Shown here: piece by piece, positions 1-64,000 of the stretch
Layout: the number at the start of each line of letters is the position of its first letter
Numbering within the stretch: the stretch's first letter is position 1
Virus record (IMG/VR): IMGVR_UViG_3300045988_023906
Direction: 5' to 3' (one strand)
DNA from: a virus
Length of the DNA stretch: 64,000 nucleotides
Notes under the pieces: model-generated
What the model was told of the DNA's origin: nothing
Databases searched by the model: none
The model's input: the letters and a program-made list of their open reading frames with translations, nothing else
Program-made: the position numbers and the translations under genes

Positions 1-501
1 AAGACTTCAAAGGATAGAGCTATAATTCTTGAAAAATCTCTTATAAAATTCTATAAGAATAGGAGAATAAGCTATAATATCTCTGGTGGGGGAGAGGATG
101 CAGGCACTGTCAGTGAATACACTAAAGAAAAGCTTAGACAATATAAGGGAGAGAAATCTTCTATGTTTGGTAAGCATCCATCTAAAGAGACAATAGAAAA
201 GAGAATAAGTACAAGAAAAGCTTTAGGGCATTATTCTAAAGACACTTCATGGTTAGCTCCATACAGATTAAGAAAAGGAAAAGAAAGTCCTATGTATGGG
301 AGGAAGCCAAGTGAAAACACCTTATTGGCCCATAGAAAAGTAATACTTCAATTTAGTTTAGATGGAGAATTTATAAAAGAATTTAGTTCAATTAAGGAAG
401 CCTCTGGGGAGATTGGTATTTCCAAGCCAGCAATTGTGCATTGCTTAAAAGGAAAAACTAAAAAGGCAGGAGGATATAAATGGAAATATAAATATGAGTG
501 A
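1..501 (+). CDS. homing endonuclease, C-terminal part (GIY-YIG / I-TevI-like with NUMOD3-like repeats and NUMOD1/IENR1-like HTH tail); 5' end outside window
   Basis: Frame 1 is open from nt 1 (KTSKDRAIILEKSLIKFYKNRRISYNISGGG...). Three repeats follow of the G-K-x-x-S-x-E-T/K-type (SEYTKEKLRQYKGEKS, FGKHPSKETIEKRIS, YGRKPSENTLLAHRK). The tail ...IKEASGEIGISKPAIVHCLKGKTKKAGGYKWKY is typical of Seg/I-TevI DNA-binding modules. The stop overlaps the portal start. Confidence 0.6.
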   Translation, partial: KTSKDRAIILEKSLIKFYKNRRISYNISGGGEDAGTVSEYTKEKLRQYKGEKSSMFGKHPSKETIEKRISTRKALGHYSKDTSWLAPYRLRKGKESPMYGRKPSENTLLAHRKVILQFSLDGEFIKEFSSIKEASGEIGISKPAIVHCLKGKTKKAGGYKWKYKYE

Positions 502-2917
502 ATTTTGTCAATTGCCCCCTCAAAACTTACCTTTTAATAAAAAGACCAAGGAATGGAGAAAGAAACACTTGGATTTTGCTGATTCAAAGACATTTTTTAA
601 CTATAGTCTTGTAAGGAAGAGTGTTATTCATAAAAAGATAGCGTATGACTTACTTAATGGGAAGCTTCACATGAGTGACCTTGAGATGATACTGAATCCT
701 GAGAAGCTACAGGCAGGTTTCATACCTGATAGAATCCAACACTATCCTATTATGAATAGTAAGTTGAATGTGCTTAGAGGTGAGGAAAGTAAGAGAGTTT
801 TTGACTTCAAAGTAGTAGTTACTAACCCTAATGCTATTACAGAGATAGAGAATAACAAGAAGCAAGAATTACTACAGAAGCTACAGGAATGGGTATCTAA
901 TACTTCTCAATCAGAAGAGGAGGCTAACCAAGAGCTTGAAAAGATAAATGATTACTACACCTATGAGTGGCAGGACATGAGGGAAATTAGGGCTAATGCC
1001 CTTCTTAACCACTATGTAAAGGAGTTGAATATTCCTTTAATGTTCAATCAAGGGTTCATGGATGCAATGGCAGTTGGTGAAGAGATTTATCAATGTGATA
1101 TTGTAGGAGGTGAGCCTACTATTGAAAGACTAAATCCACTCAAAGTAAGAATCTTTAAGTCAGGATATAGCAATAAGATTGAGGATGCAGATATGATAAT
1201 CCTCGAAGATTATTGGAGTCCAGGCAAGGTTATTGATGCCTACTATGATGTATTGACAAAGAAAGACATGGAGTATATAGAGAAAATGCCTGACCATGTA
1301 GGTCAAGCTGCTACAGACTCTATGGATAATATTGATGAGAGATATGGCTTTGTCAATAATCACATGATAGGGGATGAAATAAGTACAGAGGGATTCTTTT
1401 GGGACCCATTAGGAGGATATGATGGGGTTAATAACTCACTTCTTCCTTATGATGTTGCAGGAAACTTGAGAGTACTTAGAGTATATTGGAAGTCAAGAAG
1501 AAAGATTAAGAAGGTAAGAAGTTATGACCCTCAAACAGGTGAAGAAGTATTTAACTTCTACCCAGAGACTTATGTAATAGATAAGGATGCTGGAGAAGAA
1601 GAGCAGATATTCTACATCAATGAAGCATGGGAAGGAACTAAGATTGGCACAGACATTTATGTCAATATGAGACCAAGAGTAGTTCAGTACAACAGACTAA
1701 GCAACCCTTCAAGATGTCACTTTGGAATTGTAGGTTCTATTTATAACCTTAATGACAACAGACCATTCAGCTTGGTGGATATGATGAAGCCATATAACTA
1801 CTTGTATGATGCAATACATGATAGATTAAATAAGCTGATAGCAAGAAACTGGGGTTCATTGGTGAGATTAGATTTTGCCAAGAAACCTAAGGGATGGGAT
1901 GTAGAGAAATGGTTATACTATGCAAAGACTATGGGTCTTGCAGTAGAAGATAGCTTCAATGAAGGTAATGTAGGTGCAGCTACAGGTAAACTTGCAGGTG
2001 CATTAAACAATGCTTCTACTGGGGTAATTGCAGCTTCTGATGGTAATCAGATACAGCAATACATTAATCTTCTTGAGTTTATCAAGATGGAAATGGCAGA
2101 AGTTGCTGGCATTACCAGGCAAAGAGAAGGTCAGGTAAGTAATAGAGAGACAGTAGGTGGAGTAGAGAGAAGCATGATGCAGTCTTCTCATATTACAGAG
2201 TGGCTATTTGTAGTACATGAGGATGTCAAGAAGAGGGCATTAGAGTGTTTGCTTGAAACAGCTAAGATAGCATTAAGAGGCAGAAGCAAGAAGTTCCAAT
2301 ATATCTTGTCTGATAATTCAATAAGAGTTATGGAGATAGATGGTGATGAATTTGCAGAAGCTGATTATGGTCTTGTAGTGGATAATAGCAATGGTGTTCA
2401 AGAATTAAACTCAAAACTTGATACTTTAGCTCAGGCAGCATTGCAGAACCAGACTCTATCATTCTCAACTATTATGAAGTTATTCAGTTCATCTTCGCTT
2501 GCTGAAAAGCAGAGACTTGTTGAAAAGGATGAAAGAAGTATTCAAGAAAGACAGGCTCAAGCTCAACAACAGCAATTGCAGGTACAGCAACAAGAGATAG
2601 AACAGAAGGCTCAGATGGAACAGGCTAAGATGCAACAGGAAGATGCTCTTAACCAAAGAGATAATGAGACAAAGATTATTATTGCACAAATGCAAGCTTA
2701 TAGCAAGAATAGTGAAGATGATGGTATAGTAGAACCTGAATATTCACAAGAGGCTAAAGACAAGCTAATGGAGCAGATGAGGGAATTTGATTTAAGACTT
2801 AAGCTTGATAAGGAAAGGCTGGAGCATGATAAGGAGAAGGCTAAAACTGATGCAAGGCTCAAGGAAAAACAAATAAATAAGCAGAAAGCAACTTCTAATA
2901 ACAATAATAAGCAATGA
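494..2917 (+). CDS. portal protein
   Basis: 807 aa, first large gene of the structural block and of the size expected for a crAss-like portal. It has a long C-terminal Q/E-rich coiled-coil (QAQAQQQQLQVQQQEIEQKAQMEQAKMQQE) like the barrel of P22-type portals. The assignment rests on synteny and size, not on a search. Confidence 0.7.
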   Translation: MSEFCQLPPQNLPFNKKTKEWRKKHLDFADSKTFFNYSLVRKSVIHKKIAYDLLNGKLHMSDLEMILNPEKLQAGFIPDRIQHYPIMNSKLNVLRGEESKRVFDFKVVVTNPNAITEIENNKKQELLQKLQEWVSNTSQSEEEANQELEKINDYYTYEWQDMREIRANALLNHYVKELNIPLMFNQGFMDAMAVGEEIYQCDIVGGEPTIERLNPLKVRIFKSGYSNKIEDADMIILEDYWSPGKVIDAYYDVLTKKDMEYIEKMPDHVGQAATDSMDNIDERYGFVNNHMIGDEISTEGFFWDPLGGYDGVNNSLLPYDVAGNLRVLRVYWKSRRKIKKVRSYDPQTGEEVFNFYPETYVIDKDAGEEEQIFYINEAWEGTKIGTDIYVNMRPRVVQYNRLSNPSRCHFGIVGSIYNLNDNRPFSLVDMMKPYNYLYDAIHDRLNKLIARNWGSLVRLDFAKKPKGWDVEKWLYYAKTMGLAVEDSFNEGNVGAATGKLAGALNNASTGVIAASDGNQIQQYINLLEFIKMEMAEVAGITRQREGQVSNRETVGGVERSMMQSSHITEWLFVVHEDVKKRALECLLETAKIALRGRSKKFQYILSDNSIRVMEIDGDEFAEADYGLVVDNSNGVQELNSKLDTLAQAALQNQTLSFSTIMKLFSSSSLAEKQRLVEKDERSIQERQAQAQQQQLQVQQQEIEQKAQMEQAKMQQEDALNQRDNETKIIIAQMQAYSKNSEDDGIVEPEYSQEAKDKLMEQMREFDLRLKLDKERLEHDKEKAKTDARLKEKQINKQKATSNNNNKQ

Positions 2918-3783
2918 AAAAATTTAGAGATATTATACAAGATATAAAAGCTCCAAGCACAAGTGACCTCTGGATTAATAATGGAGAGTTGAAGTACTAT
3001 ACTAGTAATGGCTGGAGAGCCATTACCAGTAATGGCTCTTCCGATGTATATGTTCTACCGGGTAACCTTCAAACAACAGAAGGATGGTCTACAACAGACG
3101 TAGAATCTATTGTAGGGAATTGGGATGAGTTTACAAAAGCTGTCTCAGGTGGTAAGATAATTGTTGGTTATTTTCAAAACGAGGGACAATTTGTCAAAAG
3201 TACAGCCTCAGTGATAGAAAATGGCGGGGTAACCTTTTTAAGTTTTAGCTTTTATCAGCTTCTTTGTGTATATATTATTGACCAAAGTTATATAACTATT
3301 GTTACTATTGATAATTTTCTTTGTGTGAGTTCTGTTGTAGACGGACTAAATAGTTCAGGAACTGAACTACCTCTCTCTGCCAACCAAGGTAGGATTCTTA
3401 ATGATAGGGTAACAGAATTAGAGAGTAAGTCTAATGTTGCAGTGCTTACACCTACAGGTACAAAACTAACGGAGTTGGTATCCAGTAGTCCTAATGTTAC
3501 ACAAGAGCAGTTGGCTGAAGCAGGTTTCACTCCTGAAATATGTAGAAGGTTGAATGCTGGAGAAGTGATTTACATGAGTGGTGAATGTGCTGGTTTTGGT
3601 AATGATGCTTTGTATCCAATACAGGGTATTGCCCCTAATTCCTCTCCTGACTTAGTACCGTCTAGATTGTGCTACTGTCACTATAGTAGTTATAATGCGG
3701 ATGGCACTGCTAATGGAGGGTGCTTTACTACAATTAAGAAGCAATCCTCAGGTCAGTACCTTGTAGATTATATTGAGTTGTAG
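2914..3783 (+). CDS. tail-fibre-like protein
   Basis: ATGA overlap with the portal stop. The N-terminus carries an LWxxxGxLxYxxxxGW motif shared with other fibres here. It has one LSANQGRILNDRV motif, the same motif repeated in the next fibre gene. Confidence 0.5.
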   Translation: MKKFRDIIQDIKAPSTSDLWINNGELKYYTSNGWRAITSNGSSDVYVLPGNLQTTEGWSTTDVESIVGNWDEFTKAVSGGKIIVGYFQNEGQFVKSTASVIENGGVTFLSFSFYQLLCVYIIDQSYITIVTIDNFLCVSSVVDGLNSSGTELPLSANQGRILNDRVTELESKSNVAVLTPTGTKLTELVSSSPNVTQEQLAEAGFTPEICRRLNAGEVIYMSGECAGFGNDALYPIQGIAPNSSPDLVPSRLCYCHYSSYNADGTANGGCFTTIKKQSSGQYLVDYIEL

Positions 3784-3784
3784 T

Positions 3785-3937
3785 ATGGAAATGATGAAAA
3801 AGAAACAGGTTGTTGCTTCCCATAATAGAGAGCCTCTTATAGAGAATCTATGGTTAAGGGATGGCAAGTTGCTATACTTTGTCAATGGAGAGTGGCAACC
3901 TGTATTAGGTCAAGATTCTAAAGTAATTATAGAGTAA
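3785..3937 (+). CDS. small ORF (50 aa) resembling only the N-terminal anchor motif of the fibre proteins
   Basis: ATG at 3785, TAA at 3935. Translation is MEMMKKKQVVASHNREPLIENLWLRDGKLLYFVNGEWQPVLGQDSKVIIE. It fills the gap between annotated ORFs exactly. The motif NLWLRDGKLLYFVNGEW parallels DLWINNGELKYYTSNGW of 2914..3783. Confidence 0.3.
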   Translation: MEMMKKKQVVASHNREPLIENLWLRDGKLLYFVNGEWQPVLGQDSKVIIE

Positions 3938-3938
3938 C

Positions 3939-4130
3939 ATGTTCACTAAGAATCAAATAGAAGAAATTAGAGACAAATTGGCTCAGTTGGGAGTCAAGGA
4001 TACAGAGTTTAAGGTAACAGAAGAAGCATCTGAAGATGATATGATAGCCATTGTCTCAGGTGGTGAGAATAAGATAATCCTGTTGAAAGACCTATTGAGT
4101 GAAGCAGCAGGTACTATTATTATCGAGTAA
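3939..4130 (+). CDS. hypothetical small acidic protein (fibre-cluster)
   Basis: 63-aa ORF. Its TAA stop runs directly into the A19 tract. Confidence 0.4.
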   Translation: MFTKNQIEEIRDKLAQLGVKDTEFKVTEEASEDDMIAIVSGGENKIILLKDLLSEAAGTIIIE

Positions 4131-4147
4131 AAAAAAAAAAAAAAAAA
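4129..4147 (+). repeat. poly(A)19 homopolymer between a TAA stop and the next ATG
   Basis: Counted directly: A run 4129-4147, then GA, then ATG at 4150. Confidence 0.95.
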
Positions 4148-4149
4148 GA

Positions 4150-5856
4150 ATGAAGATTGTTAATTCAATTATGCCAATGAGTGATGTAAAGGCATTAGCA
4201 GCAAGCGGACAAAAATTAAGAGTAGCAGTAACAAAAACTTCCGCACAAGGTAGGGATGCACAAAGTACTACACCCAATTTAATGTCTTTCAGTATTGATG
4301 AAAGCAGTGTGTGGTTTAATGGAAAGAAGTATGGGGTACATAAATTTAATAATGTTTCAAGCCTGAATACTAACTCAACAGCAGAACAGGTATTGTCTGC
4401 TTTGAATGTCAGGGAATCTTCTGAACTTTATGATTTAGCCCATAAAGGTGTACTTTTCATAGATACCATTTCTGGAAATACGATAGTAAAATATGAAGAT
4501 GGGGATGACACTTTCCAACTCTATGTACCAAGCTCAAATTTAGAGTCAATAGAGAGACTTACTATTAATGTATCTAGTAATAAAGTGGTAAAGTTGACCA
4601 CTACATCTCATTTAATGGTTGATGATATCAGGAATACTCTAACCTCTGCTGAGACTGCCAAGGTTCTTTCAGCCGCAATGGGCAAGAAGCTCCAGGATGA
4701 GAAGTTGGCTAAGACAGATGTGGTGAACAACCTAACTACGGATGAAGCTTCAAAAGCCTTATCAGCGGCACAGGGTAAAGCGTTGAATGACAAGTTTAAT
4801 GGGAACAAGATAAATATCAACTTCTCAGCTATTTCAGATTCAACAAATAATGCCACTATAAAAGGCTACATGGGGAACATAAATGGTGACACTCTTGTTA
4901 GTAAGCTTACTTATGGTGCAAATCTGGTTGACAGTAGTAGTAATGATTGGGTAATTACTTTGCAGGAGGTAAGTGATACAAAGGTATCATTTACAGGTAT
5001 TAAATTCACAGATTTTAACTTATGCAGTAAGAATGTATCAGTTACTATAAGTGGCGGTAATTATACAAATGTGACTGTTGCTCAGGATAATAGGCTTGTA
5101 CCTGCTATAAACAATACCTTAACTTCAACTAGTACTAGTGAGGCTCTTTCAGCAGCTCAAGGTAAAGTTCTTAATGACAGAATCTCAGGTTTGGGCAATG
5201 TGTATAGAGTGAGGGGTACTAAGACTAACTTATCTGATGTACTAGCCCTTACTGATGCAAAGGTTGGTGATGTTTGGAATGTGACTAATGCCTTTATTTT
5301 AGGTGATAAGCCATATCCTGCAAATACCAATGTTGTATGTATTACAGCAACTAGCTCATCTGACCACGATGGAGGAAATTGGGACCCGTTGGGAGGTACT
5401 GTTGATTTGAATTCTTATGTGCCTAAGAGTGATATAGTTGATAACCTATCAACTTCAGATTCAAAAAAGCCTCTCTCTGCTAAACAAGGACTTGCCCTTG
5501 CTGATATGATAACGAAATTAAAAGCTGATAAGGAGACCTATCAGCTTCCCAAAGCACTTGTAAGTGGCACACTATCCACTCAGAATGAAATAGATACTAT
5601 TCTAGGTTCCTATAGTAGCTTCAATGCCGCCCTTAATGCAGGTAAGGTAATACATGGAGTATATAAAGACAGCATCAACAGAATGAATACAGTAGCATTC
5701 TCAGCATTCAATGATACTACTAACAGTAGGGTTGAAATGTTTGCGATACTGAATAATTCTACCTTACTATATATACAGGCTACTTATAGTGGGGCTAGTT
5801 GGGTTAGTGCTACCACAAGGGAAGAGTCTTTTAATGCAAGCATCACTATAGAATAA
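4150..5856 (+). CDS. tail fibre protein
   Basis: Start moved to ATG 4150, because the track start 4099 reads through the A19 tract as KKKKKK. Four copies of an (A/P)LSA(A/K)xGxxLxD motif are present (LSAAMGKKLQDEK, LSAAQGKALNDKF, LSAAQGKVLNDRI, LSAKQGLALADMI). The composition is Ser/Thr/Asn-rich, as in fibres. Confidence 0.6.
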   Translation: MKIVNSIMPMSDVKALAASGQKLRVAVTKTSAQGRDAQSTTPNLMSFSIDESSVWFNGKKYGVHKFNNVSSLNTNSTAEQVLSALNVRESSELYDLAHKGVLFIDTISGNTIVKYEDGDDTFQLYVPSSNLESIERLTINVSSNKVVKLTTTSHLMVDDIRNTLTSAETAKVLSAAMGKKLQDEKLAKTDVVNNLTTDEASKALSAAQGKALNDKFNGNKININFSAISDSTNNATIKGYMGNINGDTLVSKLTYGANLVDSSSNDWVITLQEVSDTKVSFTGIKFTDFNLCSKNVSVTISGGNYTNVTVAQDNRLVPAINNTLTSTSTSEALSAAQGKVLNDRISGLGNVYRVRGTKTNLSDVLALTDAKVGDVWNVTNAFILGDKPYPANTNVVCITATSSSDHDGGNWDPLGGTVDLNSYVPKSDIVDNLSTSDSKKPLSAKQGLALADMITKLKADKETYQLPKALVSGTLSTQNEIDTILGSYSSFNAALNAGKVIHGVYKDSINRMNTVAFSAFNDTTNSRVEMFAILNNSTLLYIQATYSGASWVSATTREESFNASITIE

Positions 5857-5866
5857 AAAAAAAGTT

Positions 5867-7573
5867 ATGAGTGCAGAAGGTAAAGAGTTTAAAGTAAATG
5901 TATCTACCGACAGAGCTACTGCAATAAGTAGCTCTGCTGGCAGTTACCCTAATGTGTTGTATTTCCCTATAGATGATGATAATGTCATCATATTTAATGG
6001 GAACATATATGATTGGAATGCAAGTGTAACTTCCCCCAAGTTAATCTCCTCAGGAGACCTGAATACATATAGGGGAACTCAATATTTAGGTGTTTATTAT
6101 GCCAATTATGGCAATAGTATAAGTAATAAACCTTCTGGAGTATCACAGTTTGCATTACATGTGCTCTTGGAGAATAATGACTCTTCGACTATACAGGTAC
6201 TTTATTCAAAAAACAAGATATATACTAGAGCTTATGAGTCATCTTCTTGGTCTTCTTGGACTGAGATTGGTGCAGGAGGTGTAACTTCTATACCTCAAGC
6301 TTCTAGTTCAGCATTAGGAGGTATAAAGATAGGGTACTCTGATAATGGCAGGAATTATGCTGTAGAGTTGGATAGTTCTGGTAAGGCTTATGTTAATGTA
6401 CCATGGACAGATACAAATACAACATATAATGTTGCTACTGCTAGTGCCAATGGACTTATGAGTTCCAGTGATAAGTCCAAGCTTAATGGAATCCAAGCAG
6501 GTGCAGATGCTGTGTCATTCAGCAGGTCTTTGTCTTCAGGTACAAAGATAGGTACCATTAATATTAATGGTGTCAATACTGACATATATGCTCCAACAGC
6601 AGGAGAGCCAGTTAAATATGAAGTAGCTACCTCAACTACACTAGGATTGGTCAGGATTGGGTATCCTGAGAGTGGTAAGAATTATCCTGTTGAGCTTAAT
6701 TCCTCAAATCAGATGTATGTCAATGTCCCTTGGACTGACAATAACACAACTTACTCAGCAGGAGCTGGACTTAATTTATCAGGAACAGTTTTCTCCCTAA
6801 GGAAGGCAACACCTACTACACTAGGTGGTGTAAAGGTATCCAGCACTGAGATTAACACAATATCTACTGTTGCTGCTACTACTTTTGGTTTACAGAACAG
6901 AATATATCCTGTCCAGCTTGCTTATCCATCAGGTAGTGCAGGAACAGATGGTAATAAGGTACTTTCAGTGTATGTTCCTTGGGAGGATACTACTTATAGT
7001 GTAGTAAGTACCTCAAAGAATGGGTTAGTCAGTATGGATTCTGCATTGGCAGAGCTAGCCTACGAAGATAAGGATGCTGGTAACCTAGGTTCTCTTGCTA
7101 GATTTGGAGAGATGGGCATGTTGGAGGTTTCAACAATTATGGAAGATGACTTAGCTCTGGTTAATAAGAGTAATAGCTGGACAGCATATCAGGACTTTAA
7201 GTCAGGTGCTGGTAATTCAGGCTCTGATATGAGATTCAAAAGGGAAGTCACATGTATGCCTGATGTGCTGGACAATCTGATGTCATTAAATGTCATAAAG
7301 TATATATGGGAACACCCTGATGAAAATGGTATAAGATGCACTTTTGGTGTGAAAGCTGACCAGCTTCTGTCACTAGGTGGTGTATATGCTACTATGGTCC
7401 ACAGCAGAGCTGATAAATATGATACCAAGTGGGTAGAATATGATAGATTTGGTGTGCTGGCAATCAAGGCATTACAGGAGGTTGTAATGAGGAACAAGCA
7501 ACTGGAGAGCAGGATAGAATATCTTGAGGATACGATAAATTCTATGAGAAGAGTATGGGAAGAGAATTCATGA
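5867..7573 (+). CDS. tail fibre with three internal repeats and a C-terminal intramolecular-chaperone (peptidase S74-like) domain
   Basis: Three repeats of xxLGG(I/V)K(I/V)GY..(K/R)NY(A/P)VEL....YVNVPW(T/E)DT.TTY. The tail has SDMRFKREV....YDRFGVLAIKALQEV....LESRIEYLE, like the autocleaving endosialidase-type chaperone. Confidence 0.7.
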   Translation: MSAEGKEFKVNVSTDRATAISSSAGSYPNVLYFPIDDDNVIIFNGNIYDWNASVTSPKLISSGDLNTYRGTQYLGVYYANYGNSISNKPSGVSQFALHVLLENNDSSTIQVLYSKNKIYTRAYESSSWSSWTEIGAGGVTSIPQASSSALGGIKIGYSDNGRNYAVELDSSGKAYVNVPWTDTNTTYNVATASANGLMSSSDKSKLNGIQAGADAVSFSRSLSSGTKIGTININGVNTDIYAPTAGEPVKYEVATSTTLGLVRIGYPESGKNYPVELNSSNQMYVNVPWTDNNTTYSAGAGLNLSGTVFSLRKATPTTLGGVKVSSTEINTISTVAATTFGLQNRIYPVQLAYPSGSAGTDGNKVLSVYVPWEDTTYSVVSTSKNGLVSMDSALAELAYEDKDAGNLGSLARFGEMGMLEVSTIMEDDLALVNKSNSWTAYQDFKSGAGNSGSDMRFKREVTCMPDVLDNLMSLNVIKYIWEHPDENGIRCTFGVKADQLLSLGGVYATMVHSRADKYDTKWVEYDRFGVLAIKALQEVVMRNKQLESRIEYLEDTINSMRRVWEENS

Positions 7574-8385
7574 CACAAATAAAGGCAGTAAAGAAGGTAG
7601 GAGGTTTCCTACCTTCTGCTACAAAACGATTTTGTACAGCCTCTTGGCTTGCAGGCCATTCTGGTATATTTGATACCAACTCCCTACAAGGGTATGAAGC
7701 AAAAGACTTTGTGAGTGAAATGCATATAAAGCCTGCTATAGTAACAACTAAATATGAAATAACAATTCCTGAGGTGAGGGTTTCTTTTGGATTTGAAAGT
7801 GGCACTCCTCAAAGATTTACATATCTTAGTGACTCTGACCAATTATCACAGACTAAGGCAGTCTTATGTGCAGTACCTGTTGATGGTGGTCAGATTTCTT
7901 CAAGTGTATATACTCCTACTAATGGTGGTAGAGATGACAATTATGGTGTACAGTATATGCTATTCTCAGGCATGAAAATATCTGTTGTTGCAGGCACCTC
8001 ACTAGCTAAGTTATACATAGTATTGTATAATGACCAAAATACCATGGTTCAGTATAATAACAAGAGCATTACCAATCTTATGTCAGGTAACAACATATAT
8101 AAGCTGGCTAATGCTACTATGAGAAATAGTTCTGTTTACAGTAGCCTGTTTAATGGTGCAAATTACACAAAGACACAAGCAGTAGGTGATTCTAATGGTA
8201 ATGCTACTAATTCTGTGTGGTGTGCTATGCTTCCATTGACAGATGATGGAAAATCTAATGGGAGTTATTCAGTAGGTTCAAGCATGGAGACACCTCCCAC
8301 TAATGTCAATTCTAACCAGCAACTGTACAACTTCAAGGGTTCTATAGTTTACAACAAATTAAGTTCATTTACTCCAACTACATAG
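7570..8385 (+). CDS. hypothetical virion/fibre-associated protein
   Basis: ATGA overlap with the previous stop, so the start is moved from 7555 to 7570 (MTQIKAVKK). Ser/Thr/Asn/Gly-rich. No motif recognised. Confidence 0.45.
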   Translation: MTQIKAVKKVGGFLPSATKRFCTASWLAGHSGIFDTNSLQGYEAKDFVSEMHIKPAIVTTKYEITIPEVRVSFGFESGTPQRFTYLSDSDQLSQTKAVLCAVPVDGGQISSSVYTPTNGGRDDNYGVQYMLFSGMKISVVAGTSLAKLYIVLYNDQNTMVQYNNKSITNLMSGNNIYKLANATMRNSSVYSSLFNGANYTKTQAVGDSNGNATNSVWCAMLPLTDDGKSNGSYSVGSSMETPPTNVNSNQQLYNFKGSIVYNKLSSFTPTT

Positions 8386-8387
8386 CT

Positions 8388-9002
8388 ATGAGAAAGATAT
8401 TAGTAAGTATTATATCAGTGATTATGCTGGCTTCCATATCCTGTTCCATGTATTACTGCAATGGGTATAAGAAAATATCTGATGAGTTGGCTGTTGCAGT
8501 GAATAACAATAAGGCATACTCCTTGGAGAACAGTTCCCTGAAGAAGGAAAATAGAGTGTATAAGCTAACTGCTGAGCAGCTTGAGTATTACAGTGATTCC
8601 ATTACTGTTGAAATGGACAGGATTAGAAAGGAGTTGAAGATAAAGGATAAGGATTTGCAATACTTACAATATCTGTTATCTACATCAGAAAGGATAGATA
8701 CTGTTACTTTCCAAGATACCATATTCAGTGAAACAACATTTCATGTTGATACTCTGATTGGGGATAAATGGTATCAGTTGAAGCTGGGAATGAAATTCCC
8801 TAATGTCATTACAGTGCATCCTAAATTTGTAAGTGAGAAATACATAGTTACACATAGCAAGAAAGAGACTGTAAATCCTCCTAAGAAATTTTTTCTGTTT
8901 AGATGGTTTCAGAAGAAACATAGAGTGGTGGAAGTTACTATTGTGGAAAATAGTCCTTATGTGAATAATAAGCAGCAAAAATTTATTGAAATAATTAAAT
9001 GA
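8388..9002 (+). CDS. N-terminally membrane-anchored coiled-coil protein (spanin/lysis-accessory candidate)
   Basis: Hydrophobic N-terminus MRKILVSIISVIMLASISCSMYYC followed by a heptad-like charged region. Confidence 0.4.
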   Translation: MRKILVSIISVIMLASISCSMYYCNGYKKISDELAVAVNNNKAYSLENSSLKKENRVYKLTAEQLEYYSDSITVEMDRIRKELKIKDKDLQYLQYLLSTSERIDTVTFQDTIFSETTFHVDTLIGDKWYQLKLGMKFPNVITVHPKFVSEKYIVTHSKKETVNPPKKFFLFRWFQKKHRVVEVTIVENSPYVNNKQQKFIEIIK

Positions 9003-9003
9003 C

Positions 9004-9384
9004 ATGATTGACCTAGGTATATTAATTACTGGAGGAGTAGGGATAATAACCACAGTAATCAGTGGTTGGACTTCTTGGTTCTTTGCAAGAAGAAAGTATA
9101 ATAGTGAGGTAGATAATAACCTCATAGAGAACATGCAGCAGTCTTTGGAGTTTTATAAGAAGTTGTCTGATGACAACAAAAACAGACTTGACGAGGTTCT
9201 TAAAAGAAATGCAGAGCTGGAACAGGAGATAAAGGATTTAAGGAAGCAGATGTTCAGTCTCATGAACTCCATCTGTACTGACCTTACTTGTCAGTTGAGA
9301 AAAAGAAACTTGAATTTATTTAATGAGCAAAATGGAACTGATAGTAGACAGGAAATGGAAGAAACAGAGTTACACGATAAGTAA
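9004..9384 (+). CDS. single-pass membrane protein with coiled-coil (holin/spanin candidate)
   Basis: N-terminal TM GILITGGVGIITTVISGWTSWFFA, then RRKY and a charged helical segment (LDEVLKRNAELEQEIKDLRKQ). Confidence 0.4.
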   Translation: MIDLGILITGGVGIITTVISGWTSWFFARRKYNSEVDNNLIENMQQSLEFYKKLSDDNKNRLDEVLKRNAELEQEIKDLRKQMFSLMNSICTDLTCQLRKRNLNLFNEQNGTDSRQEMEETELHDK

Positions 9385-9796
9385 CCTCCTTGTAGATGGG
9401 AAGTGGTTCTGTAATGTACTTGAAGATACTGATAGAGGATTAGATGACAGCATGAGTGTCGCTAAAATCAAATCCTTAAAGAAATCAGGCATTACAGCAA
9501 TCCCTAGCGGAACTTATGATGTAACTTTAGATGTATATAGCCCTAAGTTTGAGTCTAAATCTTTCTACAAAGAAACATGCAATGGCAAATTGCCCAGACT
9601 TCTTAATGTAAAGGGGTTTGATGGTATCCTTATACATGCAGGTAATACAGATAAGGATACTTCAGGATGTCTCTTGGTAGGTGTAAACTCTGAAGTTGGT
9701 AAGGTTCTGAATAGTCGGGATACATTCAGGAAGCTATATAAGCTACTTCAAGAGGGCAAGAATAGAGGTGAGAAAATAACCATAAAAATTCTATGA
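9323..9796 (+). CDS. DUF5675-like protein with a YkuD-like H...GC motif (possible cell-wall-active enzyme)
   Basis: GTYDVTLDVYSPKF....LPRLLNVKGFDGILIHAGNTDKDTSGCLLVG resembles, from memory, the Bacteroidota/phage DUF5675 family. The start is uncertain (9323 or 9332) and overlaps the previous gene. Confidence 0.4.
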   Translation: MSKMELIVDRKWKKQSYTISNLLVDGKWFCNVLEDTDRGLDDSMSVAKIKSLKKSGITAIPSGTYDVTLDVYSPKFESKSFYKETCNGKLPRLLNVKGFDGILIHAGNTDKDTSGCLLVGVNSEVGKVLNSRDTFRKLYKLLQEGKNRGEKITIKIL

Positions 9797-9847
9797 TATG
9801 GCAAAGAAGTGTGGTTGCAAAGGAAAAGGTAAGAACAATAGAGGTAA

Positions 9848-10108
9848 ATGATTATGGATGCAAGAATAGTTTCAAATCAAGTTATAAATAGCCTTCAAAT
9901 ATCTGTACTGAAGGAGGTGCCTTCAGGGAACTTCAATCCCGGAGTCAACTTCCTACTGAAGAATATATCTGATAATGATGTGGAGGTTACTATAATTCCA
10001 GCAGGACAAAAGGATAGCATAAAGACTATTCTAGGTGTTGGATGGAATCCAGAGATATGTAAAGGTGTTATAAATGCCCCTTCAGGAGTTCTTCAATATG
10101 GATATTAA
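9848..10108 (+). CDS. hypothetical small protein
   Basis: 86-aa ORF directly upstream of the DGR target fibre. No motif recognised. Confidence 0.4.
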   Translation: MIMDARIVSNQVINSLQISVLKEVPSGNFNPGVNFLLKNISDNDVEVTIIPAGQKDSIKTILGVGWNPEICKGVINAPSGVLQYGY

Positions 10109-10111
10109 GAT

Positions 10112-12208
10112 ATGGCAACAGCAATTATAGGTACATTAAAGCATCTTCCTAAGGCATCAATACTGCCTACTTTACCAGAGACAGGTAGACCTAACAGGAT
10201 ATATTTTATCCCCAATGAAGACCCTACAGAAGATAATAGGTATAATGAATATCTATGGGTAAAGGATGAGACTTATCCTGATGGCCATTGGGAGCTTGTT
10301 GGTCCTGCCACAATAGACCTGACTGATTATGCCACTAAGGAAGAGGTAAGTGATTTGGAAGACTCCATAGGTGAGCAAATAAAGAAGTATTTGCCCTTAT
10401 CAGGAGGTACAATGGATAAGGGCAGCAACATATCCTTCCCATCAGATAGTGGGAGTACTGTGTATAATGGTTCTGGAATATCAGTGGGTGGCAAAGCCAG
10501 TACTGACATCCTACATGCAGCAGGAGGCACTACTAAAATCAAGACCTTGAATGGAGAATCTATGTTAGGAGAAGGTAATATTGTAATAGACCCTTCAAGT
10601 GTTCCAGTATCTTTAAGCTGGTATAATAGGACTAGCAGTCAGCAGGATGCCACAATAAACCTGACAATTGGAGATACCACAGTAAACCTATTCCCTAATA
10701 TATTCAAATTATTTAAGGCTGGTAAAGTTTCCACTTCCGAGTCCCTTAGTATAGAACTTACTGCTAATCCTGGGGTAAGTGGGACACCACAAGTTCCTAC
10801 CTCATTATGCCAGTGGAGCATACCTTTGGCTGACAGTAATACCGCAGGTATTATATCAAGTGAGGATAAGGCTAAGTTAGATAACCTATCTGACCCAAAG
10901 AATTTGCTAGCTTATGGTGTGGAATGGGATTCTACCAACAGTAGCCCTGTACTTACTAGAATAGGTAACATGAGCCTGCATAAGTCTCTCCCAATACAAT
11001 CAGCATTAAGAGGATGTGTATGCCAAGGTAAAAGGATAATGTATTATTTGGACCCAAATGACTGGTCTAAGAAAGCAGATGGTACAGATTCCAGATTGGA
11101 TGGATATGATGGTACTGTACAGGTAGAAGTACCTGAATTTTATTTGTGGTCTGAAACGGAAGGAACCAAATCCAGAGTATATGTGTCTACCCAAAAAGTA
11201 GTTTCTTATGCTATAAGGATTCCTCATATGTTGGTAGATGCTTATAGGAGTACTGTACTTAATGAAGTGCCTGAGGATATGGGCTATTTATCTACACTTC
11301 AAGTAAATAGTGCTATTTCAGTTGTAAATACCTCTTCTTATTGTAGAGGAGGAAATAATAGCTCTAGCAGTGATACCTACTTGGAATCGGATAAATTCAG
11401 GACTAGTTTAGGAAAACCTAGAACAAACACTAGTAGGGCAAACTTCAGAACTTATGCCAAAAATGCTGGCAAGATGTTGCTTACTTATGAGTACTACAAA
11501 TCAATATTCTATTGGTTGTATGTTATAGAATATGCAAACTTCAATAGTCAGGCAAACTATGTTGAAGATTTGACTGAAGATGGATATAGACAGGGAGGGC
11601 TTGGCAATGGAGTTACTACTTGGAGTGATGCTGTTTGGAATACTTATAATGGCAGATGCCCAATAACTCCATGTGGGTATTGTAATGAGTTTGGTAACTT
11701 TACTGGAATTAAGGACTTGGTAATTCCTGCTTCAGATGGTATCAGTACCGTAACTTTCAAAGTACCAAGGTGGAGAGGATTTGATAATGTGTTTGGAGAT
11801 ATTTGGACTAATCTGGATGGTATCCTAATAGATACTTCTGTCAGTGCCAGTAAGTCCACACCAAACTATGTGTATATTATAAATGACCCTGATAAGTTCA
11901 CTGATACTTTGTCAGATGCACCTACCAATGCGGATAGAGTAGTAGTATCAGGACATACAGGAGGGTATATTACAAAGTGGGCATTAGGGGAGTATGCAGA
12001 TATAATACCTGTTAGTGTTGGTGGTTCTGCAACTACTTATATGTGTGACTGTTACTGGGTAGATTCTGATAATACTCAGAATACACTACTGGTTGGTGGC
12101 CGGGCTCATTATGGTTCTAATGCTGGCTTGGCTTACTTCTTTTCTGCTCATGGTTCGGGTTATGTTTCTGCCCATGTCGGCTTTAGGTGCTTAACACTGA
12201 TAAGCTGA
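10112..12208 (+). CDS. receptor-binding tail fibre; DGR target protein with C-terminal variable region
   Basis: 698 aa. It has fibre-type motifs (NTAGIISSEDKAKLDNL). The last 36 codons form the VR of a VR/TR pair. The C-terminus ...YWVDSDNTQNTLLVGGRAHYGSNAGLAYFFSAHGSGYVSAHVGFRCL is compatible with a C-type-lectin/FGE-like DGR scaffold. Confidence 0.8.
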   Translation: MATAIIGTLKHLPKASILPTLPETGRPNRIYFIPNEDPTEDNRYNEYLWVKDETYPDGHWELVGPATIDLTDYATKEEVSDLEDSIGEQIKKYLPLSGGTMDKGSNISFPSDSGSTVYNGSGISVGGKASTDILHAAGGTTKIKTLNGESMLGEGNIVIDPSSVPVSLSWYNRTSSQQDATINLTIGDTTVNLFPNIFKLFKAGKVSTSESLSIELTANPGVSGTPQVPTSLCQWSIPLADSNTAGIISSEDKAKLDNLSDPKNLLAYGVEWDSTNSSPVLTRIGNMSLHKSLPIQSALRGCVCQGKRIMYYLDPNDWSKKADGTDSRLDGYDGTVQVEVPEFYLWSETEGTKSRVYVSTQKVVSYAIRIPHMLVDAYRSTVLNEVPEDMGYLSTLQVNSAISVVNTSSYCRGGNNSSSSDTYLESDKFRTSLGKPRTNTSRANFRTYAKNAGKMLLTYEYYKSIFYWLYVIEYANFNSQANYVEDLTEDGYRQGGLGNGVTTWSDAVWNTYNGRCPITPCGYCNEFGNFTGIKDLVIPASDGISTVTFKVPRWRGFDNVFGDIWTNLDGILIDTSVSASKSTPNYVYIINDPDKFTDTLSDAPTNADRVVVSGHTGGYITKWALGEYADIIPVSVGGSATTYMCDCYWVDSDNTQNTLLVGGRAHYGSNAGLAYFFSAHGSGYVSAHVGFRCLTLIS
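12084..12189 (+). other. DGR variable region (VR)
   Basis: 106-nt ungapped match to 12282-12387. All 26 mismatches fall at adenines of the downstream copy. Confidence 0.85.
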
Positions 12209-12281
12209 TTTGATAAAGAAAAGAAAATCATAGTTTTACTATGTAGGACATATATTATACGACTTGGTTAGTTCTAATTGT

Positions 12282-12387
12282 AAAAACTAGTTAGTAGCAA
12301 GGCTAATAATGGTTCTAATGCTAGCTTGGCTAACTTCAATTCTACTAATAGTTCAGGTAATGTTAATGCCAATATCAGCTTAAGGTA
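12282..12387 (+). other. DGR template region (TR)
   Basis: Non-coding copy of the VR located 198 nt downstream. It is A-rich (37 A in 106 nt). Read in the VR frame it has nine AAY codons and begins with a stop, so it is not a coding duplicate. Confidence 0.85.
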
Positions 12388-12513
12388 TTTTTTTTTTGTT
12401 TTCTCTTTAAATTTTATATGTGATATATGTTCCTTGCCTCTAGGCAAAAGATAAATAGTTTAAAAAGTACTAGTAAGAGTTGCTGAAAGTGCTTAATATG
12501 AAACACCTAAATT

Positions 12514-12930
12514 ATGGTTAAAAGAAAAGGAAATTTGATTTTATCCCTATGCAGGATGGATAATATTCTCTTGGCAGATACAAATGCTAGGAAAGCTAAA
12601 AGGAGGAGTAGAAGATTTATAGAAAAACATGATAAGAATATTATAGAAGAGGATAGAAACTACCCTAGAAGGCATGAAGATGATGGTTTCATGGATGTGT
12701 TTGATTCTAGAAGCAATAGGTTTGGTGACAGGTTCAGAGACTCTGGCATGAGAGGAAATGACATGGACAGAATAATAAAGTACATGAGACATTCCATGAA
12801 TGATGGAGAACACTTTACTGAATCTGAAGCTATGGATTTGGTATCTAATATGAGGGTGGCAGAAAGTATAGTGGAGAAAAGTTTGATATACATAAGGCAA
12901 AGGAAATTTGTGAAAGGTATAGAGGAGTGA
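12514..12930 (+). CDS. 138-aa ORF; first ~45 aa resemble the N-terminus of DGR-type reverse transcriptases (probable RT remnant)
   Basis: VKRKGNLILSLCRMDNILLADTNARKAKRRSRRFIEKHDKNIIEE fits the KR..NL...I...NLL.A...ARKGKR pattern of DGR RT N-termini, recalled from memory. The remaining ~90 aa show no RT motifs. An antisense ORF (12547..12945) is equally open. Confidence 0.4.
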   Translation: MVKRKGNLILSLCRMDNILLADTNARKAKRRSRRFIEKHDKNIIEEDRNYPRRHEDDGFMDVFDSRSNRFGDRFRDSGMRGNDMDRIIKYMRHSMNDGEHFTESEAMDLVSNMRVAESIVEKSLIYIRQRKFVKGIEE

Positions 12931-13124
12931 TTCCTGTGTCTGCAACTCCTACTGATGTGTATGTGGCAATCAACTCACAGTATCATGATTATGTTGAGCT
13001 GTTTAAGAGTTGGTTTGGTGATAATGTAGACCAAAAGATAATAGAATCTGCTATTATATTCTGGTTCAAAGATGTGGATTGCAAAGCCGAAAACAAGGTA
13101 GTAGAATATCTTGGAGAATACTAA
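12927..13124 (+). CDS. hypothetical small protein
   Basis: 65-aa ORF overlapping the previous stop and followed by a strong terminator. Confidence 0.35.
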   Translation: MIPVSATPTDVYVAINSQYHDYVELFKSWFGDNVDQKIIESAIIFWFKDVDCKAENKVVEYLGEY

Positions 13125-13130
13125 TAAGAT

Positions 13131-13163
13131 AAGGGTAAGAGGTAATCTTACCCTTTCTTTTTG
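13131..13163 (+). terminator. intrinsic terminator
   Basis: aagggtaaga-ggtaa-tcttaccctt gives a 10-bp perfect stem, followed by tctttttg. Confidence 0.75.
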
Positions 13164-13215
13164 TCCATATTGCAAGTATTTTTATATGCTACTAATAAGT
13201 GTTTTATTTACTATC

Positions 13216-13248
13216 TTGCAGATATGCAAAACTTTACTTACCTTTGCA
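13216..13248 (+). promoter_or_regulatory. Bacteroidota-type promoter (CTTG-N20-TACCTTTGCA)
   Basis: TTG at 13216-18 and TACCTTTG at 13239-46. The 18-nt block ACTTTACTTACCTTTGCA is nearly identical to 27285-27302. It lies 32 nt upstream of ATG 13278. Confidence 0.65.
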
Positions 13249-13277
13249 CTGTTTTAAGAACAAAAAGGTAGAAGAGT

Positions 13278-14444
13278 ATGGAAGAAGAACTTAGCTTAGA
13301 TAACATCTTAGGAGCAGAGGAGATTGAGAATCTGTTTGTAGAAGATGAGGATACACAGGATACCCCACCTGCAAATGGGGAGCCTCCTAAGAAAGAGGAG
13401 GAGCCAAATAAGGATAAAGAAGAAACTACTGAGGTTGTTGATGTAGATAACTTATTTACTGATACACCAGAGAGCGTAGGTAGTGGAAAAGAAAATACAG
13501 AGGAAAAGGAAGATACCACTCCTAAAGGGGATGGCACTTCTCCCAAAAACTTCTACTCTTCCATTGCCAAAGCCTTGAAAGAGGAAGGTATCTTCCCAGC
13601 CCTTGATGATGAGGGCTTATCTAAGGTTAAAGACCCTGAAGACTTTAGAGATTTAATTGACCAACAGATAAAGGCAGGTCTTGATGAAAGACAGAGAAGA
13701 ATTGATGAAGCCTTGAATGCTGGAGTTGAACCTACAGAGATTAGAAAGTATGAGAATACTATAAACTTCCTTGATTCTATTAAGGAAGAGAATATCTCTG
13801 ATGAAGGTGATAAGGGAGAAAAACTTAGAAAAGACCTGATTTATCAAGACTTTATCAATAGAGGTTATAGTAAGGAAAGAGCTGCAAGAGAAGTGCAAAA
13901 GTCTTTCAATGCTGGTACTGATATTGATGATGCAAAAGAGGCTTTGAAAAGTAATATTGACTTCTTCAAAGATAAGTATGATGAGCTTGTCAATGAGGCT
14001 AAGTCAGAAGCAGAACAGGAAGAGAAAGAAAGAAAGAAACAGGCTGAAAAGCTTAAATTATCAATCCTTAATGACAAGGATGTGTTTGGGGATTTATCAA
14101 TAGATAAATCAACAAGACAGAAGGTTTATGATAACATAGCTAAGCCTGTGTATAAAGACCCAGAGACAGGAGAGTACTTTACTGCTATCCAAAAATATGA
14201 GATGGAGAACAGAACAGACTTCCTAAAGAACATTGGGTTACTTTTCACACTAACTGATGGCTTTAAGAACCTTGATGGTTTGGTGAAAGGTAAAGTAAAG
14301 AAAGAAGTAAAGAAAGGTCTTAGAGAGCTGGAACATACTCTCAACAACACAGCAAGAACCTCAGATGGTAATCTAAAGTTTGTCAGTGGAGTTGATGAGG
14401 ACCCTGAATCTTTCATAGGAAAAGGGTGGAATCTTGATGTCTAA
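13278..14444 (+). CDS. scaffolding-like protein (acidic, coiled-coil)
   Basis: 388 aa, very D/E/K-rich with predicted long helices. It sits immediately upstream of the major capsid gene behind its own promoter. Confidence 0.45.
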   Translation: MEEELSLDNILGAEEIENLFVEDEDTQDTPPANGEPPKKEEEPNKDKEETTEVVDVDNLFTDTPESVGSGKENTEEKEDTTPKGDGTSPKNFYSSIAKALKEEGIFPALDDEGLSKVKDPEDFRDLIDQQIKAGLDERQRRIDEALNAGVEPTEIRKYENTINFLDSIKEENISDEGDKGEKLRKDLIYQDFINRGYSKERAAREVQKSFNAGTDIDDAKEALKSNIDFFKDKYDELVNEAKSEAEQEEKERKKQAEKLKLSILNDKDVFGDLSIDKSTRQKVYDNIAKPVYKDPETGEYFTAIQKYEMENRTDFLKNIGLLFTLTDGFKNLDGLVKGKVKKEVKKGLRELEHTLNNTARTSDGNLKFVSGVDEDPESFIGKGWNLDV

Positions 14445-14531
14445 GCTATGTTTAAGTCTGGTATTTACTTATGGAGAAATAAAATTACTAATGGTTTTAT
14501 AAAAATAATTTATAATTTTTAATATTTTTTG

Positions 14532-16046
14532 ATGATGGCTGGAAAATTAGGTAAGTTTCAAATGGTAGGCTTCCAACACTGGAAGGGCCTTACTAAGGAA
14601 AACCACCTTGGTTCTATCTTTCAGTTAGCTCCACAGAAGGCTACAAACCTAATGGTACAACTGCTGGCCTTCTATAGAGGAAAGACACTTGACACATTCC
14701 TAAATCAATTCCCAACAAGAGAGTTTGAGGATGATAATGAATACTACTGGGATGTTATTGGTTCTTCAAGGAGAAACATTCCTCTTGTAGAGGCAAGAGA
14801 TGAAAATGGTACTGTTGTTACAGATGCCAGTGGTATGATTGGAGTAGGCACTGCTCCCTTCTATTTGGTATTCCCTGAGGATTGGTTTGCTGATGGTGAA
14901 TACATTGTAGGTAATCTGAATGAAATCTATCAGTTCAGAATACTTGGAGACCCAAGAATGGAGGGTACTAATGCAGTGTATAAGGTAGAGCTTGCTGGTG
15001 GTAACACAGCAGGTGTTCCTGCTGAAAGATTGCTTGCAGGTGAGAGATTCTCAGTTGAAGCTGCATTTGTTGAGAAGGAACTTTCAAGAAAGGTTGGTGA
15101 TGTAAGATTTACAAGCCCTGTTTCTATGAGAAATGAGTGGTCTGTAGTAAGAATCCAACACAAGGTTCCAGGTTCTATGTTGAACAAGAAGCTGGCTGTA
15201 GGTATTCCTATTGTTAAGGAAACTGAGGGTAGATATACTAAGTCAGTTGCTACAATGTGGATGCACAATGTAGATTGGGAAGTAGAACAGCAATTCTCTG
15301 AGTACAAGAACAATGCACTTGCATTTGGTAGAAGCAACAGAAATGCCAATGGTGAGTACATGAACTTTGGTAAGTCTGGTAATGTTATTAAGACAGGTGC
15401 TGCTCTGTTTGAGCAGATGGAAGTTGCTAATACTGTGTATTACAACACATTCAGCTTGAAGCTTCTTGAAGATGCTCTATATGAGCTTTCTGCTTCTAAG
15501 TTAGACTTTGGAGACAGATACTTCTTGATTAAGACTGGTGAGAGAGGTGCTATCCAATTCCACAAGGAAGTACTAAAGACAGTATCAGGTTGGACACAAT
15601 TTGTTCTTGACAACAGCTCTATTGGTGTTATTCAAAAGACTCAATCTAAGTTGCACCAAAACTCATTGAGTGCTGGTTTCCAATTTGTTGAGTATAAGGC
15701 TCCTAATGGTGTTAGAGTTAAGATTGATGTAGACCCATTCTATGATGACCCAGTAAGAAACAAGATACTTCATCCAAATGGAGGTGTTGCATTCTCTTAC
15801 AGATATGATATTATGTACATTGGTACTATGGACCAACCTAATATCTTTAAGTGTAAGATTAAGGGTGACAATGAGTACAGAGGTTATCAATGGGGTCTAA
15901 GAAACCCATTCACAGGTCAAAAGGGTAATCCTTACATGTCATTTGATGAGGATTCTGCTGTAATTCACAGAATGGCTACTCTTGGTATCTGTGTTCTTGA
16001 CCCAACAAGAACTATGTCACTAATCCCTGCAATTCTACAGGGCTAA
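14532..16046 (+). CDS. major capsid protein (crAss-like, HK97-fold class)
   Basis: About 504 aa from ATG 14532 (the track start 14529 is TTG). Size, position after the scaffold-like gene, the strong terminator downstream and my recollection of crAss-like MCP N-termini (..EFEDDNEYYWDV..) support the call. Confidence 0.75.
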   Translation: MMAGKLGKFQMVGFQHWKGLTKENHLGSIFQLAPQKATNLMVQLLAFYRGKTLDTFLNQFPTREFEDDNEYYWDVIGSSRRNIPLVEARDENGTVVTDASGMIGVGTAPFYLVFPEDWFADGEYIVGNLNEIYQFRILGDPRMEGTNAVYKVELAGGNTAGVPAERLLAGERFSVEAAFVEKELSRKVGDVRFTSPVSMRNEWSVVRIQHKVPGSMLNKKLAVGIPIVKETEGRYTKSVATMWMHNVDWEVEQQFSEYKNNALAFGRSNRNANGEYMNFGKSGNVIKTGAALFEQMEVANTVYYNTFSLKLLEDALYELSASKLDFGDRYFLIKTGERGAIQFHKEVLKTVSGWTQFVLDNSSIGVIQKTQSKLHQNSLSAGFQFVEYKAPNGVRVKIDVDPFYDDPVRNKILHPNGGVAFSYRYDIMYIGTMDQPNIFKCKIKGDNEYRGYQWGLRNPFTGQKGNPYMSFDEDSAVIHRMATLGICVLDPTRTMSLIPAILQG

Positions 16047-16052
16047 TGATAA

Positions 16053-16090
16053 AAGGGGAGGAAAGATAATCTTCTCTCCCCTTATTTTAT
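16053..16090 (+). terminator. intrinsic terminator after capsid gene
   Basis: aaggggag...ctcccctt stem with an internal bulge, followed by attttattt. Confidence 0.65.
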
Positions 16091-16112
16091 TTCAAAAAGT
16101 TAAGGAGAAGAT

Positions 16113-17135
16113 ATGACAGAAAAGAAAATGGAAGAGAAGGTGGATTATACTGTACCTGACTTTGATATAGACAATACAGAGACTCCACTTCAAGAAGTAC
16201 CAAAAGAAGAGGCTACTGTAAAAAGCCCTAAGAGGACACAAAAGAAAGTAGAGGTATCTGATGATGCCTTAGTCAGTTGTCTGAGAAATGAGAGAATTAT
16301 TGTAAGACATGTACCTAAGCTGACAGGTATGTGGGGTAATAACCCTAAGCATGTATTGTCGGGAGGTATGGCAGAAGGTGCAGTTAGAACATTTGTAGTA
16401 CCAAGATTATCTTCAGGTATGTTTGTTAATGTCCTTACAGACAAGGAAAAGGCATTTCTTGAGGAAATAATGGGTCTTGAATATAATGCACTAAGTATCT
16501 ATAAGAAGGTAGATAACTTCTGGGATGATTCCAATGAGAATGGTATCAATAAGGTAAGATTGACAAAGCAGGATAACTATTTCAATCTATCTGACCCAGA
16601 GGATTATATCAGATATAAGATACTATTAGCTAATAAGGATTATATTGCCTCTTCATTGCAGGTATTGCAAGACACTCCTAAGGCTACTTACCAGTTTGTT
16701 ATCATTTCTGAGGGTGAAGAGACTAAGGTTGCTAAGAATAATATGAGCACTACAATGATGTGCTATAAAGAGTTTGGTAAGATTGAGGATGATATTGATA
16801 CATTAAGAGTTATTGTTGAGACTATTGATGGTAGACCTACATCACAGACTGCTAAACTTGAGTTCTTGCAGACTAAGGTTAATAGCTTAATACAGGCTGA
16901 TAGCAAGATATTCCTGAAGGTTATCACTGACCCAATGTTGCCTACTAAGGTATTCATCAAGAAGAGTATAGAAGCAGGATTGATTTCAAATAGAGGGGGT
17001 TTCCTATACTTGAGAAGTGACAATACTCCACTATGTGAGGCTAATGAGGAACCTACATTGAATACAGCAGCCAAGTACCTGAACTCTCCAAAACATCAGG
17101 AAGTCAAGTTTTCCTTGGAGGCCAAGTTAAAATAA
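16113..17135 (+). CDS. conserved virion protein (possible auxiliary capsid/decoration protein)
   Basis: 340-aa ORF directly after the MCP, with AAGGAG 8 nt upstream of the ATG. The function is inferred from position only. Confidence 0.35.
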   Translation: MTEKKMEEKVDYTVPDFDIDNTETPLQEVPKEEATVKSPKRTQKKVEVSDDALVSCLRNERIIVRHVPKLTGMWGNNPKHVLSGGMAEGAVRTFVVPRLSSGMFVNVLTDKEKAFLEEIMGLEYNALSIYKKVDNFWDDSNENGINKVRLTKQDNYFNLSDPEDYIRYKILLANKDYIASSLQVLQDTPKATYQFVIISEGEETKVAKNNMSTTMMCYKEFGKIEDDIDTLRVIVETIDGRPTSQTAKLEFLQTKVNSLIQADSKIFLKVITDPMLPTKVFIKKSIEAGLISNRGGFLYLRSDNTPLCEANEEPTLNTAAKYLNSPKHQEVKFSLEAKLK

Positions 17136-17151
17136 AGAAGAATATAAGATT

Positions 17152-18015
17152 ATGACACTACAGGAGTTTTCAGATGAATTTGATGTTCTCTACAATAATA
17201 TATCCAGTAACCAAGCTCCGGGCCTTAATGAGTATGAAAAGTCTGTGTTTCTCACAAAAGCTCAGAATGAGATAGTAAAGAACTACTTTACTTCTACCCA
17301 AGGAGGTAACAAGTACCAGCAAGGGTTTGATGATTCTGCCAAAAGACAAATAGATTTCTCTACTCTTCTAGTGCAAGAAGCCTGTCCCTTGATAAAGGTG
17401 GATTCCAAGAGGGGAACTGATATTTTGGAGGGTGTCACAATCCCCGGAAATATCTATGGCAGTGCTCCTGAAGCTGTATTATTCAATGCCCCTAGCTTTA
17501 TTGACAAAATACTGTTAGTGGTATCAGAAAGGATAATCATTAAGGATACAGATAATAATGTAGATAAGTATTATCAGGTAGTGCCTATAAAATTAGATAG
17601 TTTGCTTAATAACCTGAGCAAGCCCTATGGAAGACCTTTAAAGAGGCAAGTGTGGAGAGTTATAGAGACTTTTGGAGACCCTAAAGGGTCTGAAGGCCAG
17701 GCTGTAATTCCCACAAAGTACAATGGGTTCAGGTTTATATTGCATGATGCAGATGAGCAATTCCTAGGAGAATCTGGAGGTGAAAGTCCAGAGGATACCA
17801 AGGCCATTTACTTTATCACATATCTAATCAAGCCTAAACCAATAGTATTGGAGGACTTGGTTGGTGTATCAGTAGATGGTGAATCAGAGCAATCTCCATG
17901 TGTCTTGAATAGTGAACTACATCCTGAAATTCTTCAAAGGGCAGTAGAGTTAGCTAAATCTGCTTATATGGGAGATTTGAAAAGTAGTGTTGAACTGGGA
18001 CAAAGAAGTGAATAA
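17152..18015 (+). CDS. virion protein, paralog A of a tandem pair (head-tail joining candidate)
   Basis: The N-terminus MTLQEFSDEFDVLYNNISSNQAPGLNEYEKSVFLTKAQNEIV is clearly homologous to that of the next ORF. Confidence 0.45.
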   Translation: MTLQEFSDEFDVLYNNISSNQAPGLNEYEKSVFLTKAQNEIVKNYFTSTQGGNKYQQGFDDSAKRQIDFSTLLVQEACPLIKVDSKRGTDILEGVTIPGNIYGSAPEAVLFNAPSFIDKILLVVSERIIIKDTDNNVDKYYQVVPIKLDSLLNNLSKPYGRPLKRQVWRVIETFGDPKGSEGQAVIPTKYNGFRFILHDADEQFLGESGGESPEDTKAIYFITYLIKPKPIVLEDLVGVSVDGESEQSPCVLNSELHPEILQRAVELAKSAYMGDLKSSVELGQRSE

Positions 18016-18701
18016 TGACAACTGAGGAATTTTCTAATGAATTTGATGTTCTATTGAACAGCTACTCTTCAGGTGGAATTGAGTTCAATGAGTATGAGAA
18101 ATCAATCTTTCTTACAAAAGCCCAAGAAGACCTATTAGTGGAATTATACAATGGTAAGAATCCATTCAGAGAATCATTTGAAGAGACTGAGGAAATAAGG
18201 AGATACCTGAGCAACTTGGTAAAGACTTATACCACTACTGAAAAAATAGCAGACATTACTGGAATATCTGATAAGTCTGTATTCTTCAAGTTACCTAGTG
18301 ACTTGTGGTTTATAGTTTATGAATCAGTTGAGCTGAGGGATGATAAGCTAGGCTGTAAGGATGGTAACCAAGTACTTGTGGTACCCACTACCTTGGATGA
18401 TTACTACAATACATATAACAATCCATTCAGGGGTCCGGGATACAGGAGAGTCCTGAGACTTGATATTGATAATGGGATTGCAGAAATAGTATCAAAGTAT
18501 AATATAAGCAGGTACTTAGTCAGGTACCTATCTAAACCCAATCCAATTATATTGGTAGCACTGCCTGCCCATCTAAACATAAATGGAGAAAGCAAGATAA
18601 CAGAGTGTGATTTACATCCTGCATTGCATAGGGTAATACTTGATAGGGCAGTAGGACTTGCAATAGCAAGCAAGGGTTTGGATACAAACAGAACAAAATA
18701 A
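18015..18701 (+). CDS. virion protein, paralog B of a tandem pair
   Basis: MTTEEFSNEFDVLLNSYSSGGIEFNEYEKSIFLTKAQEDLL. The C-terminal ..LHPALHRVILDRAV parallels ..LHPEILQRAVELA of paralog A. Confidence 0.45.
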   Translation: MTTEEFSNEFDVLLNSYSSGGIEFNEYEKSIFLTKAQEDLLVELYNGKNPFRESFEETEEIRRYLSNLVKTYTTTEKIADITGISDKSVFFKLPSDLWFIVYESVELRDDKLGCKDGNQVLVVPTTLDDYYNTYNNPFRGPGYRRVLRLDIDNGIAEIVSKYNISRYLVRYLSKPNPIILVALPAHLNINGESKITECDLHPALHRVILDRAVGLAIASKGLDTNRTK

Positions 18702-18730
18702 ACTATTGTGTAATTTAATATTAAATTAAA

Positions 18731-19786
18731 ATGGCAACATTTAGCGTGAATCAGGTAAGGCAATTTTATGTAGCAACTGCATTTGAGACTCCCCATGTAA
18801 TTGAGTCTAATACTGCTGGTACTATTGCAGTATCAAATGATGCTGAAAAGAAACACCTGTATTTTGAATATAAGGGAGCTGATAACAGAATGAGAAGTGA
18901 CCTTATAGATATAGAAAACATTCTCTATGCAAAGGCAACTAGTGCTGATAGCATGGCTTACAAGATGAAGTCAGCTACCATAGCATTGGATTCAAGTGTT
19001 AATGGTGGTGCTCCAGTTGCAGGTCAGGATTATATCCTAAGAATTGCATTTAAACAGTATGTGGGCATGTCTGATGAGGACCAATACTTCAAATATGGCA
19101 TAGTTCATGCTTATTCTGGCATGACTGCTGATGTGTTCTACAAGACTCTTGCTCAATCTATTGCTAAGAACTTTAGCAGGGAAATAGTTCCCTTGATTAA
19201 GATTGAGGTACATAGTGCTGCAACCAAGAGCAAGGAAGGATTTGATGCAAATGGTTATATGACAGTAACTCCTTCTACTAAGGATAATGGCAAGAGTGAT
19301 AGTACTAACCCATACTATGATGGTACTTCAGCAATTGTAGCTGACATTGACAGCATCAGAATTACTGAGGTAGAACAGCCTTGGAGATTAGGTGTTATGT
19401 CTCAGACACCAGTATATTTCACTGTACAGCCAGTTGAAATAATTGTAGATGGAGATGAGAGAATTTGGGGCACTGTAGAGATGGGTACCAATGGTACAAT
19501 AGGTAATGGTAAGGTTATTGCAGACTTAGAGTACTTCTGTATGGGTGAAAGAGGAGACATCTACAGAGGCATTGGCTGGCCTAACAACATTCCTACCACT
19601 TATCTGATAGACCCAAGCAAGACATATAATGTGCTTGATATACACTATGCCTATGTAGGCAGCAATGAGTCAGTACAAAAGTCTGAAAAGACAATAACTA
19701 TTGCTTGTGCAGATAAAGTAGTTCTCAATCAGATAATCAGTGCAGTGAAAACTGCTACAGGACTTACTATTGCAGACATCTCCTAA
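18731..19786 (+). CDS. abundant-looking virion protein of unknown role
   Basis: 351-aa ORF followed by a strong terminator. Confidence 0.4.
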   Translation: MATFSVNQVRQFYVATAFETPHVIESNTAGTIAVSNDAEKKHLYFEYKGADNRMRSDLIDIENILYAKATSADSMAYKMKSATIALDSSVNGGAPVAGQDYILRIAFKQYVGMSDEDQYFKYGIVHAYSGMTADVFYKTLAQSIAKNFSREIVPLIKIEVHSAATKSKEGFDANGYMTVTPSTKDNGKSDSTNPYYDGTSAIVADIDSIRITEVEQPWRLGVMSQTPVYFTVQPVEIIVDGDERIWGTVEMGTNGTIGNGKVIADLEYFCMGERGDIYRGIGWPNNIPTTYLIDPSKTYNVLDIHYAYVGSNESVQKSEKTITIACADKVVLNQIISAVKTATGLTIADIS

Positions 19787-19801
19787 AAGCGAGATACAAA
19801 T

Positions 19802-19830
19802 AAGGAGACTTTTATAGTCTCCTTTTTTTA
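19802..19830 (+). terminator. intrinsic terminator
   Basis: aaggagact-tttat-agtctcctt gives a 9-bp stem, followed by a T5 run. Confidence 0.75.
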
Positions 19831-19849
19831 TTTACCTAATTTGTGTAAT

Positions 19850-20422
19850 ATGATAAGATTTGCTACATTAAAAGCCTCAGGAGAATGCAGGCAGTTGGTA
19901 ATTGATGCTTCTATAGAAGCATACTCCTTCTATGATGATGTCTATATTGACTCAGTAGTCATAGATACTCAGGATACCTTCATGACCTCTGGGCCATCAT
20001 CAAGCAGTGTATATACAAAAAGCATTGATGGTAATTCCAAGCATGTGACATTAATCCTAGACAAGACAGATTTCAATGCAGCAGTAGATTTTGGTAAGGA
20101 CTTATTCTTTGTCTATATTACTGTCAAAGGTACAATGGCACCTGATACTCCATGTGGGTATGACAGATATTATGATTTAGGAATAGCTGTCAATATGCAT
20201 AACCTTTATAAGTCACTGATGGGTGGCATCAGACAGGTAGAGGAGACTTGCAATATTCCCAAGCAGCTTATAGACAAATACCTTCAACTGAAGGCTTTTA
20301 CTACTTCCTTAAAGACAGGGAACTATACTTTGGCAATAAAGTATTGGAACAAGTTCTTTAGGAACTGTGTGATAACAGATGATACAAGTACTAAATGTGA
20401 GTGTTCATTATGGATAACTTAA
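19850..20422 (+). CDS. hypothetical virion protein
   Basis: ATG at 19850 (MIRFATLK); the track start 19841 is TTG. Confidence 0.4.
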   Translation: MIRFATLKASGECRQLVIDASIEAYSFYDDVYIDSVVIDTQDTFMTSGPSSSSVYTKSIDGNSKHVTLILDKTDFNAAVDFGKDLFFVYITVKGTMAPDTPCGYDRYYDLGIAVNMHNLYKSLMGGIRQVEETCNIPKQLIDKYLQLKAFTTSLKTGNYTLAIKYWNKFFRNCVITDDTSTKCECSLWIT

Positions 20423-20748
20423 GTAATGTATTGGAAAGGGCATTAACTACATACTTCAATGTACTTTCAAGTACAGGATATGTGTGTTATAATGATGTCA
20501 ATAAGTTACTGCTTTTGTCCTTGATAGAAGAGCTTACTAGTGGCCCAATGTCTGCCTTTATAGATGATAAGGACTACAATAGCATGAATAATGCCCTATA
20601 TTGTATATTTGGTACTTCATGCCTGATACCATATCCTCCTACTGAGGAAAGCTCTGCTGTGTATGGTGAAGAGGGATCTATCAGAATATCTGAGGATGGC
20701 ATGATAAGATTCACACAAGATAACAAACCTAGAACTCCTGCTATATAA
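20410..20748 (+). CDS. hypothetical protein
   Basis: ATG at 20410 (MDNLSNV); the track start 20401 is GTG. It overlaps the previous gene by 13 nt. Confidence 0.4.
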   Translation: MDNLSNVLERALTTYFNVLSSTGYVCYNDVNKLLLLSLIEELTSGPMSAFIDDKDYNSMNNALYCIFGTSCLIPYPPTEESSAVYGEEGSIRISEDGMIRFTQDNKPRTPAI

Positions 20749-20784
20749 GTTATATATTTGCTTACTGCAAAAGATTCAATTAAA

Positions 20785-20834
20785 ACTATTGCAATATTGA
20801 TTATAAATATCTATATTTGCAATAGTTTTTTATT
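20785..20834 (+). promoter_or_regulatory. 10-bp perfect inverted repeat (actattgcaa / ttgcaatagt) with T-run, overlapping a TATATTTGCA promoter-like box
   Basis: Arms at 20785-20794 and 20817-20826, a 22-nt loop, then tttttatt. A TAnnTTTG-like box lies at 20812-20819. Confidence 0.4.
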
Positions 20835-20859
20835 TATTAATAAGCATGCATATATAGTT

Positions 20860-21534
20860 ATGACATACAGAGAATTAGTTTATTTATGTCTGGATGAGGT
20901 AAAGAGTATATCAGATGACTCTACTTTCAATGAGAATCATATTATACTTTTGGCAGATAAGTATAGGGCATTCCTTATAAAGCAAAGATATTCTGATGTT
21001 AAGAAGCATATACCTGAAAGCAACTATCAGACTATATGTCTGGATTTGACCAAATCAGTATCTCCTTCTGATTCATGTGGCAGAACCTATCTTATGAGTA
21101 AGGAAGAGGTACCTAATATATTAAGTGTCAGTAATACCAGAGTATATCCTATTGATTTCTATCAGGATAGTATAACCTTCATAAGCAGGGATAGGATGAG
21201 ATATGTAGGATATGACAAATATCTACAGAACATAATATATTGCTCTCTTGCTCCGGATAACCACTTGTATTTAATCTCTATGAATCCCCAATTCCTTTAC
21301 CTCTCCAAGATAAAGGTAACTGCTATATTTGAAGATGCCAGCATAGCCTCTGAATTGGAATGTGGAGACAATAAGGAGTGTGATGTGCTTGATAGGAAAT
21401 TTCCTATTGAGGAGAGCCTTGTTACTCCCCTTGTAAGTCTTATAGTAGGAGAGGTGCTGGGTGCTAAATACAGACCTGATGATAATAAGAACAATGCTAA
21501 GGATGATTCATCTGATGTTTCAGTAAAGCAGTAA
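20860..21534 (+). CDS. hypothetical virion protein (tail-stabilisation position in crAss-like synteny)
   Basis: Start moved to ATG 20860 (MTYRELVYL). The track's TTG start at 20758 would read through the AT-rich hairpin/promoter region. Confidence 0.4.
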   Translation: MTYRELVYLCLDEVKSISDDSTFNENHIILLADKYRAFLIKQRYSDVKKHIPESNYQTICLDLTKSVSPSDSCGRTYLMSKEEVPNILSVSNTRVYPIDFYQDSITFISRDRMRYVGYDKYLQNIIYCSLAPDNHLYLISMNPQFLYLSKIKVTAIFEDASIASELECGDNKECDVLDRKFPIEESLVTPLVSLIVGEVLGAKYRPDDNKNNAKDDSSDVSVKQ

Positions 21535-21537
21535 CCT

Positions 21538-22092
21538 ATGAGTGATTGTCAAGAAGAGTATAAGAAATGGAAGGAGTTTAGGACATCAGTGTGCCACTTG
21601 AATGAACATAGAACACATAAGGTATCAGGTTCCTTGGGTGTATATGATGCCTATAAGTATATAAGGAAAAACAAGTGGTTTGACATAGGCAGGCCATTGA
21701 CTGAGCATGAGTTTTACAGCATTATAAGAAGGGTCAACAACTATCTGGCTGAAAAGCTGCTTAAAGGACATGATATTAGTCTTCCTCATAGGATGGGAAG
21801 ACTGGAGCTGAGAAAATATGATGCCAAAATCTACCTTAAAGATAATAAGGTTATCACCAACTTGCCAATAGACTGGGATAAGACATTAAGGTTATGGTAT
21901 GAAGACAAGGAATCTTATGATAATAGGACTTTAGTTAGAATAGAGGAGAAAGAGGTATTTAAAATCCATTATAATAGAAGTAAGGCAAACTATAATAACC
22001 AAACCTTTTATGAGTTCAATCCCAATAGAGAATTAAGGAAAGAATTGAAGAAGAGGATAAAAGATGGCAAGATTGATGCCTTCAAGTGTTAA
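21538..22092 (+). CDS. HU/IHF-like DNA-binding protein (crAss-like conserved)
   Basis: PLTEHEFYSIIRRVNNYLAEKLLKGHDISLPHRMGRLELRKYDAK fits the helix-helix-beta-arm pattern of the HU/IHF fold. An IHF-like gene is known in the crAss structural block. Confidence 0.4.
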   Translation: MSDCQEEYKKWKEFRTSVCHLNEHRTHKVSGSLGVYDAYKYIRKNKWFDIGRPLTEHEFYSIIRRVNNYLAEKLLKGHDISLPHRMGRLELRKYDAKIYLKDNKVITNLPIDWDKTLRLWYEDKESYDNRTLVRIEEKEVFKIHYNRSKANYNNQTFYEFNPNRELRKELKKRIKDGKIDAFKC

Positions 22093-22128
22093 ACTAAAGG
22101 ATTGTAGAAATTTAATTGAGATGGATAA

Positions 22129-22836
22129 ATGATTAATAATATTCAATATACTAACATCAGACAGATACTGGATAGACTGAAAAGGCATCCTCTATTGCAG
22201 AACCTTACACTTGAACAAGTGGTATCCCACCTAGTTACATTTATTGGGATATTTGGAATGCCAGAGTTATATTTAAATAAGGAGAGTGTACTGCATATAG
22301 AAGAGTTTAGGGCCATATTGCCCTGTGACCTTGTATCCATAAATCAGGTGAAGGAGTGTAAGACTGGGATATGTTTAAGGAGTATGACAGATAATTTCAT
22401 GCCTAGAGAACATCGTGATAAGTATGAAGGACATAAAAGGCCGCAAGAGTTTGCCTTTAAGACACAAGGCAGAGTAATATATACTTCCTTCAAGTCAGGA
22501 GATATAATAGTCTCATATAAGTCTGTTCCAATAGATGAGGATGGGTTTCCATTGCTCATAGACAATCCTGTGTTTATGAGAACACTTGAGCTATATATTA
22601 AGATGGAAGAGTTCACTACTTTGTTTGATATGGGAAAGATTCCTCCTGCTGTATTACAGAACACCCAACAACAATATGCTTGGTCAGCAGGACAATTACA
22701 GAGTGAATTTACTATACCATCACAATCTGAAATGGAATCAATAAGCAGAATGTGGAATACTCTTATTCAAAGGACAAGTGAGTTTGATAATGGATTCTCT
22801 TCTCTTGGCAATAAAGAGTATATAAAATTGCAATAG
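22129..22836 (+). CDS. hypothetical virion protein
   Basis: 235-aa ORF, tightly followed by the 1453-aa tail gene. Confidence 0.4.
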   Translation: MINNIQYTNIRQILDRLKRHPLLQNLTLEQVVSHLVTFIGIFGMPELYLNKESVLHIEEFRAILPCDLVSINQVKECKTGICLRSMTDNFMPREHRDKYEGHKRPQEFAFKTQGRVIYTSFKSGDIIVSYKSVPIDEDGFPLLIDNPVFMRTLELYIKMEEFTTLFDMGKIPPAVLQNTQQQYAWSAGQLQSEFTIPSQSEMESISRMWNTLIQRTSEFDNGFSSLGNKEYIKLQ

Positions 22837-22837
22837 T

Positions 22838-25800
22838 ATGATAAAGAAATCTACATGGCAGATAAAAGGTATGCAGAGGGACTTGTCTGTAAGCAAATTC
22901 TCTTCTGAGTATGCTTATGAGAACAAGAATATAAGGATAATGTCTACTGATGATAATACCCTGCTCAGCATAGTAAATGAGAAGGGTACTAAAGAGGTAT
23001 CAAACATAGAAGGTATAGACTCTATAAAGGGATTACCTATAGGACAAGCTACAATTAATGGTTATCTAGTACTGTTCACTACAGACCAAGACAATGGAAA
23101 AGATTACATATATAAGATATGGTTTGACAAGGACAGCTTGCATGGAGTAATATTATATGATAGTAACAAAGGTAATCTTAACTTTAATCCTCTATATCCT
23201 ATAGAGACATTGTCATTCTATGAAGATGATAACATACAGAAAGTATATTGGACTGATGGATTAAACCAGCCCAGAGTTATCAATATTACTTCTATAGAAG
23301 ATTACACACCCAATTCTTTTGACTTTGTTATGAGTTTGAATCCCGGTTCAACTGTTAACATAACCAATATAGAAAAAGGGTATAGTGGGATATTCCCGTC
23401 AGGGGTAATACAATATTGTGTTACAGTCTATACCAAGAATGCTCAGGAGTCCAATATACTGGCTATATCTCCTCTATATTACATAACAAAGTATGATAAT
23501 GGAGGTAGTCCTGAGGATTCTTTATCTGTGAGTTTTAATGTAACAGTGTCTGTTAAAGATGTTGCATGTGAGTATGTCAGATTATATTCAATACTGAGAA
23601 CTACACAAGATTCAACTCCCATTGTCAAAAGAGTTCAAGATATAAAGTTATCTTCCTCTACTCAAATAATCAGTTTTACAGATACTGGTAATATTGGAGA
23701 GAGTATTGACCCTACTGAATTATTATACTTGGGAGGAGAAGACATATCTTGTGGTACAATGTGCCAAAAGGACAATACATTATTCTTAGGAAATATCAAT
23801 GTTAATAGAATTGAGCCTGATAGCTCTATTAGAGAGTACTTCAGAGGATTAAATGTAAACCTCAATACAGTTACCACAATTAATTTGGGAACACCTTCTG
23901 GATATTATCAACATGAGTTTCAGTTGAATAACAACTCTAGCACTATTAAGATATTTAAATATTTGGAGTGGTACAGATTTGGCATACAGTTTAAGCATAA
24001 GTCAGGCAGGTGGTCTTCTCCAGTATTCATAAAAGACGCTCAGATTACCAAAACACCCGGTACTAATGACTTATATGGTAGTTTTGGTGTTTCAAATCTG
24101 GTATTCTATAAGTGCATACCTGAGGTATCATTCAATGATGATACCATAATTGGTAAACTAAAGGATTTAGGATATATTGGATTCAGGCCTATAATAGTAT
24201 ATCCCTCTATAGGGGATAGAGAAGTAATATGCCAAGGAGTTTTATGTCCCACTGTTTATAATGTTGGTGACAGATTCAGTAATTCCCCATTTGTACAGTC
24301 TTCTTGGTTCTCAAGACCCAACATTCCCTTTGATGTGATAAGGTCAGAGTCTGGGGATGCAGGCTTGCCAGATGTGTCACCCATATTTGACATTCCTGAA
24401 AAGGCATTATATAGTGACCAAACCTTGTCAAGATATGGTGTAATAAATAATGATAAGCAGTTTTATTCTCCTAATGAGCTAGTTAAAATAAATATTTCCT
24501 TGGTTGATGCAGGTACTTGGGCTGAGTGTAGGCATAGTAGTCCTATACCGGGAAACACTCATAGGAATGCGGAGATACAGAATATATCCTACCCTCCTGC
24601 CACTCCACGCCTTGCAGGAGGAAACCATTTGCTGACAGATTTTAGTGAATATGTGGAGAAGCATAAACATGAGTTTTTTGTAGACCAATCAATAGTTACT
24701 CTTCATTCCCCAGATATTGAATTTAACAGTGAAGTTGAGAATTATGATATTTCCAAGTGTAAGCTGAGGATAATAGGTGCAACTTTGGTAACTGCCAGTG
24801 TAGGGGATATTGACATTGTAACTTCTACCACAGGAACTACCATGGTTGGCGCAGATAATGAGAAGTTCCCACCAACAGGGTTTTATAAGGAGTCTTGTGG
24901 TAGTGTCAACATATCCCCTTGGGCATTCAGAAGCCAATTGGCTAATATCAACTGGATAGATAATATTCAAAGAGACTTTGGTGATGTTATGCCCTCACAA
25001 TATAGAAGGATGCAGGCAGGCTTTGCCACATATCCTTGGCATAGGAGTGGAGGTCTTGATGGTACAGGCTGGGCAGATGAGAATGGATATAGACCTGCCA
25101 AGTTACAGTATAAGAGGCTATCCAATTTGAAATTCTCTGCCACTAACCTGTACCTTAGCAGTACTAGTACATGGGATTCAGGGGAACTTGCAGATGCACA
25201 GATTTTTAATTCAAACGAGGTTACTCCACTCAAATTGAAAGCTCAGGAGCATTCTGGAAAAGGCACTTTAGTGTACTATGGAAATGTAGATAAGATTACT
25301 TCAAATACTGAATATTCAGGTAGTGATTATTACCAGATTGTAACATCTTCCACCTATAATCAGAATGATGCCTCATATACTAACCACGACATATATGTTG
25401 GTGACTTTACACCTACCATACCTTTCACTAATAACTCAATAAATAAGGCATATGACCCTGTACACATAAAGTACAAGTCTACCCCTCATGCTGTTATTGT
25501 ACTTGAAGACAAGTACAACTTGAGTAAGTACTCATATAAGGTTTTGCCTACTATCATAGATGGTAATGATTATGGAGAGCCTACATCTAGTAGTTGGCCT
25601 GTAAACCATGTTGCAATAACTCATGATGGTGCCCCTAACTTCTGGGATACTTTGGAAGTATACAACTCTGTGTCTCAGGATGTTATAGGAGACTTTGTAG
25701 GTACTGGTCCTAATAAGACAGTTAAAAGTATCCAATATGGCTGGTGGTGGTTAGCAGAATTATACAGAAGTGATGTCACTAATAGGTTTGGAGGAGAGTC

Positions 25801-27199
25801 TGATGATGCTATACAGAGTAATCAATGGTTACCATGTGGAGAAACTACCTATTTCTATGATGATGACTCCAGCCATACTTATCTTGTAAAGTACTTGGAA
25901 GGAGACACATACTTCCAAAGATATGACCATTTAAAGACTTATCCATTTACTTTGGAAGATGAAAACTCGGTGACTGAGATAATGTCATTTATGTGTGAGA
26001 CAAGGGTAAATCTAGATGGCAGGTATGACAATAATAGAGGTAATACTTCTAATCTATATATAACCCCTGAGAACTTTAACAAGCTAAATCAAGTATACAA
26101 TCAAAAGGATAACTTCTTTACCTATAAGGTAAGTACTGATGATACTTCAGTATTGAACAAATTTCCTAATGTGGTTACTTGGACTAAGACTAAAACTGCT
26201 GGAGAACTTATTGATACTTGGACCAATATCACTCTTGCATCCACTCTTGATTTTGATGGTGATAAGGGTAGTATAACAGCTCTGAGAATGCATAATAATA
26301 ATATCCTTGCTTTTCAAGATAAAGGCATTAGTCAGATATTGTATAATGAGAATGTGCAGATTTCTCCCACTAATGGAGTGCCTATTGAAATTGCCAACAG
26401 TGGAAAAGTTACTGGTAAGAGGTACTTATCTGATAGTATAGGATGTTCTAATAAGTGGTCTATATGCAGGACACCTAATGGTACCTATTTTATAGATGAT
26501 ATTACCAAAGGTATCTTCCTACTTAACAACCAGTTGGATAACATCTCTGATAGGCTTGGATTCCATTCATGGATTAACAGTAGGTCAACTGGAATAAATG
26601 TATGGAATCCTAAAGACTTTAGTGGATTTGTAACATACTATGATAAGGTAAATGGAGATGTATTCTTCATAAGCAAGGATGAGTGCTTGGCATTTTCAGA
26701 ACCATTAGGCCAGTTCTCTTCATTCTACAGCTATGAGAATGTGCCATATTTCTCCAATATACTAGACAGGGGACTGTGGGTAAAGGATGGGAAGCTATGG
26801 CTGCACAATGAAGGTGATTATAATACCTTCTTTAACAGTTACCAGCCTTTCTATACTACTGTCATATCCAATCCTGATATGACCCAAGATAAGATATTCA
26901 ACACTCTTGAGTTCAGGGCAGACAGTTGGAACAGTGAAGGCAAGCTATTGGATACAACCTATGATACTCTCAGTGTTTGGAATGAATACCAAAGTGGTGA
27001 ATCCAAGCTTACCCATGTACTTGGAAGACCTTCAAGTCTCAAGAAGAAGTTCAGGATATGGAGGGCTAATATACCAAGGGATAAATCAAACAATAAAGAC
27101 AGGATGAGAAATCCTTGGTTATATCTTAAGCTATCTATGGAATCTGAAAATACAAATAAGACCATATTGCATGATATGGTGGTGCACTACTTTGAATAA
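22838..27199 (+). CDS. large tail structural protein (tail tube/muzzle-type, 1453 aa)
   Basis: Uninterrupted 4.4-kb ORF in the position of the large tail tubular protein of crAss-like phages. A strong terminator follows. Confidence 0.5.
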   Translation: MIKKSTWQIKGMQRDLSVSKFSSEYAYENKNIRIMSTDDNTLLSIVNEKGTKEVSNIEGIDSIKGLPIGQATINGYLVLFTTDQDNGKDYIYKIWFDKDSLHGVILYDSNKGNLNFNPLYPIETLSFYEDDNIQKVYWTDGLNQPRVINITSIEDYTPNSFDFVMSLNPGSTVNITNIEKGYSGIFPSGVIQYCVTVYTKNAQESNILAISPLYYITKYDNGGSPEDSLSVSFNVTVSVKDVACEYVRLYSILRTTQDSTPIVKRVQDIKLSSSTQIISFTDTGNIGESIDPTELLYLGGEDISCGTMCQKDNTLFLGNINVNRIEPDSSIREYFRGLNVNLNTVTTINLGTPSGYYQHEFQLNNNSSTIKIFKYLEWYRFGIQFKHKSGRWSSPVFIKDAQITKTPGTNDLYGSFGVSNLVFYKCIPEVSFNDDTIIGKLKDLGYIGFRPIIVYPSIGDREVICQGVLCPTVYNVGDRFSNSPFVQSSWFSRPNIPFDVIRSESGDAGLPDVSPIFDIPEKALYSDQTLSRYGVINNDKQFYSPNELVKINISLVDAGTWAECRHSSPIPGNTHRNAEIQNISYPPATPRLAGGNHLLTDFSEYVEKHKHEFFVDQSIVTLHSPDIEFNSEVENYDISKCKLRIIGATLVTASVGDIDIVTSTTGTTMVGADNEKFPPTGFYKESCGSVNISPWAFRSQLANINWIDNIQRDFGDVMPSQYRRMQAGFATYPWHRSGGLDGTGWADENGYRPAKLQYKRLSNLKFSATNLYLSSTSTWDSGELADAQIFNSNEVTPLKLKAQEHSGKGTLVYYGNVDKITSNTEYSGSDYYQIVTSSTYNQNDASYTNHDIYVGDFTPTIPFTNNSINKAYDPVHIKYKSTPHAVIVLEDKYNLSKYSYKVLPTIIDGNDYGEPTSSSWPVNHVAITHDGAPNFWDTLEVYNSVSQDVIGDFVGTGPNKTVKSIQYGWWWLAELYRSDVTNRFGGESDDAIQSNQWLPCGETTYFYDDDSSHTYLVKYLEGDTYFQRYDHLKTYPFTLEDENSVTEIMSFMCETRVNLDGRYDNNRGNTSNLYITPENFNKLNQVYNQKDNFFTYKVSTDDTSVLNKFPNVVTWTKTKTAGELIDTWTNITLASTLDFDGDKGSITALRMHNNNILAFQDKGISQILYNENVQISPTNGVPIEIANSGKVTGKRYLSDSIGCSNKWSICRTPNGTYFIDDITKGIFLLNNQLDNISDRLGFHSWINSRSTGINVWNPKDFSGFVTYYDKVNGDVFFISKDECLAFSEPLGQFSSFYSYENVPYFSNILDRGLWVKDGKLWLHNEGDYNTFFNSYQPFYTTVISNPDMTQDKIFNTLEFRADSWNSEGKLLDTTYDTLSVWNEYQSGESKLTHVLGRPSSLKKKFRIWRANIPRDKSNNKDRMRNPWLYLKLSMESENTNKTILHDMVVHYFE

Positions 27200-27217
27200 C
27201 TTGATAGAGATAGCCTG

Positions 27218-27257
27218 AAGGGAAGATAAGTAATAAACTTATCTTCCCTTTACTTTT
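27218..27257 (+). terminator. intrinsic terminator
   Basis: aagggaagataagt-aataa-acttatcttccctt gives a 14-bp stem, followed by tacttttt. Confidence 0.8.
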
Positions 27258-27269
27258 TAAATAATATTC

Positions 27270-27302
27270 TTGTATAATTCTGATACTTTACTTATCTTTG
27301 CA
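27270..27302 (+). promoter_or_regulatory. Bacteroidota-type promoter (CTTG-N20-TATCTTTGCA)
   Basis: TTG at 27270-72 and TATCTTTG at 27293-300. ACTTTACTTATCTTTGCA (27285-27302) matches 13231-13248 at 17 of 18 positions. It lies 19 nt upstream of ATG 27319. Confidence 0.65.
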
Positions 27303-27318
27303 AATAAATTATTATAAC

Positions 27319-30105
27319 ATGGTTAATAGAAAAGTTATAAGGAAACACAATAGTCCTGTTACTACTGGTATCATTAATAGATATGATGATGGTGGTAGTA
27401 TATGGGACATTAGCAAGCTTTTTACCAAAGAAAACTTAGGTAAACTAGGTCTTGGATTATTAGGCCCCGCTGGTAATGCAGCAAATGGTTTAATAAGTAA
27501 TGGACTAAGTTCAGGAGCAGGCAATGCAGTCAATAAAGTAGGAAGTACTGTGGGTTCTGCCATTAGCACAGTCAACCCTTTATTAGGAGGCATTGTATCT
27601 GCTGGTACTGGGTTGATAGGTGGTATAACCAATGCATTATTCGGTTCAAAGATTAATGAGGAAAATGTCAATAATGTCAGAAACTCCAATAATGCCCTGA
27701 GTACAGTTAAAGTTGATAGCAGTAGCAATGACTCTATACTTAATCAATGGTCTAATCAGGACTTTGGAGCAGACTTCTCCCAATCAGATATTGGGAAAGA
27801 TGGATTGTTCAGTGACAAGGCAGAAGATTTATATAATGAGTTGAAGAAGGAACAGGAGATAGCCAGAGGCAGAGCACTGCTAAGTTATGATAATGCAATA
27901 GAAAGTGCTGATAAGATGAATGATTTAAGAGCTATGTCCAATTACATGGCAAAGGGAGGTAAGATTCATATCAAGCCTGAGAACAGAGGCAAGTTTACTG
28001 CCCTTAAAAAGAGGACTGGAAAGTCAGCATCTTGGTTCAAGGAGCATGGTACTCCTGCACAAAAGAAGATGGCTACCTTTGCCTTGAATGCTAGAAAGTG
28101 GAAACATGATGATGGAGGATGGATAGATGAAGAGTTTACTTTGCCTTACAGTGCCTATATAGCAGACAGGGTAAATAACATGGGACTTAATAACTCTCAA
28201 AAGGCTGCTGTATACAGTTCAATATATGGGGAATCAAGGTTCAATCCCTATGCCTATAATCCCAGAGGTGGTGGAAAGGGAGCACATGGAATCATGCAAT
28301 GGAGAGGTGCCAGAATACCTGAAAGCTCTTATCTGCCTAGCCAAATGGACTACTTGGAAAATACACTTAATAGTGTAGATAGGATGAATTGGTTGAGTAA
28401 GAGAAGTCTGAACAATTTCAAGAAATCCAATACTCCTGAGGCTTCCTCCTCTGCATTTGAAAGAGGATATGTCAGGGGAGAGGAGTTCTCTAGAACCTCT
28501 AAAAGAAAGAAGGCAAGGTCTGTATATGACAAGATGCACACTCCCAGTCTGTCTGACTTATCAGATTATAATATGAGAACTATTACCAAACCTAATATAC
28601 AAATACCTTTTAATCCATTTGGAGATGGTGGCCTCATGGGTACTCATGGGGCAGATTTTACCAATGGTGTCACTGTTATAAATAATGGAGGATACCATGA
28701 AGAGAATCCACATGAAGGAGTACAGATTGGGGTTGATTATAATGGAATACCTAATCTTGTGGAAGAAGGAGAGGTGATTTATAATGATTATGTATTTAGT
28801 AACAGGATTAAAGTACCTGATTCAGTGAAGCAGAAGTATAAATTGAAAGGTGGCAAAGGTCTGACATTTGCAGATGCTGCCAAAAGGATTCAAAAGGAGT
28901 CTGAGGAAAGACCCAATGACCCAATAAGCAAGAGAGGGCTGGAAGATGGTCTCATAAAGTTAATGCAGGAGCAAGAGGCTCTTAGAGGACAGGGGCAATA
29001 TGGACTTGAAGGAGTACAATATGCAGAAGGAGGTCTTATACCTGATGATTACACATATACTCCGGTGTTTGGTTCTTGGAAATCAGGAGAGATGCCAGAG
29101 GTTACAGCTACAGCAAAGAGACCCAGCATGATTAAATATGTGGATTATGACATACCTTCTACCATAGAGCCTATAGGTATTGATGGGCTTTATGCAGGAT
29201 TTAGTGGCCTGTCTCCTATGGAAATATCAGGTATTGGTGAAGTAGGATATGATATACCTTCTAATGTGGAAGGTACAACTCCTGCTAAAGTTAGGGTACC
29301 CAAAAGAAAGGGTAATACAGATAGAAGAGGATTTGATGCTACTTGGCTAAGATATGCACCTGTAGTAGGAGCTGCAATAGGACTAGGACAGAACTTATTC
29401 AGTAGACCAGACTATACAAGTGCAGATACAATACTTGAAGCAGCTAATCAAGCAGGTAATTATACTCCAGTAGAATATACTCCAATAGGCAACTACTTAC
29501 AATATAGACCTTTTGACAGAAGCTTCTATTTGAATAAACTTAATGCACAGGCAGGTGCTACAAGAAGGGCTATTATGAATACTACAAGTCCTTCAAGAAA
29601 TGCAGCTTTACTTGCAGCAGACTATAATGCTTTAGGCAGATTAGGAGACTTGGCTAGACAAGCTGAAGAGTATAATCTAGCACAGAGACAAGCTGTTGAG
29701 ACATTCAATAGAGGTACTAATATGACTAACTCAGAAATGGGACTCAAAGCTGCAATGGCTAATCAGGAAGCTGCATTAAAGGCAAGGAGTTCAAGATTAA
29801 GTGGAGTAGCACAGGCTATGGCAATGAGAGATGCTATTGATAATAGAAGAAGTGCTAGTATGAGTGCTAATCTTACTAACTTATTTGACTCATTAGGAAG
29901 TATTGGTAAAGAGGAATTTACTAAGGATATGATAGAAAAGAACTCTGCTCTATTGTATGATTGGATGGGCAAGTATAAAGGTCTAGGTGATAAATCTAAA
30001 GAAGATGACCAAGCTCACTTTGCAGAAAGTTTTGAGTCAATGAAGAAGGCAAGTAAGAAAAGAAGTAAAGGTGGGTATTTAACTATTAAAAAGAGGAGAA
30101 AGTAA
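27319..30105 (+). CDS. virion cargo protein with Gly-rich N-terminal region and phage-tail-lysozyme-type peptidoglycan hydrolase domain
   Basis: ATG at 27319 (the track TTG at 27298 lies inside the promoter). The glycine-zipper-like stretch is LGLGLLGPAGNAANGLISNGLSSGAGNAV...GGIVSAGTGLIGGITNALFG. The lysozyme-like segment is AAVYSSIYGESRFNPYAYNPRGGGKGAHGIMQWRGARIP. Confidence 0.6.
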   Translation: MVNRKVIRKHNSPVTTGIINRYDDGGSIWDISKLFTKENLGKLGLGLLGPAGNAANGLISNGLSSGAGNAVNKVGSTVGSAISTVNPLLGGIVSAGTGLIGGITNALFGSKINEENVNNVRNSNNALSTVKVDSSSNDSILNQWSNQDFGADFSQSDIGKDGLFSDKAEDLYNELKKEQEIARGRALLSYDNAIESADKMNDLRAMSNYMAKGGKIHIKPENRGKFTALKKRTGKSASWFKEHGTPAQKKMATFALNARKWKHDDGGWIDEEFTLPYSAYIADRVNNMGLNNSQKAAVYSSIYGESRFNPYAYNPRGGGKGAHGIMQWRGARIPESSYLPSQMDYLENTLNSVDRMNWLSKRSLNNFKKSNTPEASSSAFERGYVRGEEFSRTSKRKKARSVYDKMHTPSLSDLSDYNMRTITKPNIQIPFNPFGDGGLMGTHGADFTNGVTVINNGGYHEENPHEGVQIGVDYNGIPNLVEEGEVIYNDYVFSNRIKVPDSVKQKYKLKGGKGLTFADAAKRIQKESEERPNDPISKRGLEDGLIKLMQEQEALRGQGQYGLEGVQYAEGGLIPDDYTYTPVFGSWKSGEMPEVTATAKRPSMIKYVDYDIPSTIEPIGIDGLYAGFSGLSPMEISGIGEVGYDIPSNVEGTTPAKVRVPKRKGNTDRRGFDATWLRYAPVVGAAIGLGQNLFSRPDYTSADTILEAANQAGNYTPVEYTPIGNYLQYRPFDRSFYLNKLNAQAGATRRAIMNTTSPSRNAALLAADYNALGRLGDLARQAEEYNLAQRQAVETFNRGTNMTNSEMGLKAAMANQEAALKARSSRLSGVAQAMAMRDAIDNRRSASMSANLTNLFDSLGSIGKEEFTKDMIEKNSALLYDWMGKYKGLGDKSKEDDQAHFAESFESMKKASKKRSKGGYLTIKKRRK

Positions 30106-30106
30106 C

Positions 30107-31414
30107 ATGGCAAATTATTCATTAGTGGTAGGGTCAAAATTCAGTCCTTTCTCTTACCAAGAGTTACTTCAGCCTGCTTTAATGGCTACACAAGCACATC
30201 AAGAACTTGAAAATCAATACTCAGAGTTAGCTACTAAAGCTAATATATGGGATAAACTTGCTAATAAACAGACTGATCCTAAGGCTTATAGAATGTATAA
30301 GACATATTCAGATGAACTCAAAGATAAGGCAAGTAAACTAGCAAGAGAAGGATTAAATGCTTCAAGTAGGCAAGAACTGTTAAATATGAGGAATAGGTAC
30401 TCACAGGATATAGTACCAATAGAGAAAGTATATAATCAAAGAAGCAAGTTAGCAGAAGAACAGAGAAAGTTAAGAGCAGCTAATCCATCAATCATGTTTG
30501 ACAGGGATTTCTCTTTAATATCATTAGATGACCTTCTAGACAATCCAGAGTTAAGTTATACTTCAGTTAGTGGAGATGATTTATATAAGAAAGGTAAGGA
30601 AGCTGCTATATCTGCATCATCAAGAATGATGAATGTATCTCCTGCATTACAAGGTCAATACTGGAAGATAAGACAGGGATATGGAGCAGATGCAGCTAAT
30701 GAGTTCTTATTAAACCAATCTAATATACCTGAACTTAAAGATGCTATAAATAGAATAGTATCACAGTCAGGAGTTACAAAGGAAAATTTAAGTAGAGCTA
30801 TAGACTATACTATAAGTGGTATAATGTCTGGAATATCATATAATGAAAGTTATCAAGCTAATAGGGGATATATAGACCCAGCAGAAAGAGAAAGATTAGC
30901 TTTAGCTAGAGAACAGTTTGAGTGGTCTAAGGATAGATGGGAAGATGAGCAGTTAGGAGCTGAATTACCTAATGGAGATAGAGTTAAAGATGTTGGAGGT
31001 GGAAGAGTTAGGATAACACACCCTGATGGAAAGGTTGAAATTATGGCTGCCCCTAAATCTACTAGTGTCTCAAAAGGTCAGAATAAAGATAAGAAGCCAT
31101 TCTCTGGATTACAATTTAAGATGTGGAACAACTCTAGTGCTACTACAGATTTCCAAGAAGGATTATCTAATGAAGAGTGGACTACTAAGAGAAAGGGCTT
31201 TGATACAGGAGATGAAGAACAAATATCATTTACTGACCTAAGTAACTCAATGCAGACTAATTTGGCAGCTAAGTTAGCTGAGTATGGCTTAACATTTGAT
31301 GATGTAGAAGTATGGAGAGACCATGACTCATTCTCAGATGACCATTACCAAATAAGATTAAAACAAAGTGAATCAAATACATCTCAAGAACCTATAGGGT
31401 TTGGAGATTTATAA
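30107..31414 (+). CDS. hypothetical virion (cargo-block) protein
   Basis: 435-aa ORF between the lysozyme-domain protein and the 2396-aa giant. Confidence 0.4.
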   Translation: MANYSLVVGSKFSPFSYQELLQPALMATQAHQELENQYSELATKANIWDKLANKQTDPKAYRMYKTYSDELKDKASKLAREGLNASSRQELLNMRNRYSQDIVPIEKVYNQRSKLAEEQRKLRAANPSIMFDRDFSLISLDDLLDNPELSYTSVSGDDLYKKGKEAAISASSRMMNVSPALQGQYWKIRQGYGADAANEFLLNQSNIPELKDAINRIVSQSGVTKENLSRAIDYTISGIMSGISYNESYQANRGYIDPAERERLALAREQFEWSKDRWEDEQLGAELPNGDRVKDVGGGRVRITHPDGKVEIMAAPKSTSVSKGQNKDKKPFSGLQFKMWNNSSATTDFQEGLSNEEWTTKRKGFDTGDEEQISFTDLSNSMQTNLAAKLAEYGLTFDDVEVWRDHDSFSDDHYQIRLKQSESNTSQEPIGFGDL

Positions 31415-31423
31415 ATTAATAAT

Positions 31424-34400
31424 ATGGCTTTAGAAGGATTAAAAGGATTGACAGCTCAGGATAGAGCCAATTGGGAAAAGAAATATAGTGCATATCTTTC
31501 AGGAAAATCTTCTGATGAAATAGAAAGAATGTATAGAAATGAAATGTTTAAGGCAAAGTTTAAGGGCAGAGAAGATTACTCTGCCCTTAAACAGATGTCT
31601 CCTGAAGAGAGGGATGCCTTTTATAATAAAAGCTATACTGATTCTATTGAAGCAGTTAGGAGAAGTGCAAAAAGATATAGTGCCAATAATGATTTATTTA
31701 CTGTAAAGTCAGATGCAACTAGAGTCAGAGAGCCTATAAGATATGAACTGTCTCCTCAAGAGCAAGAGGCTTTCAAGGCTAAGTCAATAGCCTATGATAA
31801 TGCTATGAGGAAGTATAGTAGTGATTATGCTAAAAATGCCTATGATAGGGACCATGCTGTAAAAGATATAAGAACTGTTGCTGAGAGTGTATCACCATAT
31901 TATAGAAAGTATAAAAACACTGATTATCTTCCCTTTACAAATAATGACTGGCAAAATATTGCTACTGAGTATAATGCCAAGAGAGATGCTTATGGAGAAG
32001 AAAGTGCTAATATATGGCTGCAAGGTAAAATGCAGGATACAGCATCAAAGAACCAAAGCTTGTTTGAAAAGGCATGGAATGGTTTTGTAGGAATGGGGGC
32101 ATCAGCAGCAGGAGCACTTATAGGAACTTATGGTATGCTCAAAGGTGCTTATGACTATGTTGCTGGCAATTATAAGGATGTAAAAGGCCTGAATGGGTTT
32201 GAGAATTTTATGAATTCTGTAATGGATAATGATATTACCAGATTTGGTAATGATGTTACCCAATACGGAACAATAATTAACTTAGATGAAGCTAAAAAGA
32301 GTGGATTATCTGAGTTGGAGGTAATGCAGACTCAAGGACAACAAAGTGGTTCAGATAGTTTATTTGACCAAATATTCAATGTAAATACTATACCTGTAGC
32401 CATGCAGTCAGGAGGATTTACTGCAGCATCTATGCTAGCTGGATATGGAGAGGCCAAGTTGGCTGGATGGGCATTTAAAGGCATGAAGGGTGCTACAATG
32501 TTAGGTAAGACAGGTAGTACTACTCAGAAGTTAATGCAGGCTAGAAACACTCTCAATTCTATTCAAAAGGCTGAAAACTTTACTAATAAGTTTGTTATCC
32601 CTGGTCTTGCTGGAACTACTGAGGGTGTTATTGAAGGGCTTAATACTAAACTAGAAGTTCTAGAGGACTCCAAGAAAAAAATAGCAGAAGCTCAATCTAA
32701 ATATGTAGATAGAAGATTTAAGGAACTGTATGAGGCTGAGTATAATAAAAGAATGCAGGAAGCCTACAATAAGTCAAAACTCACTAGGAATAGAGAAACA
32801 GGAAGGATGACTTCTTCTTTTAACCCTAATAAAGAGTCAAAGAAGATTTTAGATGATTTATATAAGCAAGCTTGGGATGAATATTCATCTAAGTATAAAG
32901 AAGCCCTAAATCAGGCAGAGTTTGCTGCTAGTAAAGCAGGAGTTAATAATTTCTTAGTGAACTCAGCTATTAATGGAGTAATAAACCAAACATTAAAAGC
33001 TGGATTGCAGTCTTCTACTGTACAGGGTACTCTTCAAAAGTCAAGACTATTTAATTGGGCAACTCCTAAAGGTAAATTTGATATAACAGGCTCAGGTGCA
33101 AATACTACTGTAACTCCTAAGTATAGAGCTTGGAAACAAACTTGGAATATAGCAAAAGAGCCACTTGGTGAATTTACAGAAGAGTACTTACAGAGTGTAT
33201 CTAATGCTACAATGAGTGGAGGTGCAGCCAATAATATTCATCAGTTTATTGAAAATAAATATAATGGTGATGGCTCTGCTGAAGTAGGTGATTATATGGC
33301 TGGAGATTTTACAGCAGCCCTACTATCTATGGGTGAATCTATGGTAGATAATGAAACCATTAAATCAGGTATTTATGGTGCTATATCTTCAGCTATGGGA
33401 ACTCCTGTATTTAGAGGTGGAGATTATACTAAAAGAGTGAAAGGAAGTGATGGTAAATACCATACTGAAATTGACTTGTCTAGAAGAGAAGGAGAGAGCA
33501 GGTTAGGTCATATAACCAGACTAATGCCTTGGAGAAGTGGTATCACTAATGCTATAAGAGAGAATGCTGAGACAAAAAGACAATTATATGATGATGCTAA
33601 GACCTTAGAAACTTGGTTAAGAGACCCTAATAACAAAGCTAAGTTTGATGGTATAGTAGGTACATATAACTGGGCAAAGCAGATGGAGAGTGATGCTAAA
33701 AGTAATGATGAGTTTGGATATAGAAACAGCTTGTTAGGTAAGACTATCAATGATGTATTCATGTTAGATAAGATGAGGGGAACTCAGTATTATGATTCAT
33801 TTATGAATGAACTTATTACTGTAGCTAACCTTGAAGAAGGTACAGAACAGGCTAATAGCTATATTAAATCTATGAGGGACAACATCAATACTCAAGATAG
33901 TAATGTTAGTGATACAGAAGTACTTAACCAGTTAAAGAGTAATGCCAATAAACTACTTAATACTATTAATACCATACAGAAGGAGTCTGATAAGATAGAT
34001 AGAACATTAGGCAATGTAGATGAAGATACAAAGCAAGCTCTTATATTTGGTCAGATGTCTTTGCAGGATTGGGATAGTAGAGGCAAGAAGATTGAATCTG
34101 AACTTGGTAATATAGCATCTCTTATAACTGACAGCTCTAAGCCTGTTAGTAACATGTCTCCTGAACTAAGAGATATTGTAAGTAGGTATGGCTCATTAAG
34201 TAGGGCTAAAAAAGTTAAGGAAGAGTTATCTAACTCCTTACAGAGCATTAGCAAGGATATTGATAATCTGAATAATAGGAAGGATAACCTTACAGACTCT
34301 GAAAAGACAATCCTGAAAGAGAAGAAAGCTAAGCTGAAATCTATTAATAAGGTACTTAATACATTAAAGAGCATTGATAATGTAGAAGAGGAGTCTACTG

Positions 34401-37400
34401 TATTAAATGACTCTGAAATAATGGCTTTGCCTGCAATAGATAGAGCTATTATGATGAATAAAGAAAATCTCTCAAATTATTCAGAGGAGCAAAGAGATAT
34501 TATAAGTAATCTTATAGATAGAGGTACATCTAAGGATATAAACTTCTACAATAAGATACAGGATGCTGGAAGAATGGAATTGGCTAAACAGTCATTCTTG
34601 ACTCAATACAATGAGATACTGAGAGACCCTAACAGCTTTAATATGTATGTTCAAAGAGCTAAGCAGGCTGCATCTGATGTACTTACTAAGAAGAAGTATG
34701 AATCTATAGATAAAATATCTGATTATAAGGACTTTGCACTGAAGATGGATAAACTTATGGATAATGGGTCTCCTAGAGAACAAAGACTTATAATAAATGC
34801 TCTATCCAAATCAAATAACTCTAATTATGAGAGATATAAGAATGATAGAAAAACTCTTGAAGGTTTATTTAATCAGATAGTAAATGATGATGCTTTTAGG
34901 GATATAGATGCTAATGATGCAGATATGTTTGCATTATCTCTACAGTATTTAAGTAACAATGGAGTTGATTTGAATGATGAGAATGCTGTTGTTAATTCAC
35001 TGTCTGAAGTAGATAGTGATGGTAACTCATTATTCCAAAAGTATGTAGAAGATATAAACTCTAACTCTCCTGATGAGACTAAAGTTGTATTTACTAGTAT
35101 TGGTGAAGCAATACAGACTTATAAGGATGTAATGCAGAACTATAAAAGGGATGAAGATGAAAGAGCTAATAACTCTAAGCCAGTAGAGGTACAAAGTACT
35201 ACAACAGAACAATCTGCCCCTGCTAAGCCTGTAAATCCTATGCCTGGCATATTTGGTTCAGCAGCTACTACATTAGAGGAAGCCAATGAGTCTGCAAAGA
35301 AGACTGTAGAGGAACAGTCTTTACCAGCTGATAATACTACTTCAGCAACTACAGATAATACAGTTGAGAGTAAAGAAGATAAGAAATCAGATGAAAAACC
35401 AGAACCATTTGATACTTCTTCAAGACAGGAGAGTAATAACTCTATAGAGGAATTTAGAGAAAACAGTAATGATGATATAGCTAAAAGTGCTGAACTGGGG
35501 TCAAGAGTTATAAGAAACTCTTCTGATAATTATTCAGAAAATGCAAAGAATACAGCAGAGGAAATACTAAACAGCTTCAGTAAGAATGAGTTTGAAAACC
35601 CAGATGAGTTAAGTGAAGCTTTAGTACAAAAGGCTAATCAGTTAGATACTTCAGCTGATGAAAATGATGAGGATGCTATGCAGGCATCTGCATTACTGAG
35701 GCAGGCTGCATCTAAAATTACAAACCAAACTCAGGAAAGAAAAATAAAGGAAAAGGAGGAAGAAGAGAGAGCTTCAGAAAACAAGAAACCTTCACTATTT
35801 GATAGAGCAAGGCAGAAGACTCAAGATACCAATAGAAGCATATTTGATAATAACTCAATGTCTTCTTTAATAGACTCTTCAGATATACAGTGGTTAAGGG
35901 AGAATTACCCAGATAGCCCAATAGTTAAATATTGGGATAAGAACAATATAGAGTCTTTTATAAGAAGTGGAAAGTTAAAGACTGGTAAAGATGCTACTAG
36001 AGTATATTTTGTAACAGATAATATATTAGCTCAAGAAATAAAAGCTAATATGGAATCTAATGGAGCTAATTATACTAACTTGGATATTCCTATAATAGCA
36101 GTGGTTGAGGATGAGAATGGTACATTAATCATAGATAACAAGAAGTATCAGCCTATAGGTACTTTCCCATCAACTAATACTAGTAATTATAAAGGTGTAG
36201 GAAATGTAGGAAGGATAAGAGAGTTAGTGGGAAACCAAAAATCTGGAAAACTCATAAGGGATAAGAATGGTAATATACTGACTTCAACATTAGCATCAAT
36301 AGTTGCTAAGGCTCCTGAAAGAGTACCAGTAGGTAAACCTAATAATAATGCACAAAATCTATCTTTTAATACTTTAAGTAAGGAAGACCAAACCTCATTA
36401 AGAAGTGTCCCAAAGAGGGATAGGTATAAGAATCCTATATATGCTAAAATGAGAAAAGCATTTCTTGATAGATTAGGATTCTCTGAAAGTAACAAGTACC
36501 TATATGTAAATGTACCTAATTTGAAAGATAGTGTAAAAGACTTTAGAGTATTTATAAGGTCTATTTCTAACACTGTTGACAGAAACTCTAATAAGTCTAT
36601 AGTAGAATTATTTAATGAGGGTGATATAAATGCCCTATTAAATTCTAATAGTAGGTTAATCAAGGCAGGTACTGTATTGGATGAAATGTCTTCCAGCTTT
36701 CCTGATAACTCTGAAATTACATTGGATAGAGTAGATGGGCAATTAGTTCCTACTAGTGAGTTTGCTGATAGATTAAATGAGCTGTCTAATACTCTGACTA
36801 GAAAGATGAATAACTATCTTATTCTGCCTAATCAGAATTGGAAATATGTAATATCACCTACTGAAGAAATATTAGAGGATGGAAGAAGAATGTTCTCTAT
36901 AAGTATCTCAGATGGTAATACTACTATACTAGTAGGTAGGATAACTAATGGTACAATGTCTCCACAAACTAAGTTTGAGTTCTTTAGGAATCTTATAATG
37001 GATGGAACTGAAACTAGGAAGATGGGAAACTTTGATTTTATAAAGTGGCAGGTAGAGTACCCAAAAAGTGGAAATAGTATAGATACTGTCAAGGGAAATC
37101 TAGCTAATGCCTTTGATGATGGTATATTGGAAATGAGTAATGAAGGTATAGAGTATAAAGTTAAGGGAATAGAAGTTAGGTCCCCTTTCACTTCTACAGG
37201 TGAAACTATAAGACCAGTAGAAGTATCTAACCCAAGTAATGCTACTCCTTCTACTCCTGTTAATACTCCTACTGTATCAGCTACTGACCAAGTGCAATCT
37301 GATAAAGCTATAATAGATAGTGAGACAGGTACTGTACTTGAAGGAAAGGTAGAAGAAAAGACTAATGTTAAGTTAGAAGCAGCAAGAGTTATAGCTGATA

Positions 37401-38614
37401 GAATTACAGAGGACTCTAAATTGATACAACTGGCTCCTGATGGAAGTGGATATATTAACACTAAGACAGGAAAGAAGTATTCAAGAATAACTTCAATAAT
37501 TCAAGCAGATGCTGAAGCTGGTAATAGATTTGACCCTAATAGTCCTTGGATATTACCATCTACAAATATAGGAACTAGTGTGGATGAATTTGTAAGAGAT
37601 TTCTTTGCTGGAGAGTTCCATGAGGATGGTAAATTAATAAGTGATTTCTTCTATGACTATCCTAATGCTACTAATGCACAATGGAAACATTTTGTGCAAG
37701 AACTCCAAAGTCTGAAAAATTCTTTTGATGCTATGGGATTGACTATAATACCTAGAGATGTTACAGTTACTGGTACATTAAATGTTACAGATTCTGAAGG
37801 AAAAGTACATACTATAGATGTTGCTGGAACACTTGACTTACTGGCCTATGACCAAGAAGGTAACTTCTATATCTATGATATGAAGACTGTAAGGAGTTCC
37901 ATAGACCAACATAAGGAAGAGAAGTATGCAAGACAATTATCTTTGTATAAGAAGTTCTTAGAGAATACTTATGGTATTAGTGTTAAGAGCCTGAATATTA
38001 TTCCTATACAAGTTGAGTACCCTGAACCTAAAGGTTGGAAGAACAGCACTAATGAATATACTGTAATAGAAGGTAATCAATTAGCTATTAATGGTGAGGA
38101 ATATAGAAATGCTAAGCCTCAGTTGTTTAGACCTAAGGAAGTAGGATATAGAGAGCCTAATATACAATATGAGAAATTAACTGATATTGAGAAGTCTCAA
38201 ATATCTGAAATAGAGAAGATGATTGAAGAAAAAGATGCTTCAGTAAATCAGACTAGTACTGAAACTATTACTCCTACTGAGACCAAAGAAGTTAAAGTTG
38301 AAGAAGTTACAGTAGCTGACAATACTGAACCTACAGTTGATTTAAATACAGGATTAAACATAGGAAAGGTTAAAGATAGAAGAAAGAAGAAGTCAGGTAC
38401 TAAGGTAAATCCTAAACCTACAAGGCTAATACCTTCAAGATTAACTTGGGGAGTTTGGGAAAACTTTATAACTGAGGATGGTGTATCATTATGGAATGAA
38501 GAAACCATTAAAGTACTAGAGTCTGTAGGATATACAGAAGAATCATGGAATCAACTTTCTGATGAAGAGATGGAGCATGAACTTAAATGTAAAGGAGTTA
38601 AAGTTCCATTCTAA
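31424..38614 (+). CDS. giant virion protein (2396 aa) with C-terminal PD-(D/E)XK nuclease-like domain
   Basis: Uninterrupted 7.2-kb ORF. Near the C-terminus it reads ..YSRITSII..GTSVDEFVRDFF....IDVAGTLDLLAYDQEGNFYIYDMKTVRS....KYARQLSLYKKFLE (D...D-x-K...QxxxY). Confidence 0.6.
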   Translation: MALEGLKGLTAQDRANWEKKYSAYLSGKSSDEIERMYRNEMFKAKFKGREDYSALKQMSPEERDAFYNKSYTDSIEAVRRSAKRYSANNDLFTVKSDATRVREPIRYELSPQEQEAFKAKSIAYDNAMRKYSSDYAKNAYDRDHAVKDIRTVAESVSPYYRKYKNTDYLPFTNNDWQNIATEYNAKRDAYGEESANIWLQGKMQDTASKNQSLFEKAWNGFVGMGASAAGALIGTYGMLKGAYDYVAGNYKDVKGLNGFENFMNSVMDNDITRFGNDVTQYGTIINLDEAKKSGLSELEVMQTQGQQSGSDSLFDQIFNVNTIPVAMQSGGFTAASMLAGYGEAKLAGWAFKGMKGATMLGKTGSTTQKLMQARNTLNSIQKAENFTNKFVIPGLAGTTEGVIEGLNTKLEVLEDSKKKIAEAQSKYVDRRFKELYEAEYNKRMQEAYNKSKLTRNRETGRMTSSFNPNKESKKILDDLYKQAWDEYSSKYKEALNQAEFAASKAGVNNFLVNSAINGVINQTLKAGLQSSTVQGTLQKSRLFNWATPKGKFDITGSGANTTVTPKYRAWKQTWNIAKEPLGEFTEEYLQSVSNATMSGGAANNIHQFIENKYNGDGSAEVGDYMAGDFTAALLSMGESMVDNETIKSGIYGAISSAMGTPVFRGGDYTKRVKGSDGKYHTEIDLSRREGESRLGHITRLMPWRSGITNAIRENAETKRQLYDDAKTLETWLRDPNNKAKFDGIVGTYNWAKQMESDAKSNDEFGYRNSLLGKTINDVFMLDKMRGTQYYDSFMNELITVANLEEGTEQANSYIKSMRDNINTQDSNVSDTEVLNQLKSNANKLLNTINTIQKESDKIDRTLGNVDEDTKQALIFGQMSLQDWDSRGKKIESELGNIASLITDSSKPVSNMSPELRDIVSRYGSLSRAKKVKEELSNSLQSISKDIDNLNNRKDNLTDSEKTILKEKKAKLKSINKVLNTLKSIDNVEEESTVLNDSEIMALPAIDRAIMMNKENLSNYSEEQRDIISNLIDRGTSKDINFYNKIQDAGRMELAKQSFLTQYNEILRDPNSFNMYVQRAKQAASDVLTKKKYESIDKISDYKDFALKMDKLMDNGSPREQRLIINALSKSNNSNYERYKNDRKTLEGLFNQIVNDDAFRDIDANDADMFALSLQYLSNNGVDLNDENAVVNSLSEVDSDGNSLFQKYVEDINSNSPDETKVVFTSIGEAIQTYKDVMQNYKRDEDERANNSKPVEVQSTTTEQSAPAKPVNPMPGIFGSAATTLEEANESAKKTVEEQSLPADNTTSATTDNTVESKEDKKSDEKPEPFDTSSRQESNNSIEEFRENSNDDIAKSAELGSRVIRNSSDNYSENAKNTAEEILNSFSKNEFENPDELSEALVQKANQLDTSADENDEDAMQASALLRQAASKITNQTQERKIKEKEEEERASENKKPSLFDRARQKTQDTNRSIFDNNSMSSLIDSSDIQWLRENYPDSPIVKYWDKNNIESFIRSGKLKTGKDATRVYFVTDNILAQEIKANMESNGANYTNLDIPIIAVVEDENGTLIIDNKKYQPIGTFPSTNTSNYKGVGNVGRIRELVGNQKSGKLIRDKNGNILTSTLASIVAKAPERVPVGKPNNNAQNLSFNTLSKEDQTSLRSVPKRDRYKNPIYAKMRKAFLDRLGFSESNKYLYVNVPNLKDSVKDFRVFIRSISNTVDRNSNKSIVELFNEGDINALLNSNSRLIKAGTVLDEMSSSFPDNSEITLDRVDGQLVPTSEFADRLNELSNTLTRKMNNYLILPNQNWKYVISPTEEILEDGRRMFSISISDGNTTILVGRITNGTMSPQTKFEFFRNLIMDGTETRKMGNFDFIKWQVEYPKSGNSIDTVKGNLANAFDDGILEMSNEGIEYKVKGIEVRSPFTSTGETIRPVEVSNPSNATPSTPVNTPTVSATDQVQSDKAIIDSETGTVLEGKVEEKTNVKLEAARVIADRITEDSKLIQLAPDGSGYINTKTGKKYSRITSIIQADAEAGNRFDPNSPWILPSTNIGTSVDEFVRDFFAGEFHEDGKLISDFFYDYPNATNAQWKHFVQELQSLKNSFDAMGLTIIPRDVTVTGTLNVTDSEGKVHTIDVAGTLDLLAYDQEGNFYIYDMKTVRSSIDQHKEEKYARQLSLYKKFLENTYGISVKSLNIIPIQVEYPEPKGWKNSTNEYTVIEGNQLAINGEEYRNAKPQLFRPKEVGYREPNIQYEKLTDIEKSQISEIEKMIEEKDASVNQTSTETITPTETKEVKVEEVTVADNTEPTVDLNTGLNIGKVKDRRKKKSGTKVNPKPTRLIPSRLTWGVWENFITEDGVSLWNEETIKVLESVGYTEESWNQLSDEEMEHELKCKGVKVPF

Positions 38615-38628
38615 GGCAAAAAAAAAAT

Positions 38629-38658
38629 AAGGCTAGGGAGGATAACCTCTCTAGCCTT
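38629..38658. terminator. bidirectional intrinsic terminator between convergent giant genes
   Basis: aaggctagggagg-ataa-cctctctagcctt gives a 13-bp stem with one G-U pair. It is flanked by A10 on the left and a T-rich tract on the right. Confidence 0.75.
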
Positions 38659-38668
38659 TATTGTTTTA

Positions 38669-41600
38669 TTAGTTTCTAACCTTTCTACCATACTCATAAG
38701 ATTTAGCTGCTTCATAGGGGTGTTCCCATACATAGTTACTTCTAAGATAAGGAAACATTCTCCAGAATTTAGCCTCCCATTTGGAATCTCCTTTCTCATA
38801 CATACCTTCTTTCTTAGATTGATAGTAAAATTCACTATTATCTTCATCAGCTACAAGGCTTCCACCAAATTGGTATGCCAGATTAGAAATATCTATAAGA
38901 CCACTTACACCAACAGGAATCATACTCATAAGATTTTGTGACTCATCAACCATACCCCAAGCAGTATTCATTGCAGACTGCTCTCTCAACAATCTAGCTG
39001 CAAAGTAGTAAACTATACCAGTAGTAGTGTCTACTTCCTCCTCAGATTCTTTGTCATCATCATCTCCACCACCTTTAGCAGTCAATATCTTTAGTAGAGT
39101 TAATGCAAGGATAAACATAGCATCACCCATATTTCTCCTCATATTATAATACTGATTAGCAGAGAATCCAGCATTAAGCATTGCTTGTTTTGTCTTCTTA
39201 CTAACTGGCAGTAATATGGCTCTCATAGTTAAACCAAAGCCTCCTCTATCAGTAAAAGTAGATGCAATAACTTTAGCTAAGCTTCTCATTGAACCCTCAG
39301 TTTCTCCACCAAGTATAGTATTATATTTGCTTGCACCATATCTTCTTTCAAGCATACCTAAGGCATAACCTCTCATGGCTAGCAACATATTACCAAACAT
39401 ATTCTGTTGGAAAGCTACTTTATCTTGGTTATTATAGATACCATGTAATCTGTTGTTTATTTCTCTGGCTTTATCCATGAAAGCAGATTCATCATCAATA
39501 GTCCAAGTAAGTTTATATGAATCCTCAAGTAGCTTTGTTTTAACATCTGCCATGTCAGCTAGATTATAGCCCTTGGAATTTATATAATCTAACTCTTCCT
39601 GACTAAGATTCAGCACAGAGCCAAAAGGGGAAGGGTTACTAAGAACATTATCTATCTGACCTATTATAGATTGTATAAAGTTATATTCTTTGACACCCTC
39701 TTTACTCTTAAAGAATGTGCCTTCTAGTTTAAGAGTTTTGCCATATTTTGGGTCTGCATTTCCACTTTCATCCTCAACATCTACTACCTTATAAGCATTA
39801 AATAATGATATTCTGTTGCCATTAGAATCATACAACTTAATTTTATTAGCTAAAGCAAGATAAGACATAGAAGACATGTAGTGCTCTCCTGCTTTATATG
39901 GTAGGAATAGGCTTTCTCCGAACATATTAAGTATCCTAGAATCTCTTGTGTGCCATGCTCTTTGGTTACCTCTATTTTCACTAAGTATATTAAAATGCCT
40001 AATCATTAAGGATACTTTATCTTCCTTAAATTCCTTTCCATATCCCCACCAATTCTGCATGAAACTTCCATAATAGGATTTATGTGCCTTGGCCCAATCT
40101 TTTACATCAAAGTATTCACCAGAGAAAGCTTCCTTAAATATTTCTATAGAACCAGTTCCAACATTGACCATACCACCTGCAATATTACCTCCTAAGAAGT
40201 ATTTACTTGCAAATCCAGTAAGAAATCCAAATAGTTTATTAAGCACTAGCTTATTGCCAATCTTCAGCTTTGGAACTCCAATACCATATACTTGTTTATC
40301 AAGAAATTTAAGGTATCTATTATAAGCCCTAGACTTATCCTTCAATCTACTTTCTTCTGAGTTAATACCTTCTACAGTCCTCCTATTAAGAACCTCCTTT
40401 CCAACTTCAAGAGTATCAACAACCTGACTCATAGCTGCATAAGAATTTGCCATTCCTGCATAAGCAAATGTAGAATAGAATAAGTCAGTAGATAGCTCAG
40501 AAGGGTCTTTCAGCTTGTTGACCCCATATAGAGGAACCCTATTAATCTTCTCCCTTTCAAATGCAAGTTGATTATGGAACATATCCTCATCTATAGTATT
40601 GTATGTCTGCTGACTTCCAAAATCAGTATCTTCACTGTCCTCACAGAAAGTATCTCTCATTTCAGTCATTACAGTATGTATAGTAGCCTTACTTGAATTT
40701 TCAAATAATCTCCTATTCCTAATCTTATTGGAGAATGTACCCTTGAATTGAGGCATTCTGTGTAAAGGCATACTACCTTCAGGCAGTCTACTATCCAAAT
40801 CAGCTTTAAGTTGCATATACTCATTAAGCCATTTTACCCTTTCAGGATATGGCTGTATATCTCTCTTATACTGTTCACTTTCATAGTCAGAGCTAGGAAT
40901 GTACATCTGCTGCTGATTGTCCCACTGACTATGGGCAATATGTGTTGCATCTCCCTTATGCCATATTTTAGCTTTAGGTTTAAAGAAGTTATCCCATAGC
41001 AATGCTTTTTCAAAGTCAGATTTTCCATCAAGATTAGGGTACTTTTGGTTAAACTCCTCTATACTTTGTTTCTTGAAGTCTAGCCAGTCATTTTCATAAT
41101 CTCCCCAGCAGTATGCTGATATAATGTTTCCTGTTATAGTACCATCCCTGTTACTTCTTTCAACAAAAATATCAGTATTACTCAGCTTAATATCTTTTAA
41201 CCTAGACTGTAATACCCTAAGTTGGTCCTGAGCTTGAATAGTCATATCATCTGCCCACTTATTAGCTAGCTTCACAGTCTTATCTGCTAACTGACCTATA
41301 ACATCTGAATTGTTAGACATAGATGCAAGGAACCTTTCAAACAGAGATATATCACTCTCCAAGTCATTCATCAAATCTGATATAGGAATGTCCTCTGAAT
41401 CTCTATACTCAATAAGCTTGTTATTGCCTCTACCTTTCCAATTGAATATGACTCTGGCTGCTCTTGTAATATATTTATTGCCATAGTTAGCACCTTCAAG
41501 GAATTTAAGGAAGAATTGACTTTCCTTATTCTTGAGTTCATTAATCAATCCATTTCTACCAGTAAGTAGCTTGTTCAACTTATCAGTAATATCTAATAAG

Positions 41601-43090
41601 TTATATGATACTCTGTTACCAAGAGAGTCAGTAATTATAACATTCCTTGTATCTCCAAGTAATCTATTTGCCCCAGATATGTTAGAGGTAGATGAGTTTA
41701 TAAGGTCTATTAATGCAAGAGCATTCCTAGCAAATGCCCTAACAACTCTTAGTGCCTTAGCATTAGCTGGCATATTGGAGTTGAAGTCAGTTACATTATC
41801 AAAGTCAATTGATGCCAATATATCAGGTATCTCAGCTACCATTAAGTCACTCATTAGTGATATAGCTTCTGTTATCCCTTCAAGAGCAATTGAATCTGCA
41901 AATGAAGAGGGCACATTTAAGTTTCTACCACTCTCAACCTGGCCCACTATATTATTGAATTTATCAAATAATGTATTACTGATAGACTTCATCTCTGAAG
42001 CTTGCAATTTAAGCCTGTTCACAGCCTGCTTGAATACTTTAACATTAAAGGAAGTAGGAGCATTATATAAGGTCTCCTTGGTTTTAATAGCCTCTTCTAC
42101 ACTACCTGTAAAGTTGGGAGACATAAATCCCTTAGCTATCATATCTGCAATTCTTTCAGCCTCTAATGCAGCATTGGCAATGCTATCTCCTTTTATGCTA
42201 TGAAATATTCTCTTGGCTGTATTGACTATTCTCTTAACAAGAGATTGCCAAGGTGCTCTATCATCTATATTACCTGCTATAGCCTGACCAACTAAGGTAC
42301 CAGCTATCTCTCTTCTGGAAGACTCTCCTAGATATTTACTATCATACTCATCCCCTACTATCTGCTTTTGTACCTCTGGAGTTAATAACCTCATAAGCCT
42401 CTCTACTAGAGGGGAATTTCCTAAGGCACCTATAGCAAAGTGTCCTGCCTCTTCTGCCAATACACCAGTTACATTTTTACCATTAGCTACTTGTATTAAC
42501 TGATATAGGCCATCAGCAGTCTTCTTGGCATTTTTAGTACTATACCTTCCATTTACCTTCTCATCATTCTCAATGAATTCTATACTGACTCCAGCCTTAT
42601 TCAGGTAGTATTTAATCCTGTCTTGAAGAGTCCTATTAGAGATTTCCTGATTAAGGGCTAATTCATTGGAAGGATTCTTCTCAACTACAGATAAGTAATA
42701 CTTACCATCTGTTGTAGATTTAATGGTAGCCATAAATTCATTATTAAACTGGCTGTTTCTATTAAAAGATTGCAGTCTGTTTACTGCTTCCTCATAATCA
42801 TAAATGCCAGAGTTTATATCCTTATTCAGAGTATTAATCAATGTATCTTTGTCTACATTAAGCTTAGCAAGACTTCTCAATGATTGGAAAGTAATTTCAC
42901 CATTCTCATCAAACTTAGCACTTCCTTGTACCTTTTCAAGAAATTTAGGATTAATTCCTATACCATAATACTCCTTTGCAAGTTCCCTATTATTAGAAGT
43001 GTAGTGAAGCAGGTCTTTGAATAACCTGCTTTCTACTACTTCACCTTTAGAGTTTGTGCAATGAGCATAAATTGAACATTTATCTGCCAT
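38669..43090 (-). CDS. giant virion protein (1473 aa), RNAP-block partner
   Basis: Uninterrupted ORF 1 nt downstream of the RNAP gene. It has a degenerate zincin-like AEEAGHFAIG around residue 213 and C-terminal hydrophobic/Gly-rich segments. Confidence 0.5.
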   Translation of the reverse strand: MADKCSIYAHCTNSKGEVVESRLFKDLLHYTSNNRELAKEYYGIGINPKFLEKVQGSAKFDENGEITFQSLRSLAKLNVDKDTLINTLNKDINSGIYDYEEAVNRLQSFNRNSQFNNEFMATIKSTTDGKYYLSVVEKNPSNELALNQEISNRTLQDRIKYYLNKAGVSIEFIENDEKVNGRYSTKNAKKTADGLYQLIQVANGKNVTGVLAEEAGHFAIGALGNSPLVERLMRLLTPEVQKQIVGDEYDSKYLGESSRREIAGTLVGQAIAGNIDDRAPWQSLVKRIVNTAKRIFHSIKGDSIANAALEAERIADMIAKGFMSPNFTGSVEEAIKTKETLYNAPTSFNVKVFKQAVNRLKLQASEMKSISNTLFDKFNNIVGQVESGRNLNVPSSFADSIALEGITEAISLMSDLMVAEIPDILASIDFDNVTDFNSNMPANAKALRVVRAFARNALALIDLINSSTSNISGANRLLGDTRNVIITDSLGNRVSYNLLDITDKLNKLLTGRNGLINELKNKESQFFLKFLEGANYGNKYITRAARVIFNWKGRGNNKLIEYRDSEDIPISDLMNDLESDISLFERFLASMSNNSDVIGQLADKTVKLANKWADDMTIQAQDQLRVLQSRLKDIKLSNTDIFVERSNRDGTITGNIISAYCWGDYENDWLDFKKQSIEEFNQKYPNLDGKSDFEKALLWDNFFKPKAKIWHKGDATHIAHSQWDNQQQMYIPSSDYESEQYKRDIQPYPERVKWLNEYMQLKADLDSRLPEGSMPLHRMPQFKGTFSNKIRNRRLFENSSKATIHTVMTEMRDTFCEDSEDTDFGSQQTYNTIDEDMFHNQLAFEREKINRVPLYGVNKLKDPSELSTDLFYSTFAYAGMANSYAAMSQVVDTLEVGKEVLNRRTVEGINSEESRLKDKSRAYNRYLKFLDKQVYGIGVPKLKIGNKLVLNKLFGFLTGFASKYFLGGNIAGGMVNVGTGSIEIFKEAFSGEYFDVKDWAKAHKSYYGSFMQNWWGYGKEFKEDKVSLMIRHFNILSENRGNQRAWHTRDSRILNMFGESLFLPYKAGEHYMSSMSYLALANKIKLYDSNGNRISLFNAYKVVDVEDESGNADPKYGKTLKLEGTFFKSKEGVKEYNFIQSIIGQIDNVLSNPSPFGSVLNLSQEELDYINSKGYNLADMADVKTKLLEDSYKLTWTIDDESAFMDKAREINNRLHGIYNNQDKVAFQQNMFGNMLLAMRGYALGMLERRYGASKYNTILGGETEGSMRSLAKVIASTFTDRGGFGLTMRAILLPVSKKTKQAMLNAGFSANQYYNMRRNMGDAMFILALTLLKILTAKGGGDDDDKESEEEVDTTTGIVYYFAARLLREQSAMNTAWGMVDESQNLMSMIPVGVSGLIDISNLAYQFGGSLVADEDNSEFYYQSKKEGMYEKGDSKWEAKFWRMFPYLRSNYVWEHPYEAAKSYEYGRKVRN

Positions 43091-43091
43091 A

Positions 43092-46000
43092 TTAACAAAC
43101 TTTTTCTCCTGTATTATCAGTTAAACCACTATTTTGAATCTCATTCCTTATTGCATTGACAGTGTCTGATAGGTCTACATCTGACTGACTATTAAGATAC
43201 TCTTTTATAGATTCCACTTGTTCAGCCATGAATTCTCCATTCTTGATGCCATAATCAATTATCTGATTGATAGCTTCTTCTCTATTGAAAGAGTTAGGAG
43301 TATTTTCAGGAATAAATTCCTGAGAGCTATTACCTTCCATATTGTTATCATATTGCTCATTGTCTGTCAATCTAGATTCTGAGTCAGATACATATTGAAG
43401 GGATTTATTAGTGGTACCTAATTGAGATACCTTATAATAGGTTATAGACCCATCATAACTTACATTGAACTTATCATTGCTACTATCACATATATATGTT
43501 ATACCATTTACTACTATACATGGTCTGAATGCCACACAGTTCTTTGGTAATGTACTATCCTTAATAGTATAGTTCTTAGCATCATCACCAAGTTTATTGA
43601 CATCTAGAGTAAAGTTAGAAACAGCTTCACCATTCTTATAAACTAATGTTTTAAGATATTTAAGATTGCTTCCTTTTGCTGTAAATACCAGTCTCCTGTT
43701 ATCAAGATGATTCAATATATACTGTTTAGCAAACTTCTCACTATTAGCAGTAACAGTACCTTCCTTAACATCATTAAGGAAGTCTACATAACTCCTTTCA
43801 ACCCATGCACCATTTCCATCATTAGCACTAGAATCCCACTTTCTTCCTACTTTGATAGCAAGCTTCAATTCAGTAGGAGCAAGGTTCATAAAAGCTAAAG
43901 GACTGAATGTAAATCCTAGCTTATAGAAATTGTACATGAACAAGTCTCTAGCTAAGTCAGGCTCTGTTTTAAGTAACTCTGCCCAACTTTCTTTCAACTC
44001 ATCTTTCTGATAAGGAGCAAGTCCACCTATTCCCTGTACATTCATACTTATATCACCAGTCTTTTCATTGGTAACAAACTGCATATACTGGAATAAAGGG
44101 AGAGACTTCAAATCAGGATTACTTTCAAGAGTATTGAATACTTCTTTAGCAAAGTGTTTAGTATAATATTCTCTGGCTGGAATACCATCTTTAGTAGGCA
44201 TCTCACCATTAAATAAACTATCCTCTTGCTGAGAAAGCATATAAACAAGCATATCACTATGGATACTATTGATTGTATCAGCATCTAAGAAATTACTCTT
44301 AGTAAGTTCTGCTAATCTATTTCTAGCTCCACTATATGAAGGAGTATTATATGGATAGTAACTGTTAAGTAACATACCAGCTCTCCTGTTCATATCATAC
44401 ATAGCCTGTTCATAAGCCAAAGGATTCTCAATAAGACTTTTAAGATATTCCTGATTACTTCCTTGCAAGTTGGTGTTATTGGTTATAGGAGAATCTATAA
44501 TATCTGTAACTTTCATATTTACAGACAAAGCATTCTTACCATTCTTAACAACAAACTTATCAATATAATTCTTGACTTTCATCTGTTGAGAATATAAATC
44601 ACCAAAAGTAGAACCAACTGCATTAGAAGCTGTAAACTTAGATGAAGTAACAAACTGGGAAATATCACCTGCTACTGTCTGAATCTGAGAGAATAATTCT
44701 GCTACTTTCAATTGGTCAGCCTTGAATGACTGATTATCCATAGCATTCTTACCTTGCTCTCTCATAACTCTATCATTGACAATATTCAATGCAAGTTTGT
44801 TGATAGAGAAGTCTTCATCAGGGTTAGCTTTAGGACTTTCTGTATCATCTCCCATATAGTTCTTAACTACTTCTCTCATTGCCATATCAGCAGTAACACC
44901 ATTATTAAAGCTATACTCACATATCTCTTTAATTATAGGTTGGTTAAATAACAAACCAATCTCTTGGGTTGTATAACCTATTCTAGCTAATACAGCACCA
45001 GCATCAGCAGTTATAGTATTCAAGTTCAAGAAATTCAATACAGGGTCTTTTACAGCATCTACAGAAGCTGCCAAGAACTCTGCAACATTCAAATCAACAT
45101 CAATACCTTTAGGAGCATGTAACAAATCATTATAACTATGACCAGCAAATCTAATAGGGTCCTTCAGAGTGAACTCACTCATTAAAGAGGAGAAAGCATG
45201 ATTAGTATTCTGATTAGCAAATATACCAATCAACTTTCCAGCTACTTGATTCTGCTGATTATAAGTAATGATAGTCATTGGGTCTGAAGGGTCATAGTTA
45301 GGTTCTGGGTCTGACTTACTATCTTTAGCTCTTTCAGCTATAGCATTGAAGTCTACAGTTCCTCTACTTACAATACCTTCAAGATTACCAAATAACAACT
45401 CTCTTAAAGTTCTGGCAGCCTTAGAAGCATTAGCAAATCCACCTGGAGTATATCTCTGCTCAAAGGTTTCATAGTCCATAAGTCTTTCTTGAATTAACTT
45501 TATAAGCATGTTATTTCTAGCAGCTCTAGTATTATCAAGTGAAGACTTACTGAAGTCATAACTCTCAAAAGAGATATAACCTCTATCAGCAATAAACTGT
45601 GCAAAAGCTTCTTTATAACTGTAAGGCAGTCCTACTTTATCCCAATACTTGTAAAGTCTGTTAAGAGATTCAGTATCTTCTTCTCTAGCTTCCTTCAAGA
45701 CATCTTTTATGTTGGGATATGTTTCATAGAATTCCTTCCATATTTCAGCTACTTCAGAAGATGATAATTCTCTCTGTCTATACTCATTTCTCATGAAGTA
45801 CAGCTTATCAATATCAAAGTCAAATCCTGCAATAGTAGTACCTTGTGCTGGAACTTTGATAGTACCTCCTGCTGTTTTCTGACTGAATCTTTTCACTCTA
45901 AGATTAATCATAGAGTAATCTCTTTCAGTAGGAATTCTATAAGCAAGGATACTTAAAGCATTAGGGAATTTCTTTTCAAGTAATGTGTTACCATCCTTAT

Positions 46001-49000
46001 CAGTCTTGAGAGTACCATCTTCATTACAGTAATCACTGAACTCCAATGCTACTTCCTTACCATTAATATCAGTATAACTAATATCCCAAGGAATTTCACA
46101 CTCTGCATATAAGATGTTATTAGGATTATTAGGGTCTACAACATAGTGTAAATCACCAGACTCTTCATATCCCTTAATACCCATTGCAGATACCTGAACA
46201 GCACTACCTCCTTTAATAGACTGCTTATTAACTCTCTTCTTGAATATACTGAATAGCATTGCAGAAGAATCATGTTCCAATGCTCCTTCAAACAAAGGTA
46301 CCAAGAACTTGTCATCTCCTGTCAAAGAATATGCCAACATATTATCCATAGATTCCCTGCTATTATTGATAGTAGTCTGAAGAAGTTTATCACTTAACTT
46401 CTTTATATCAGATACTTCATTAGCAAATAAATCATAGGACTTAAGTATATTAGCTACAATAAGAGAGTTATAGAATGAAACTAGGTTTCTACCATTCAAT
46501 CTTACCTCACCATATTTACCTCCAAGATTTACTTTCTTTCCACCAACATAATTCTCATAGTGATAGTCATCCATTTTAATGTTAGCCATAATAAGCTTTC
46601 TTACCTGAGTACCAAATAACTGAGAGCTATTAATATGCTCAGGTACATTAGTCTGAATTCTATAATCACCATAACTTAATTGATGGATATAAGCCTTGTC
46701 AAGTGCATTACTTAACTCTTGAGCATTAGAAGCTTTAGATATATCAGTAGAACCAAATCCACCAACCTTAACAATCTCAGTAGAACCTACCAAATCTACG
46801 CCCTTAGACTCCATCCAATAGGCCATATCCCTTAACTTACTACCAGCAGGTAATAACTCTGGGATAAGTACTGCTTCAGCATACTTATGCTGAACTGGAA
46901 TTTTTAACTTATCAGTACTATTTACTGCCAAGTTTTCTATAGTGTACATATAAGGTTTAATAGGTTGAAATACTACAGACATATTAGCAACTTCAGTAAG
47001 TTTGTCAGAAGGAATCTGAGCATCTTTACCATATTCAGCTCTGAGCTGTTTAATAGTATTATACACATTTTCCATTTCCTGTGTCCACTTACCAGCCATA
47101 CCCATTACTTTTCTGTAGCTTTCAAGGGTTCTATATCCCTGACCATCAGTAAGAGTATTCTTAGTATAAGCTTTATATACTGGAGAGTTCTTGCCGAACT
47201 TAGCTTCAATAGCTTTCATGAATTCAGGATTAGACACTTCTGCATTTAAATTAATGTCATCAAAATAAACACATCTTTCTATTCCATCCTCACTATAAAG
47301 ATTGCCATCAAAGTCTCTAGCTTCAAGGCTTAATACACTGCCTGGGGCATGTATTTCCTTATATCTCTTCTGTAAGTCTTTAGTTCCCTTATAGAATGCC
47401 GGGTCAATAGTGAACAATTGAAGCTGCTGTATAGTAGCAAACTTTGTATTCCAATAGTAGTCTGCTATTACCTCATCTATAGACTTATTACCATTTACTT
47501 CTTGACTGAAATATACATATTGTACCTCCTTTTTGTTTGTCTTAGGATTATATACTTCTTTAGTTTCAAGAAGACCTAAGTTATTAAGGCTTGTTTTGAA
47601 GCTATTTACAGCCTCCTCCATATAGGCTTGAATAGCCTTTACAACTTCCTGCTTTGAAGGATTTTCCCCTATCATAGCTGCATACTTGCCTACAGTACCA
47701 TCAGGAGATTTGTAATCCTTGTTGAGGAAAGGAAGAGCTGTATATTCATTCTCTTTACTTGAGAAGTTTTCAATAAGTGAATACCCACCTTCTTTTAACT
47801 TAGTATTAGCTGCTGATGTGAGAGCCATTCTTCTTCTCTCTTGTCTATATACATCATACAGACCATCAAGTATCTCCTGAGTAGAATATCTTTTAGCTTT
47901 AATAAACTTAGATACTCCACTATCTCCTAAGATAAATACAGGATAATAAGCATATTGACTATTAGCACTTAGCTGTCTTTCAGAGAAATATTCTGCCATC
48001 ATGTCAATAGTATGTTGTTTACTAGTAAAGTTCTCAAAGCTATTATCAGAAGTTCCTAAGAATCTCTTAAATCCAAAGTTGGCAGCAAAATCTTTCTCAT
48101 CTAAGCCACTCTCATAAAGGTCTCTCAACCACCTATTGAATATAGTACCATTATCCTTATCCATGAAGAAAGAAGAGTCCAAGAACTCATTTTCAATCAT
48201 TCTCCTAAGACCTTGCCTGTCATTGTTAGACACAAAACTGGCAATTCTATCCATCCTGTCTCCAAGATATGAAGGAATGACATTACTGAACAAAGTAACA
48301 TTATTACCATTCTTATCTTTATGCCTTACTCTAGACTCAAGTCTAAGACCTTCTCTGTTCTTAGTTACAATAGATAACATCTTGTCAATCTTCTCTCTTA
48401 TAACTCCCTGCTTTGCTGTAGAGCCTGCTGGAGAAAATCTTATAAAGTCTTTGAAAGACCTATTAGACAAAGAGTACTCACCTTTATCAAGTGATTCAAG
48501 CTCCTTCTTATTAAGAATCTTGTCAGTACCAAACTCTACTAACTCACTGATAGCATCAGTAAACTTATGAAGGTCTCTACCACTAGACATAATCTTATCC
48601 AATGTTCCACCATCAATGTCTATACCCAAAGCTTCAGTAATCTTAATGAGAACTCTTTTCTTTTCTTGCCAAGAAGTTTCTTTATTGTTATAGAACTTTG
48701 GTGTAATGCTTACAGACTTACTTGGAAAATATTCCTTAACCAACTCTCTTAGACTCTGTAAGTTTTTCCAATTGATACTACCATCCTTGTTAAATACAGA
48801 GGTATTTGGATTAACCTGTTTACCCAAAGTGATACTAGTAAGGTATTGACCAGAGAGACTATTATTAACTCTATTCAATATAAGAGTCTTGAAAGTTCTT
48901 AACCCATTCTTTACCTCTTCAAGAAGGATAGAGTAAGGTTGAAAGTTCTTCTTAAAATCTACATAGAACTGTGTCCTAAGCTGGTCATTATTTTCAAGCT

Positions 49001-49934
49001 CTTCTATAACAGGCTGTAACCAAGTCTGACTGTTAGAGGCATTTCTAAGCAAACCTATCATTTGTCTTTCAGATGTAACACCTCTTAATATTTCAATCAA
49101 AGACTGGTGTGCTTTAACAGGGTCAAGCATTATAGGAAAACCTAAGTCATCATATACTTCTTCTCCATTTTCAACTCTCTGAATAGAACCTAAAAGTTTT
49201 CTTACTTGTTTTCCTACAGAACCAAATGCAGAGTGCATATCAGAGGTCTCTTGCCATGCTTCTCTTTTAGACTCTGAAGCATCATATAATTCAGATAACT
49301 TATTATCATTGTAGTTATCTGGATTTGTATCATCTGCATACTCTATCTTGTCACCAAGTCTGAGTTCCTCTGTATCTCTCAATCTCATTCTAGCATGAGA
49401 GACTAGTGCTCCCCAGTTTTCAAGAACCTTCTTATAACTATTGGCTGTATCCATATCACCTTCTTCAACAGCCTCTGAATAGTATTCAAGCAAGTCATTA
49501 TAAACACCTTCAAATACTGAGAATTGACCTGCCACTAGTTTACCATTTGAAACAAATCCATTACATATAACTTTCCTACTTAGGAAAGGATTAGCTTCTT
49601 GTAAGGCATCAAGTCTGTCAGAAAACATAGTAGAAATCATATTGATTCTATTAAATCTCTCTTCAGCACTAAAAGACTCCTTCAACTTCTGATAAGACTC
49701 AGATAAATTAGAACTAGTAGTCTTGATAGACTCTGCATTCATTTTTCCTAAGTCTCTTCTATATGAGATCAAGTCCTGTACAGCCTTATCAAGGTCTGAT
49801 GTATCAAGTGGAGATGAGTGTGATTCATCATACATTCCTCTTAATGTAGCTACTCTATACTCATTCCAACCCTGAATTTTACTAGCAATTACGTCATCAA
49901 TTCCCTTAATAGGATTATAACATTTTGTACTCAT
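43092..49934 (-). CDS. virion-packaged RNA polymerase (crAss-like / phi14:2 gp66-type, 2280 aa)
   Basis: The size fits, and GTTIAGFDFDIDKLYF carries the metal-binding DxDxD motif (DFDID, residues ~1372-1376, nt 45807-45821), as described for the crAss-like virion RNAP. Confidence 0.75.
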   Translation of the reverse strand: MSTKCYNPIKGIDDVIASKIQGWNEYRVATLRGMYDESHSSPLDTSDLDKAVQDLISYRRDLGKMNAESIKTTSSNLSESYQKLKESFSAEERFNRINMISTMFSDRLDALQEANPFLSRKVICNGFVSNGKLVAGQFSVFEGVYNDLLEYYSEAVEEGDMDTANSYKKVLENWGALVSHARMRLRDTEELRLGDKIEYADDTNPDNYNDNKLSELYDASESKREAWQETSDMHSAFGSVGKQVRKLLGSIQRVENGEEVYDDLGFPIMLDPVKAHQSLIEILRGVTSERQMIGLLRNASNSQTWLQPVIEELENNDQLRTQFYVDFKKNFQPYSILLEEVKNGLRTFKTLILNRVNNSLSGQYLTSITLGKQVNPNTSVFNKDGSINWKNLQSLRELVKEYFPSKSVSITPKFYNNKETSWQEKKRVLIKITEALGIDIDGGTLDKIMSSGRDLHKFTDAISELVEFGTDKILNKKELESLDKGEYSLSNRSFKDFIRFSPAGSTAKQGVIREKIDKMLSIVTKNREGLRLESRVRHKDKNGNNVTLFSNVIPSYLGDRMDRIASFVSNNDRQGLRRMIENEFLDSSFFMDKDNGTIFNRWLRDLYESGLDEKDFAANFGFKRFLGTSDNSFENFTSKQHTIDMMAEYFSERQLSANSQYAYYPVFILGDSGVSKFIKAKRYSTQEILDGLYDVYRQERRRMALTSAANTKLKEGGYSLIENFSSKENEYTALPFLNKDYKSPDGTVGKYAAMIGENPSKQEVVKAIQAYMEEAVNSFKTSLNNLGLLETKEVYNPKTNKKEVQYVYFSQEVNGNKSIDEVIADYYWNTKFATIQQLQLFTIDPAFYKGTKDLQKRYKEIHAPGSVLSLEARDFDGNLYSEDGIERCVYFDDINLNAEVSNPEFMKAIEAKFGKNSPVYKAYTKNTLTDGQGYRTLESYRKVMGMAGKWTQEMENVYNTIKQLRAEYGKDAQIPSDKLTEVANMSVVFQPIKPYMYTIENLAVNSTDKLKIPVQHKYAEAVLIPELLPAGSKLRDMAYWMESKGVDLVGSTEIVKVGGFGSTDISKASNAQELSNALDKAYIHQLSYGDYRIQTNVPEHINSSQLFGTQVRKLIMANIKMDDYHYENYVGGKKVNLGGKYGEVRLNGRNLVSFYNSLIVANILKSYDLFANEVSDIKKLSDKLLQTTINNSRESMDNMLAYSLTGDDKFLVPLFEGALEHDSSAMLFSIFKKRVNKQSIKGGSAVQVSAMGIKGYEESGDLHYVVDPNNPNNILYAECEIPWDISYTDINGKEVALEFSDYCNEDGTLKTDKDGNTLLEKKFPNALSILAYRIPTERDYSMINLRVKRFSQKTAGGTIKVPAQGTTIAGFDFDIDKLYFMRNEYRQRELSSSEVAEIWKEFYETYPNIKDVLKEAREEDTESLNRLYKYWDKVGLPYSYKEAFAQFIADRGYISFESYDFSKSSLDNTRAARNNMLIKLIQERLMDYETFEQRYTPGGFANASKAARTLRELLFGNLEGIVSRGTVDFNAIAERAKDSKSDPEPNYDPSDPMTIITYNQQNQVAGKLIGIFANQNTNHAFSSLMSEFTLKDPIRFAGHSYNDLLHAPKGIDVDLNVAEFLAASVDAVKDPVLNFLNLNTITADAGAVLARIGYTTQEIGLLFNQPIIKEICEYSFNNGVTADMAMREVVKNYMGDDTESPKANPDEDFSINKLALNIVNDRVMREQGKNAMDNQSFKADQLKVAELFSQIQTVAGDISQFVTSSKFTASNAVGSTFGDLYSQQMKVKNYIDKFVVKNGKNALSVNMKVTDIIDSPITNNTNLQGSNQEYLKSLIENPLAYEQAMYDMNRRAGMLLNSYYPYNTPSYSGARNRLAELTKSNFLDADTINSIHSDMLVYMLSQQEDSLFNGEMPTKDGIPAREYYTKHFAKEVFNTLESNPDLKSLPLFQYMQFVTNEKTGDISMNVQGIGGLAPYQKDELKESWAELLKTEPDLARDLFMYNFYKLGFTFSPLAFMNLAPTELKLAIKVGRKWDSSANDGNGAWVERSYVDFLNDVKEGTVTANSEKFAKQYILNHLDNRRLVFTAKGSNLKYLKTLVYKNGEAVSNFTLDVNKLGDDAKNYTIKDSTLPKNCVAFRPCIVVNGITYICDSSNDKFNVSYDGSITYYKVSQLGTTNKSLQYVSDSESRLTDNEQYDNNMEGNSSQEFIPENTPNSFNREEAINQIIDYGIKNGEFMAEQVESIKEYLNSQSDVDLSDTVNAIRNEIQNSGLTDNTGEKVC

Positions 49935-49945
49935 ATAAATTAATA

Positions 49946-49979
49946 TTAATTTTTATGCAAAGGTAAGTAACTTAATTGT
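49946..49979 (-). promoter_or_regulatory. Bacteroidota-type promoter (CTTG-N20-TACCTTTGCA) for the RNAP operon
   Basis: The reverse complement reads CTTGtgtattacaattaagttactTACCTTTGCA. The last G of TTTG is 14 nt upstream of ATG 49934. Confidence 0.6.
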
Positions 49980-49984
49980 AATAC

Positions 49985-50030
49985 ACAAGCTTTTATTCAA
50001 AAAGCTAAAGGGAGAACAAGTATTTAACTT
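49985..50030 (-). terminator. intrinsic terminator
   Basis: The stem aagggagaa / ttctccctt (49998-50006 and 50022-50030) is followed on the minus strand by tagctttttg. Confidence 0.6.
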
Positions 50031-50046
50031 ATTCTCCCTTATAAGA

Positions 50047-50577
50047 TTACTCAACAATGTACTTGACACCATTGAATATGAGCCATTTGATTGTTAAGAT
50101 ATTGACTGGTCTAATACCTGACTCTTTATCAGTCTTAGTAATGTCCATATCTACACAATCATATCTGCCATCTCTTGATTCAAATTGAATCTTATAGCCT
50201 CTAAGAACTCTATCTTCACCTTCTTCATAAGGAAGTACAGGGTTATTAACCAGCTCAGTAATAAGATTCTTTGCTGCATTTGCAACACCTTTCTTATTGT
50301 TCTTAACTGTGTCAATACTATTTGAGAACTGCTCTACAATAGCATCAATCTCCTCCTGTAACTTTCTCTTACTCTTAGGTTTATCCTGCTTCTTGAAACA
50401 TACAGTAAATACCTGACCAGAATGGATGTTCTCCCAAATACTTCTAATACCAAGAGTACCATCCTTCTTATCTTCCTTAGTTACCTTTACTGTAGTTTCA
50501 AACAAGTCAGCAGAATTAGTGTAGTTCTTCAGATAGCTCATACCAGTCACCACTCTTAAATTGAGTAAGCCAAGCAT
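50047..50577 (-). CDS. hypothetical protein
   Basis: 176-aa ORF. An alternative start at 50541 (MSYLKNY) would leave room for an upstream 48-aa ORF. No motif recognised. Confidence 0.45.
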   Translation of the reverse strand: MLGLLNLRVVTGMSYLKNYTNSADLFETTVKVTKEDKKDGTLGIRSIWENIHSGQVFTVCFKKQDKPKSKRKLQEEIDAIVEQFSNSIDTVKNNKKGVANAAKNLITELVNNPVLPYEEGEDRVLRGYKIQFESRDGRYDCVDMDITKTDKESGIRPVNILTIKWLIFNGVKYIVE

Positions 50578-50663
50578 TAGAGCCTGATACTCTGTTCACA
50601 ATATAGTGAGAACTCTCACTAATAATGGAACCTTGCTTTAACTGATTTATTTGCTCAATCATA

Positions 50664-50903
50664 TCAAATAAGCTTTTCTATATTAGACATAAATGTTTCA
50701 GCCTCCTGCTTAGTAACACCAATAGTTTTGATGTCTTCCTGCAATGCAGCAATTTGAGATTCCTTCTTTGCAATCTCTGACTCCATTTCTGCATGGAGAT
50801 TACTTGCATTCTCATGTGCAGTCTTAAACATAGACTTAATGCTTGCCACTCTTTCACTGAAAGAAGGTGCAGCTACAACTGATTTCTTCGTACCAAAAGC
50901 CAT
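50664..50903 (-). CDS. small coiled-coil protein
   Basis: Start moved to ATG 50903 (MAFGTKKS). The track start 50939 overlaps thyX and reads through the A-run. Confidence 0.45.
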   Translation of the reverse strand: MAFGTKKSVVAAPSFSERVASIKSMFKTAHENASNLHAEMESEIAKKESQIAALQEDIKTIGVTKQEAETFMSNIEKLI

Positions 50904-50913
50904 ACTTTTTTTT

Positions 50914-51804
50914 TTAGTTATTAATATACTTTCTTGCAATAAACTCTTTCATTAGAGGTTCTGCTAATTCCTTAGCCTGAGGATGTGGAGCACCTGTAGT
51001 ACCTCTTGCTCTTAGGTCAAAGAAGTGATTCCAATCAGATACAAATCCAGTTACAACCAATTCTGTCTTTAAGGAGTTAGGTAAAACAGCTCTTGCTTCT
51101 TGTGGTTTCCAACCTAAGTCAATCAAGTCAATATAATCCTTTTCAGCATTATTTAGACTGGCAATGAAGATACTTTCAAGAGATTTATCCCTTATTACAG
51201 TATGATAAGGTCCATATAGTTTCAGTCTCTCATCATCCAACCAACAGGGTTGAATAAATGTAAGCTCATTGCCAAATTTATCCTTGGAATAGTTACAATA
51301 CCTTGTGCTTTCTTGGGCAAAAGACATTACTCTGTGCCTTACAAACTCATGTGATACGCCTCTATCACATACAAAGTGTACAGTGATTCTCTTCTCATGG
51401 AACTCTGTAGGTTTACAGATATACTTTAAGTCATCAAGCCAGCCATTCTCTACCAATACTCTGTAGTTAGTAGTAATGCACTTACAACTTCCATAAAGTA
51501 TATCACCATGACAATTATATACCTCTGTTCCTTCTTTAACTACTGAATACTTATTAGACTTATATTTATCAATCAGCTCAGAGTTTTCAATAACATTGAA
51601 TACTTTAAGATATACTGTACCATGCTCTAACATAGCACCATGACCAGACTTAATCATTCTATCTACAAATGACTTGGCAGAATCTTCTGTAATCTTGTCC
51701 TCTGACTTATAGCATATTCTGCCTGCTCTCTCTATCTGTTTATATACTCCTTCAAGTCCAGAAGGTTGTTCCCATATCTCAAATGATGGTTTAATCAGTT
51801 TCAT
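50914..51804 (-). CDS. thyX: FAD-dependent thymidylate synthase
   Basis: The ThyX signature is present: ..SHEFVRHRVMSFAQESTRY.. (RHRxxSxxxxS), plus an N-terminal ..CYKS.. and the ..GHGAMLEH.. motif. Confidence 0.85.
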   Translation of the reverse strand: MKLIKPSFEIWEQPSGLEGVYKQIERAGRICYKSEDKITEDSAKSFVDRMIKSGHGAMLEHGTVYLKVFNVIENSELIDKYKSNKYSVVKEGTEVYNCHGDILYGSCKCITTNYRVLVENGWLDDLKYICKPTEFHEKRITVHFVCDRGVSHEFVRHRVMSFAQESTRYCNYSKDKFGNELTFIQPCWLDDERLKLYGPYHTVIRDKSLESIFIASLNNAEKDYIDLIDLGWKPQEARAVLPNSLKTELVVTGFVSDWNHFFDLRARGTTGAPHPQAKELAEPLMKEFIARKYINN

Positions 51805-51825
51805 TGTGCCTAAATATTTTACTTA

Positions 51826-52206
51826 TTAATTCCATAATCCTATCTTCTTTCCTGCTAATTCATCAATAAAACAGAATCTAGTTCCATCCTTCAAGGAATG
51901 TATATACTTACTGAAGTGTGCAATTAAAGGAGTCTCATTTCTTACCCCAACAACTTGCCCTGTTCTATATACTTCTTCACTAGAAGATTTCTCTGGGTCT
52001 ATTCCAATAAAGAACACAACTTTGTCTTTATACTCAGAACACTCCTTACAGGCATGGTCAGAAAATCCTATAGCCTTCCCATCTAACTCCTCTACTTCAG
52101 AAGCAGCCTCCTTTGTAAGGCGAGTGTTTGTCACAATTACCTCTTCAGCTACTCCTCCGCAGATTGGGCACATGTACTTGACCAAGGAAACTTTAAAATT
52201 ATCCAT
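51826..52206 (-). CDS. Zn-ribbon protein, unknown function
   Basis: Start moved to ATG 52206 (MDNFKVSLVKYMCPICGG...CKEC). The track start reads through the A20 tract as KKKKKKRKK. Confidence 0.5.
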   Translation of the reverse strand: MDNFKVSLVKYMCPICGGVAEEVIVTNTRLTKEAASEVEELDGKAIGFSDHACKECSEYKDKVVFFIGIDPEKSSSEEVYRTGQVVGVRNETPLIAHFSKYIHSLKDGTRFCFIDELAGKKIGLWN

Positions 52207-52214
52207 TTTCTTTC

Positions 52215-52234
52215 TTTTTTTTTTTTTTTTTTTT
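52215..52234 (-). repeat. poly(A)20 (minus strand) between a TAA stop and the next ATG
   Basis: T run counted directly on the plus strand at 52215-52234. On the coding strand it reads TAA-A(n)-GAAAGAAA-ATG. Confidence 0.95.
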
Positions 52235-52421
52235 AACCGGCAGTCTTTTTCAAGGCCCTTATACCATACTCTCTGACTCCAATTAGTTTGCATTTATGAA
52301 AATTCTCATCGAATAGTTTTTCAGCCTCAGAGATACTGTCGGCCTCTATAAACACTGTATCTTCAAACCCAAGCTTACCAATGTAGCTTATGAGGTAAAG
52401 TTTAATTTCTACAAGTTTCAT
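52233..52421 (-). CDS. hypothetical small protein
   Basis: 62-aa ORF, ATGA-coupled to the ORF upstream. Confidence 0.4.
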   Translation of the reverse strand: MKLVEIKLYLISYIGKLGFEDTVFIEADSISEAEKLFDENFHKCKLIGVREYGIRALKKTAG

Positions 52422-52525
52422 ATTCCTTCTCTATATTTCTTACATAAGTAGAGTAAGGAAAGGGCATATGCCTTATTGTAATTACCCTTGCTTGCCTCTT
52501 CCATTATCCTATCCTCAAGATTCAT
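52418..52525 (-). CDS. small ORF (35 aa)
   Basis: MNLEDRIMEEASKGNYNKAYALSLLYLCKKYREGI. It is ATGA-overlapped at both ends with neighbouring genes. Confidence 0.3.
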   Translation of the reverse strand: MNLEDRIMEEASKGNYNKAYALSLLYLCKKYREGI

Positions 52526-52674
52526 GTGCTAAGCATTGCTACTATTCCATTCTGACACCTATTAGCTTCCTCCCATGCTGACTCCAAGTCCTCAAATACT
52601 AATACATCACATGTATCAAGGTCTCTTACAAGTTCAATGCTTCCATTAAAATCCTCTATCACTACTGCTCTCAT
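52522..52674 (-). CDS. small ORF (50 aa)
   Basis: MRAVVIEDFNGSIELVRDLDTCDVLVFEDLESAWEEANRCQNGIVAMLST. It has an ATGA overlap with the stop of 52671..53420. Confidence 0.35.
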   Translation of the reverse strand: MRAVVIEDFNGSIELVRDLDTCDVLVFEDLESAWEEANRCQNGIVAMLST

Positions 52675-53420
52675 ATTTGCTTAAGTTTAGTGCGGTCTTC
52701 ACAATCTTCACACCAACAATCATTACTCTCAAGAGTGTCTATAATCTGCCCAGTATTAGGGTTTATCCATGCTTGCACTTGAACATTGGTACCACCACAT
52801 TCACTGCAACAATACTTTGGTCTGTCCAAGACCTTTGGATAGTAGAGCAATGTTCCCATAGAGTTCTTATGAACATCTACATCAGGAAAATCTGCCTCAA
52901 ACTTTCCTGAGTTAAAAGGCTTTACTATCAGGTGTTCCCCTTGAACTGTGGGAATAGTGGCATATAAATAGTCATCATTAACATTGAAATAGTGCTCTAA
53001 CCACTCAACTATAGGCTTTTTCAAAGTTAAATCATCAATATCTATAATCCACTTGGACAATCTGGATTTGATTGTACCAGCAGCACTATTAAGTACCTTT
53101 CTGGGATTCACAGCCGACATATTATTCAAACAAACATTATTAGCCAATGCAGCTAACATGTGTTTATTGACAGCCTCAAAGTCCTTCCCAGTCACGTTAA
53201 TATATGCCCTTGCTCCATAATGTTCACAAAGGAGTATAATTTCTTCCCTCAAACTCTCAAGATGCTCCCTGCTTCTAATGAAGTAGGTTTTAATAGCACC
53301 TTCTTTGACCTTATCAGGCTTGTGGTCTTTAGCCCTTCGTACTATCTGACAATGAAAGAACATATTGTTTGCCTCATTGAAATAGAATAAAGGCTTGATT
53401 AATTCAAAATTGTCTATCAT
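52671..53420 (-). CDS. hypothetical protein with C-terminal Cys-rich Zn-ribbon; weak AEP (primase-polymerase)-like motif order
   Basis: KWIIDIDD (DxD), TVQGEHLIV (sGxH-like) and DVDVH appear in AEP order. The C-terminus is CCSECGG...CWCEDCED. This is motif-level only. Confidence 0.3.
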   Translation of the reverse strand: MIDNFELIKPLFYFNEANNMFFHCQIVRRAKDHKPDKVKEGAIKTYFIRSREHLESLREEIILLCEHYGARAYINVTGKDFEAVNKHMLAALANNVCLNNMSAVNPRKVLNSAAGTIKSRLSKWIIDIDDLTLKKPIVEWLEHYFNVNDDYLYATIPTVQGEHLIVKPFNSGKFEADFPDVDVHKNSMGTLLYYPKVLDRPKYCCSECGGTNVQVQAWINPNTGQIIDTLESNDCWCEDCEDRTKLKQI

Positions 53421-53433
53421 ATTATTACTTTTA

Positions 53434-53982
53434 CTAGGAATTAACTTCCAATTTTAGTAATGCCTCATATAACTTTTGTATTTCTTCAAAAGTACAATTA
53501 TTTTTAATTGTGTTTGCCCTATAACTAATAACCCAAATATTTCCTTTAGCATATCCTAGTGAGGGAATAATTTTATCTAAAGAAGGTGAATCATAGTTTC
53601 TTAAATTATCTCCTCTATCTCCCCTATTAGGTATTTTAAGATTAAGTTTAATACCTAAAACAGGGCACTCTGTAGGGATTACTATATCATCTTCACATAT
53701 ATTAAAAGGTAAATTAGATTTCTTAGCCCTTGCTTTAGCTGCTATAAACATTCTATGTTTATAAAAAGAAATAGGGTCTTCTAAAAATTTCTTCTTTACA
53801 TAAGAATTTTGCATATTAGCAGCATATTCAGGGTCAAGCAGTCTTTTATTTATTTTCCATTGTTTATCATAACTTCTTCTATGAAGTTTTCTACAAACAG
53901 GACATCTCTTAGCATGTGTAGCTCTCCTACTTTCTACTATAAATTCTTTCCCACAATCAATACAAACATATTTTCTTTCCAT
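53434..53982 (-). CDS. HNH/His-Me-finger endonuclease (free-standing homing-endonuclease-like)
   Basis: An N-terminal Zn-ribbon (CIDCGK...CPVCRK) is followed by CPVLGIKL....SPSLDKIIPSLGYAKGNIWVISYRANTIKN, the CP.LG...SLDRI..GY..GN..V.S..AN..K pattern of phage HNH endonucleases. Confidence 0.65.
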   Translation of the reverse strand: MERKYVCIDCGKEFIVESRRATHAKRCPVCRKLHRRSYDKQWKINKRLLDPEYAANMQNSYVKKKFLEDPISFYKHRMFIAAKARAKKSNLPFNICEDDIVIPTECPVLGIKLNLKIPNRGDRGDNLRNYDSPSLDKIIPSLGYAKGNIWVISYRANTIKNNCTFEEIQKLYEALLKLEVNS

Positions 53983-54002
53983 ACTATACTAAATATATAA
54001 TA

Positions 54003-54036
54003 AGCAAAGATAAATATAATAGGAAAGAGAATCAAG
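54003..54036 (-). promoter_or_regulatory. Bacteroidota-type promoter (CTTG-N20-TATCTTTGCT) in front of the HNH gene
   Basis: The reverse complement reads CTTGattctctttcctattatattTATCTTTGCT, 23 nt upstream of ATG 53982. Confidence 0.55.
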
Positions 54037-54055
54037 GAATATTGGTTAATAAAAG

Positions 54056-54397
54056 TTAATCAAGGACAATTTCAAAATCATCAACACACCAACCTTTAAG
54101 GTCATTGTATTGGTCATTATTGAACTCTCCCTTTACATATTTGTAGGCATCTTGTGGAAGTGTAATTTGCTCTTCTACTGCCCTTTTAAGGTCACATTTA
54201 GAGTAGTCTATATCCTCAAAATACTCACCATCCTCGTCCTTTCCAGAGTCAGTTATGCTATAATCGGATACTTTAATCTTAACAGTCTTACTAAGTGTGA
54301 CACTTACTGTAACCTCAATTTCCCTTTCAGGATTATCAACCTGATTCCAGGGTGCATCTTTAGTATCTGCACCCATAGGATAATTATAATTGTCCAT
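54056..54397 (-). CDS. acidic hypothetical protein
   Basis: 113 aa, D/E-rich, with an N-terminal ..PMGADTKDAPWNQ.. motif that I recall from many small phage proteins. It has a TAATG overlap with the HicA-like gene. Confidence 0.45.
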   Translation of the reverse strand: MDNYNYPMGADTKDAPWNQVDNPEREIEVTVSVTLSKTVKIKVSDYSITDSGKDEDGEYFEDIDYSKCDLKRAVEEQITLPQDAYKYVKGEFNNDQYNDLKGWCVDDFEIVLD

Positions 54398-54603
54398 TAT
54401 TTTTTTTTTCTCCTTTTAATGTCTGTTATCAAGTTATTCTCTTTAATCAGTCTTCGAGCAATTACACATTCAAGATTCTTAGGCATGCTGATATGCCTTC
54501 CCTTATCATTCACATAGATAGCATGGTCTCCATTATGTCTGCTATAATAGAAACCATTAAATTCCACTATCTTTATGAACTCTCTTGATGTATATTGTCT
54601 CAT
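54397..54603 (-). CDS. hicA: HicA-like mRNA interferase toxin homolog
   Basis: 68 aa. SREFIKIVEFNGFYYSRHNGDHAIYVNDKGRHISMPKNLECVIARRLIKENNL fits the HicA/YcfA pattern (GF...R..G.H.....g..h..iP....l....l..i.k...l). Confidence 0.6.
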   Translation of the reverse strand: MRQYTSREFIKIVEFNGFYYSRHNGDHAIYVNDKGRHISMPKNLECVIARRLIKENNLITDIKRRKKK

Positions 54604-54690
54604 ACTACACTTTCAGAATGTCTTTATACTTCTCATAAGTCTTCCTTATGACCTCTTCCCCTATTGGATTAGGTCTCTTTGAGTCTCTCT

Positions 54691-55062
54691 CTATACAGTC
54701 TTGAAGAGGTATAAGAAGTCTTTGAACTCAAGGTCATACTTTGGTCTAACCACAGCAGGTACTATTCCTTTAGGATTGTTCCAATCATCAAGCACTCTAT
54801 TATAGTATTCTAATTCCTTGGGATTGAGATTCATATTGTCAATAACAATATCAAAACCATAGGACATAGAACTCCATAGGAAAGTACTCTTCAAGTCCTT
54901 TACTAAGTCTTCTCTACTGGGAACCCAATACTTACCTAACATATTTCTGATGTCATCATTGTTGAATCTTACTCTATGTTCAGGGTCTTCAAGTGCCCAT
55001 TGTTTAGCCCATGTAGTTTTACCACTACCTTGAATACCTCGGCATAAAATTATCTTTGGCAT
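54691..55062 (-). CDS. polynucleotide-kinase-like P-loop kinase (T4 Pnk kinase-domain type), 3' end displaced by a frameshift
   Basis: MPKIILCRGIQGSGKTTWAKQW...FNNDDIRN...VIDNMNLNP resembles the T4 PseT kinase domain. The homologous C-terminus (IPLQDCIERDSKRPNPIGEEVIRKTYEKYKDILKV) continues in the -1 frame down to the stop at 54605-54607. Confidence 0.6.
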   Translation of the reverse strand: MPKIILCRGIQGSGKTTWAKQWALEDPEHRVRFNNDDIRNMLGKYWVPSREDLVKDLKSTFLWSSMSYGFDIVIDNMNLNPKELEYYNRVLDDWNNPKGIVPAVVRPKYDLEFKDFLYLFKTV

Positions 55063-55340
55063 TGTCTTTCCTCCATATATTCTTTATGTTCTTTACAGTA
55101 CTCACTACCTTCCACAACAGGCTTCCCACAAAAGTGGCACCTCTTTTTAGCATTAAATCCTAATTCAATACTTGACTCTACTGAATCTTGAATTACTCCT
55201 CTAATAATACCAAAGGCAGTATTCAGTCTATCATTCTCAAGAGGCGTAAGTACTCCTTCCTCAAAGGGAAAGCCTACCATACCTTTTAACCTCCAAAGTA
55301 TTCTATTCCTTTTCTGCCATCTCAGTTGCTTCTCTGTCAT
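55050..55340 (-). CDS. hypothetical protein with C-terminal CxxC...CxxH cluster
   Basis: 96-aa ORF with ..RCHFCGKPVVEGSEYCKEH... Confidence 0.4.
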   Translation of the reverse strand: MTEKQLRWQKRNRILWRLKGMVGFPFEEGVLTPLENDRLNTAFGIIRGVIQDSVESSIELGFNAKKRCHFCGKPVVEGSEYCKEHKEYMEERQCQR

Positions 55341-55341
55341 A

Positions 55342-55524
55342 TTATTTACTCTTGCTGACCACAGAGTTCAAAACTAACAAAGCATCTCTAAGGGTTTTCT
55401 TTTGAGCAGGGGTACAGTTACTTAATTCACCATACTCCTGTTCAAAAAGATATGACCTTAGATGGTTAGATAGTTTCAGAGTCTCTTTAGCCTTTGTTTT
55501 AACACTAACTTTAATCCCACTCAT
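55342..55524 (-). CDS. hypothetical small protein
   Basis: 60-aa ORF with an AGGAGG-like box 10-15 nt upstream of its ATG. Confidence 0.4.
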   Translation of the reverse strand: MSGIKVSVKTKAKETLKLSNHLRSYLFEQEYGELSNCTPAQKKTLRDALLVLNSVVSKSK

Positions 55525-55547
55525 CTTTCTACCCTCCTATGATGGAC

Positions 55548-55691
55548 TTAGAAAGACTCAATGTACTCTGCATCAGGAAATGTAGCATAGACATCATCCC
55601 AAGCTGCATCTCTCTCATGCTCTACATCCTCATCATACCTATTATTATAGGTTTCTCTATGTCCATCTTTGAAATGAATTATAAATGTCAT
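55548..55691 (-). CDS. small acidic ORF (47 aa)
   Basis: MTFIIHFKDGHRETYNNRYDEDVEHERDAAWDDVYATFPDAEYIESF. It has an ATGA overlap with the stop of the DUF3310-like gene and fills an otherwise empty gap. Confidence 0.35.
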   Translation of the reverse strand: MTFIIHFKDGHRETYNNRYDEDVEHERDAAWDDVYATFPDAEYIESF

Positions 55692-55936
55692 ACTTCACCA
55701 CCTAATTGCTTTATCCTGTCATTGATATACCATATAGCCTTCTTCAAATCCTCAATTTCCTTCTGATTATCTATAAGGCTTGCATCCTGCTTATGTCCTG
55801 CCCTAAGTATATACTTAATAGCATTGCCTAAGCAAAAATCCATGTGTCTTGTTATATCAATCACCTCAATTCCACATTTATCTTTAAGCCATGTATAATG
55901 TGGAGGATGATTAACATTATCAACTTTCTGTTCCAT
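55688..55936 (-). CDS. DUF3310-family protein
   Basis: Start moved to ATG 55936 (MEQKVDNVNHPPHYTW...IEVIDITRHMDFCLGNAIKYILRAGHK....DLKKAIWYI), which matches the HP.HY....GNA.KY..R pattern. This removes the overlap with the polymerase gene. Confidence 0.6.
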   Translation of the reverse strand: MEQKVDNVNHPPHYTWLKDKCGIEVIDITRHMDFCLGNAIKYILRAGHKQDASLIDNQKEIEDLKKAIWYINDRIKQLGGEV

Positions 55937-55949
55937 ATTATTTTTCCTT

Positions 55950-58262
55950 TTAATGTACCCAGCAGGATGCCAGTTCGGGAACTGCCTTAATGGATACTTT
56001 TTTACAAAAGATATTAGCCGCATATTCCATACACTCACTTAACTTCTTAGCTTCCTGCTCTGCAATTTCCTCAGGTGGTTCTATCAGATACTCATCATGT
56101 ACATCATTAGGAATGAGGACTTTGAATATAAGACCATCATTAACCAAATGATTAAAGTATCTAATACCTGCTATCTTAGTCATTGCAGCAGCAGTACCTT
56201 GAGAAGGATAGTTACATGACTGATTATCAGAAGCACTCTTTCTCTTCCATAAGTGTTTCATCACTGACACATATACAGTCTCCCTGTTAATATCAATGAA
56301 TCTTTCCTCTACCTTACCTGCTTTTTTAACCTTATATGAATACCTAACAGCTATTTCTTCAATAGGAACACCTTGGGCAAACTTCTTTGCAATTTCTTGC
56401 ATGACAGATGGTGGAATCTCAGATATTACTCTGCCACTATCTCTTGCAGCTTTGTATATATCCCAGAAATCTTCCATACCATTCTTTCTCCTTTCAATAC
56501 CTTTCAGTATAGGATAGTCATAGATATATGCCCTTAGTCCAGTTATCTTTGAGATTAGGATATAGCCTCTATTCCACATATCTCTCTTCTGTACCTTGAA
56601 ATAGCTTGCTATACCATTAAATCTCTTGAAATAGTTGTTATAAATCTCAGTTGCAAAGTCCACAGGAATATTACAATTAGTTGCCATTGTAGGAGCTTGA
56701 CCATTATAATTGAAACAGAACCTTGCCTTCTTAGCCAAATCTCTAAGGTCTTTTCTTACCTTCTTGACATCCTTCTCTGCAACCCCATCAAGGTCTTTAG
56801 GGAAACACATCTTGGCTACAAAGGAGTGTCCATCTCTTTGATTAGGGTCATTGTAGAATGCAATCCACTCCTTATCATTAGACAACTCAGTGAACACATG
56901 ACCCTCTTGGTCTCCATAATCACAATCTACTAACAAATGTCCCTTTTCAGGTACAAATGCTGCTCTTGTTTCTTCTGTAGCTGGAAGCTGCTGAACATTG
57001 ACACTCTTATCATTTGTTTGTGTAGAAGTGTCCTTGTTTTCATCTTCCTCCTCTGCAATATCATCATCTTTAGTCTTACCTCCTTTACCTTTTCCTCCTG
57101 AGCCACAACTCAATCTACCAGTATCCATCATTTGATTGAATGTTGGGTGGATTCTTTGTGTAACAGGATTAATGGCATCAAGGAAGTTTTGACCAAAAGA
57201 TGTTACTACCTTGAAGGCTGCTGAATATTCCAAGTATAAAGGAACAATACTACTCTTACTTGCCTGCAATTCTATAAACTTAGACTCCACAGACTTTTTC
57301 ATCTTGCCTGTTTTCTTGTCTTTAACCAATAGGTCAAATCCAAGTTCTTCAAGCAATCTGATTACCTGCTTGGAACTATTCCAGTTAATAATACATTGAG
57401 GTCCAGTATTAAACTCAGAGAATAATGAAGGTTGTGGTATTACCACATACACATTATCTGCAAGTTTGGCTGGCTTACCTTTCTTGTGAGTATCATAGTT
57501 TCTTGCAATGAGGGAAAGGTCATCCTTTTTCATTACATAATCTATTACCCAATCATTAAGTTTCTGCTCAGCAATCCTTAACCTCTCTGCATCTTTAGCC
57601 ATCTTAGCCTTCCACTTAACAGGGTCAAGTTTAATGCCACAATATTCAATATATGCAAGGACTCTTACAAACTCATTCTCAATATCAAGTGCCACTTTTT
57701 GACCTCTTGCATTGATAGTAATAAGCTGCAAGTTCATAATATCCTTAAGATGCACAACATCATTTGCTGCATAAACTATAACCTCTTCTGTCATACCTGC
57801 ATGTATCTGTCCTCTGACAGTCTTGTCAAGATAGATATGTAAATACCTATCACAACAAGCCTGCAAGGACAAAGATACAATGCCAGGTGGAAATCCAAGA
57901 AATAGAATCTTCTCAGCTAAATAAGTATCATAGACATTTCTGACTACAATATGTTCCTTATACAGCCATCTTAAATCAAACTTTGCATTATGAATGATGA
58001 ATAGTCTGTCACTTTCAAGATAATCCTTATACTGCTTGACATCAATAGTCATACAGTCTATTACAACTTGATTTTCCTTATTGCCAAGTTGAAGAGTAAG
58101 TAATCTACCCTGCCATATCTCCGTACCTGTAGTTTCAGTATCTAAACCTACTACTCGAAGAGGCTCTAATATTTTAAGAGACTCTTCTACAGAAATACAT
58201 TTATACTTAGCATCAGGAGACTCAAATAGTTCTCTCTGACCAGTAACAAAATATATCATCAT
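55950..58262 (-). CDS. family A DNA polymerase with 3'-5' exonuclease domain
   Basis: Exo I is VGLDTETTG. The polymerase motifs are DTGRLSC...VNVQQLP (TGRLS/QNIP region, with an insertion), LLVDCDYGDQEGHVF (motif A-like), RDLAKKARFCFNYNG (motif B-like) and NDVHDEYLIE (motif C). Confidence 0.8.
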   Translation of the reverse strand: MMIYFVTGQRELFESPDAKYKCISVEESLKILEPLRVVGLDTETTGTEIWQGRLLTLQLGNKENQVVIDCMTIDVKQYKDYLESDRLFIIHNAKFDLRWLYKEHIVVRNVYDTYLAEKILFLGFPPGIVSLSLQACCDRYLHIYLDKTVRGQIHAGMTEEVIVYAANDVVHLKDIMNLQLITINARGQKVALDIENEFVRVLAYIEYCGIKLDPVKWKAKMAKDAERLRIAEQKLNDWVIDYVMKKDDLSLIARNYDTHKKGKPAKLADNVYVVIPQPSLFSEFNTGPQCIINWNSSKQVIRLLEELGFDLLVKDKKTGKMKKSVESKFIELQASKSSIVPLYLEYSAAFKVVTSFGQNFLDAINPVTQRIHPTFNQMMDTGRLSCGSGGKGKGGKTKDDDIAEEEDENKDTSTQTNDKSVNVQQLPATEETRAAFVPEKGHLLVDCDYGDQEGHVFTELSNDKEWIAFYNDPNQRDGHSFVAKMCFPKDLDGVAEKDVKKVRKDLRDLAKKARFCFNYNGQAPTMATNCNIPVDFATEIYNNYFKRFNGIASYFKVQKRDMWNRGYILISKITGLRAYIYDYPILKGIERRKNGMEDFWDIYKAARDSGRVISEIPPSVMQEIAKKFAQGVPIEEIAVRYSYKVKKAGKVEERFIDINRETVYVSVMKHLWKRKSASDNQSCNYPSQGTAAAMTKIAGIRYFNHLVNDGLIFKVLIPNDVHDEYLIEPPEEIAEQEAKKLSECMEYAANIFCKKVSIKAVPELASCWVH

Positions 58263-58537
58263 TCAAATGTTATAGTCCATCCATAACCCTCAACAAAGTC
58301 TATAGATTTGACAACTGCTTTGGCTTCCTCAAGCTCCTGACCTTCTATAATTATTGGACCTTCTGATGGATTAATAAACTTATGTATGTGGCATACACCT
58401 CCCACTTCACCAACTCTTAATGTAGGCACATCAGTCTTAAGTACATAAGTTTTTGATTCAGAACCATCAGGCTTAGGCATCTTCTTGAGATAGTTTACAG
58501 CTTTGTATCCAGACCTAAGTTTTATAATATCTTCCAT
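58259..58537 (-). CDS. hypothetical small protein
   Basis: 92-aa ORF, coupled by overlaps to both neighbours. Confidence 0.4.
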   Translation of the reverse strand: MEDIIKLRSGYKAVNYLKKMPKPDGSESKTYVLKTDVPTLRVGEVGGVCHIHKFINPSEGPIIIEGQELEEAKAVVKSIDFVEGYGWTITFE

Positions 58538-59031
58538 TATTTCTTAGAATAGGCAATTAACTCTTTAAAATCTAGTACATATTGGTACTTATGAAAGAAT
58601 TGACTTCCTAGTATTCCAGAAAGTGTCACTCCACTCTCTTCTTTTATATTACCAAAGGCATTACTCATATCTAGAACTTGAAAATCCTCTTTATAGTTTT
58701 CCCCTTTATAGTCTAATTGTGCTCTTACATAAGACACTGGAACCTTATTACCTTCAACACCAAATACTGTACCAACATCTTTCAGTTTTTCACAAGTAAG
58801 GCTATCTAATATATTTGAGTCTACTATGGATATTGTAGCCCCAGTATCTAGTAGAAAATTAAACTTTTTGCCATTATTATAAAATGTGATAACTGGCAAA
58901 TCTACTAAATCCATTGCCTCTTTGAAAGACATATTTACCCTTTTACTTTGCTTACAGTAATCTTCTGCACCATTAATAATAACAGCTAAGATGATTACTG
59001 CAAGCAATATACCCACTATTTCTAATATCAT
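58537..59031 (-). CDS. membrane-anchored retropepsin-like aspartic protease
   Basis: An N-terminal TM (MILEIVGILLAVIILAVIING) is followed by FNFLLDTGATISIV (the D-T-G-A active-site loop) and a C-terminal SGILGSQFF, as in single-domain retroviral-type aspartyl proteases. Confidence 0.6.
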   Translation of the reverse strand: MILEIVGILLAVIILAVIINGAEDYCKQSKRVNMSFKEAMDLVDLPVITFYNNGKKFNFLLDTGATISIVDSNILDSLTCEKLKDVGTVFGVEGNKVPVSYVRAQLDYKGENYKEDFQVLDMSNAFGNIKEESGVTLSGILGSQFFHKYQYVLDFKELIAYSKK

Positions 59032-59052
59032 GCTTCCTGCTTTTTTTCATTA

Positions 59053-59604
59053 TTACTTAATTCCTGTTGAGCCAAATCCTAATCTATTTTCATTACCCAA
59101 ATCATCTACTTCCACAAGTTCAATACCTGAACTTAGCAGCCATTTAATCTTCTGCCACATAGTAGCTTTCTGACTAAGCTGTATCCTAAATTGACAGATT
59201 CTGTCACCTGCTTCAATAGTGGTCTCTCTCATAGGAGAACATACATAGTGCCACTGGTCATCATTGCCATTATATGTGTTATCTACTACACCTTGACCAT
59301 TTGGGATGAATAATCCTAACTTTTTAGGACCACTACTCCTTGAATCAATAATAGCTTCAAATCCTTGTGGTAGTTGCATTGCAACTCCAAGAGGAATATA
59401 ATAGGTAGGAATTTCTACATCCCTATGACCTACCCTCTCTCCTCCAATGGTCTTCCTTTTGAGGACATCAGACTGTGGTGCAGGAATAGTAATATCTACT
59501 GCTGATTTCAAATCAACCCAATCACCATTCTCATTAATCACAGGCATACAACCCTCAGTCAATACTTTTACTTTAATCTTTAGTCTCATCTTTCCAAAAT
59601 TCAC
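59053..59604 (-). CDS. dut: dUTP diphosphatase
   Basis: GDWVDLKSA, IPLGVAMQLPQGFEAIIDSRSS and GQGVVDNTYNGNDD match trimeric dUTPase motifs 1-3. The start may be the internal Met (MRLKIKV, 59589). Confidence 0.75.
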   Translation of the reverse strand: MNFGKMRLKIKVKVLTEGCMPVINENGDWVDLKSAVDITIPAPQSDVLKRKTIGGERVGHRDVEIPTYYIPLGVAMQLPQGFEAIIDSRSSGPKKLGLFIPNGQGVVDNTYNGNDDQWHYVCSPMRETTIEAGDRICQFRIQLSQKATMWQKIKWLLSSGIELVEVDDLGNENRLGFGSTGIK

Positions 59605-60106
59605 TTGTCATATCTATAGTATAATACCTCTCTTCTTTTTTCAAATCAGGATATTCATGTATTGCCTTGCATACCCAGTAGAACCTTTGATTTGTGCCCC
59701 TTCTTGTAAGTGGGCCATACTCTTCCATATATGGGCCAAGTTTGATATAGTCAAAGTTTTTCAGGTCAATTTCATCAGCCTGAATATCCCTGCCACTATA
59801 CCATGCAACCTTTATATTGTTCCACTCTTTTAAGCCCATGCTACGTTTCTTCTTTACAAACTCTGCAAGCCTGTTTATGCTCTCAGGGTCTGAATCTCCA
59901 CCCATAAATGCAATGCAGGTAATACCCTTATTGGCAAGTACCATCTCCTCTAAAGCATCTTCATCCAATATTTCCCCAATGTCCTCTGCCAAGTAAGGGC
60001 TATGGCAGTTTTTGCACCCATTTTTACATCCTGTAATATTTATACATAATGTAATTTCGTCAGGCACCTCTGCAAATGTTACTTGAGTATTCAAATATTT
60101 CAACAT
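59573..60106 (-). CDS. nrdG: anaerobic ribonucleotide reductase activating protein (radical SAM)
   Basis: ITGCKNGCKNCHSPYL carries the CxxxCxxC cluster, and the gene is adjacent to nrdD. Confidence 0.8.
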   Translation of the reverse strand: MLKYLNTQVTFAEVPDEITLCINITGCKNGCKNCHSPYLAEDIGEILDEDALEEMVLANKGITCIAFMGGDSDPESINRLAEFVKKKRSMGLKEWNNIKVAWYSGRDIQADEIDLKNFDYIKLGPYMEEYGPLTRRGTNQRFYWVCKAIHEYPDLKKEERYYTIDMTSEFWKDETKD

Positions 60107-60788
60107 ATCTTTTAACTATATTAAGGTTATCTATAGGTAGGGGATATTTTTCCACTAAGGTATTAAGATATTCCATATCTCTATCCTTCTTATAAGCAAC
60201 TGCCTCTTCCAAAGTTTTGAAATTTCTATTAACCTTAGCAAACTTCCTCCTCAATCTAACACAATATGTATTATGAGGAGTAAGATAAATACCCTTACCT
60301 ATAGTTGAAATAAAAGTGTTAATCTCTGGAGGTAAGAGAATACAAGTATTAGGAGAGTATATTTTGGGAATATTTAGTATAAGAGATTTGCAATCTTTAT
60401 CTATTTCGAGACTATGACTACTATCTCCATTTTCTTCATACCATCTCCTAAAATTTGAATATATCTTGAACTCTTCTGATACTATTATCCCCTTAGCTCC
60501 ATAAGTACTGTAAGCAGGACATTTAGGGTCATAACATCTCCTCTCCATATTCTTCCAAACATTATAAATATGCTTATCAGTAATAGACTCATCACAGATA
60601 AATCCATATTCATCTCTCTTATCTGGATTAGAGACATTACCATATTGGGCACTATCTAATCTAAAATATAGCCTTCTGGTGTATCCCTCAAAATGTCCTG
60701 TGTAATAGTACCTATTCCTTACTTTCTTTGTTGATTTACCTTCTATTACCAAGACATCACCACAACTTTGTAAAATTTTATCTTCCAT
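60060..60788 (-). CDS. HNH-type homing-endonuclease-like protein with AP2-like DNA-binding domain, inserted between nrdD and nrdG
   Basis: IYNVWKNMERRCYDPKCPAYSTYGAKGIIVSEEF...LEIDKD....YSPNTCILLP matches the W..M..RC.nP....Y..YG..GI.V / (L)D(R)ID..Y.P.NC family. The C-terminal ..YCVRLRRKFAKVNRNFKTLEEAVAYKKDRD is AP2-like. Its 3' end overlaps nrdG by 47 nt. Confidence 0.6.
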   Translation of the reverse strand: MEDKILQSCGDVLVIEGKSTKKVRNRYYYTGHFEGYTRRLYFRLDSAQYGNVSNPDKRDEYGFICDESITDKHIYNVWKNMERRCYDPKCPAYSTYGAKGIIVSEEFKIYSNFRRWYEENGDSSHSLEIDKDCKSLILNIPKIYSPNTCILLPPEINTFISTIGKGIYLTPHNTYCVRLRRKFAKVNRNFKTLEEAVAYKKDRDMEYLNTLVEKYPLPIDNLNIVKRYVEIFEYSSNICRGA

Positions 60789-60803
60789 ACTAAATTATTT
60801 TGA

Positions 60804-60840
60804 TGCAAAGGTACTAAAAATAATGCAAATAACAAAATCT
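60804..60840 (-). promoter_or_regulatory. Bacteroidota-type promoter (TTTTG-N19-TACCTTTGCA) upstream of the HNH-AP2 gene / nrdG
   Basis: The reverse complement reads agaTTTTGttatttgcattatttttagTACCTTTGCA, 18 nt upstream of ATG 60788. Confidence 0.5.
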
Positions 60841-60850
60841 TAAGGACAAA

Positions 60851-63010
60851 TTATACACCTTTACTATAAACCCTTTTGTTAGCTTCAATCTGCCTATCTT
60901 TACCAAATGATTTAATAGGTCTTAAATACCCTATCACTCTTGTATATTGAGTAATATTCTTACTATGGCACTTTGGGCATTCAGTGATAGGATGCTTAGT
61001 AATGTAGCCACAATCATCACACTTACTATTAGGAATATTAAATGTGAAGTAGTTAGTTCCATTAGCTATTGCAAAGTCTATCAGCTTGAGATACTGCTCC
61101 TTACTCAGGTGGTCTTCAAGATTAATATGAGCTGCACTGCCTCCATCAGTGAATTGATAAGTCTGCCTTCCATGAAGAATAAACTTGTCAAGTACTGAAG
61201 TATCATCATGTGCATCATAGAAGTATGAATTGTACAGATTCTCATCATCAGGAACCCAATATCCATCCTCTTTATCCCAATTATAATTCTTTCCTCCTAA
61301 CCCTTCAGCAGGAACTACCTCAGAATTGAATAGGAATGGTCTATTGGCATCATGGATAGAATGTATCTTGTTCTGCTCTTTGATAGTACCAAGAACCAGT
61401 TGCAGGAACTCAATATACTCCTTGTTGTTGCCAACAGTCATACCTAAGAATCTTGCAGCCTCATTCAAGCCATTGATACCTATAGTACTATACAATTTGC
61501 TGATGTGAATATACCCGCCATTTGAAGCAGCAAACATACCCTTATCTTCAAGTTCATATAGCATTGTCTTAAATGCAACATGGTACTTGTAGACTCTTTG
61601 GAGAATATCTACTAAGTAATCTCTAAGAAATGAAGTATTTTCTTTCCATCCTCCATTCCTCTTCAATCCATAAGCCTTGTTGCAATCCTGCACAATCCTA
61701 TTGATATTAAGAGTGATTACATTGCATGAACCTGTCATTACACCAGTAAGACCTGATGTAGGATTGAAAGTATTCTCTGCAAGCTCATTCCTCAATCTAC
61801 AGCATGATGCAAGACTATCAGCACTGTCTGATATATAGGTGAAGAAGCTATGACCCCCTGCATACATCTCAGCAGTAAAGTCCTTATAGTCTTTATCTAT
61901 AATATCATTGGTCTTAGGGTCATACACCATAGCCATTGTCTCTACAGGGAATGTAAGAATCTGTTTGGTTCTCAGCTTATTGAAGAATTTCATAAACAGC
62001 CTTTGCAGACAGTCTATTGCTTCCCACTGGGGTTTAGTACCATCAGGATAATAGAACTCTCCAAACAGTGAATCAAAGTAAGTATGGTCATAATAAGACA
62101 CATTAGTAAATGGACTTTGATATGACCTATTACCAGCAGGCTGGTTTACACCATAGATAAACTGCTTGAATGCTTTATATATGGCATCTCTTACAGTCCT
62201 CTGCTTACTGCAATGGTCTGTAGTAGTTACTACATCCAACTTTTCATACCAATTAGGACCAAATTCCTGCACAATGTAATAGTTAAGGGCAATAAAGTAT
62301 TCACCTACTGCCACTGCACCTTTACACTGAGAAGATAGCAAGAAGATAAGATTGGTTACTTGACCACTGAATGATTGCAGGTCATTAGGAGGTGTTGGAG
62401 TGATACCATCAATATTGCCAACTCCTTCCATCATAAGAGGATACAGACTCACAGCCATACAATACTGCTTCAAGACAGGAGTAGTTGCTTCATCATGTGT
62501 ATAAATGACATGAGAGTTCAAATCCTCTTCATACTTCTTGGCTACTTCAGGGTACATTTCATTCAGCTTGTCTTTCATTCTTTGCCTCTGAATAACCCTA
62601 TTAGTAGTCTTATATACTTCACCCTCAAGGTTGGCAACATTCTTCATAGTTACATTTGCATTAGCATCTGTTTCTGATGAAGTGGCTGCATTTTCATTAG
62701 ATTGACTATACTCATTCATATAGTCAATTCTTTCCCTAATGAATCTTGCCTGCTTATGCTGTTCCCTATAAATGATATAACTCTTTGCTACATCAAAGTG
62801 TTTGTCATTCATAAGAACATCCTCAACCTTATTCTGTATCTCTTCAATACCTATAGTATCTCCTTCCAAAGTACCAAACAAGGCACCTATCATATCATAC
62901 AGATATTGAGGCATTTTCTTGTTGCAAGACTTAAAGGCTTTCTCTACAGCACTTATAATCTTATCAACATTAAATTCCTCTATACTGCCATCTCTTTTTA
63001 CTACTTGCAT
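60851..63010 (-). CDS. nrdD: anaerobic (class III) ribonucleoside-triphosphate reductase
   Basis: It has an N-terminal ATP-cone (MQVVKRDGSIEEFNVDKI), a C-terminal Zn-ribbon (CDDCGY...CPKCHS) and the glycyl-radical motif TRVIGYLRP. Confidence 0.85.
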   Translation of the reverse strand: MQVVKRDGSIEEFNVDKIISAVEKAFKSCNKKMPQYLYDMIGALFGTLEGDTIGIEEIQNKVEDVLMNDKHFDVAKSYIIYREQHKQARFIRERIDYMNEYSQSNENAATSSETDANANVTMKNVANLEGEVYKTTNRVIQRQRMKDKLNEMYPEVAKKYEEDLNSHVIYTHDEATTPVLKQYCMAVSLYPLMMEGVGNIDGITPTPPNDLQSFSGQVTNLIFLLSSQCKGAVAVGEYFIALNYYIVQEFGPNWYEKLDVVTTTDHCSKQRTVRDAIYKAFKQFIYGVNQPAGNRSYQSPFTNVSYYDHTYFDSLFGEFYYPDGTKPQWEAIDCLQRLFMKFFNKLRTKQILTFPVETMAMVYDPKTNDIIDKDYKDFTAEMYAGGHSFFTYISDSADSLASCCRLRNELAENTFNPTSGLTGVMTGSCNVITLNINRIVQDCNKAYGLKRNGGWKENTSFLRDYLVDILQRVYKYHVAFKTMLYELEDKGMFAASNGGYIHISKLYSTIGINGLNEAARFLGMTVGNNKEYIEFLQLVLGTIKEQNKIHSIHDANRPFLFNSEVVPAEGLGGKNYNWDKEDGYWVPDDENLYNSYFYDAHDDTSVLDKFILHGRQTYQFTDGGSAAHINLEDHLSKEQYLKLIDFAIANGTNYFTFNIPNSKCDDCGYITKHPITECPKCHSKNITQYTRVIGYLRPIKSFGKDRQIEANKRVYSKGV

Positions 63011-63011
63011 A

Positions 63012-63329
63012 TTACAATGTATTTAACCATTCTCTTAAATCATTAGAACCAGTTTCATTAATACCCACAGGAACTCTTGGTCTGGAAGTGAGATAAGAAG
63101 AAAGCTCTTCTCCTATCACAAAAGGACTTCTCATTTCTATTTGGTCATTCTTTCCAAACTTCAATGTACCTGCTGCCTGTGTAAATGGACAAGTCCACAC
63201 CAATGGGACAAGGATTCTCCTATTGACTACAATGAAATCATAGTCAAGCAGCTTGAAGTCTTTGAAGTACTCATCCTTATCCATATTCTGCCTTATAATA
63301 GCCCAATATAGTCTGGCTTGAATATCCAT
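63012..63329 (-). CDS. 3' exon of an intron-split gene; PD-(D/E)XK-nuclease-like C-terminus (tentative)
   Basis: The ORF lies immediately downstream of a group I intron core. The frame is open 7 codons upstream of the ATG (RLIWKIMDIQARLYWAI), and IQARLYWAI looks like a QxxxY motif. Exon 1 lies beyond the window. Confidence 0.4.
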   Translation of the reverse strand: MDIQARLYWAIIRQNMDKDEYFKDFKLLDYDFIVVNRRILVPLVWTCPFTQAAGTLKFGKNDQIEMRSPFVIGEELSSYLTSRPRVPVGINETGSNDLREWLNTL

Positions 63330-64000
63330 TATCTTCCAGATAAGTCGTTAATTTATCTGCGTTCTCTTATGAACTGCTATATGTTACCATATAGATGAGA
63401 CTATATCATCATCCTAATTTCTTAGGAGCCTCGCACTTCCACTCACTTGAGTGTACTCCCATAAAGGGATAGTCGTTGCACCTTCCTTATTATTAAGGCT
63501 TGGCTCAGGATTGTCCTAGAATAACCCATTTATATATTATAGGCTGTTATATTTCAAACAATTTTAGACCTATATATTAAATTTCAAGTCTTAGGATGTT
63601 CCCTGAATTCACGAGGTTTTTTATTATTGCAGATTACTCTGCCGAGATACAATATTCTTTATATTTATTATATTTTCTTTGAAGATATATAGTAGCATCC
63701 TGATATAGATAATCAAGTATTCTTTTACATACATTCTTTCCACTATAGTGAATAGTGACAGCAATAGTAGACTTTCTATGCTTTAGCCCATTATCAACAA
63801 CTCCTACATTATTTATTAAATGCTCTTGCATTTTTCTAAGAGGATTTTCCATTCCAGTAATATTAAATTGGTAAATTAGACTATTTTCAGTTCTATCTTT
63901 TCTTTTTGTTACAGAAAAACAGCCATCACCATCATAATACCCTCTTATAAAATGTCTCATTAATTTATAATCTAATTGAGGAATTTGCAATGTGTAAGTC
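63330..64000 (-). mobile_element. group I intron (3' part; 5' end outside window) carrying a LAGLIDADG ORF
   Basis: On the minus strand, downstream of the ORF, all four core elements appear: P-like gaaTTCAGGGAAcatcc (63591-63610), Q-like cAATCCTGAGCc (63502-63513), R-like gGTGCAACGACTATCC (63467-63482) and S-like GATGATATAGTCTC (63397-63410). Two GNRA-capped hairpins are also present. Confidence 0.7.
63634..64000 (-). CDS. LAGLIDADG homing endonuclease (C-terminal half; ORF open to window end)
   Basis: LMRHFIRGYYDGDGCFSV is a LAGLIDADG motif. The frame stays open upstream of the track's TTG start to nt 64000. Confidence 0.7.
   Translation of the reverse strand, partial: TYTLQIPQLDYKLMRHFIRGYYDGDGCFSVTKRKDRTENSLIYQFNITGMENPLRKMQEHLINNVGVVDNGLKHRKSTIAVTIHYSGKNVCKRILDYLYQDATIYLQRKYNKYKEYCISAE

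Follow-up and report, generated by a model that had tools for sequence, protein, structure and literature searches.

The window, the whole 64,000-nucleotide stretch of DNA analyzed here, belongs to a crAss-like gut phage (Crass_capsid, Pfam, E = 5e-228) and is ~98% identical to Kahnovirus oralis cr85_1. A tail fiber gene, a variable region (VR) at its 3' end, a template region (TR), the first codons of a reverse transcriptase (RT) gene and the remnant of a DUF7841 gene follow one another on the same strand (Table 1). The window holds the fossil of a diversity-generating retroelement (DGR), in which the target, VR, TR and a putative spacer RNA are present without the enzyme.

Table 1. Features of the DGR locus, with positions counted from the first nucleotide of the window
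Feature	Position	Strand	Remarks
Target gene, tail protein/fiber, 698 aa	10112..12208	+	ORF; phrog_5302 match
VR	12084..12189	+	Fiber residues 658-693; 26/26 mismatches with TR at TR adenines
Spacer 1	12190..12281	+	Between VR and TR; holds the last 6 codons and stop of the fiber gene
TR	12282..12387	+	37 adenines; nine AAY codons in the VR frame
Spacer between TR and RT remnant	12388..12513	+	Putative RT-17-like structured RNA at 12430-12506
RT remnant, first 48 codons only (MVKRKGNLILSLCRMDNILLADTNARKAKRRSRRFIEKHDKNIIEEDR)	12514..12657	+	99.3% identical over 144 nt to the 5' end of the L015 RT
Deletion junction, 10-nt microhomology AGAGGATAGA	12648..12657	+	Three-way comparison of window, L015 and cr85_1
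DUF7841 gene remnant (cr85_1 gp071 homolog)	12658..13124	+	First 140 nt missing; frameshifted; aligned to cr85_1

The repeat pair and its tail fiber target

The earlier note had aligned VR and TR by hand and placed every mismatch at an adenine of the downstream copy. The recomputed alignment gave the same figures, 106 positions without gaps and 26 mismatches (TR to VR: A>G 11, A>T 8, A>C 7). Differences are found at 26 of the 37 A positions of the TR and at 0 of the 69 non-A positions, i.e., no mismatch falls on a non-adenine template position (P = 2.2e-16 for all 26 mismatches lying on the 37 A positions, hypergeometric). The abrupt limits of homology were seen again as non-A mismatches at 12083/12281 and 12190/12388, although the 5' boundary is soft by ~5 nt because the TR opens with five adenines; an independent repeat search returned the pair as 12088-12188 / 12286-12386. 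Read in the VR frame, the TR gives a stop followed by KLVSSKANNGSNASLANFNSTNSSGNVNANISLRY, and its Asn (AAY) codons were counted again as nine. Pairs of VRs from 23 close relatives differ at a median of 14 TR-A sites and at 0-6 non-A sites, so that their variation is almost entirely confined to TR-adenine sites. The VR/TR pair bears the genuine mark of DGR adenine mutagenesis.

Nine RT-intact relatives were examined. Their VRs all differ (8-19 A-site and 0-3 non-A differences) within flanks that are >98% identical, and eight of the nine share an identical TR. The window TR differs from that TR at two positions, 12328 and 12374, and the TR of the ninth relative, L066, has two further changes. 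At the equivalents of 12374 and 12328, all 13 other complete TR copies examined from close relatives have G and A, respectively. For the mismatch 12374(A)/12176(G), a G>A change private to the TR of the window genome is thus more likely than A>G mutagenesis; in turn, the ancestral TR had an additional A at 12328, opposite a G in the VR. These nuances leave the mismatch totals and the DGR conclusion as they were. No exact match to a 35-nt TR core was found in IMG/VR, owing to a private substitution in the window TR.

The 698-aa protein matches PHROG phrog_5302 “tail protein” (E = 7.8e-85) and is 98.4% identical to the cr85_1 “tail protein” YP_010111621, in agreement with the tail fiber target named in the earlier note. 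It has no match in Pfam, NCBIfam or a profile search against PDB sequences; for the fold, only structure comparison is informative. The conserved C-terminal part extends from residue ~253 to 698 and ends in a predicted CLec/FGE-like domain. The AlphaFold2 model (pLDDT 73.8, 58-75 over the VR; pTM 0.82) has CLec/FGE-type neighbors as its best Foldseek PDB matches, namely TaqVP (5vf4; E = 3.2e-4, prob 0.99), formylglycine-generating enzymes (FGE, 6xtp) and Mtd of the Bordetella phage (1yu2). The global TM-scores of 0.33-0.38 are low because the phage protein has extra domains. TaqVP of Thermus aquaticus, the best structural match to the modeled C-terminal region, likewise has a CLec/FGE-type fold with C-terminal variable residues, but it is a bacterial protein rather than a phage fiber and shares 11-12% sequence identity. 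We consider with moderate confidence that the fiber C-terminus adopts the C-type-lectin/FGE fold of DGR variable proteins, the fold that had been suspected from the sequence alone. Taken together, the A-only mismatches, the A-site variation of VRs in relatives and this fold indicate that DGR mutagenesis shaped the window VR.

The VR/TR homology ends at ...GGCTTTAGGTG and ...AGCTTAAGGTA, with A-site differences only. No GC-rich IMH block was found at the VR/TR 3' ends, and the weak hairpin across the VR end is not significant when compared with shuffled sequence (z = -1.36). The earlier observation that both are lacking after the VR stands. RT-intact relatives are in the same state, so the lack of a GC-rich IMH is a trait of the whole phage family and no anomaly or sign of decay. 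In 16 more distant relatives, the homology ends at the same conserved G-TT(T/A) motif, mostly GGCTT.

Spacer 1 is 97-99% conserved among relatives keeping it. In the second spacer, Rfam RF03020 RT-17 matches with 37.5 bits (E = 1e-5), below the gathering score of 40.4, and it does so at the same score in L014 (RT intact) and L015 (RT frameshifted); neither in the window region nor in 10 relatives did any Rfam family attain its gathering score. RT motifs adjoin RT genes, and RT-10 lies between TR and RT of BPP-1 (PMC5737381), where the putative RT-17-like RNA lies here; the priming “Sp” RNA of the Bordetella phage DGR occupies the equivalent place. There is no ORF for an Avd-type accessory protein between VR and RT, nor is there one in intact relatives. 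Since lineage-3 DGRs have been reported without avd (PMC7290462), the accessory protein is not required.

The RT remnant and the deletion junction

In intact relatives, the RT (P0153, 338 aa, in a cluster of 201 sequences) directly follows the TR and carries the motifs IGNYLSQ and YADD. As a tblastn query against the window and ~10 kb on either side, it matched with residues 1-47 only. The surviving 48 codons lie wholly upstream of the RVT_1 catalytic domain, which spans residues 75-258 in an intact RT homolog, and the remnant has no Pfam domain. Neither a YxDD nor a GxxxSQ motif of RTs was found in any frame of the window, and no gene in the ~10-kb flanks has an RVT Pfam domain; one flank encodes replication and nucleotide-metabolism proteins (toprim primase, UDG, ThiF), the other has small ORFs lacking annotation, with HNH, GIY-YIG and endonuclease VII nucleases. 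A DGR-RT model is missing from NCBIfam, whose RT matches were all far below their cut-offs. The earlier note had described a DGR acting on the fiber; with 48 RT codons left and no other RT in the window or its ~10-kb flanks, this claim is not borne out.

The cassette locus is syntenic with those of the RT-intact L068 and L073. From the VR end to RT nt 144, the window is identical to L068 at 463 of 468 positions and then continues at DUF7841 nt 141. Relative to L073, the deletion between these two points comprises 4,724 bp and fuses the RT remnant to the DUF7841 gene; the junction sequence is found in both of these genes in intact relatives. A further 10-nt deletion between 12850 and 12851 frameshifts the DUF7841 remnant. 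Because of this frameshift and the lost 5' end, the remnant is split over two ORFs and reads as the tail of a chimeric ORF (12514-12930) and a 65-aa ORF (12927-13124; Pfam PF25223, E = 2.4e-19).

At least 10 contigs, obtained with several assemblers and from several runs, carry the chimeric 138-aa ORF; VR and TR are identical in every contig examined, and the same junction with the identical VR is present in assemblies from at least five runs. These carriers are near-identical genome-wide (0-7 differences in 13-20 kb), and the run accessions of some look like those of one study, so that the identity of their VRs argues only moderately for inactivity. The junction had no exact match in metagenome and viral contig collections, and carriers of this deletion with greater divergence thus did not come to light; at the protein level, full-length matches to the chimeric ORF were confined to its own near-identical clone.

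Proposed history and present state of the element

In the ancestor, the TR and its downstream spacer would have been transcribed, and the adjacent RT would have copied this RNA into cDNA, misincorporating opposite adenines. The cDNA would then have overwritten the 3'-terminal VR of the fiber gene, re-randomizing ~20 positions on the presumed ligand-binding face of the C-type-lectin-fold domain. This mechanism is proposed after the Bordetella phage paradigm. In the window genome, a single deletion between the two 10-nt direct repeats would have taken RT codons 49-338, nine downstream genes and the 5' end of a tenth (DUF7841), leaving VR, TR and spacer RNA with nothing in the sequence examined able to copy them. 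With the RT lost, the fiber tip would be fixed in its last state unless a co-infecting relative supplies the enzyme. We infer that the element, which cannot function on its own here, is inactive at present. The A-only pattern, the junction, the lack of an RT in the sequence examined, the intact relatives with their A-site VR variation and the fold were seen directly, and the locus is very probably the real but decayed remnant of an avd-less “target-VR-TR-RT” DGR of the crAss-like type.

There is a small chance that the element is still used, with the RT of a co-infecting RT-intact Kahnovirus working in trans and the fiber diversifying occasionally. Supply of TR and RT in trans works in Bordetella phage BPP-1. 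The cis parts are intact here (the VR, a TR with all its adenines and a spacer with the putative RT-17-like RNA), and RT-intact relatives, whose TR differs at 2/106 positions and whose spacer is essentially identical, are found in human guts. However, the VR is the same in every assembly with the window's junction, deletions in sister genomes reach into the spacer or the TR to many different end-points, so that the cis parts are not visibly under selection, and the two private substitutions of the window TR are consistent with drift. An unchanged consensus VR alone is no proof of a dead element, since the RT-intact L074 has a VR near-identical to that of a TR-less clade (L001, L003, L011 and L016); this also weakens the “frozen VR” of that clade as proof of its inactivity.

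A complete DGR whose RT lies elsewhere in the same genome is very improbable. The source genome is 98.4 kb long and ~15.8 kb of it lie outside the sequence read, but the RT stands directly after the TR in every intact relative and precisely that gene is visibly truncated here, no RT was found in ~10 kb on either side of the window, and the complete cr85_1 genome has no second RT, its one RT-like place being itself a fragment. An ordinary diverged duplication or an assembly artifact was possible a priori but has next to no probability left: as far as the tools used allow, the former is ruled out by the counts of 0/69 non-A and 26/37 A positions, and the latter by a junction with clean microhomology that was assembled independently (MEGAHIT-style ENA, JGI and Logan assemblies, with contigs of 98.4 kb).

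Decayed cassettes in other phages

The preferred reading, a decayed DGR, is the same kind of decay already described in other crAss-like phages, i.e., the incomplete DGR cassettes of genus I (crAssphage LMMB and relatives; Morozova et al. 2020, Viruses 12:573, PMC7290462). As in the window lineage, those cassettes have the order target gene-VR-TR-RT without avd, a tail fiber target with a VR of ~35 codons at the extreme C-terminus, an atypical IMH and a region highly variable through deletions (PMC7290462). The LMMB RT is 57.5% identical to that of L014. Truncated cassettes prevail in both cases, with 66/91 in genus I (PMC7290462) and 15/15 here among relatives selected by fiber similarity and with a readable cassette region; the lesions of these 15 are other ones than that of the window, and mostly different. 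The two cases differ in family (Steigviridae, Kahnovirus oralis, vs. p-crAssphage genus I in LMMB), in the target, which is a different and longer protein (698 aa vs. 486 aa in genus I; PMC7290462), and in the deletions, whose exact junction and microhomology are defined here. A literature search found no paper on a DGR in Kahnovirus. Kahnovirus oralis adds a second crAss-like family, Steigviridae, to those known to target a tail fiber with a DGR. The BPP-1 DGR (Mtd / TR / Avd / Brt) shares with the window the adenine-specific TR-to-VR transfer and a VR target in the C-terminal CLec-fold domain of a receptor-binding tail fiber; unlike BPP-1, the window is without avd, a GC-rich IMH/IMH* pair, a significant hairpin after the VR, and the RT.

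The general understanding of DGRs is unchanged by these findings. They provide base-resolution cases of cassette death, by microhomology deletions, by VR-TR recombination and through an apparently mutagenized template region. RT-first DGR finders will miss VR/TR fossils of this sort, and a hypervariable fiber tip in an RT-less genome should not be taken to mean that diversification continues.

RT-driven breakage was considered as the cause of the deletion end-points clustering close to the TR and rejected, as the right-hand end-points cluster equally at DUF7841/gp070, the other edge of the dispensable block. A series of neutral deletions, halted on either side by essential genes, would produce this pattern. 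The L015 TR is itself adenine-mutated over its 3' two-thirds, which looks like homing of cDNA into the template, and in L013 the 198 nt between VR and TR were lost by VR-TR recombination. Both would fit a speculative and rather unlikely reading in which an avd-less crAss-type DGR is intrinsically self-destructive for want of an IMH/IMH* distinction and RT-less genomes persist as “parked” receptor-binding variants, open to renewed diversification in trans by co-infecting RT-intact relatives; if the latter were true, the DGR would be a population-level rather than a genome-level function. In the cr85_1 reference genome, the RT fragment is present but unannotated.

Adenine-specific divergence in the tail-protein gene

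The earlier note had proposed, from the sequence alone, a diversity-generating retroelement (DGR) acting on the tail-fibre C-terminus. Upon recomputation, the variable region (VR) and the template region (TR) formed the same pair of 106 ungapped positions with 26 mismatches, and a separate repeat search of the window also recovered it. All 26 mismatches are located at TR adenines (A>G 11, A>T 8, A>C 7). Counted in the downstream copy, 26 of the 37 A positions differ, whereas 0 of the 69 non-A positions do (chance of 26/26 mismatches within 37 A positions, ~2e-16). The abrupt homology ends and the nine Asn (AAY) codons of the TR in the VR frame, both part of the original description, were likewise borne out; the position adjoining each border is a non-A mismatch. 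At two sites the window TR departs from the consensus of its relatives' TRs, and one of these sites underlies a VR/TR mismatch; as the relatives have G there, this "A>N" mismatch, one of the 26, is more likely a point mutation in the window's own TR, judging from these alignments.

The window belongs to a crAss-like phage: its capsid ORF matches the Crassvirus major capsid family (E 5e-228), and the fibre region shares 98.4% identity with Kahnovirus oralis cr85_1 (NC_055883). The VR ends a 698-aa protein annotated "tail protein" in cr85_1 and matching PHROG phrog_5302, likewise "tail protein." Residues 253-698 were modeled with AlphaFold2 from an alignment of 30 homologues (mean pLDDT 73.8, pTM 0.82). 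TaqVP, a DGR variable protein (5vf4; E 3e-4, probability 0.99), gave the best PDB match, followed among the top matches by several formylglycine-generating enzymes and Bordetella phage Mtd; this set of matches is specific despite low global TM-scores (0.33-0.38). The predicted structure thus supports the CLec/FGE fold guessed earlier for the C-terminal region. The window capsid gene is unbroken, and four relatives (L004, L006, L007, L009) have an insert of ~840 nt at nt 1366 of theirs. Since this insert codes for an HNH-type endonuclease of 195 aa, it looks like an intron or homing element; in L004, none of the Rfam intron families reached threshold.

Coordinates of features in the window and in relatives' loci
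Feature	Window	Relative's locus
Region compared with cr85_1	9800-12240	
Fibre gene	10112..12208	
VR	12084-12189	
Spacer 1 (VR-TR)	12190..12281	
TR	12282-12387	
TR site, G (consensus A)	12328	
TR site, A (consensus G), and its VR partner	12374/12176	
Spacer 2 (TR-RT stub)	12388..12513	
T-run directly 3' of TR	12388-12397	
RT stub/DUF7841 ORF	12514-12930	
Junction microhomology	12648-12657	
10-nt deletion	12850/12851	
5.8-kb block	12190-13277	L073:7677-13496
Major capsid gene	14529-16046	
cr85_1 RT fragment		L001:10442-10825 (NC_055883 22163-22546)
VR-TR recombination		L013:7766-7876 (IMGVR_UViG_3300045988_011001)
Altered TR		L015:8171-8269 (IMGVR_UViG_3300029780_000039)
Interrupted fibre match		L018:4175-5802 (IMGVR_UViG_3300029410_000037)
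Capsid-gene insert		L004:12055-12892

Truncation of the reverse transcriptase gene

A 126-nt spacer separates the TR from an ORF that opens with 48 residues (MVKRKGNLILSLC...IIEEDR) of N-terminal sequence from the relatives' DGR reverse transcriptase (RT), with 99.3% identity to relative L015 across 144 nt and 79% to residues 1-47 of the intact L014 RT. Past codon 48, the ORF continues mid-gene into DUF7841, the homologue of cr85_1 gp071, and the two parts meet at a 10-nt microhomology (AGAGGATAGA) found in both parental genes. Measured against intact L073, a single deletion of 4,724 bp runs from RT nt 144 to DUF7841 nt 141 and takes out RT codons 49-338 and nine genes (including two small ORFs, an HTH protein, a GIY-YIG nuclease, VOG3488, a 259-aa "putative tail protein," and two more). 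The leftover DUF7841 carries a second lesion, independent of the first: it lacks 10 nt that read TGTATCACAC in relatives and is frameshifted as a result. The stub lies entirely upstream of the RVT_1 domain (residues 75-258 in L014). No YxDD or GxxxSQ motif was found in any frame of the window, and tblastn with the intact RT found nothing but the stub in the window plus ~10 kb past each end, which covers all but ~15.8 kb of the 98.4-kb source genome. The entire 98-kb genome of cr85_1, the RefSeq reference for Kahnovirus oralis, has one RT-like place, and that a fragment: 127 unannotated codons, including the IGNYLSQ and YADD motifs, that follow the tail-protein gene directly, with the TR and both RT ends deleted.

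At least 10 contigs, assembled by ENA, JGI, and Logan from several runs, encode the exact chimeric 138-aa protein, although the samples may not be independent, with two run numbers near each other. Three of these contigs are ~98.4 kb long. Identity to the window is 99.94-100% in the carrier contigs that were read; they share its VR, and also its TR wherever the locus extends that far and the alignment stayed in register. On the evidence of these assemblies, the RT deletion is a real, transmitted genotype.

The element is a real, decayed DGR; the earlier note was right about its nature, but current action is not supported, as the RT is cut to a 48-residue stub. We infer inactivity mainly from the missing enzyme, since the carriers, which all share one VR, are near-clonal. 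Four relatives (L001, L003, L011, L016) have one common TR-removing deletion, later gained different additional deletions, and have nearly equal VRs (1-4 A-site differences). A stable consensus VR is no proof of inactivity, because RT-intact L074 has nearly the same VR as this TR-less clade.

Variable regions in intact relatives

A fibre-based IMG/VR scan yielded 54 related loci, and an RT-based protein search yielded P0153, an intact 338-aa RT that is 99% identical to the RT reconstructed for the window's species (cluster of 201 sequences). Contigs with P0153 carry the complete cassette: fibre-VR, 92 nt, TR, 125-127 nt, RT. Among nine RT-intact genomes with flanks >98% identical, every VR is different (8-19 A-site and 0-3 non-A differences), while eight of the nine have one identical TR, from which that of L066 departs at two further positions. 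Among 23 close relatives, a pair of VRs differs at a median of 14 A sites. The T-run 3' of the TR differs in length among relatives (TR-to-RT distance 125-127 nt).

The A-only rule also holds farther afield, in 16 compared relatives with 43-76% fibre identity, 11 of which have an intact RT; there, VR/TR homology stops at a common conserved G-TT(T/A) motif, mostly GGCTT. The earlier note had seen no GC-rich IMH and called this atypical; given the shared homology end in distant relatives, the absence of a long one is a family trait. A hairpin 3' of the VR was not significant (z -1.36). The RT-17-like match of window spacer 2 (RF03020, 37.5 bits, below the gathering score of 40.4) recurs in L014 and L015. 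Such RT motifs are defined by their position beside RT genes, and RT-10 of BPP-1 is situated between TR and RT (PMC5737381).

Decay across the lineage

Seventeen IMG/VR relatives were chosen at ≥95% fibre identity without regard to RT, and none of the 15 readable across the cassette region has a working cassette. Contig L017 breaks off within the VR or close to it, and L014 and L015 do so just past the RT; an active DGR, by making the VR polymorphic, may break assemblies there, so that long contigs may under-represent intact cassettes. Among the lesions are deletions whose left ends fall within either spacer, the TR, or the RT, and whose right ends lie in the RT or as far off as DUF7841. Across 24 near-identical genomes there are ~35 mostly different deletions, with microhomologies mostly of 0-16 nt.

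The first crAss-like DGR was described in crAssphage LMMB of genus I, with target-VR-TR-RT order, no avd, and a lineage-3 RT (Morozova et al. 2020, PMC7290462). That census found complete cassettes in 15 of 91 genomes and incomplete ones in 66, and its authors suggested instability of the region. The window's phage repeats the incomplete-DGR phenomenon but belongs to another family with another target protein; the LMMB and L014 RTs are 57.5% identical. No literature tying Kahnovirus to any DGR was found.

Deletion end-points cluster at both edges of a 5.8-kb block, from the fibre stop to gp070. RT-induced breakage was considered for the clustering near the TR and rejected, as both edges cluster and neutral repeated deletions bounded by essential genes would give the same pattern. 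The block, flanked by the fibre gene on one side and by the gene preceding the capsid gene on the other, is dispensable and deletion-rich, and contains the DGR, the HTH protein, the GIY-YIG nuclease, VOG3488, the 259-aa "putative tail protein," and DUF7841.

Three relatives have other rearrangements. The fibre match of L018 ends at residue 455, and recognisable sequence resumes only in the post-RT region, suggesting that this genome is without the entire CLec domain, VR, TR, and RT; a defective genome or a mis-assembly could also explain it. L013 lost the 198-nt VR-TR interval by recombination over ~73 nt of VR/TR homology, so its fibre gene now closes with sequence from the TR and reads on into an RT fragment. 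In L015, whose RT is frameshifted near codon 110, TR nt 1-35 are normal and all later adenines (the 3' two-thirds) are replaced. The altered tract also has three non-A changes and a 7-nt deletion, retains the TR-type downstream flank, and does not copy that genome's VR; the pattern looks as though mutagenised cDNA had homed into the TR itself.

Follow-up and report, generated by a model that had tools for sequence, protein, structure and literature searches.

How does a DGR that has kept both its variable repeat (VR) and its template repeat (TR) come to stand without a reverse transcriptase (RT)? The question is raised by positions 12388–13124 of a 64,000-nt stretch of viral DNA (the window), in which a first-pass annotation, made from the sequence alone, had noticed a VR/TR pair at the end of a tail-fibre gene, no avd and, next to the TR, only an RT-like stub of about 45 codons. 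Two explanations had been offered: that the RT core was deleted recently and the VR frozen as a result, or that an RT encoded elsewhere serves the cassette in trans. The locus is very probably an inactive remnant of an avd-less target-VR-TR-RT DGR in a Kahnovirus-like (Steigviridae) crAss-like phage. In this gut phage the fibre tip is frozen since the RT was removed by one 4.7-kb deletion.

The cassette and its arrangement in relatives

Among named records Kahnovirus oralis cr85_1 comes closest, with ~89% nucleotide identity over the aligned parts (41% of the window; cr85_1 was covered in part), and genes neighbouring the locus match crass-specific Pfam families. The VR/TR pair, the spacer, a 138-aa ORF, an antisense ORF and a terminator were all found where the first-pass annotation had placed them. 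The features of the locus are as follows.

10112..12208, + strand: DGR target gene, encoding a 698-aa tail-fibre protein with the VR at its C-terminus (ORF list)
12088..12188, + strand: VR, now frozen; 101 nt at the 3′ end of the fibre ORF
12286..12386, + strand: TR, a relic; direct repeat of the VR, 78% identical
12387..12513, + strand: TR-to-RT spacer, presumed 3′ part of the DGR RNA (similarity to relatives' spacers)
12514..12657, + strand: 5′ remnant of the RT gene, codons 1–48, without fingers, palm and thumb (143 of 144 nt matching the RT gene start; L152–L159)
12514..12930, + strand: chimeric 138-aa ORF, made of RT stub, DUF7841 middle and out-of-frame tail (ORF list)
12648..12657, + strand: deletion junction, at which one copy of the 10-nt direct repeat AGAGGATAGA is left (flank comparison with L155 and L159)
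12648..13124, + strand: remnant of the DUF7841 gene, without its first ~47 codons and with a 10-nt frameshifting deletion at 12850/12851
13131..13155, + strand: intrinsic-terminator-like hairpin that ends the unit, a 10-bp stem followed by a T run

VR and TR differ at 22 positions, all 22 at TR adenines (22 of the 32 TR adenines are changed), and comparison of the window VR with the consensus TR of relatives gave 22 adenine-site mismatches and no non-adenine mismatch. The TR lies ~77 nt from the fibre stop codon and is separated from the 138-aa ORF by a spacer of 126–127 nt. The fibre gene is 95–97% identical across 17 close relatives, with the variable columns concentrated in the VR, and the 90%-identity cluster of the fibre protein contains 1,910 distinct sequences. 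No domain from Pfam or NCBIfam was found in the fibre protein; the C-terminal position of the VR was seen directly. Homology between VR and TR stops at AGGT, after which the VR is followed only by short AT-rich inverted repeats, and no GC-rich IMH of the BPP-1 type was evident downstream of the VR.

The parental arrangement is preserved in relatives. The gene order in L154, L155 and L159 is fibre (698 aa), a 305-nt interval, RT (338 aa), accessory genes, DUF7841 (208 aa), scaffold and major capsid protein, and the syntenic comparison that the first-pass annotation had proposed thus places an intact 338-aa RT between the fibre and scaffold genes. The 305-nt interval from fibre stop to RT start, comprising gap, TR and spacer, has the same length in the RT-intact relatives. 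Eight accessory genes lie between the RT and DUF7841, encoding in order 34, 135, 100 (HTH_17), 197 (GIY-YIG), 113, 259, 166 and 126 aa. Relatives that keep the intact layout are ~98.5% identical to the window on the fibre-to-RT side.

The absence of avd had been regarded as an anomaly, with no room for the gene in the short gap. This view was not upheld, as the RT-intact relatives share the ~77-nt gap between fibre stop and TR, none of the eight genes downstream of their RT matched an Avd family, and lineage-3 DGRs (PMC5758913), that of crAssphage LMMB among them (PMC7290462), lack avd. Judged by gene order, the target-VR-TR-RT arrangement without avd appears to be that of the 'lineage 3' architecture (Wu et al. 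2018).

Reverse transcriptase stub and deletion junction

The likeness of the first 45 residues of the 138-aa ORF to an RT, which the first-pass annotation had pointed out, is not due to chance, with 44 of 45 residues identical to the N-terminus of an intact 338-aa RT of close relatives (P0018) and 143 of 144 nt identical to the start of its gene. This protein was found by a protein-collection search using the frame-corrected RT of L019, to which it is 99% identical; L019 is an IMG/VR relative, 91.6% identical to the window over 12000–12657, in which the start of the stub runs into a long RT frame. P0018 represents a cluster of 201 member sequences, and at least 17 contigs are on record for it. 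A tblastn search with residues 1–46 also matched the starts of RT genes in cr7_1 (E 1e-3) and in crAssphage LMMB, where the matched gene is annotated as a 431-aa reverse transcriptase. The stub alone (46 residues) is too short for profile comparison and had no match in Pfam or NCBIfam, so its identity was taken from the intact relative.

P0018 matches Pfam RVT_1 over residues 75–253 (E 1.5e-16), a region that is absent as a whole from the window. Its best match among solved structures is a 328-aa 'Reverse transcriptase', 8ub7_A (E 3e-40), and the alignment runs from end to end (residues 2–324 against 2–315). The database entry says only 'Reverse transcriptase'; we take it to be the DGR RT of Bordetella phage BPP-1. 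The motifs PIGNYLSQ (IGxxxSQ) and YADD can be read from the sequence of P0018, and the stub contains neither. The earlier remark that no RT motifs follow the stub was therefore correct, since the RVT_1 region (75–253) and the YADD box have been deleted. Near-identity to a protein with RVT_1, YADD and PIGNYLSQ indicates that the stub is a true RT N-terminus without the whole polymerase domain.

In L155 and L159, AGAGGATAGA occurs at 10135 (RT codons 45–48) and again at 14859 (DUF7841 codons ~46–49), 4,724 bp apart. The window follows the flank of the left copy upstream of the repeat and that of the right copy downstream, being 98.5% identical to L159 up to 10144 and then 96% identical from 14859 on. 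As the flanks match L159 on both sides, the window allele arose by loss of the 4,724 bp that separate the two 10-nt direct repeats, in which RT codons ~49–338, all eight accessory genes and the first ~47 codons of DUF7841 were lost.

From 12648 the window is collinear with gp_24225 of cr85_1, a 208-aa hypothetical protein encoded just upstream of the scaffold gene, and the two frames, when joined, match Pfam DUF7841 (PF25223; E 9.8e-36; 122.9 bits, gathering score 25.2). The stretch at 12648–13124 is thus the remnant of DUF7841 and not a decayed RT. An RT concealed by an intron or by recoded stop codons was considered and rejected, because the sequence past codon 48 is collinear with DUF7841 in relatives. 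A second lesion lies at 12850/12851, where 10 nt (TGTATCACAC) are missing that are present in relatives, including L153 and L158, which are 99.2–99.3% identical to the window in the DUF7841 stretch. The 138-aa ORF, for which a profile check had been advised, has an RT part, identified through P0018, and a later part that is DUF7841: it consists of RT codons 1 to ~48, DUF7841 codons ~47–118 and an out-of-frame tail of 24 codons. As encoded, the DUF7841 gene of the window is a pseudogene, because it is both truncated and frameshifted, and the chimeric ORF is probably non-functional. The 132-aa antisense ORF (12547–12945) is present, as had been reported; its reading as a sign of relaxed constraint did not hold, since the intact DUF7841 gene of L020 is overlain at the corresponding position by an antisense ORF as well, a shorter one of 85 aa.

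The history of the locus is very probably as follows. The ancestor carried the fibre gene with its VR, ~77 nt, the TR, a 126-nt spacer, a 338-aa RT, eight small accessory genes (a GIY-YIG endonuclease and an HTH protein are among the products), then the 208-aa DUF7841 gene and the scaffold gene. One illegitimate-recombination event joined the two copies of AGAGGATAGA in RT codons 45–48 and DUF7841 codons ~46–49, removing 4,724 bp and fusing the start of the RT in frame to the middle of DUF7841, and a second, 10-nt deletion then broke the DUF7841 frame. Without a polymerase domain no cDNA can be made from the TR RNA, so that the VR stays fixed at the sequence last written, and TR, spacer and stub would now be neutral relics.

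The TR had been described as still pristine. It has in fact two private substitutions relative to a TR that is identical in seven of eight RT-intact relatives. The spacer of the window differs from those of RT-intact relatives by 1–5 nt, is partly alignable in more distant relatives with an intact RT, and contains a small hairpin at 12434–12447 (inverted repeat TTGCCT/AGGCAA). As the fold energy of the TR and spacer RNA was no better than that of shuffled sequence (z = +1.26), the role of the spacer is one that we only infer. Private substitutions in the window (two in the TR, one in the spacer and one in the stub) fall where active cassettes are almost invariant and are weakly consistent with relaxed constraint, four changes in 371 nt of TR, spacer and stub being about the background divergence of the lineage.

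An assembly or sequencing artefact, in which an intact RT of the true genome was collapsed by the assembler, has to be weighed at this point, as VR/TR repeats and strain mixtures can mislead assemblers and many different deletion alleles exist at this locus among relatives. Contigs of five sample accessions (ERZ27274391, JGI 3300014949, SRR2155317, SRR2155337 and ERZ28600661; ENA, JGI and Logan) nevertheless agreed exactly in fibre gene, VR, TR and junction, and the same junction, 10-nt deletion and VR recur in these independently built assemblies. The exact chimeric protein is on record in JGI, ENA and Logan assemblies, with three of the contigs being full-length genomes of ~98.4 kb, and six contigs are on record for the chimeric ORF and six for this very fibre protein. 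The junction also sits in unique sequence, outside the VR/TR repeat. An artefact is on this evidence extremely improbable, and assembly error was rejected because of the identity of the allele across the five accessions. Exact-pattern scans of IMG/VR gave no match to a 26-mer of the TR and one unrelated chance match (L072) to a 22-mer of the junction; by these scans the window allele is absent from IMG/VR.

VR variation and other sources of reverse transcriptase

The VR was identical in all contigs with the deletion allele in a contig-level comparison. These contigs represent only two near-identical sub-strains, and several may stem from a single cohort, perhaps from one individual, which makes the span over which the VR was seen unchanged a short one. 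In the RT-intact form of the phage the VR changes readily. Eight RT-intact contigs with an identical RT protein had eight different VRs (7–19 differences), with 21 of the 25 variable VR columns at TR adenines and a TR that was identical in seven of the eight. Two contigs from one study (L153 and L157; ENA OLSS22-1, SAMEA7000298 and SAMEA7000296) showed no differences in 1,976 nt of fibre gene, TR and spacer and 15 in the VR, which shows directly that the DGR turns over fast where the RT is intact.

The two sub-strains of the window allele differ by seven SNPs across ~20 kb that includes the fibre region, none of them in the VR. All seven (5213, 5730, 5734, 6281, 6573, 7082 and 8134) are nonsynonymous and located in three adjacent tail/fibre genes (4099–8385). 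The pattern suggests positive selection acting on receptor-binding genes other than the DGR target, which remains fixed. One more mismatch, at 54014, was seen in a second compared stretch of ~13 kb.

A further group of genomes has no TR (L001, L007, L015 and L020). Its members share one common deletion junction and have nearly the same VR (2–6 differences), with differences divided evenly between adenine sites (four) and non-adenine sites (four), as ordinary mutation after freezing would produce. In the window the deletion is recent, since its VR departs from the consensus TR at adenines only, and the VR bears no positive sign of prolonged decay. A recent deletion would explain the lack of non-adenine mismatches, but a cassette still being serviced could show it as well.

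Such service could come from a co-infecting RT-intact relative, whose RT (or the cDNA of its TR) would act in trans on a non-autonomous cassette. Trans action is possible in principle, as tropism switching was restored in a BPP-1 mutant lacking avd, TR and brt by trans supply from a plasmid (PMC3240598). RT-intact relatives that are 98.5% identical on the fibre-to-RT side do circulate, their spacers are only 1–5 nt different, and the window itself retains TR, spacer and a VR with adenine-site mismatches only (22, against no non-adenine mismatch). Against this, the VR is the same in every allele contig and in both sub-strains despite seven amino-acid changes in other tail genes, whereas RT-intact relatives alter the VR at zero background divergence. 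The TR of the window has two private substitutions where active cassettes are invariant, and none of the allele-bearing samples is among the eight places listed of the at least 17 at which P0018 is recorded. Service by a co-infecting relative is considered unlikely, and it is similarly improbable that the RT-less cassette is a natural non-autonomous DGR with a TR-spacer RNA gene and a VR that are still competent, occasionally re-diversified in trans during co-infection in the way that a SINE depends on a LINE.

The RT-deleted BPP-1 mutant (2011, PMC3240598) resembles the window phage in lacking an RT and keeping its VR, and the VR of the mutant was competent. That trans system was, however, engineered with a plasmid donor (PMC3240598), and the window phage shows no sign of trans service. 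A host-encoded cognate RT was rejected as a likely trans source, as no RT in GTDB species-representative genomes was more than 52% identical to P0018.

The remaining source would be a functional RT elsewhere in the same phage genome that acts on the window TR. DGRs are able to act on distant targets (PMC5758913), and 15.8 kb of the ~98.4-kb genome was covered by synteny only. The scan for an RT in the rest of the genome, which the first-pass annotation had recommended, found only the stub: tblastn searches with the RTs of LMMB and L018 over the 64-kb window and ~10 kb beyond each end, together ~84% of the genome, matched nothing else, and no RVT_1 match is on record for the genes called within 10 kb beyond each window end. 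For the remaining 15.8 kb, which was judged by synteny with relatives, no RT was present in the equivalent replication/tRNA module in 79 loci; these came from a scan of metagenome contigs for a cr85_1 protein encoded midway through the gap and are a synteny proxy, the best being ~90% identical and none from the same strain. The covered parts of cr85_1 contained only an RT fragment, at the same locus. The frozen VR also counts against a second RT, and such an RT is a very remote prospect.

Of the two explanations offered at the outset, recent loss of the RT core with freezing of the VR is the one supported by the parental layout, the 10-nt junction and the identical VRs. Service in trans, possible in principle (PMC3240598), is unsupported by the contig-level comparison of VRs and is unlikely, rare events being possible. 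An RT-deleted lineage with a fixed VR beside near-identical RT-intact relatives with a changing VR forms a clean natural pair, in which one could measure how fast the DGR turns over and how its loss affects fitness. For annotation, the locus is a caution that a perfect adenine-specific VR/TR pair is no proof of an active DGR.

Known cassettes and erosion of the locus

Orphan DGR cassettes had been thought undescribed in crAss-like phages. This is not the case, as cassettes with truncated RT genes were reported in 2020 (PMC7290462) and also in the Epsilon group (PMC11054128). Among 91 genus-I alpha-crAss genomes, Morozova et al. 2020 found complete cassettes in 16% and incomplete ones, with truncated fibre and RT genes, in 73% (PMC7290462). 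RT genes are fragmented or deleted in Epsilon crAss-like phages, and the cassettes of Alpha, Delta and Zeta are complete or incomplete (PMC11054128); 'silent and functional' cassettes are contrasted in PMC12386605.

The cassettes of genus-I alpha (Carjivirus) and Epsilon phages resemble that of the window in having a fibre target with VR, a TR and an RT and in lacking avd. Most of their genomes have a truncated RT, with or without a TR, and the surrounding region is highly variable. The window phage differs in probably belonging to another family, being Steigviridae-like (Kahnovirus), and in that the exact lesion, the parental genome and the comparison of frozen with active VRs could be resolved for it. 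In crAssphage LMMB (MT006214) the order is likewise fibre-VR-TR-RT, recorded as TG-VR-TR-RT without avd (PMC7290462). The RT N-terminus of LMMB is 48.8% identical to the window stub over 41 residues (tblastn), but its cassette is complete with an intact 431-aa RT, whereas the window keeps 45–48 codons. The DGR of BPP-1 shares with the window adenine-specific transfer from TR to VR into a receptor-binding tail fibre. Unlike BPP-1, the window and its relatives have no Avd and a TR downstream of the target and directly upstream of the RT, and in the window the RT itself is absent.

The DGR remnant extends the pattern of eroded cassettes to what appears to be a Steigviridae (Kahnovirus-like) lineage. 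The lineage may be new for this phenomenon, as Steigviridae is absent from the groups in PMC7290462 and PMC11054128, but the phenomenon itself is known. The significance is therefore modest, a known erosion pattern being carried to one more crAss-like lineage.

Erosion of the locus is widespread among relatives. Relative to L159, the 14 informative IMG/VR relatives and cr85_1 have lost between one and five pieces each from the region between fibre stop and scaffold start, in at least 12 different combinations, and no intact RT was present in any of these close relatives. Junction overlaps in this region ranged from 0 to 31 nt, and only the TR-less group shared a junction. The 5.8 kb from fibre stop to scaffold start (equivalent to window 12209–13277) form a deletion hotspot (L001, L006–L022 and L152–L158), and even RT-intact genomes are without some of the accessory genes. 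Three right-hand breakpoints were reused by independent deletions with different left-hand breakpoints: one at L159 ~15071, before CTGAGGGTGGCAG (L009 at ~9620, L013 at ~8211 and the 10-nt deletion of the window at 12850/12851), one at L159 ~15364, within the hairpin of the terminator (L015, L152), and one at L159 ~10427 (the TR-less group, and L011 at ~10428). Replication stalled by a hairpin, cutting by a nuclease (the region includes a GIY-YIG gene) and selection are possibilities.

In cr85_1 (L001, MT774390) an unannotated RT fragment (2098–2478; residues ~142–268) directly follows the fibre gene. Because only this fragment remains and the VR has no TR, cr85_1 also holds a dead DGR, on which its annotation is silent.

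Altered TRs were seen in three relatives. Nearly all adenines are lost from the 3′ half of the L019 TR (~8240–8300), together with several T-to-G changes, two adenines near the 3′ end of the L152 TR are changed, and AAT has become GGT in the L010 TR. These could reflect mis-targeted homing into the TR or mis-assembly of VR reads.

The RT frame of cr7_1 (L004, NC_055895; 5001–6239) contains several in-frame stops, and its annotated RT CDS starts ~280 nt past the true N-terminus, which suggests stop-codon recoding that conceals part of the gene from standard annotation. The major capsid gene of bajarodcaudo virus 1 from the rodent gut (L002, PQ006092; 6958–11045) is annotated as several segments separated by 'intron associated endonuclease' genes, whereas the capsid gene of the window (14529–16046) is uninterrupted.

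Follow-up and report, generated by a model that had tools for sequence, protein, structure and literature searches.

A probable mobile, self-splicing group I intron of the phage type in the PD-(D/E)XK exonuclease gene of a crAss-like gut phage

The window, the whole 64,000-nt stretch of viral DNA analysed here, ends inside an intron that interrupts, on the minus strand, a gene for a PD-(D/E)XK exonuclease. The following features lie at this end:

63012..63326, minus strand: exon 2 of the PD-(D/E)XK exonuclease gene, 104 codons and the stop (spliced-product alignment; DUF3799 across the junction)
63327..64000, minus strand: group I intron, visible part, 674 of 1036 nt (RF00028; identical contigs L004 and L005; intron-less alleles)
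63327..63327, minus strand: terminal G of the intron (omega-G), with the 3' splice site between 63327 and 63326 (joined exons equal the intron-less alleles)
63634..64000, minus strand: LAGLIDADG homing endonuclease gene, C-terminal 121 codons and the stop of a 215-aa protein (Pfam, PHROG)

Downstream of the exonuclease gene lies an uninterrupted nrdD (60851-63010) with ATP-cone and NRDD domains, followed further downstream by an HNH-type ORF and then by a DNA polymerase I reading frame; the genes between, nrdG, dUTPase and aspartyl protease, are named from Pfam and from the GenBank annotation of collinear loci. This is the gene order of crAss-like phages, and the window belongs to a crAss-like, Steigviridae-like gut phage. 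Its relatives among GenBank phages, by BLAST, are bajarodcaudo virus 1 (93%), cr116_1 (86%; Steigviridae, Pamirivirus) and cr85_1 (76%; Steigviridae, Kahnovirus).

Position 64000 cuts off the first 362 nt of the intron, and with them the 5' splice site and 94 codons at the start of the endonuclease ORF. Searching with the 105-aa ORF, we found two metagenome contigs, L004 and L005, that are identical to the window across all 6001 nt compared, and because of this identity the missing 5' part, with the 5' splice site and the exon-1 strand, could be read in L004 (window position = 69330 minus L004 position). The complete intron measures 1036 nt; in window numbering it would run from 64362 to 63327, and L004 4968 marks its 5' splice site. 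Exon 1 ends at L004 4967 with ...GAT TGG AGA TAT, and the exon-1 frame continuing into the intron stops two codons in (GAA AAA TAA).

Joining L004 4227-4967 to 6004-6318 gives a 351-aa protein that shares 79% identity, with 0 gaps, with the exonuclease of cr85_1 (QOR59503), in which the gene upstream of nrdD is a single 347-aa 'PD-(D/E)XK superfamily exonuclease' in GenBank. At the junction, marked here and below by a slash, FVDWRY/DIQARLYW aligns with FVDWNYQIQARLYW of cr85_1. The spliced product matches PHROG 412 'exonuclease VIII' across the junction (4e-16) and Pfam DUF3799 (PDDEXK-like) in a borderline match that also spans it (26.2 bits, cut-off 26). The exonuclease motifs VDLK and QARLY can be read in the sequence, and the latter, the QxxxY motif, begins two codons after the junction. 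An earlier, sequence-only reading had proposed that the gene upstream of nrdD is interrupted, as it is, and that gene is now identified as the PD-(D/E)XK exonuclease. The same reading had taken an ATG at 63329 for the start of the next ORF; the 304-nt gap that it measured between the endonuclease ORF stop (63634) and this ATG is real, and the ATG itself is not a true gene start, the ORF being exon 2.

GenBank annotates this region in cr116_1 as an exonuclease fragment, a 'mobile intron protein' and a 105-aa hypothetical protein, and in bajarodcaudo virus 1 as three hypothetical proteins. Exons 1 and 2 were deposited as separate proteins in MT774389.1 (QOR59372, QOR59374) and PQ006092.1 (XHH63408, XHH63405), the former extended by spurious residues at its C-terminus and the latter begun at a fortuitous ATG, and the ribozyme is unannotated in both records.

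The covariance-model search proposed with the sequence-only reading was clearly positive: the group I intron model RF00028 matched the minus strand at 63377-63670 over its full length (positions 1-253 of 253) with 89.6 bits (E 1.3e-21) against a gathering score of 50 bits, and this was the sole Rfam match in the entire 64 kb window. Related copies scored 80-94 bits. The core elements P, Q, R and S had been named correctly and correspond to the P4 and P7 strands, and all the motifs listed for P4, P7, P8 and P9 are present on the minus strand where they had been placed. The accompanying remark that the non-coding stretch is richer in GC than its surroundings holds against the endonuclease ORF (34.5% versus 27.8%) but not against exon 2 (37.1%), nrdD (37.0%) or the whole window (36.0%), all of which are richer. 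The structural elements of the RNA are as follows:

63644..63657, minus strand: internal guide sequence GAAUAUU-GUAUCUC (7/7 pairs per helix; invariant in 8 distinct copies)
63657-63651, minus strand: P10 guide strand GAAUAUU, pairing with the first 7 nt of exon 2 (GAUAUUC)
63650-63644, minus strand: P1 guide strand GUAUCUC, pairing with the last 7 nt of exon 1 (GAGAUAU)
63629..63642, minus strand: P2 hairpin GCAGA-GUAA-UCUGC, with the endonuclease ORF stop in its loop (found in the unconstrained fold)
63610-63616 with 63429-63435, minus strand: P3 (Rfam alignment, pair counts)
63601-63606 with 63505-63510, minus strand: P4, UUCAGGG / CCUGA (Rfam alignment, pair counts, unconstrained fold)
63592-63596 with 63514-63518, minus strand: P5 (Rfam alignment, pair counts, unconstrained fold)
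63519-63591, minus strand: P5 extension, 73 nt (copy alignment; missing from two related copies)
63480..63504, minus strand: P6/P6a (Rfam alignment, pair counts, unconstrained fold)
63469-63474 with 63399-63404, minus strand: P7, GACUAU / AUAGUC (Rfam alignment, pair counts)
63458-63468, minus strand: P7.1, CCC-UUUAU-GGG (pair counts, unconstrained fold)
63440-63453, minus strand: P7.2, CACUC-AAGU-GAGUG (pair counts, unconstrained fold; compensatory double change)
63412-63427, minus strand: P8, ccuaa-GAAA-uuagg (pair counts; compensatory double change)
63377-63394, minus strand: P9, cuauaug-GUAA-cauauag (pair counts, unconstrained fold; compensatory double change)
63361-63374, minus strand: P9.1 (pair counts, unconstrained fold)
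63337-63359, minus strand: P9.2 (pair counts, unconstrained fold)
10-nt tail after P9.2, ending at G63327, minus strand (sequence)

All fifteen helices, P1 to P10 with P7.1 and P7.2, are fully Watson-Crick or G.U paired in the window's sequence. Across 8 distinct copies of the intron, standard pairs occupy 99.4% of the pair cells, compared with 33-44% in a slid control in which the 3' partners were moved by 1-3 columns. The same copies show three compensatory double changes, one each in P7.2, P8 and P9; they lend real but slender support by covariation, as identity among the copies is 85-100% and all three double changes come from one diverged copy. A minimum-energy fold of 63660-63327 without constraints recovered every helix except the P7 pseudoknot. 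The extra hairpins P7.1 and P7.2 lie between the 5' strand of P7 and the 3' strand of P3, and on this basis we place the intron in subgroup IA (IA2-like, phage type), the type known from T4, SPO1 and Twort.

The AU-rich P5 extension is kept in most copies, whereas a 1-nt loop replaces it in cr116_1 (L002) and about 11 nt in L080; neither copy loses Rfam score (92-94 bits), and the extension is an optional peripheral insertion. The cr116_1 intron was unlisted in a gathering-mode Rfam scan over seven loci, and its apparent absence was dismissed as a loss to the speed filter when L002 4325-4554, scanned by itself with laxer filters, scored 92 bits.

DNA comparison alone allows three equivalent positions for the intron boundaries, because the intron and exon 2 both begin with GA. 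A U at position -1 combined with a G at the intron end occurs at only one of them, and this, together with P10, fixes the boundary at 63327/63326. The junction then reads GGAGATAT/GATATTC as exon 1/exon 2, the ligated exons GTAGATTGGAGATAT-GATATTCAAGCC, G63327 ends the intron, and P10 aligns the 3' exon with 7/7 pairs. P1 likewise forms 7/7 pairs, with a U.G wobble at the 5' splice site, and the two 7-bp helices are adjacent on the guide strand. The intron end had earlier been put at 63330, which is wrong, as P9 is followed by two further hairpins, P9.1 and P9.2, and then by the terminal G at 63327. Alternative 3' splice sites, such as one after G63336 that would insert three residues (KIM), were rejected: intron-less alleles have no such insertion, and P10 fits the 63327/63326 site only.

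The fortuitous ATG at 63329-63327 is in frame with exon 2, and its G is the last base of the intron. Its conservation in all copies, the annotation of both parts as separate genes in GenBank, and the precedent of phage genes that are split yet functional around homing endonuclease genes, such as nrdA of Aeh1, could be taken to mean that the exonuclease gene works in pieces without splicing. The product of exon 1, with two extra codons, and that of exon 2, translated from this ATG, would then form a two-chain nuclease beside a relic ribozyme. We find this barely credible: the ribozyme, the guide, the U.G pair, the terminal G and a perfect 7-bp P10 are all conserved, with compensatory changes among the helices, and one active site would have its D-x-K and QxxxY motifs on two separate chains. 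The conservation of the ATG is already explained by its G, since this is the terminal G of the intron.

The complete endonuclease ORF (L004 5049-5696) starts 81 nt into the intron and encodes 215 aa. The full protein scores 40.0 bits with Pfam LAGLIDADG_3 (cut-off 22.5) and 28.4 bits with LAGLIDADG_1 (cut-off 23.1), and matches PHROG 4645 'endonuclease' at 3e-49; its assignment to the LAGLIDADG family had been made from the fragment in the window, which by itself passes the cut-offs of both Pfam models and matches PHROG 4645 too. Motif 1, WLGFFAADG (residues 22-30), lies beyond the window and motif 2, IRGYYDGDG (residues 111-119), within it. Since there are two motifs, each ending in an acidic residue and Gly, the protein is predicted to be a single-chain enzyme. 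We found no close solved structure in a sequence search of the PDB, where the best matches, I-PanMI and I-AniI, were marginal (E about 3e-3). A candidate promoter of the gene's own, a Bacteroidetes-type TAnnTTTG 24 nt upstream of the ATG, was rejected, with 16 such motifs in the locus against 14.6 expected.

The 3' end of the ORF is built into the ribozyme. Its last eight codons (KEYCISAE) are at the same time the P10 and P1 guide strands and half of P2, and the UAA stop lies in the GUAA loop of P2. The ORF is therefore located in the loop of P1, in agreement with an earlier proposal of a P1/P2 loop extension. The full ORF (215 or 216 aa), with both motifs, is present in 9 of 12 intron copies; the other three, introns of 747, 551 and 448 nt, retain the ribozyme despite internal deletions of the ORF.

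To survey the population, we scanned IMG/VR with the spliced exonuclease protein and obtained 78 loci. The intron is absent from 71 of these and present at the identical nucleotide in seven. Among the intron-less loci, 36 carry exactly GATTGGAGATAT/GATATTCAAGCC and others silent variants; the joined exons of the window's lineage, AAATCCTTTGTAGATTGGAGATAT/GATATTCAAGCCAGACTATATTGG, likewise occur exactly in 36. The seven insertions measure 1036-1038 nt in four loci and 971, 747 and 551 nt in one each, and the GenBank copies in cr116_1 and bajarodcaudo virus 1 measure 964 and 448 nt, respectively. The introns of L081 and L076 are identical to that of the window at 1036/1036 positions and that of L075 at 1035/1036, whereas the exonuclease exons and nrdD around this identical intron are only 72-87% identical. 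Intron-less siblings exist on both sides of the comparison: in their exons, L061 and L055 match L081 and L075 at 89-100% identity, with most stretches at least 95%, and L009 belongs to the window's lineage (98-100% in the exons) and lacks the intron. Identical introns in such divergent backgrounds, together with intron-less siblings, indicate recent horizontal acquisition at a fixed site and recent horizontal spread of the intron.

Exon identity also rises towards the junction, and we considered co-conversion as further evidence of homing. We rejected it, because intron-less siblings share the rise, which therefore reflects conservation of the active site rather than co-conversion; sites that look co-converted amount to only about 2 SNPs within 50 nt of exon 2 in L081.

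In eight intron-less loci, including L010, L011, L013 and L003, the insertion site reads AATTAT/CAAATT instead of AGATAT/GATATT, a clustered change of 6 of 12 nt that encodes NY/QI instead of RY/DI. L010 and L011 are otherwise 97-100% identical to the window's lineage. The variant would weaken P1/P10 pairing and, presumably, recognition by the endonuclease, and loci of this kind may be resistant alleles.

These distributions bear on whether the endonuclease drives the spread. The intron might splice and yet carry a LAGLIDADG protein that is inactive or serves only as a maturase, as LAGLIDADG proteins of some organellar introns do, with the element passing between phages by homologous recombination of the conserved flanks. 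Minimal or absent co-conversion tracts would suit such a course, as would the mosaic nature of crAss-like genomes (L076 switches backbone about 300 nt upstream of the junction) and the loss of most of the endonuclease gene, with the ribozyme kept, from 3 of 12 copies. Against it, four divergent backgrounds carry the 215-aa ORF intact, identical or nearly so and with both D-G motif ends, the insertion falls at exactly one nucleotide every time, and a series from full-length to deleted endonuclease fits the usual homing cycle. We therefore hold spread without homing to be quite unlikely.

We conclude, with a probability of about nine in ten, that the PD-(D/E)XK exonuclease gene of this crAss-like phage harbours a phage-type group I intron that is mobile and self-splicing. 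Computed or observed here, and the basis of this reading, are the match to the RNA family and the helices, boundaries placed to the nucleotide, a spliced frame that stays intact, the presence/absence polymorphism, and one and the same intron in backgrounds that diverge. Splicing catalysis, endonuclease cleavage and the homing pathway we infer from this anatomy and from established knowledge of group I introns, the most likely course being as follows. The pre-mRNA would fold into the P3-P9 core, and GUAUCUC would pair with the exon-1 end GAGAUAU across a P1 loop of about 700 nt, a distance for which help from a protein may be needed. A free guanosine bound in P7 would attack the 5' splice site. 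GAAUAUU would then align exon 2 (GAUAUUC) as P10, G63327 would enter the G site, and the exons would be ligated to an intact mRNA for the 351-aa exonuclease. Because the end of the ORF overlaps the guide and half of P2, translation of the endonuclease and folding of P1, P10 and P2 should be mutually exclusive on one RNA, and the stop codon two codons into the intron would prevent ribosomes that translate exon 1 from entering the ribozyme. The independently started 215-aa single-chain LAGLIDADG enzyme would cut intron-less alleles in co-infecting phages, at a predicted target of about TTGGAGATAT/GATATTCAAGCC, and repair of the cut would copy the intron in.

Within the intron, 36 nt from its 5' end (L004 4994-5005, equivalent to window 64336-64325, beyond the window end), the exon-1/intron junction TTGGAGATAT/GA recurs as a 12-nt copy, TTGGAGATACGA. 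Junction-like matches number 2 against 0.02 expected. The copy is conserved in 12/12 introns, with C as the '-1' base in 11 and T in cr116_1, and it pairs perfectly with the guide sequence, in 11/12 copies without the U.G wobble. Productive splicing at this site was rejected, as an in-frame TAA stands two codons past the true 5' splice site. A role as a decoy that holds the guide, and so times endonuclease translation against formation of the long-range P1, or as a cyclisation site for the excised RNA, is an unlikely proposal; if true, it would add a level of regulation that has not been described for phage introns. More ordinarily, the copy would be a scar of repair, in which a 12-bp duplication flanks a 24-nt filler.

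The closest parallels of the ribozyme are in phages of other bacteria. Its P3-P9 core is alignable at the DNA level with the orf142 introns of Twort (75.7% over about 195 nt) and with the intron of Enterococcus phage EF1 (79.5% DNA identity over 189 nt), and it also aligns with introns of Staphylococcus Kayvirus-type phages, within a range of 75-80% DNA identity together with Twort and EF1. Like the introns of Twort and of related Staphylococcus, Enterococcus and Bacillus phages, it has P7.1 and P7.2 between P7 and P3' and sits in a protein-coding gene of a phage, and as in Twort-type introns a stop codon follows just after the 5' splice site. Unlike these, it is found in a crAss-like phage of Bacteroidota-type gut bacteria and in a PD-(D/E)XK exonuclease gene, and most of its copies have the 73-nt P5 extension. 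The gene in its P1 loop is of the LAGLIDADG type, whereas the intron of the EF1 relative carries an HNH gene.

The td, nrdB and nrdD (sunY) introns of T4, with I-TevI, I-TevII and I-TevIII, are self-splicing members of subgroup IA in genes of nucleotide and DNA metabolism; as here, they hold the endonuclease gene in a peripheral loop and show presence/absence polymorphism among related phages. Many T4-like records matched the intron core in the BLAST search of GenBank phages. The T4 intron endonucleases are of the GIY-YIG or HNH types and lie in other loops, and in the present phage, unlike T4, nrdD is uninterrupted, with the intron next door. Relatives of the endonuclease (29-35% identity, 93-96% coverage) are about the same size, have two LAGLIDADG motifs and are annotated as intron-encoded. 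They include endonucleases from rec-gene introns of Staphylococcus phages, such as I-MsaII, whose target site differs; others are encoded by Lak megaphages and by one other crAss-like phage.

Group I introns with LAGLIDADG-type ORFs have been described within core genes of crAss-like phages, the same virus order (PMC7886860), in the MCP, PolB, primase, ATPase and RNAP genes and chiefly in the Delta and Zeta groups (PMC7886860; PMC10136315), and genomes of the alpha-gamma groups were said to lack such insertions (PMC7886860). Unlike the introns of that report (PMC7886860), the one described here lies in an exonuclease gene and in Steigviridae-like genomes, for which GenBank shows only a 'mobile intron protein' beside two unjoined CDS; we found no published description of an intron in a Steigviridae-like exonuclease gene. 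Selfish elements of this kind are well known, though little described in this host group, and our findings leave current knowledge of how such elements work unchanged. Several public crAss-like genomes list the exons of this core replication/recombination gene as unrelated CDS, an annotation that our findings correct, and the findings show that group I introns are carried by Steigviridae-like gut phages also and not by the Delta and Zeta groups alone. The loci offer a natural series of empty site, full intron and endonuclease-deleted intron. A 100% identical element in backgrounds of about 75% identity is direct evidence of DNA exchange between divergent crAss-like phages in the same cells, and a divergent single-chain LAGLIDADG protein with a defined candidate target may interest those who work on meganucleases.

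Other putative mobile elements were noticed as well. The HNH-type endonuclease ORF noted above (242 aa; 60060-60788, minus strand) lies between nrdD and nrdG and overlaps the nrdG start by 47 nt. It matches PHROG 953 (3.5e-29) and PHROG 374 (3.5e-27), with no Pfam match, and is found in L004-L007 and absent at this place from bajarodcaudo virus 1, cr116_1 and cr85_1. It resembles a free-standing homing endonuclease gene and would be a second mobile element beside the cluster. In some close relatives, a second group I intron (Rfam 80.2 bits; L006 2142-2382, L070 413-653) with a LAGLIDADG_2-type ORF splits the uracil-DNA glycosylase gene, in a region beyond the window end; L004 and L005 lack this intron and have uracil-DNA glycosylase as one 225-aa gene.
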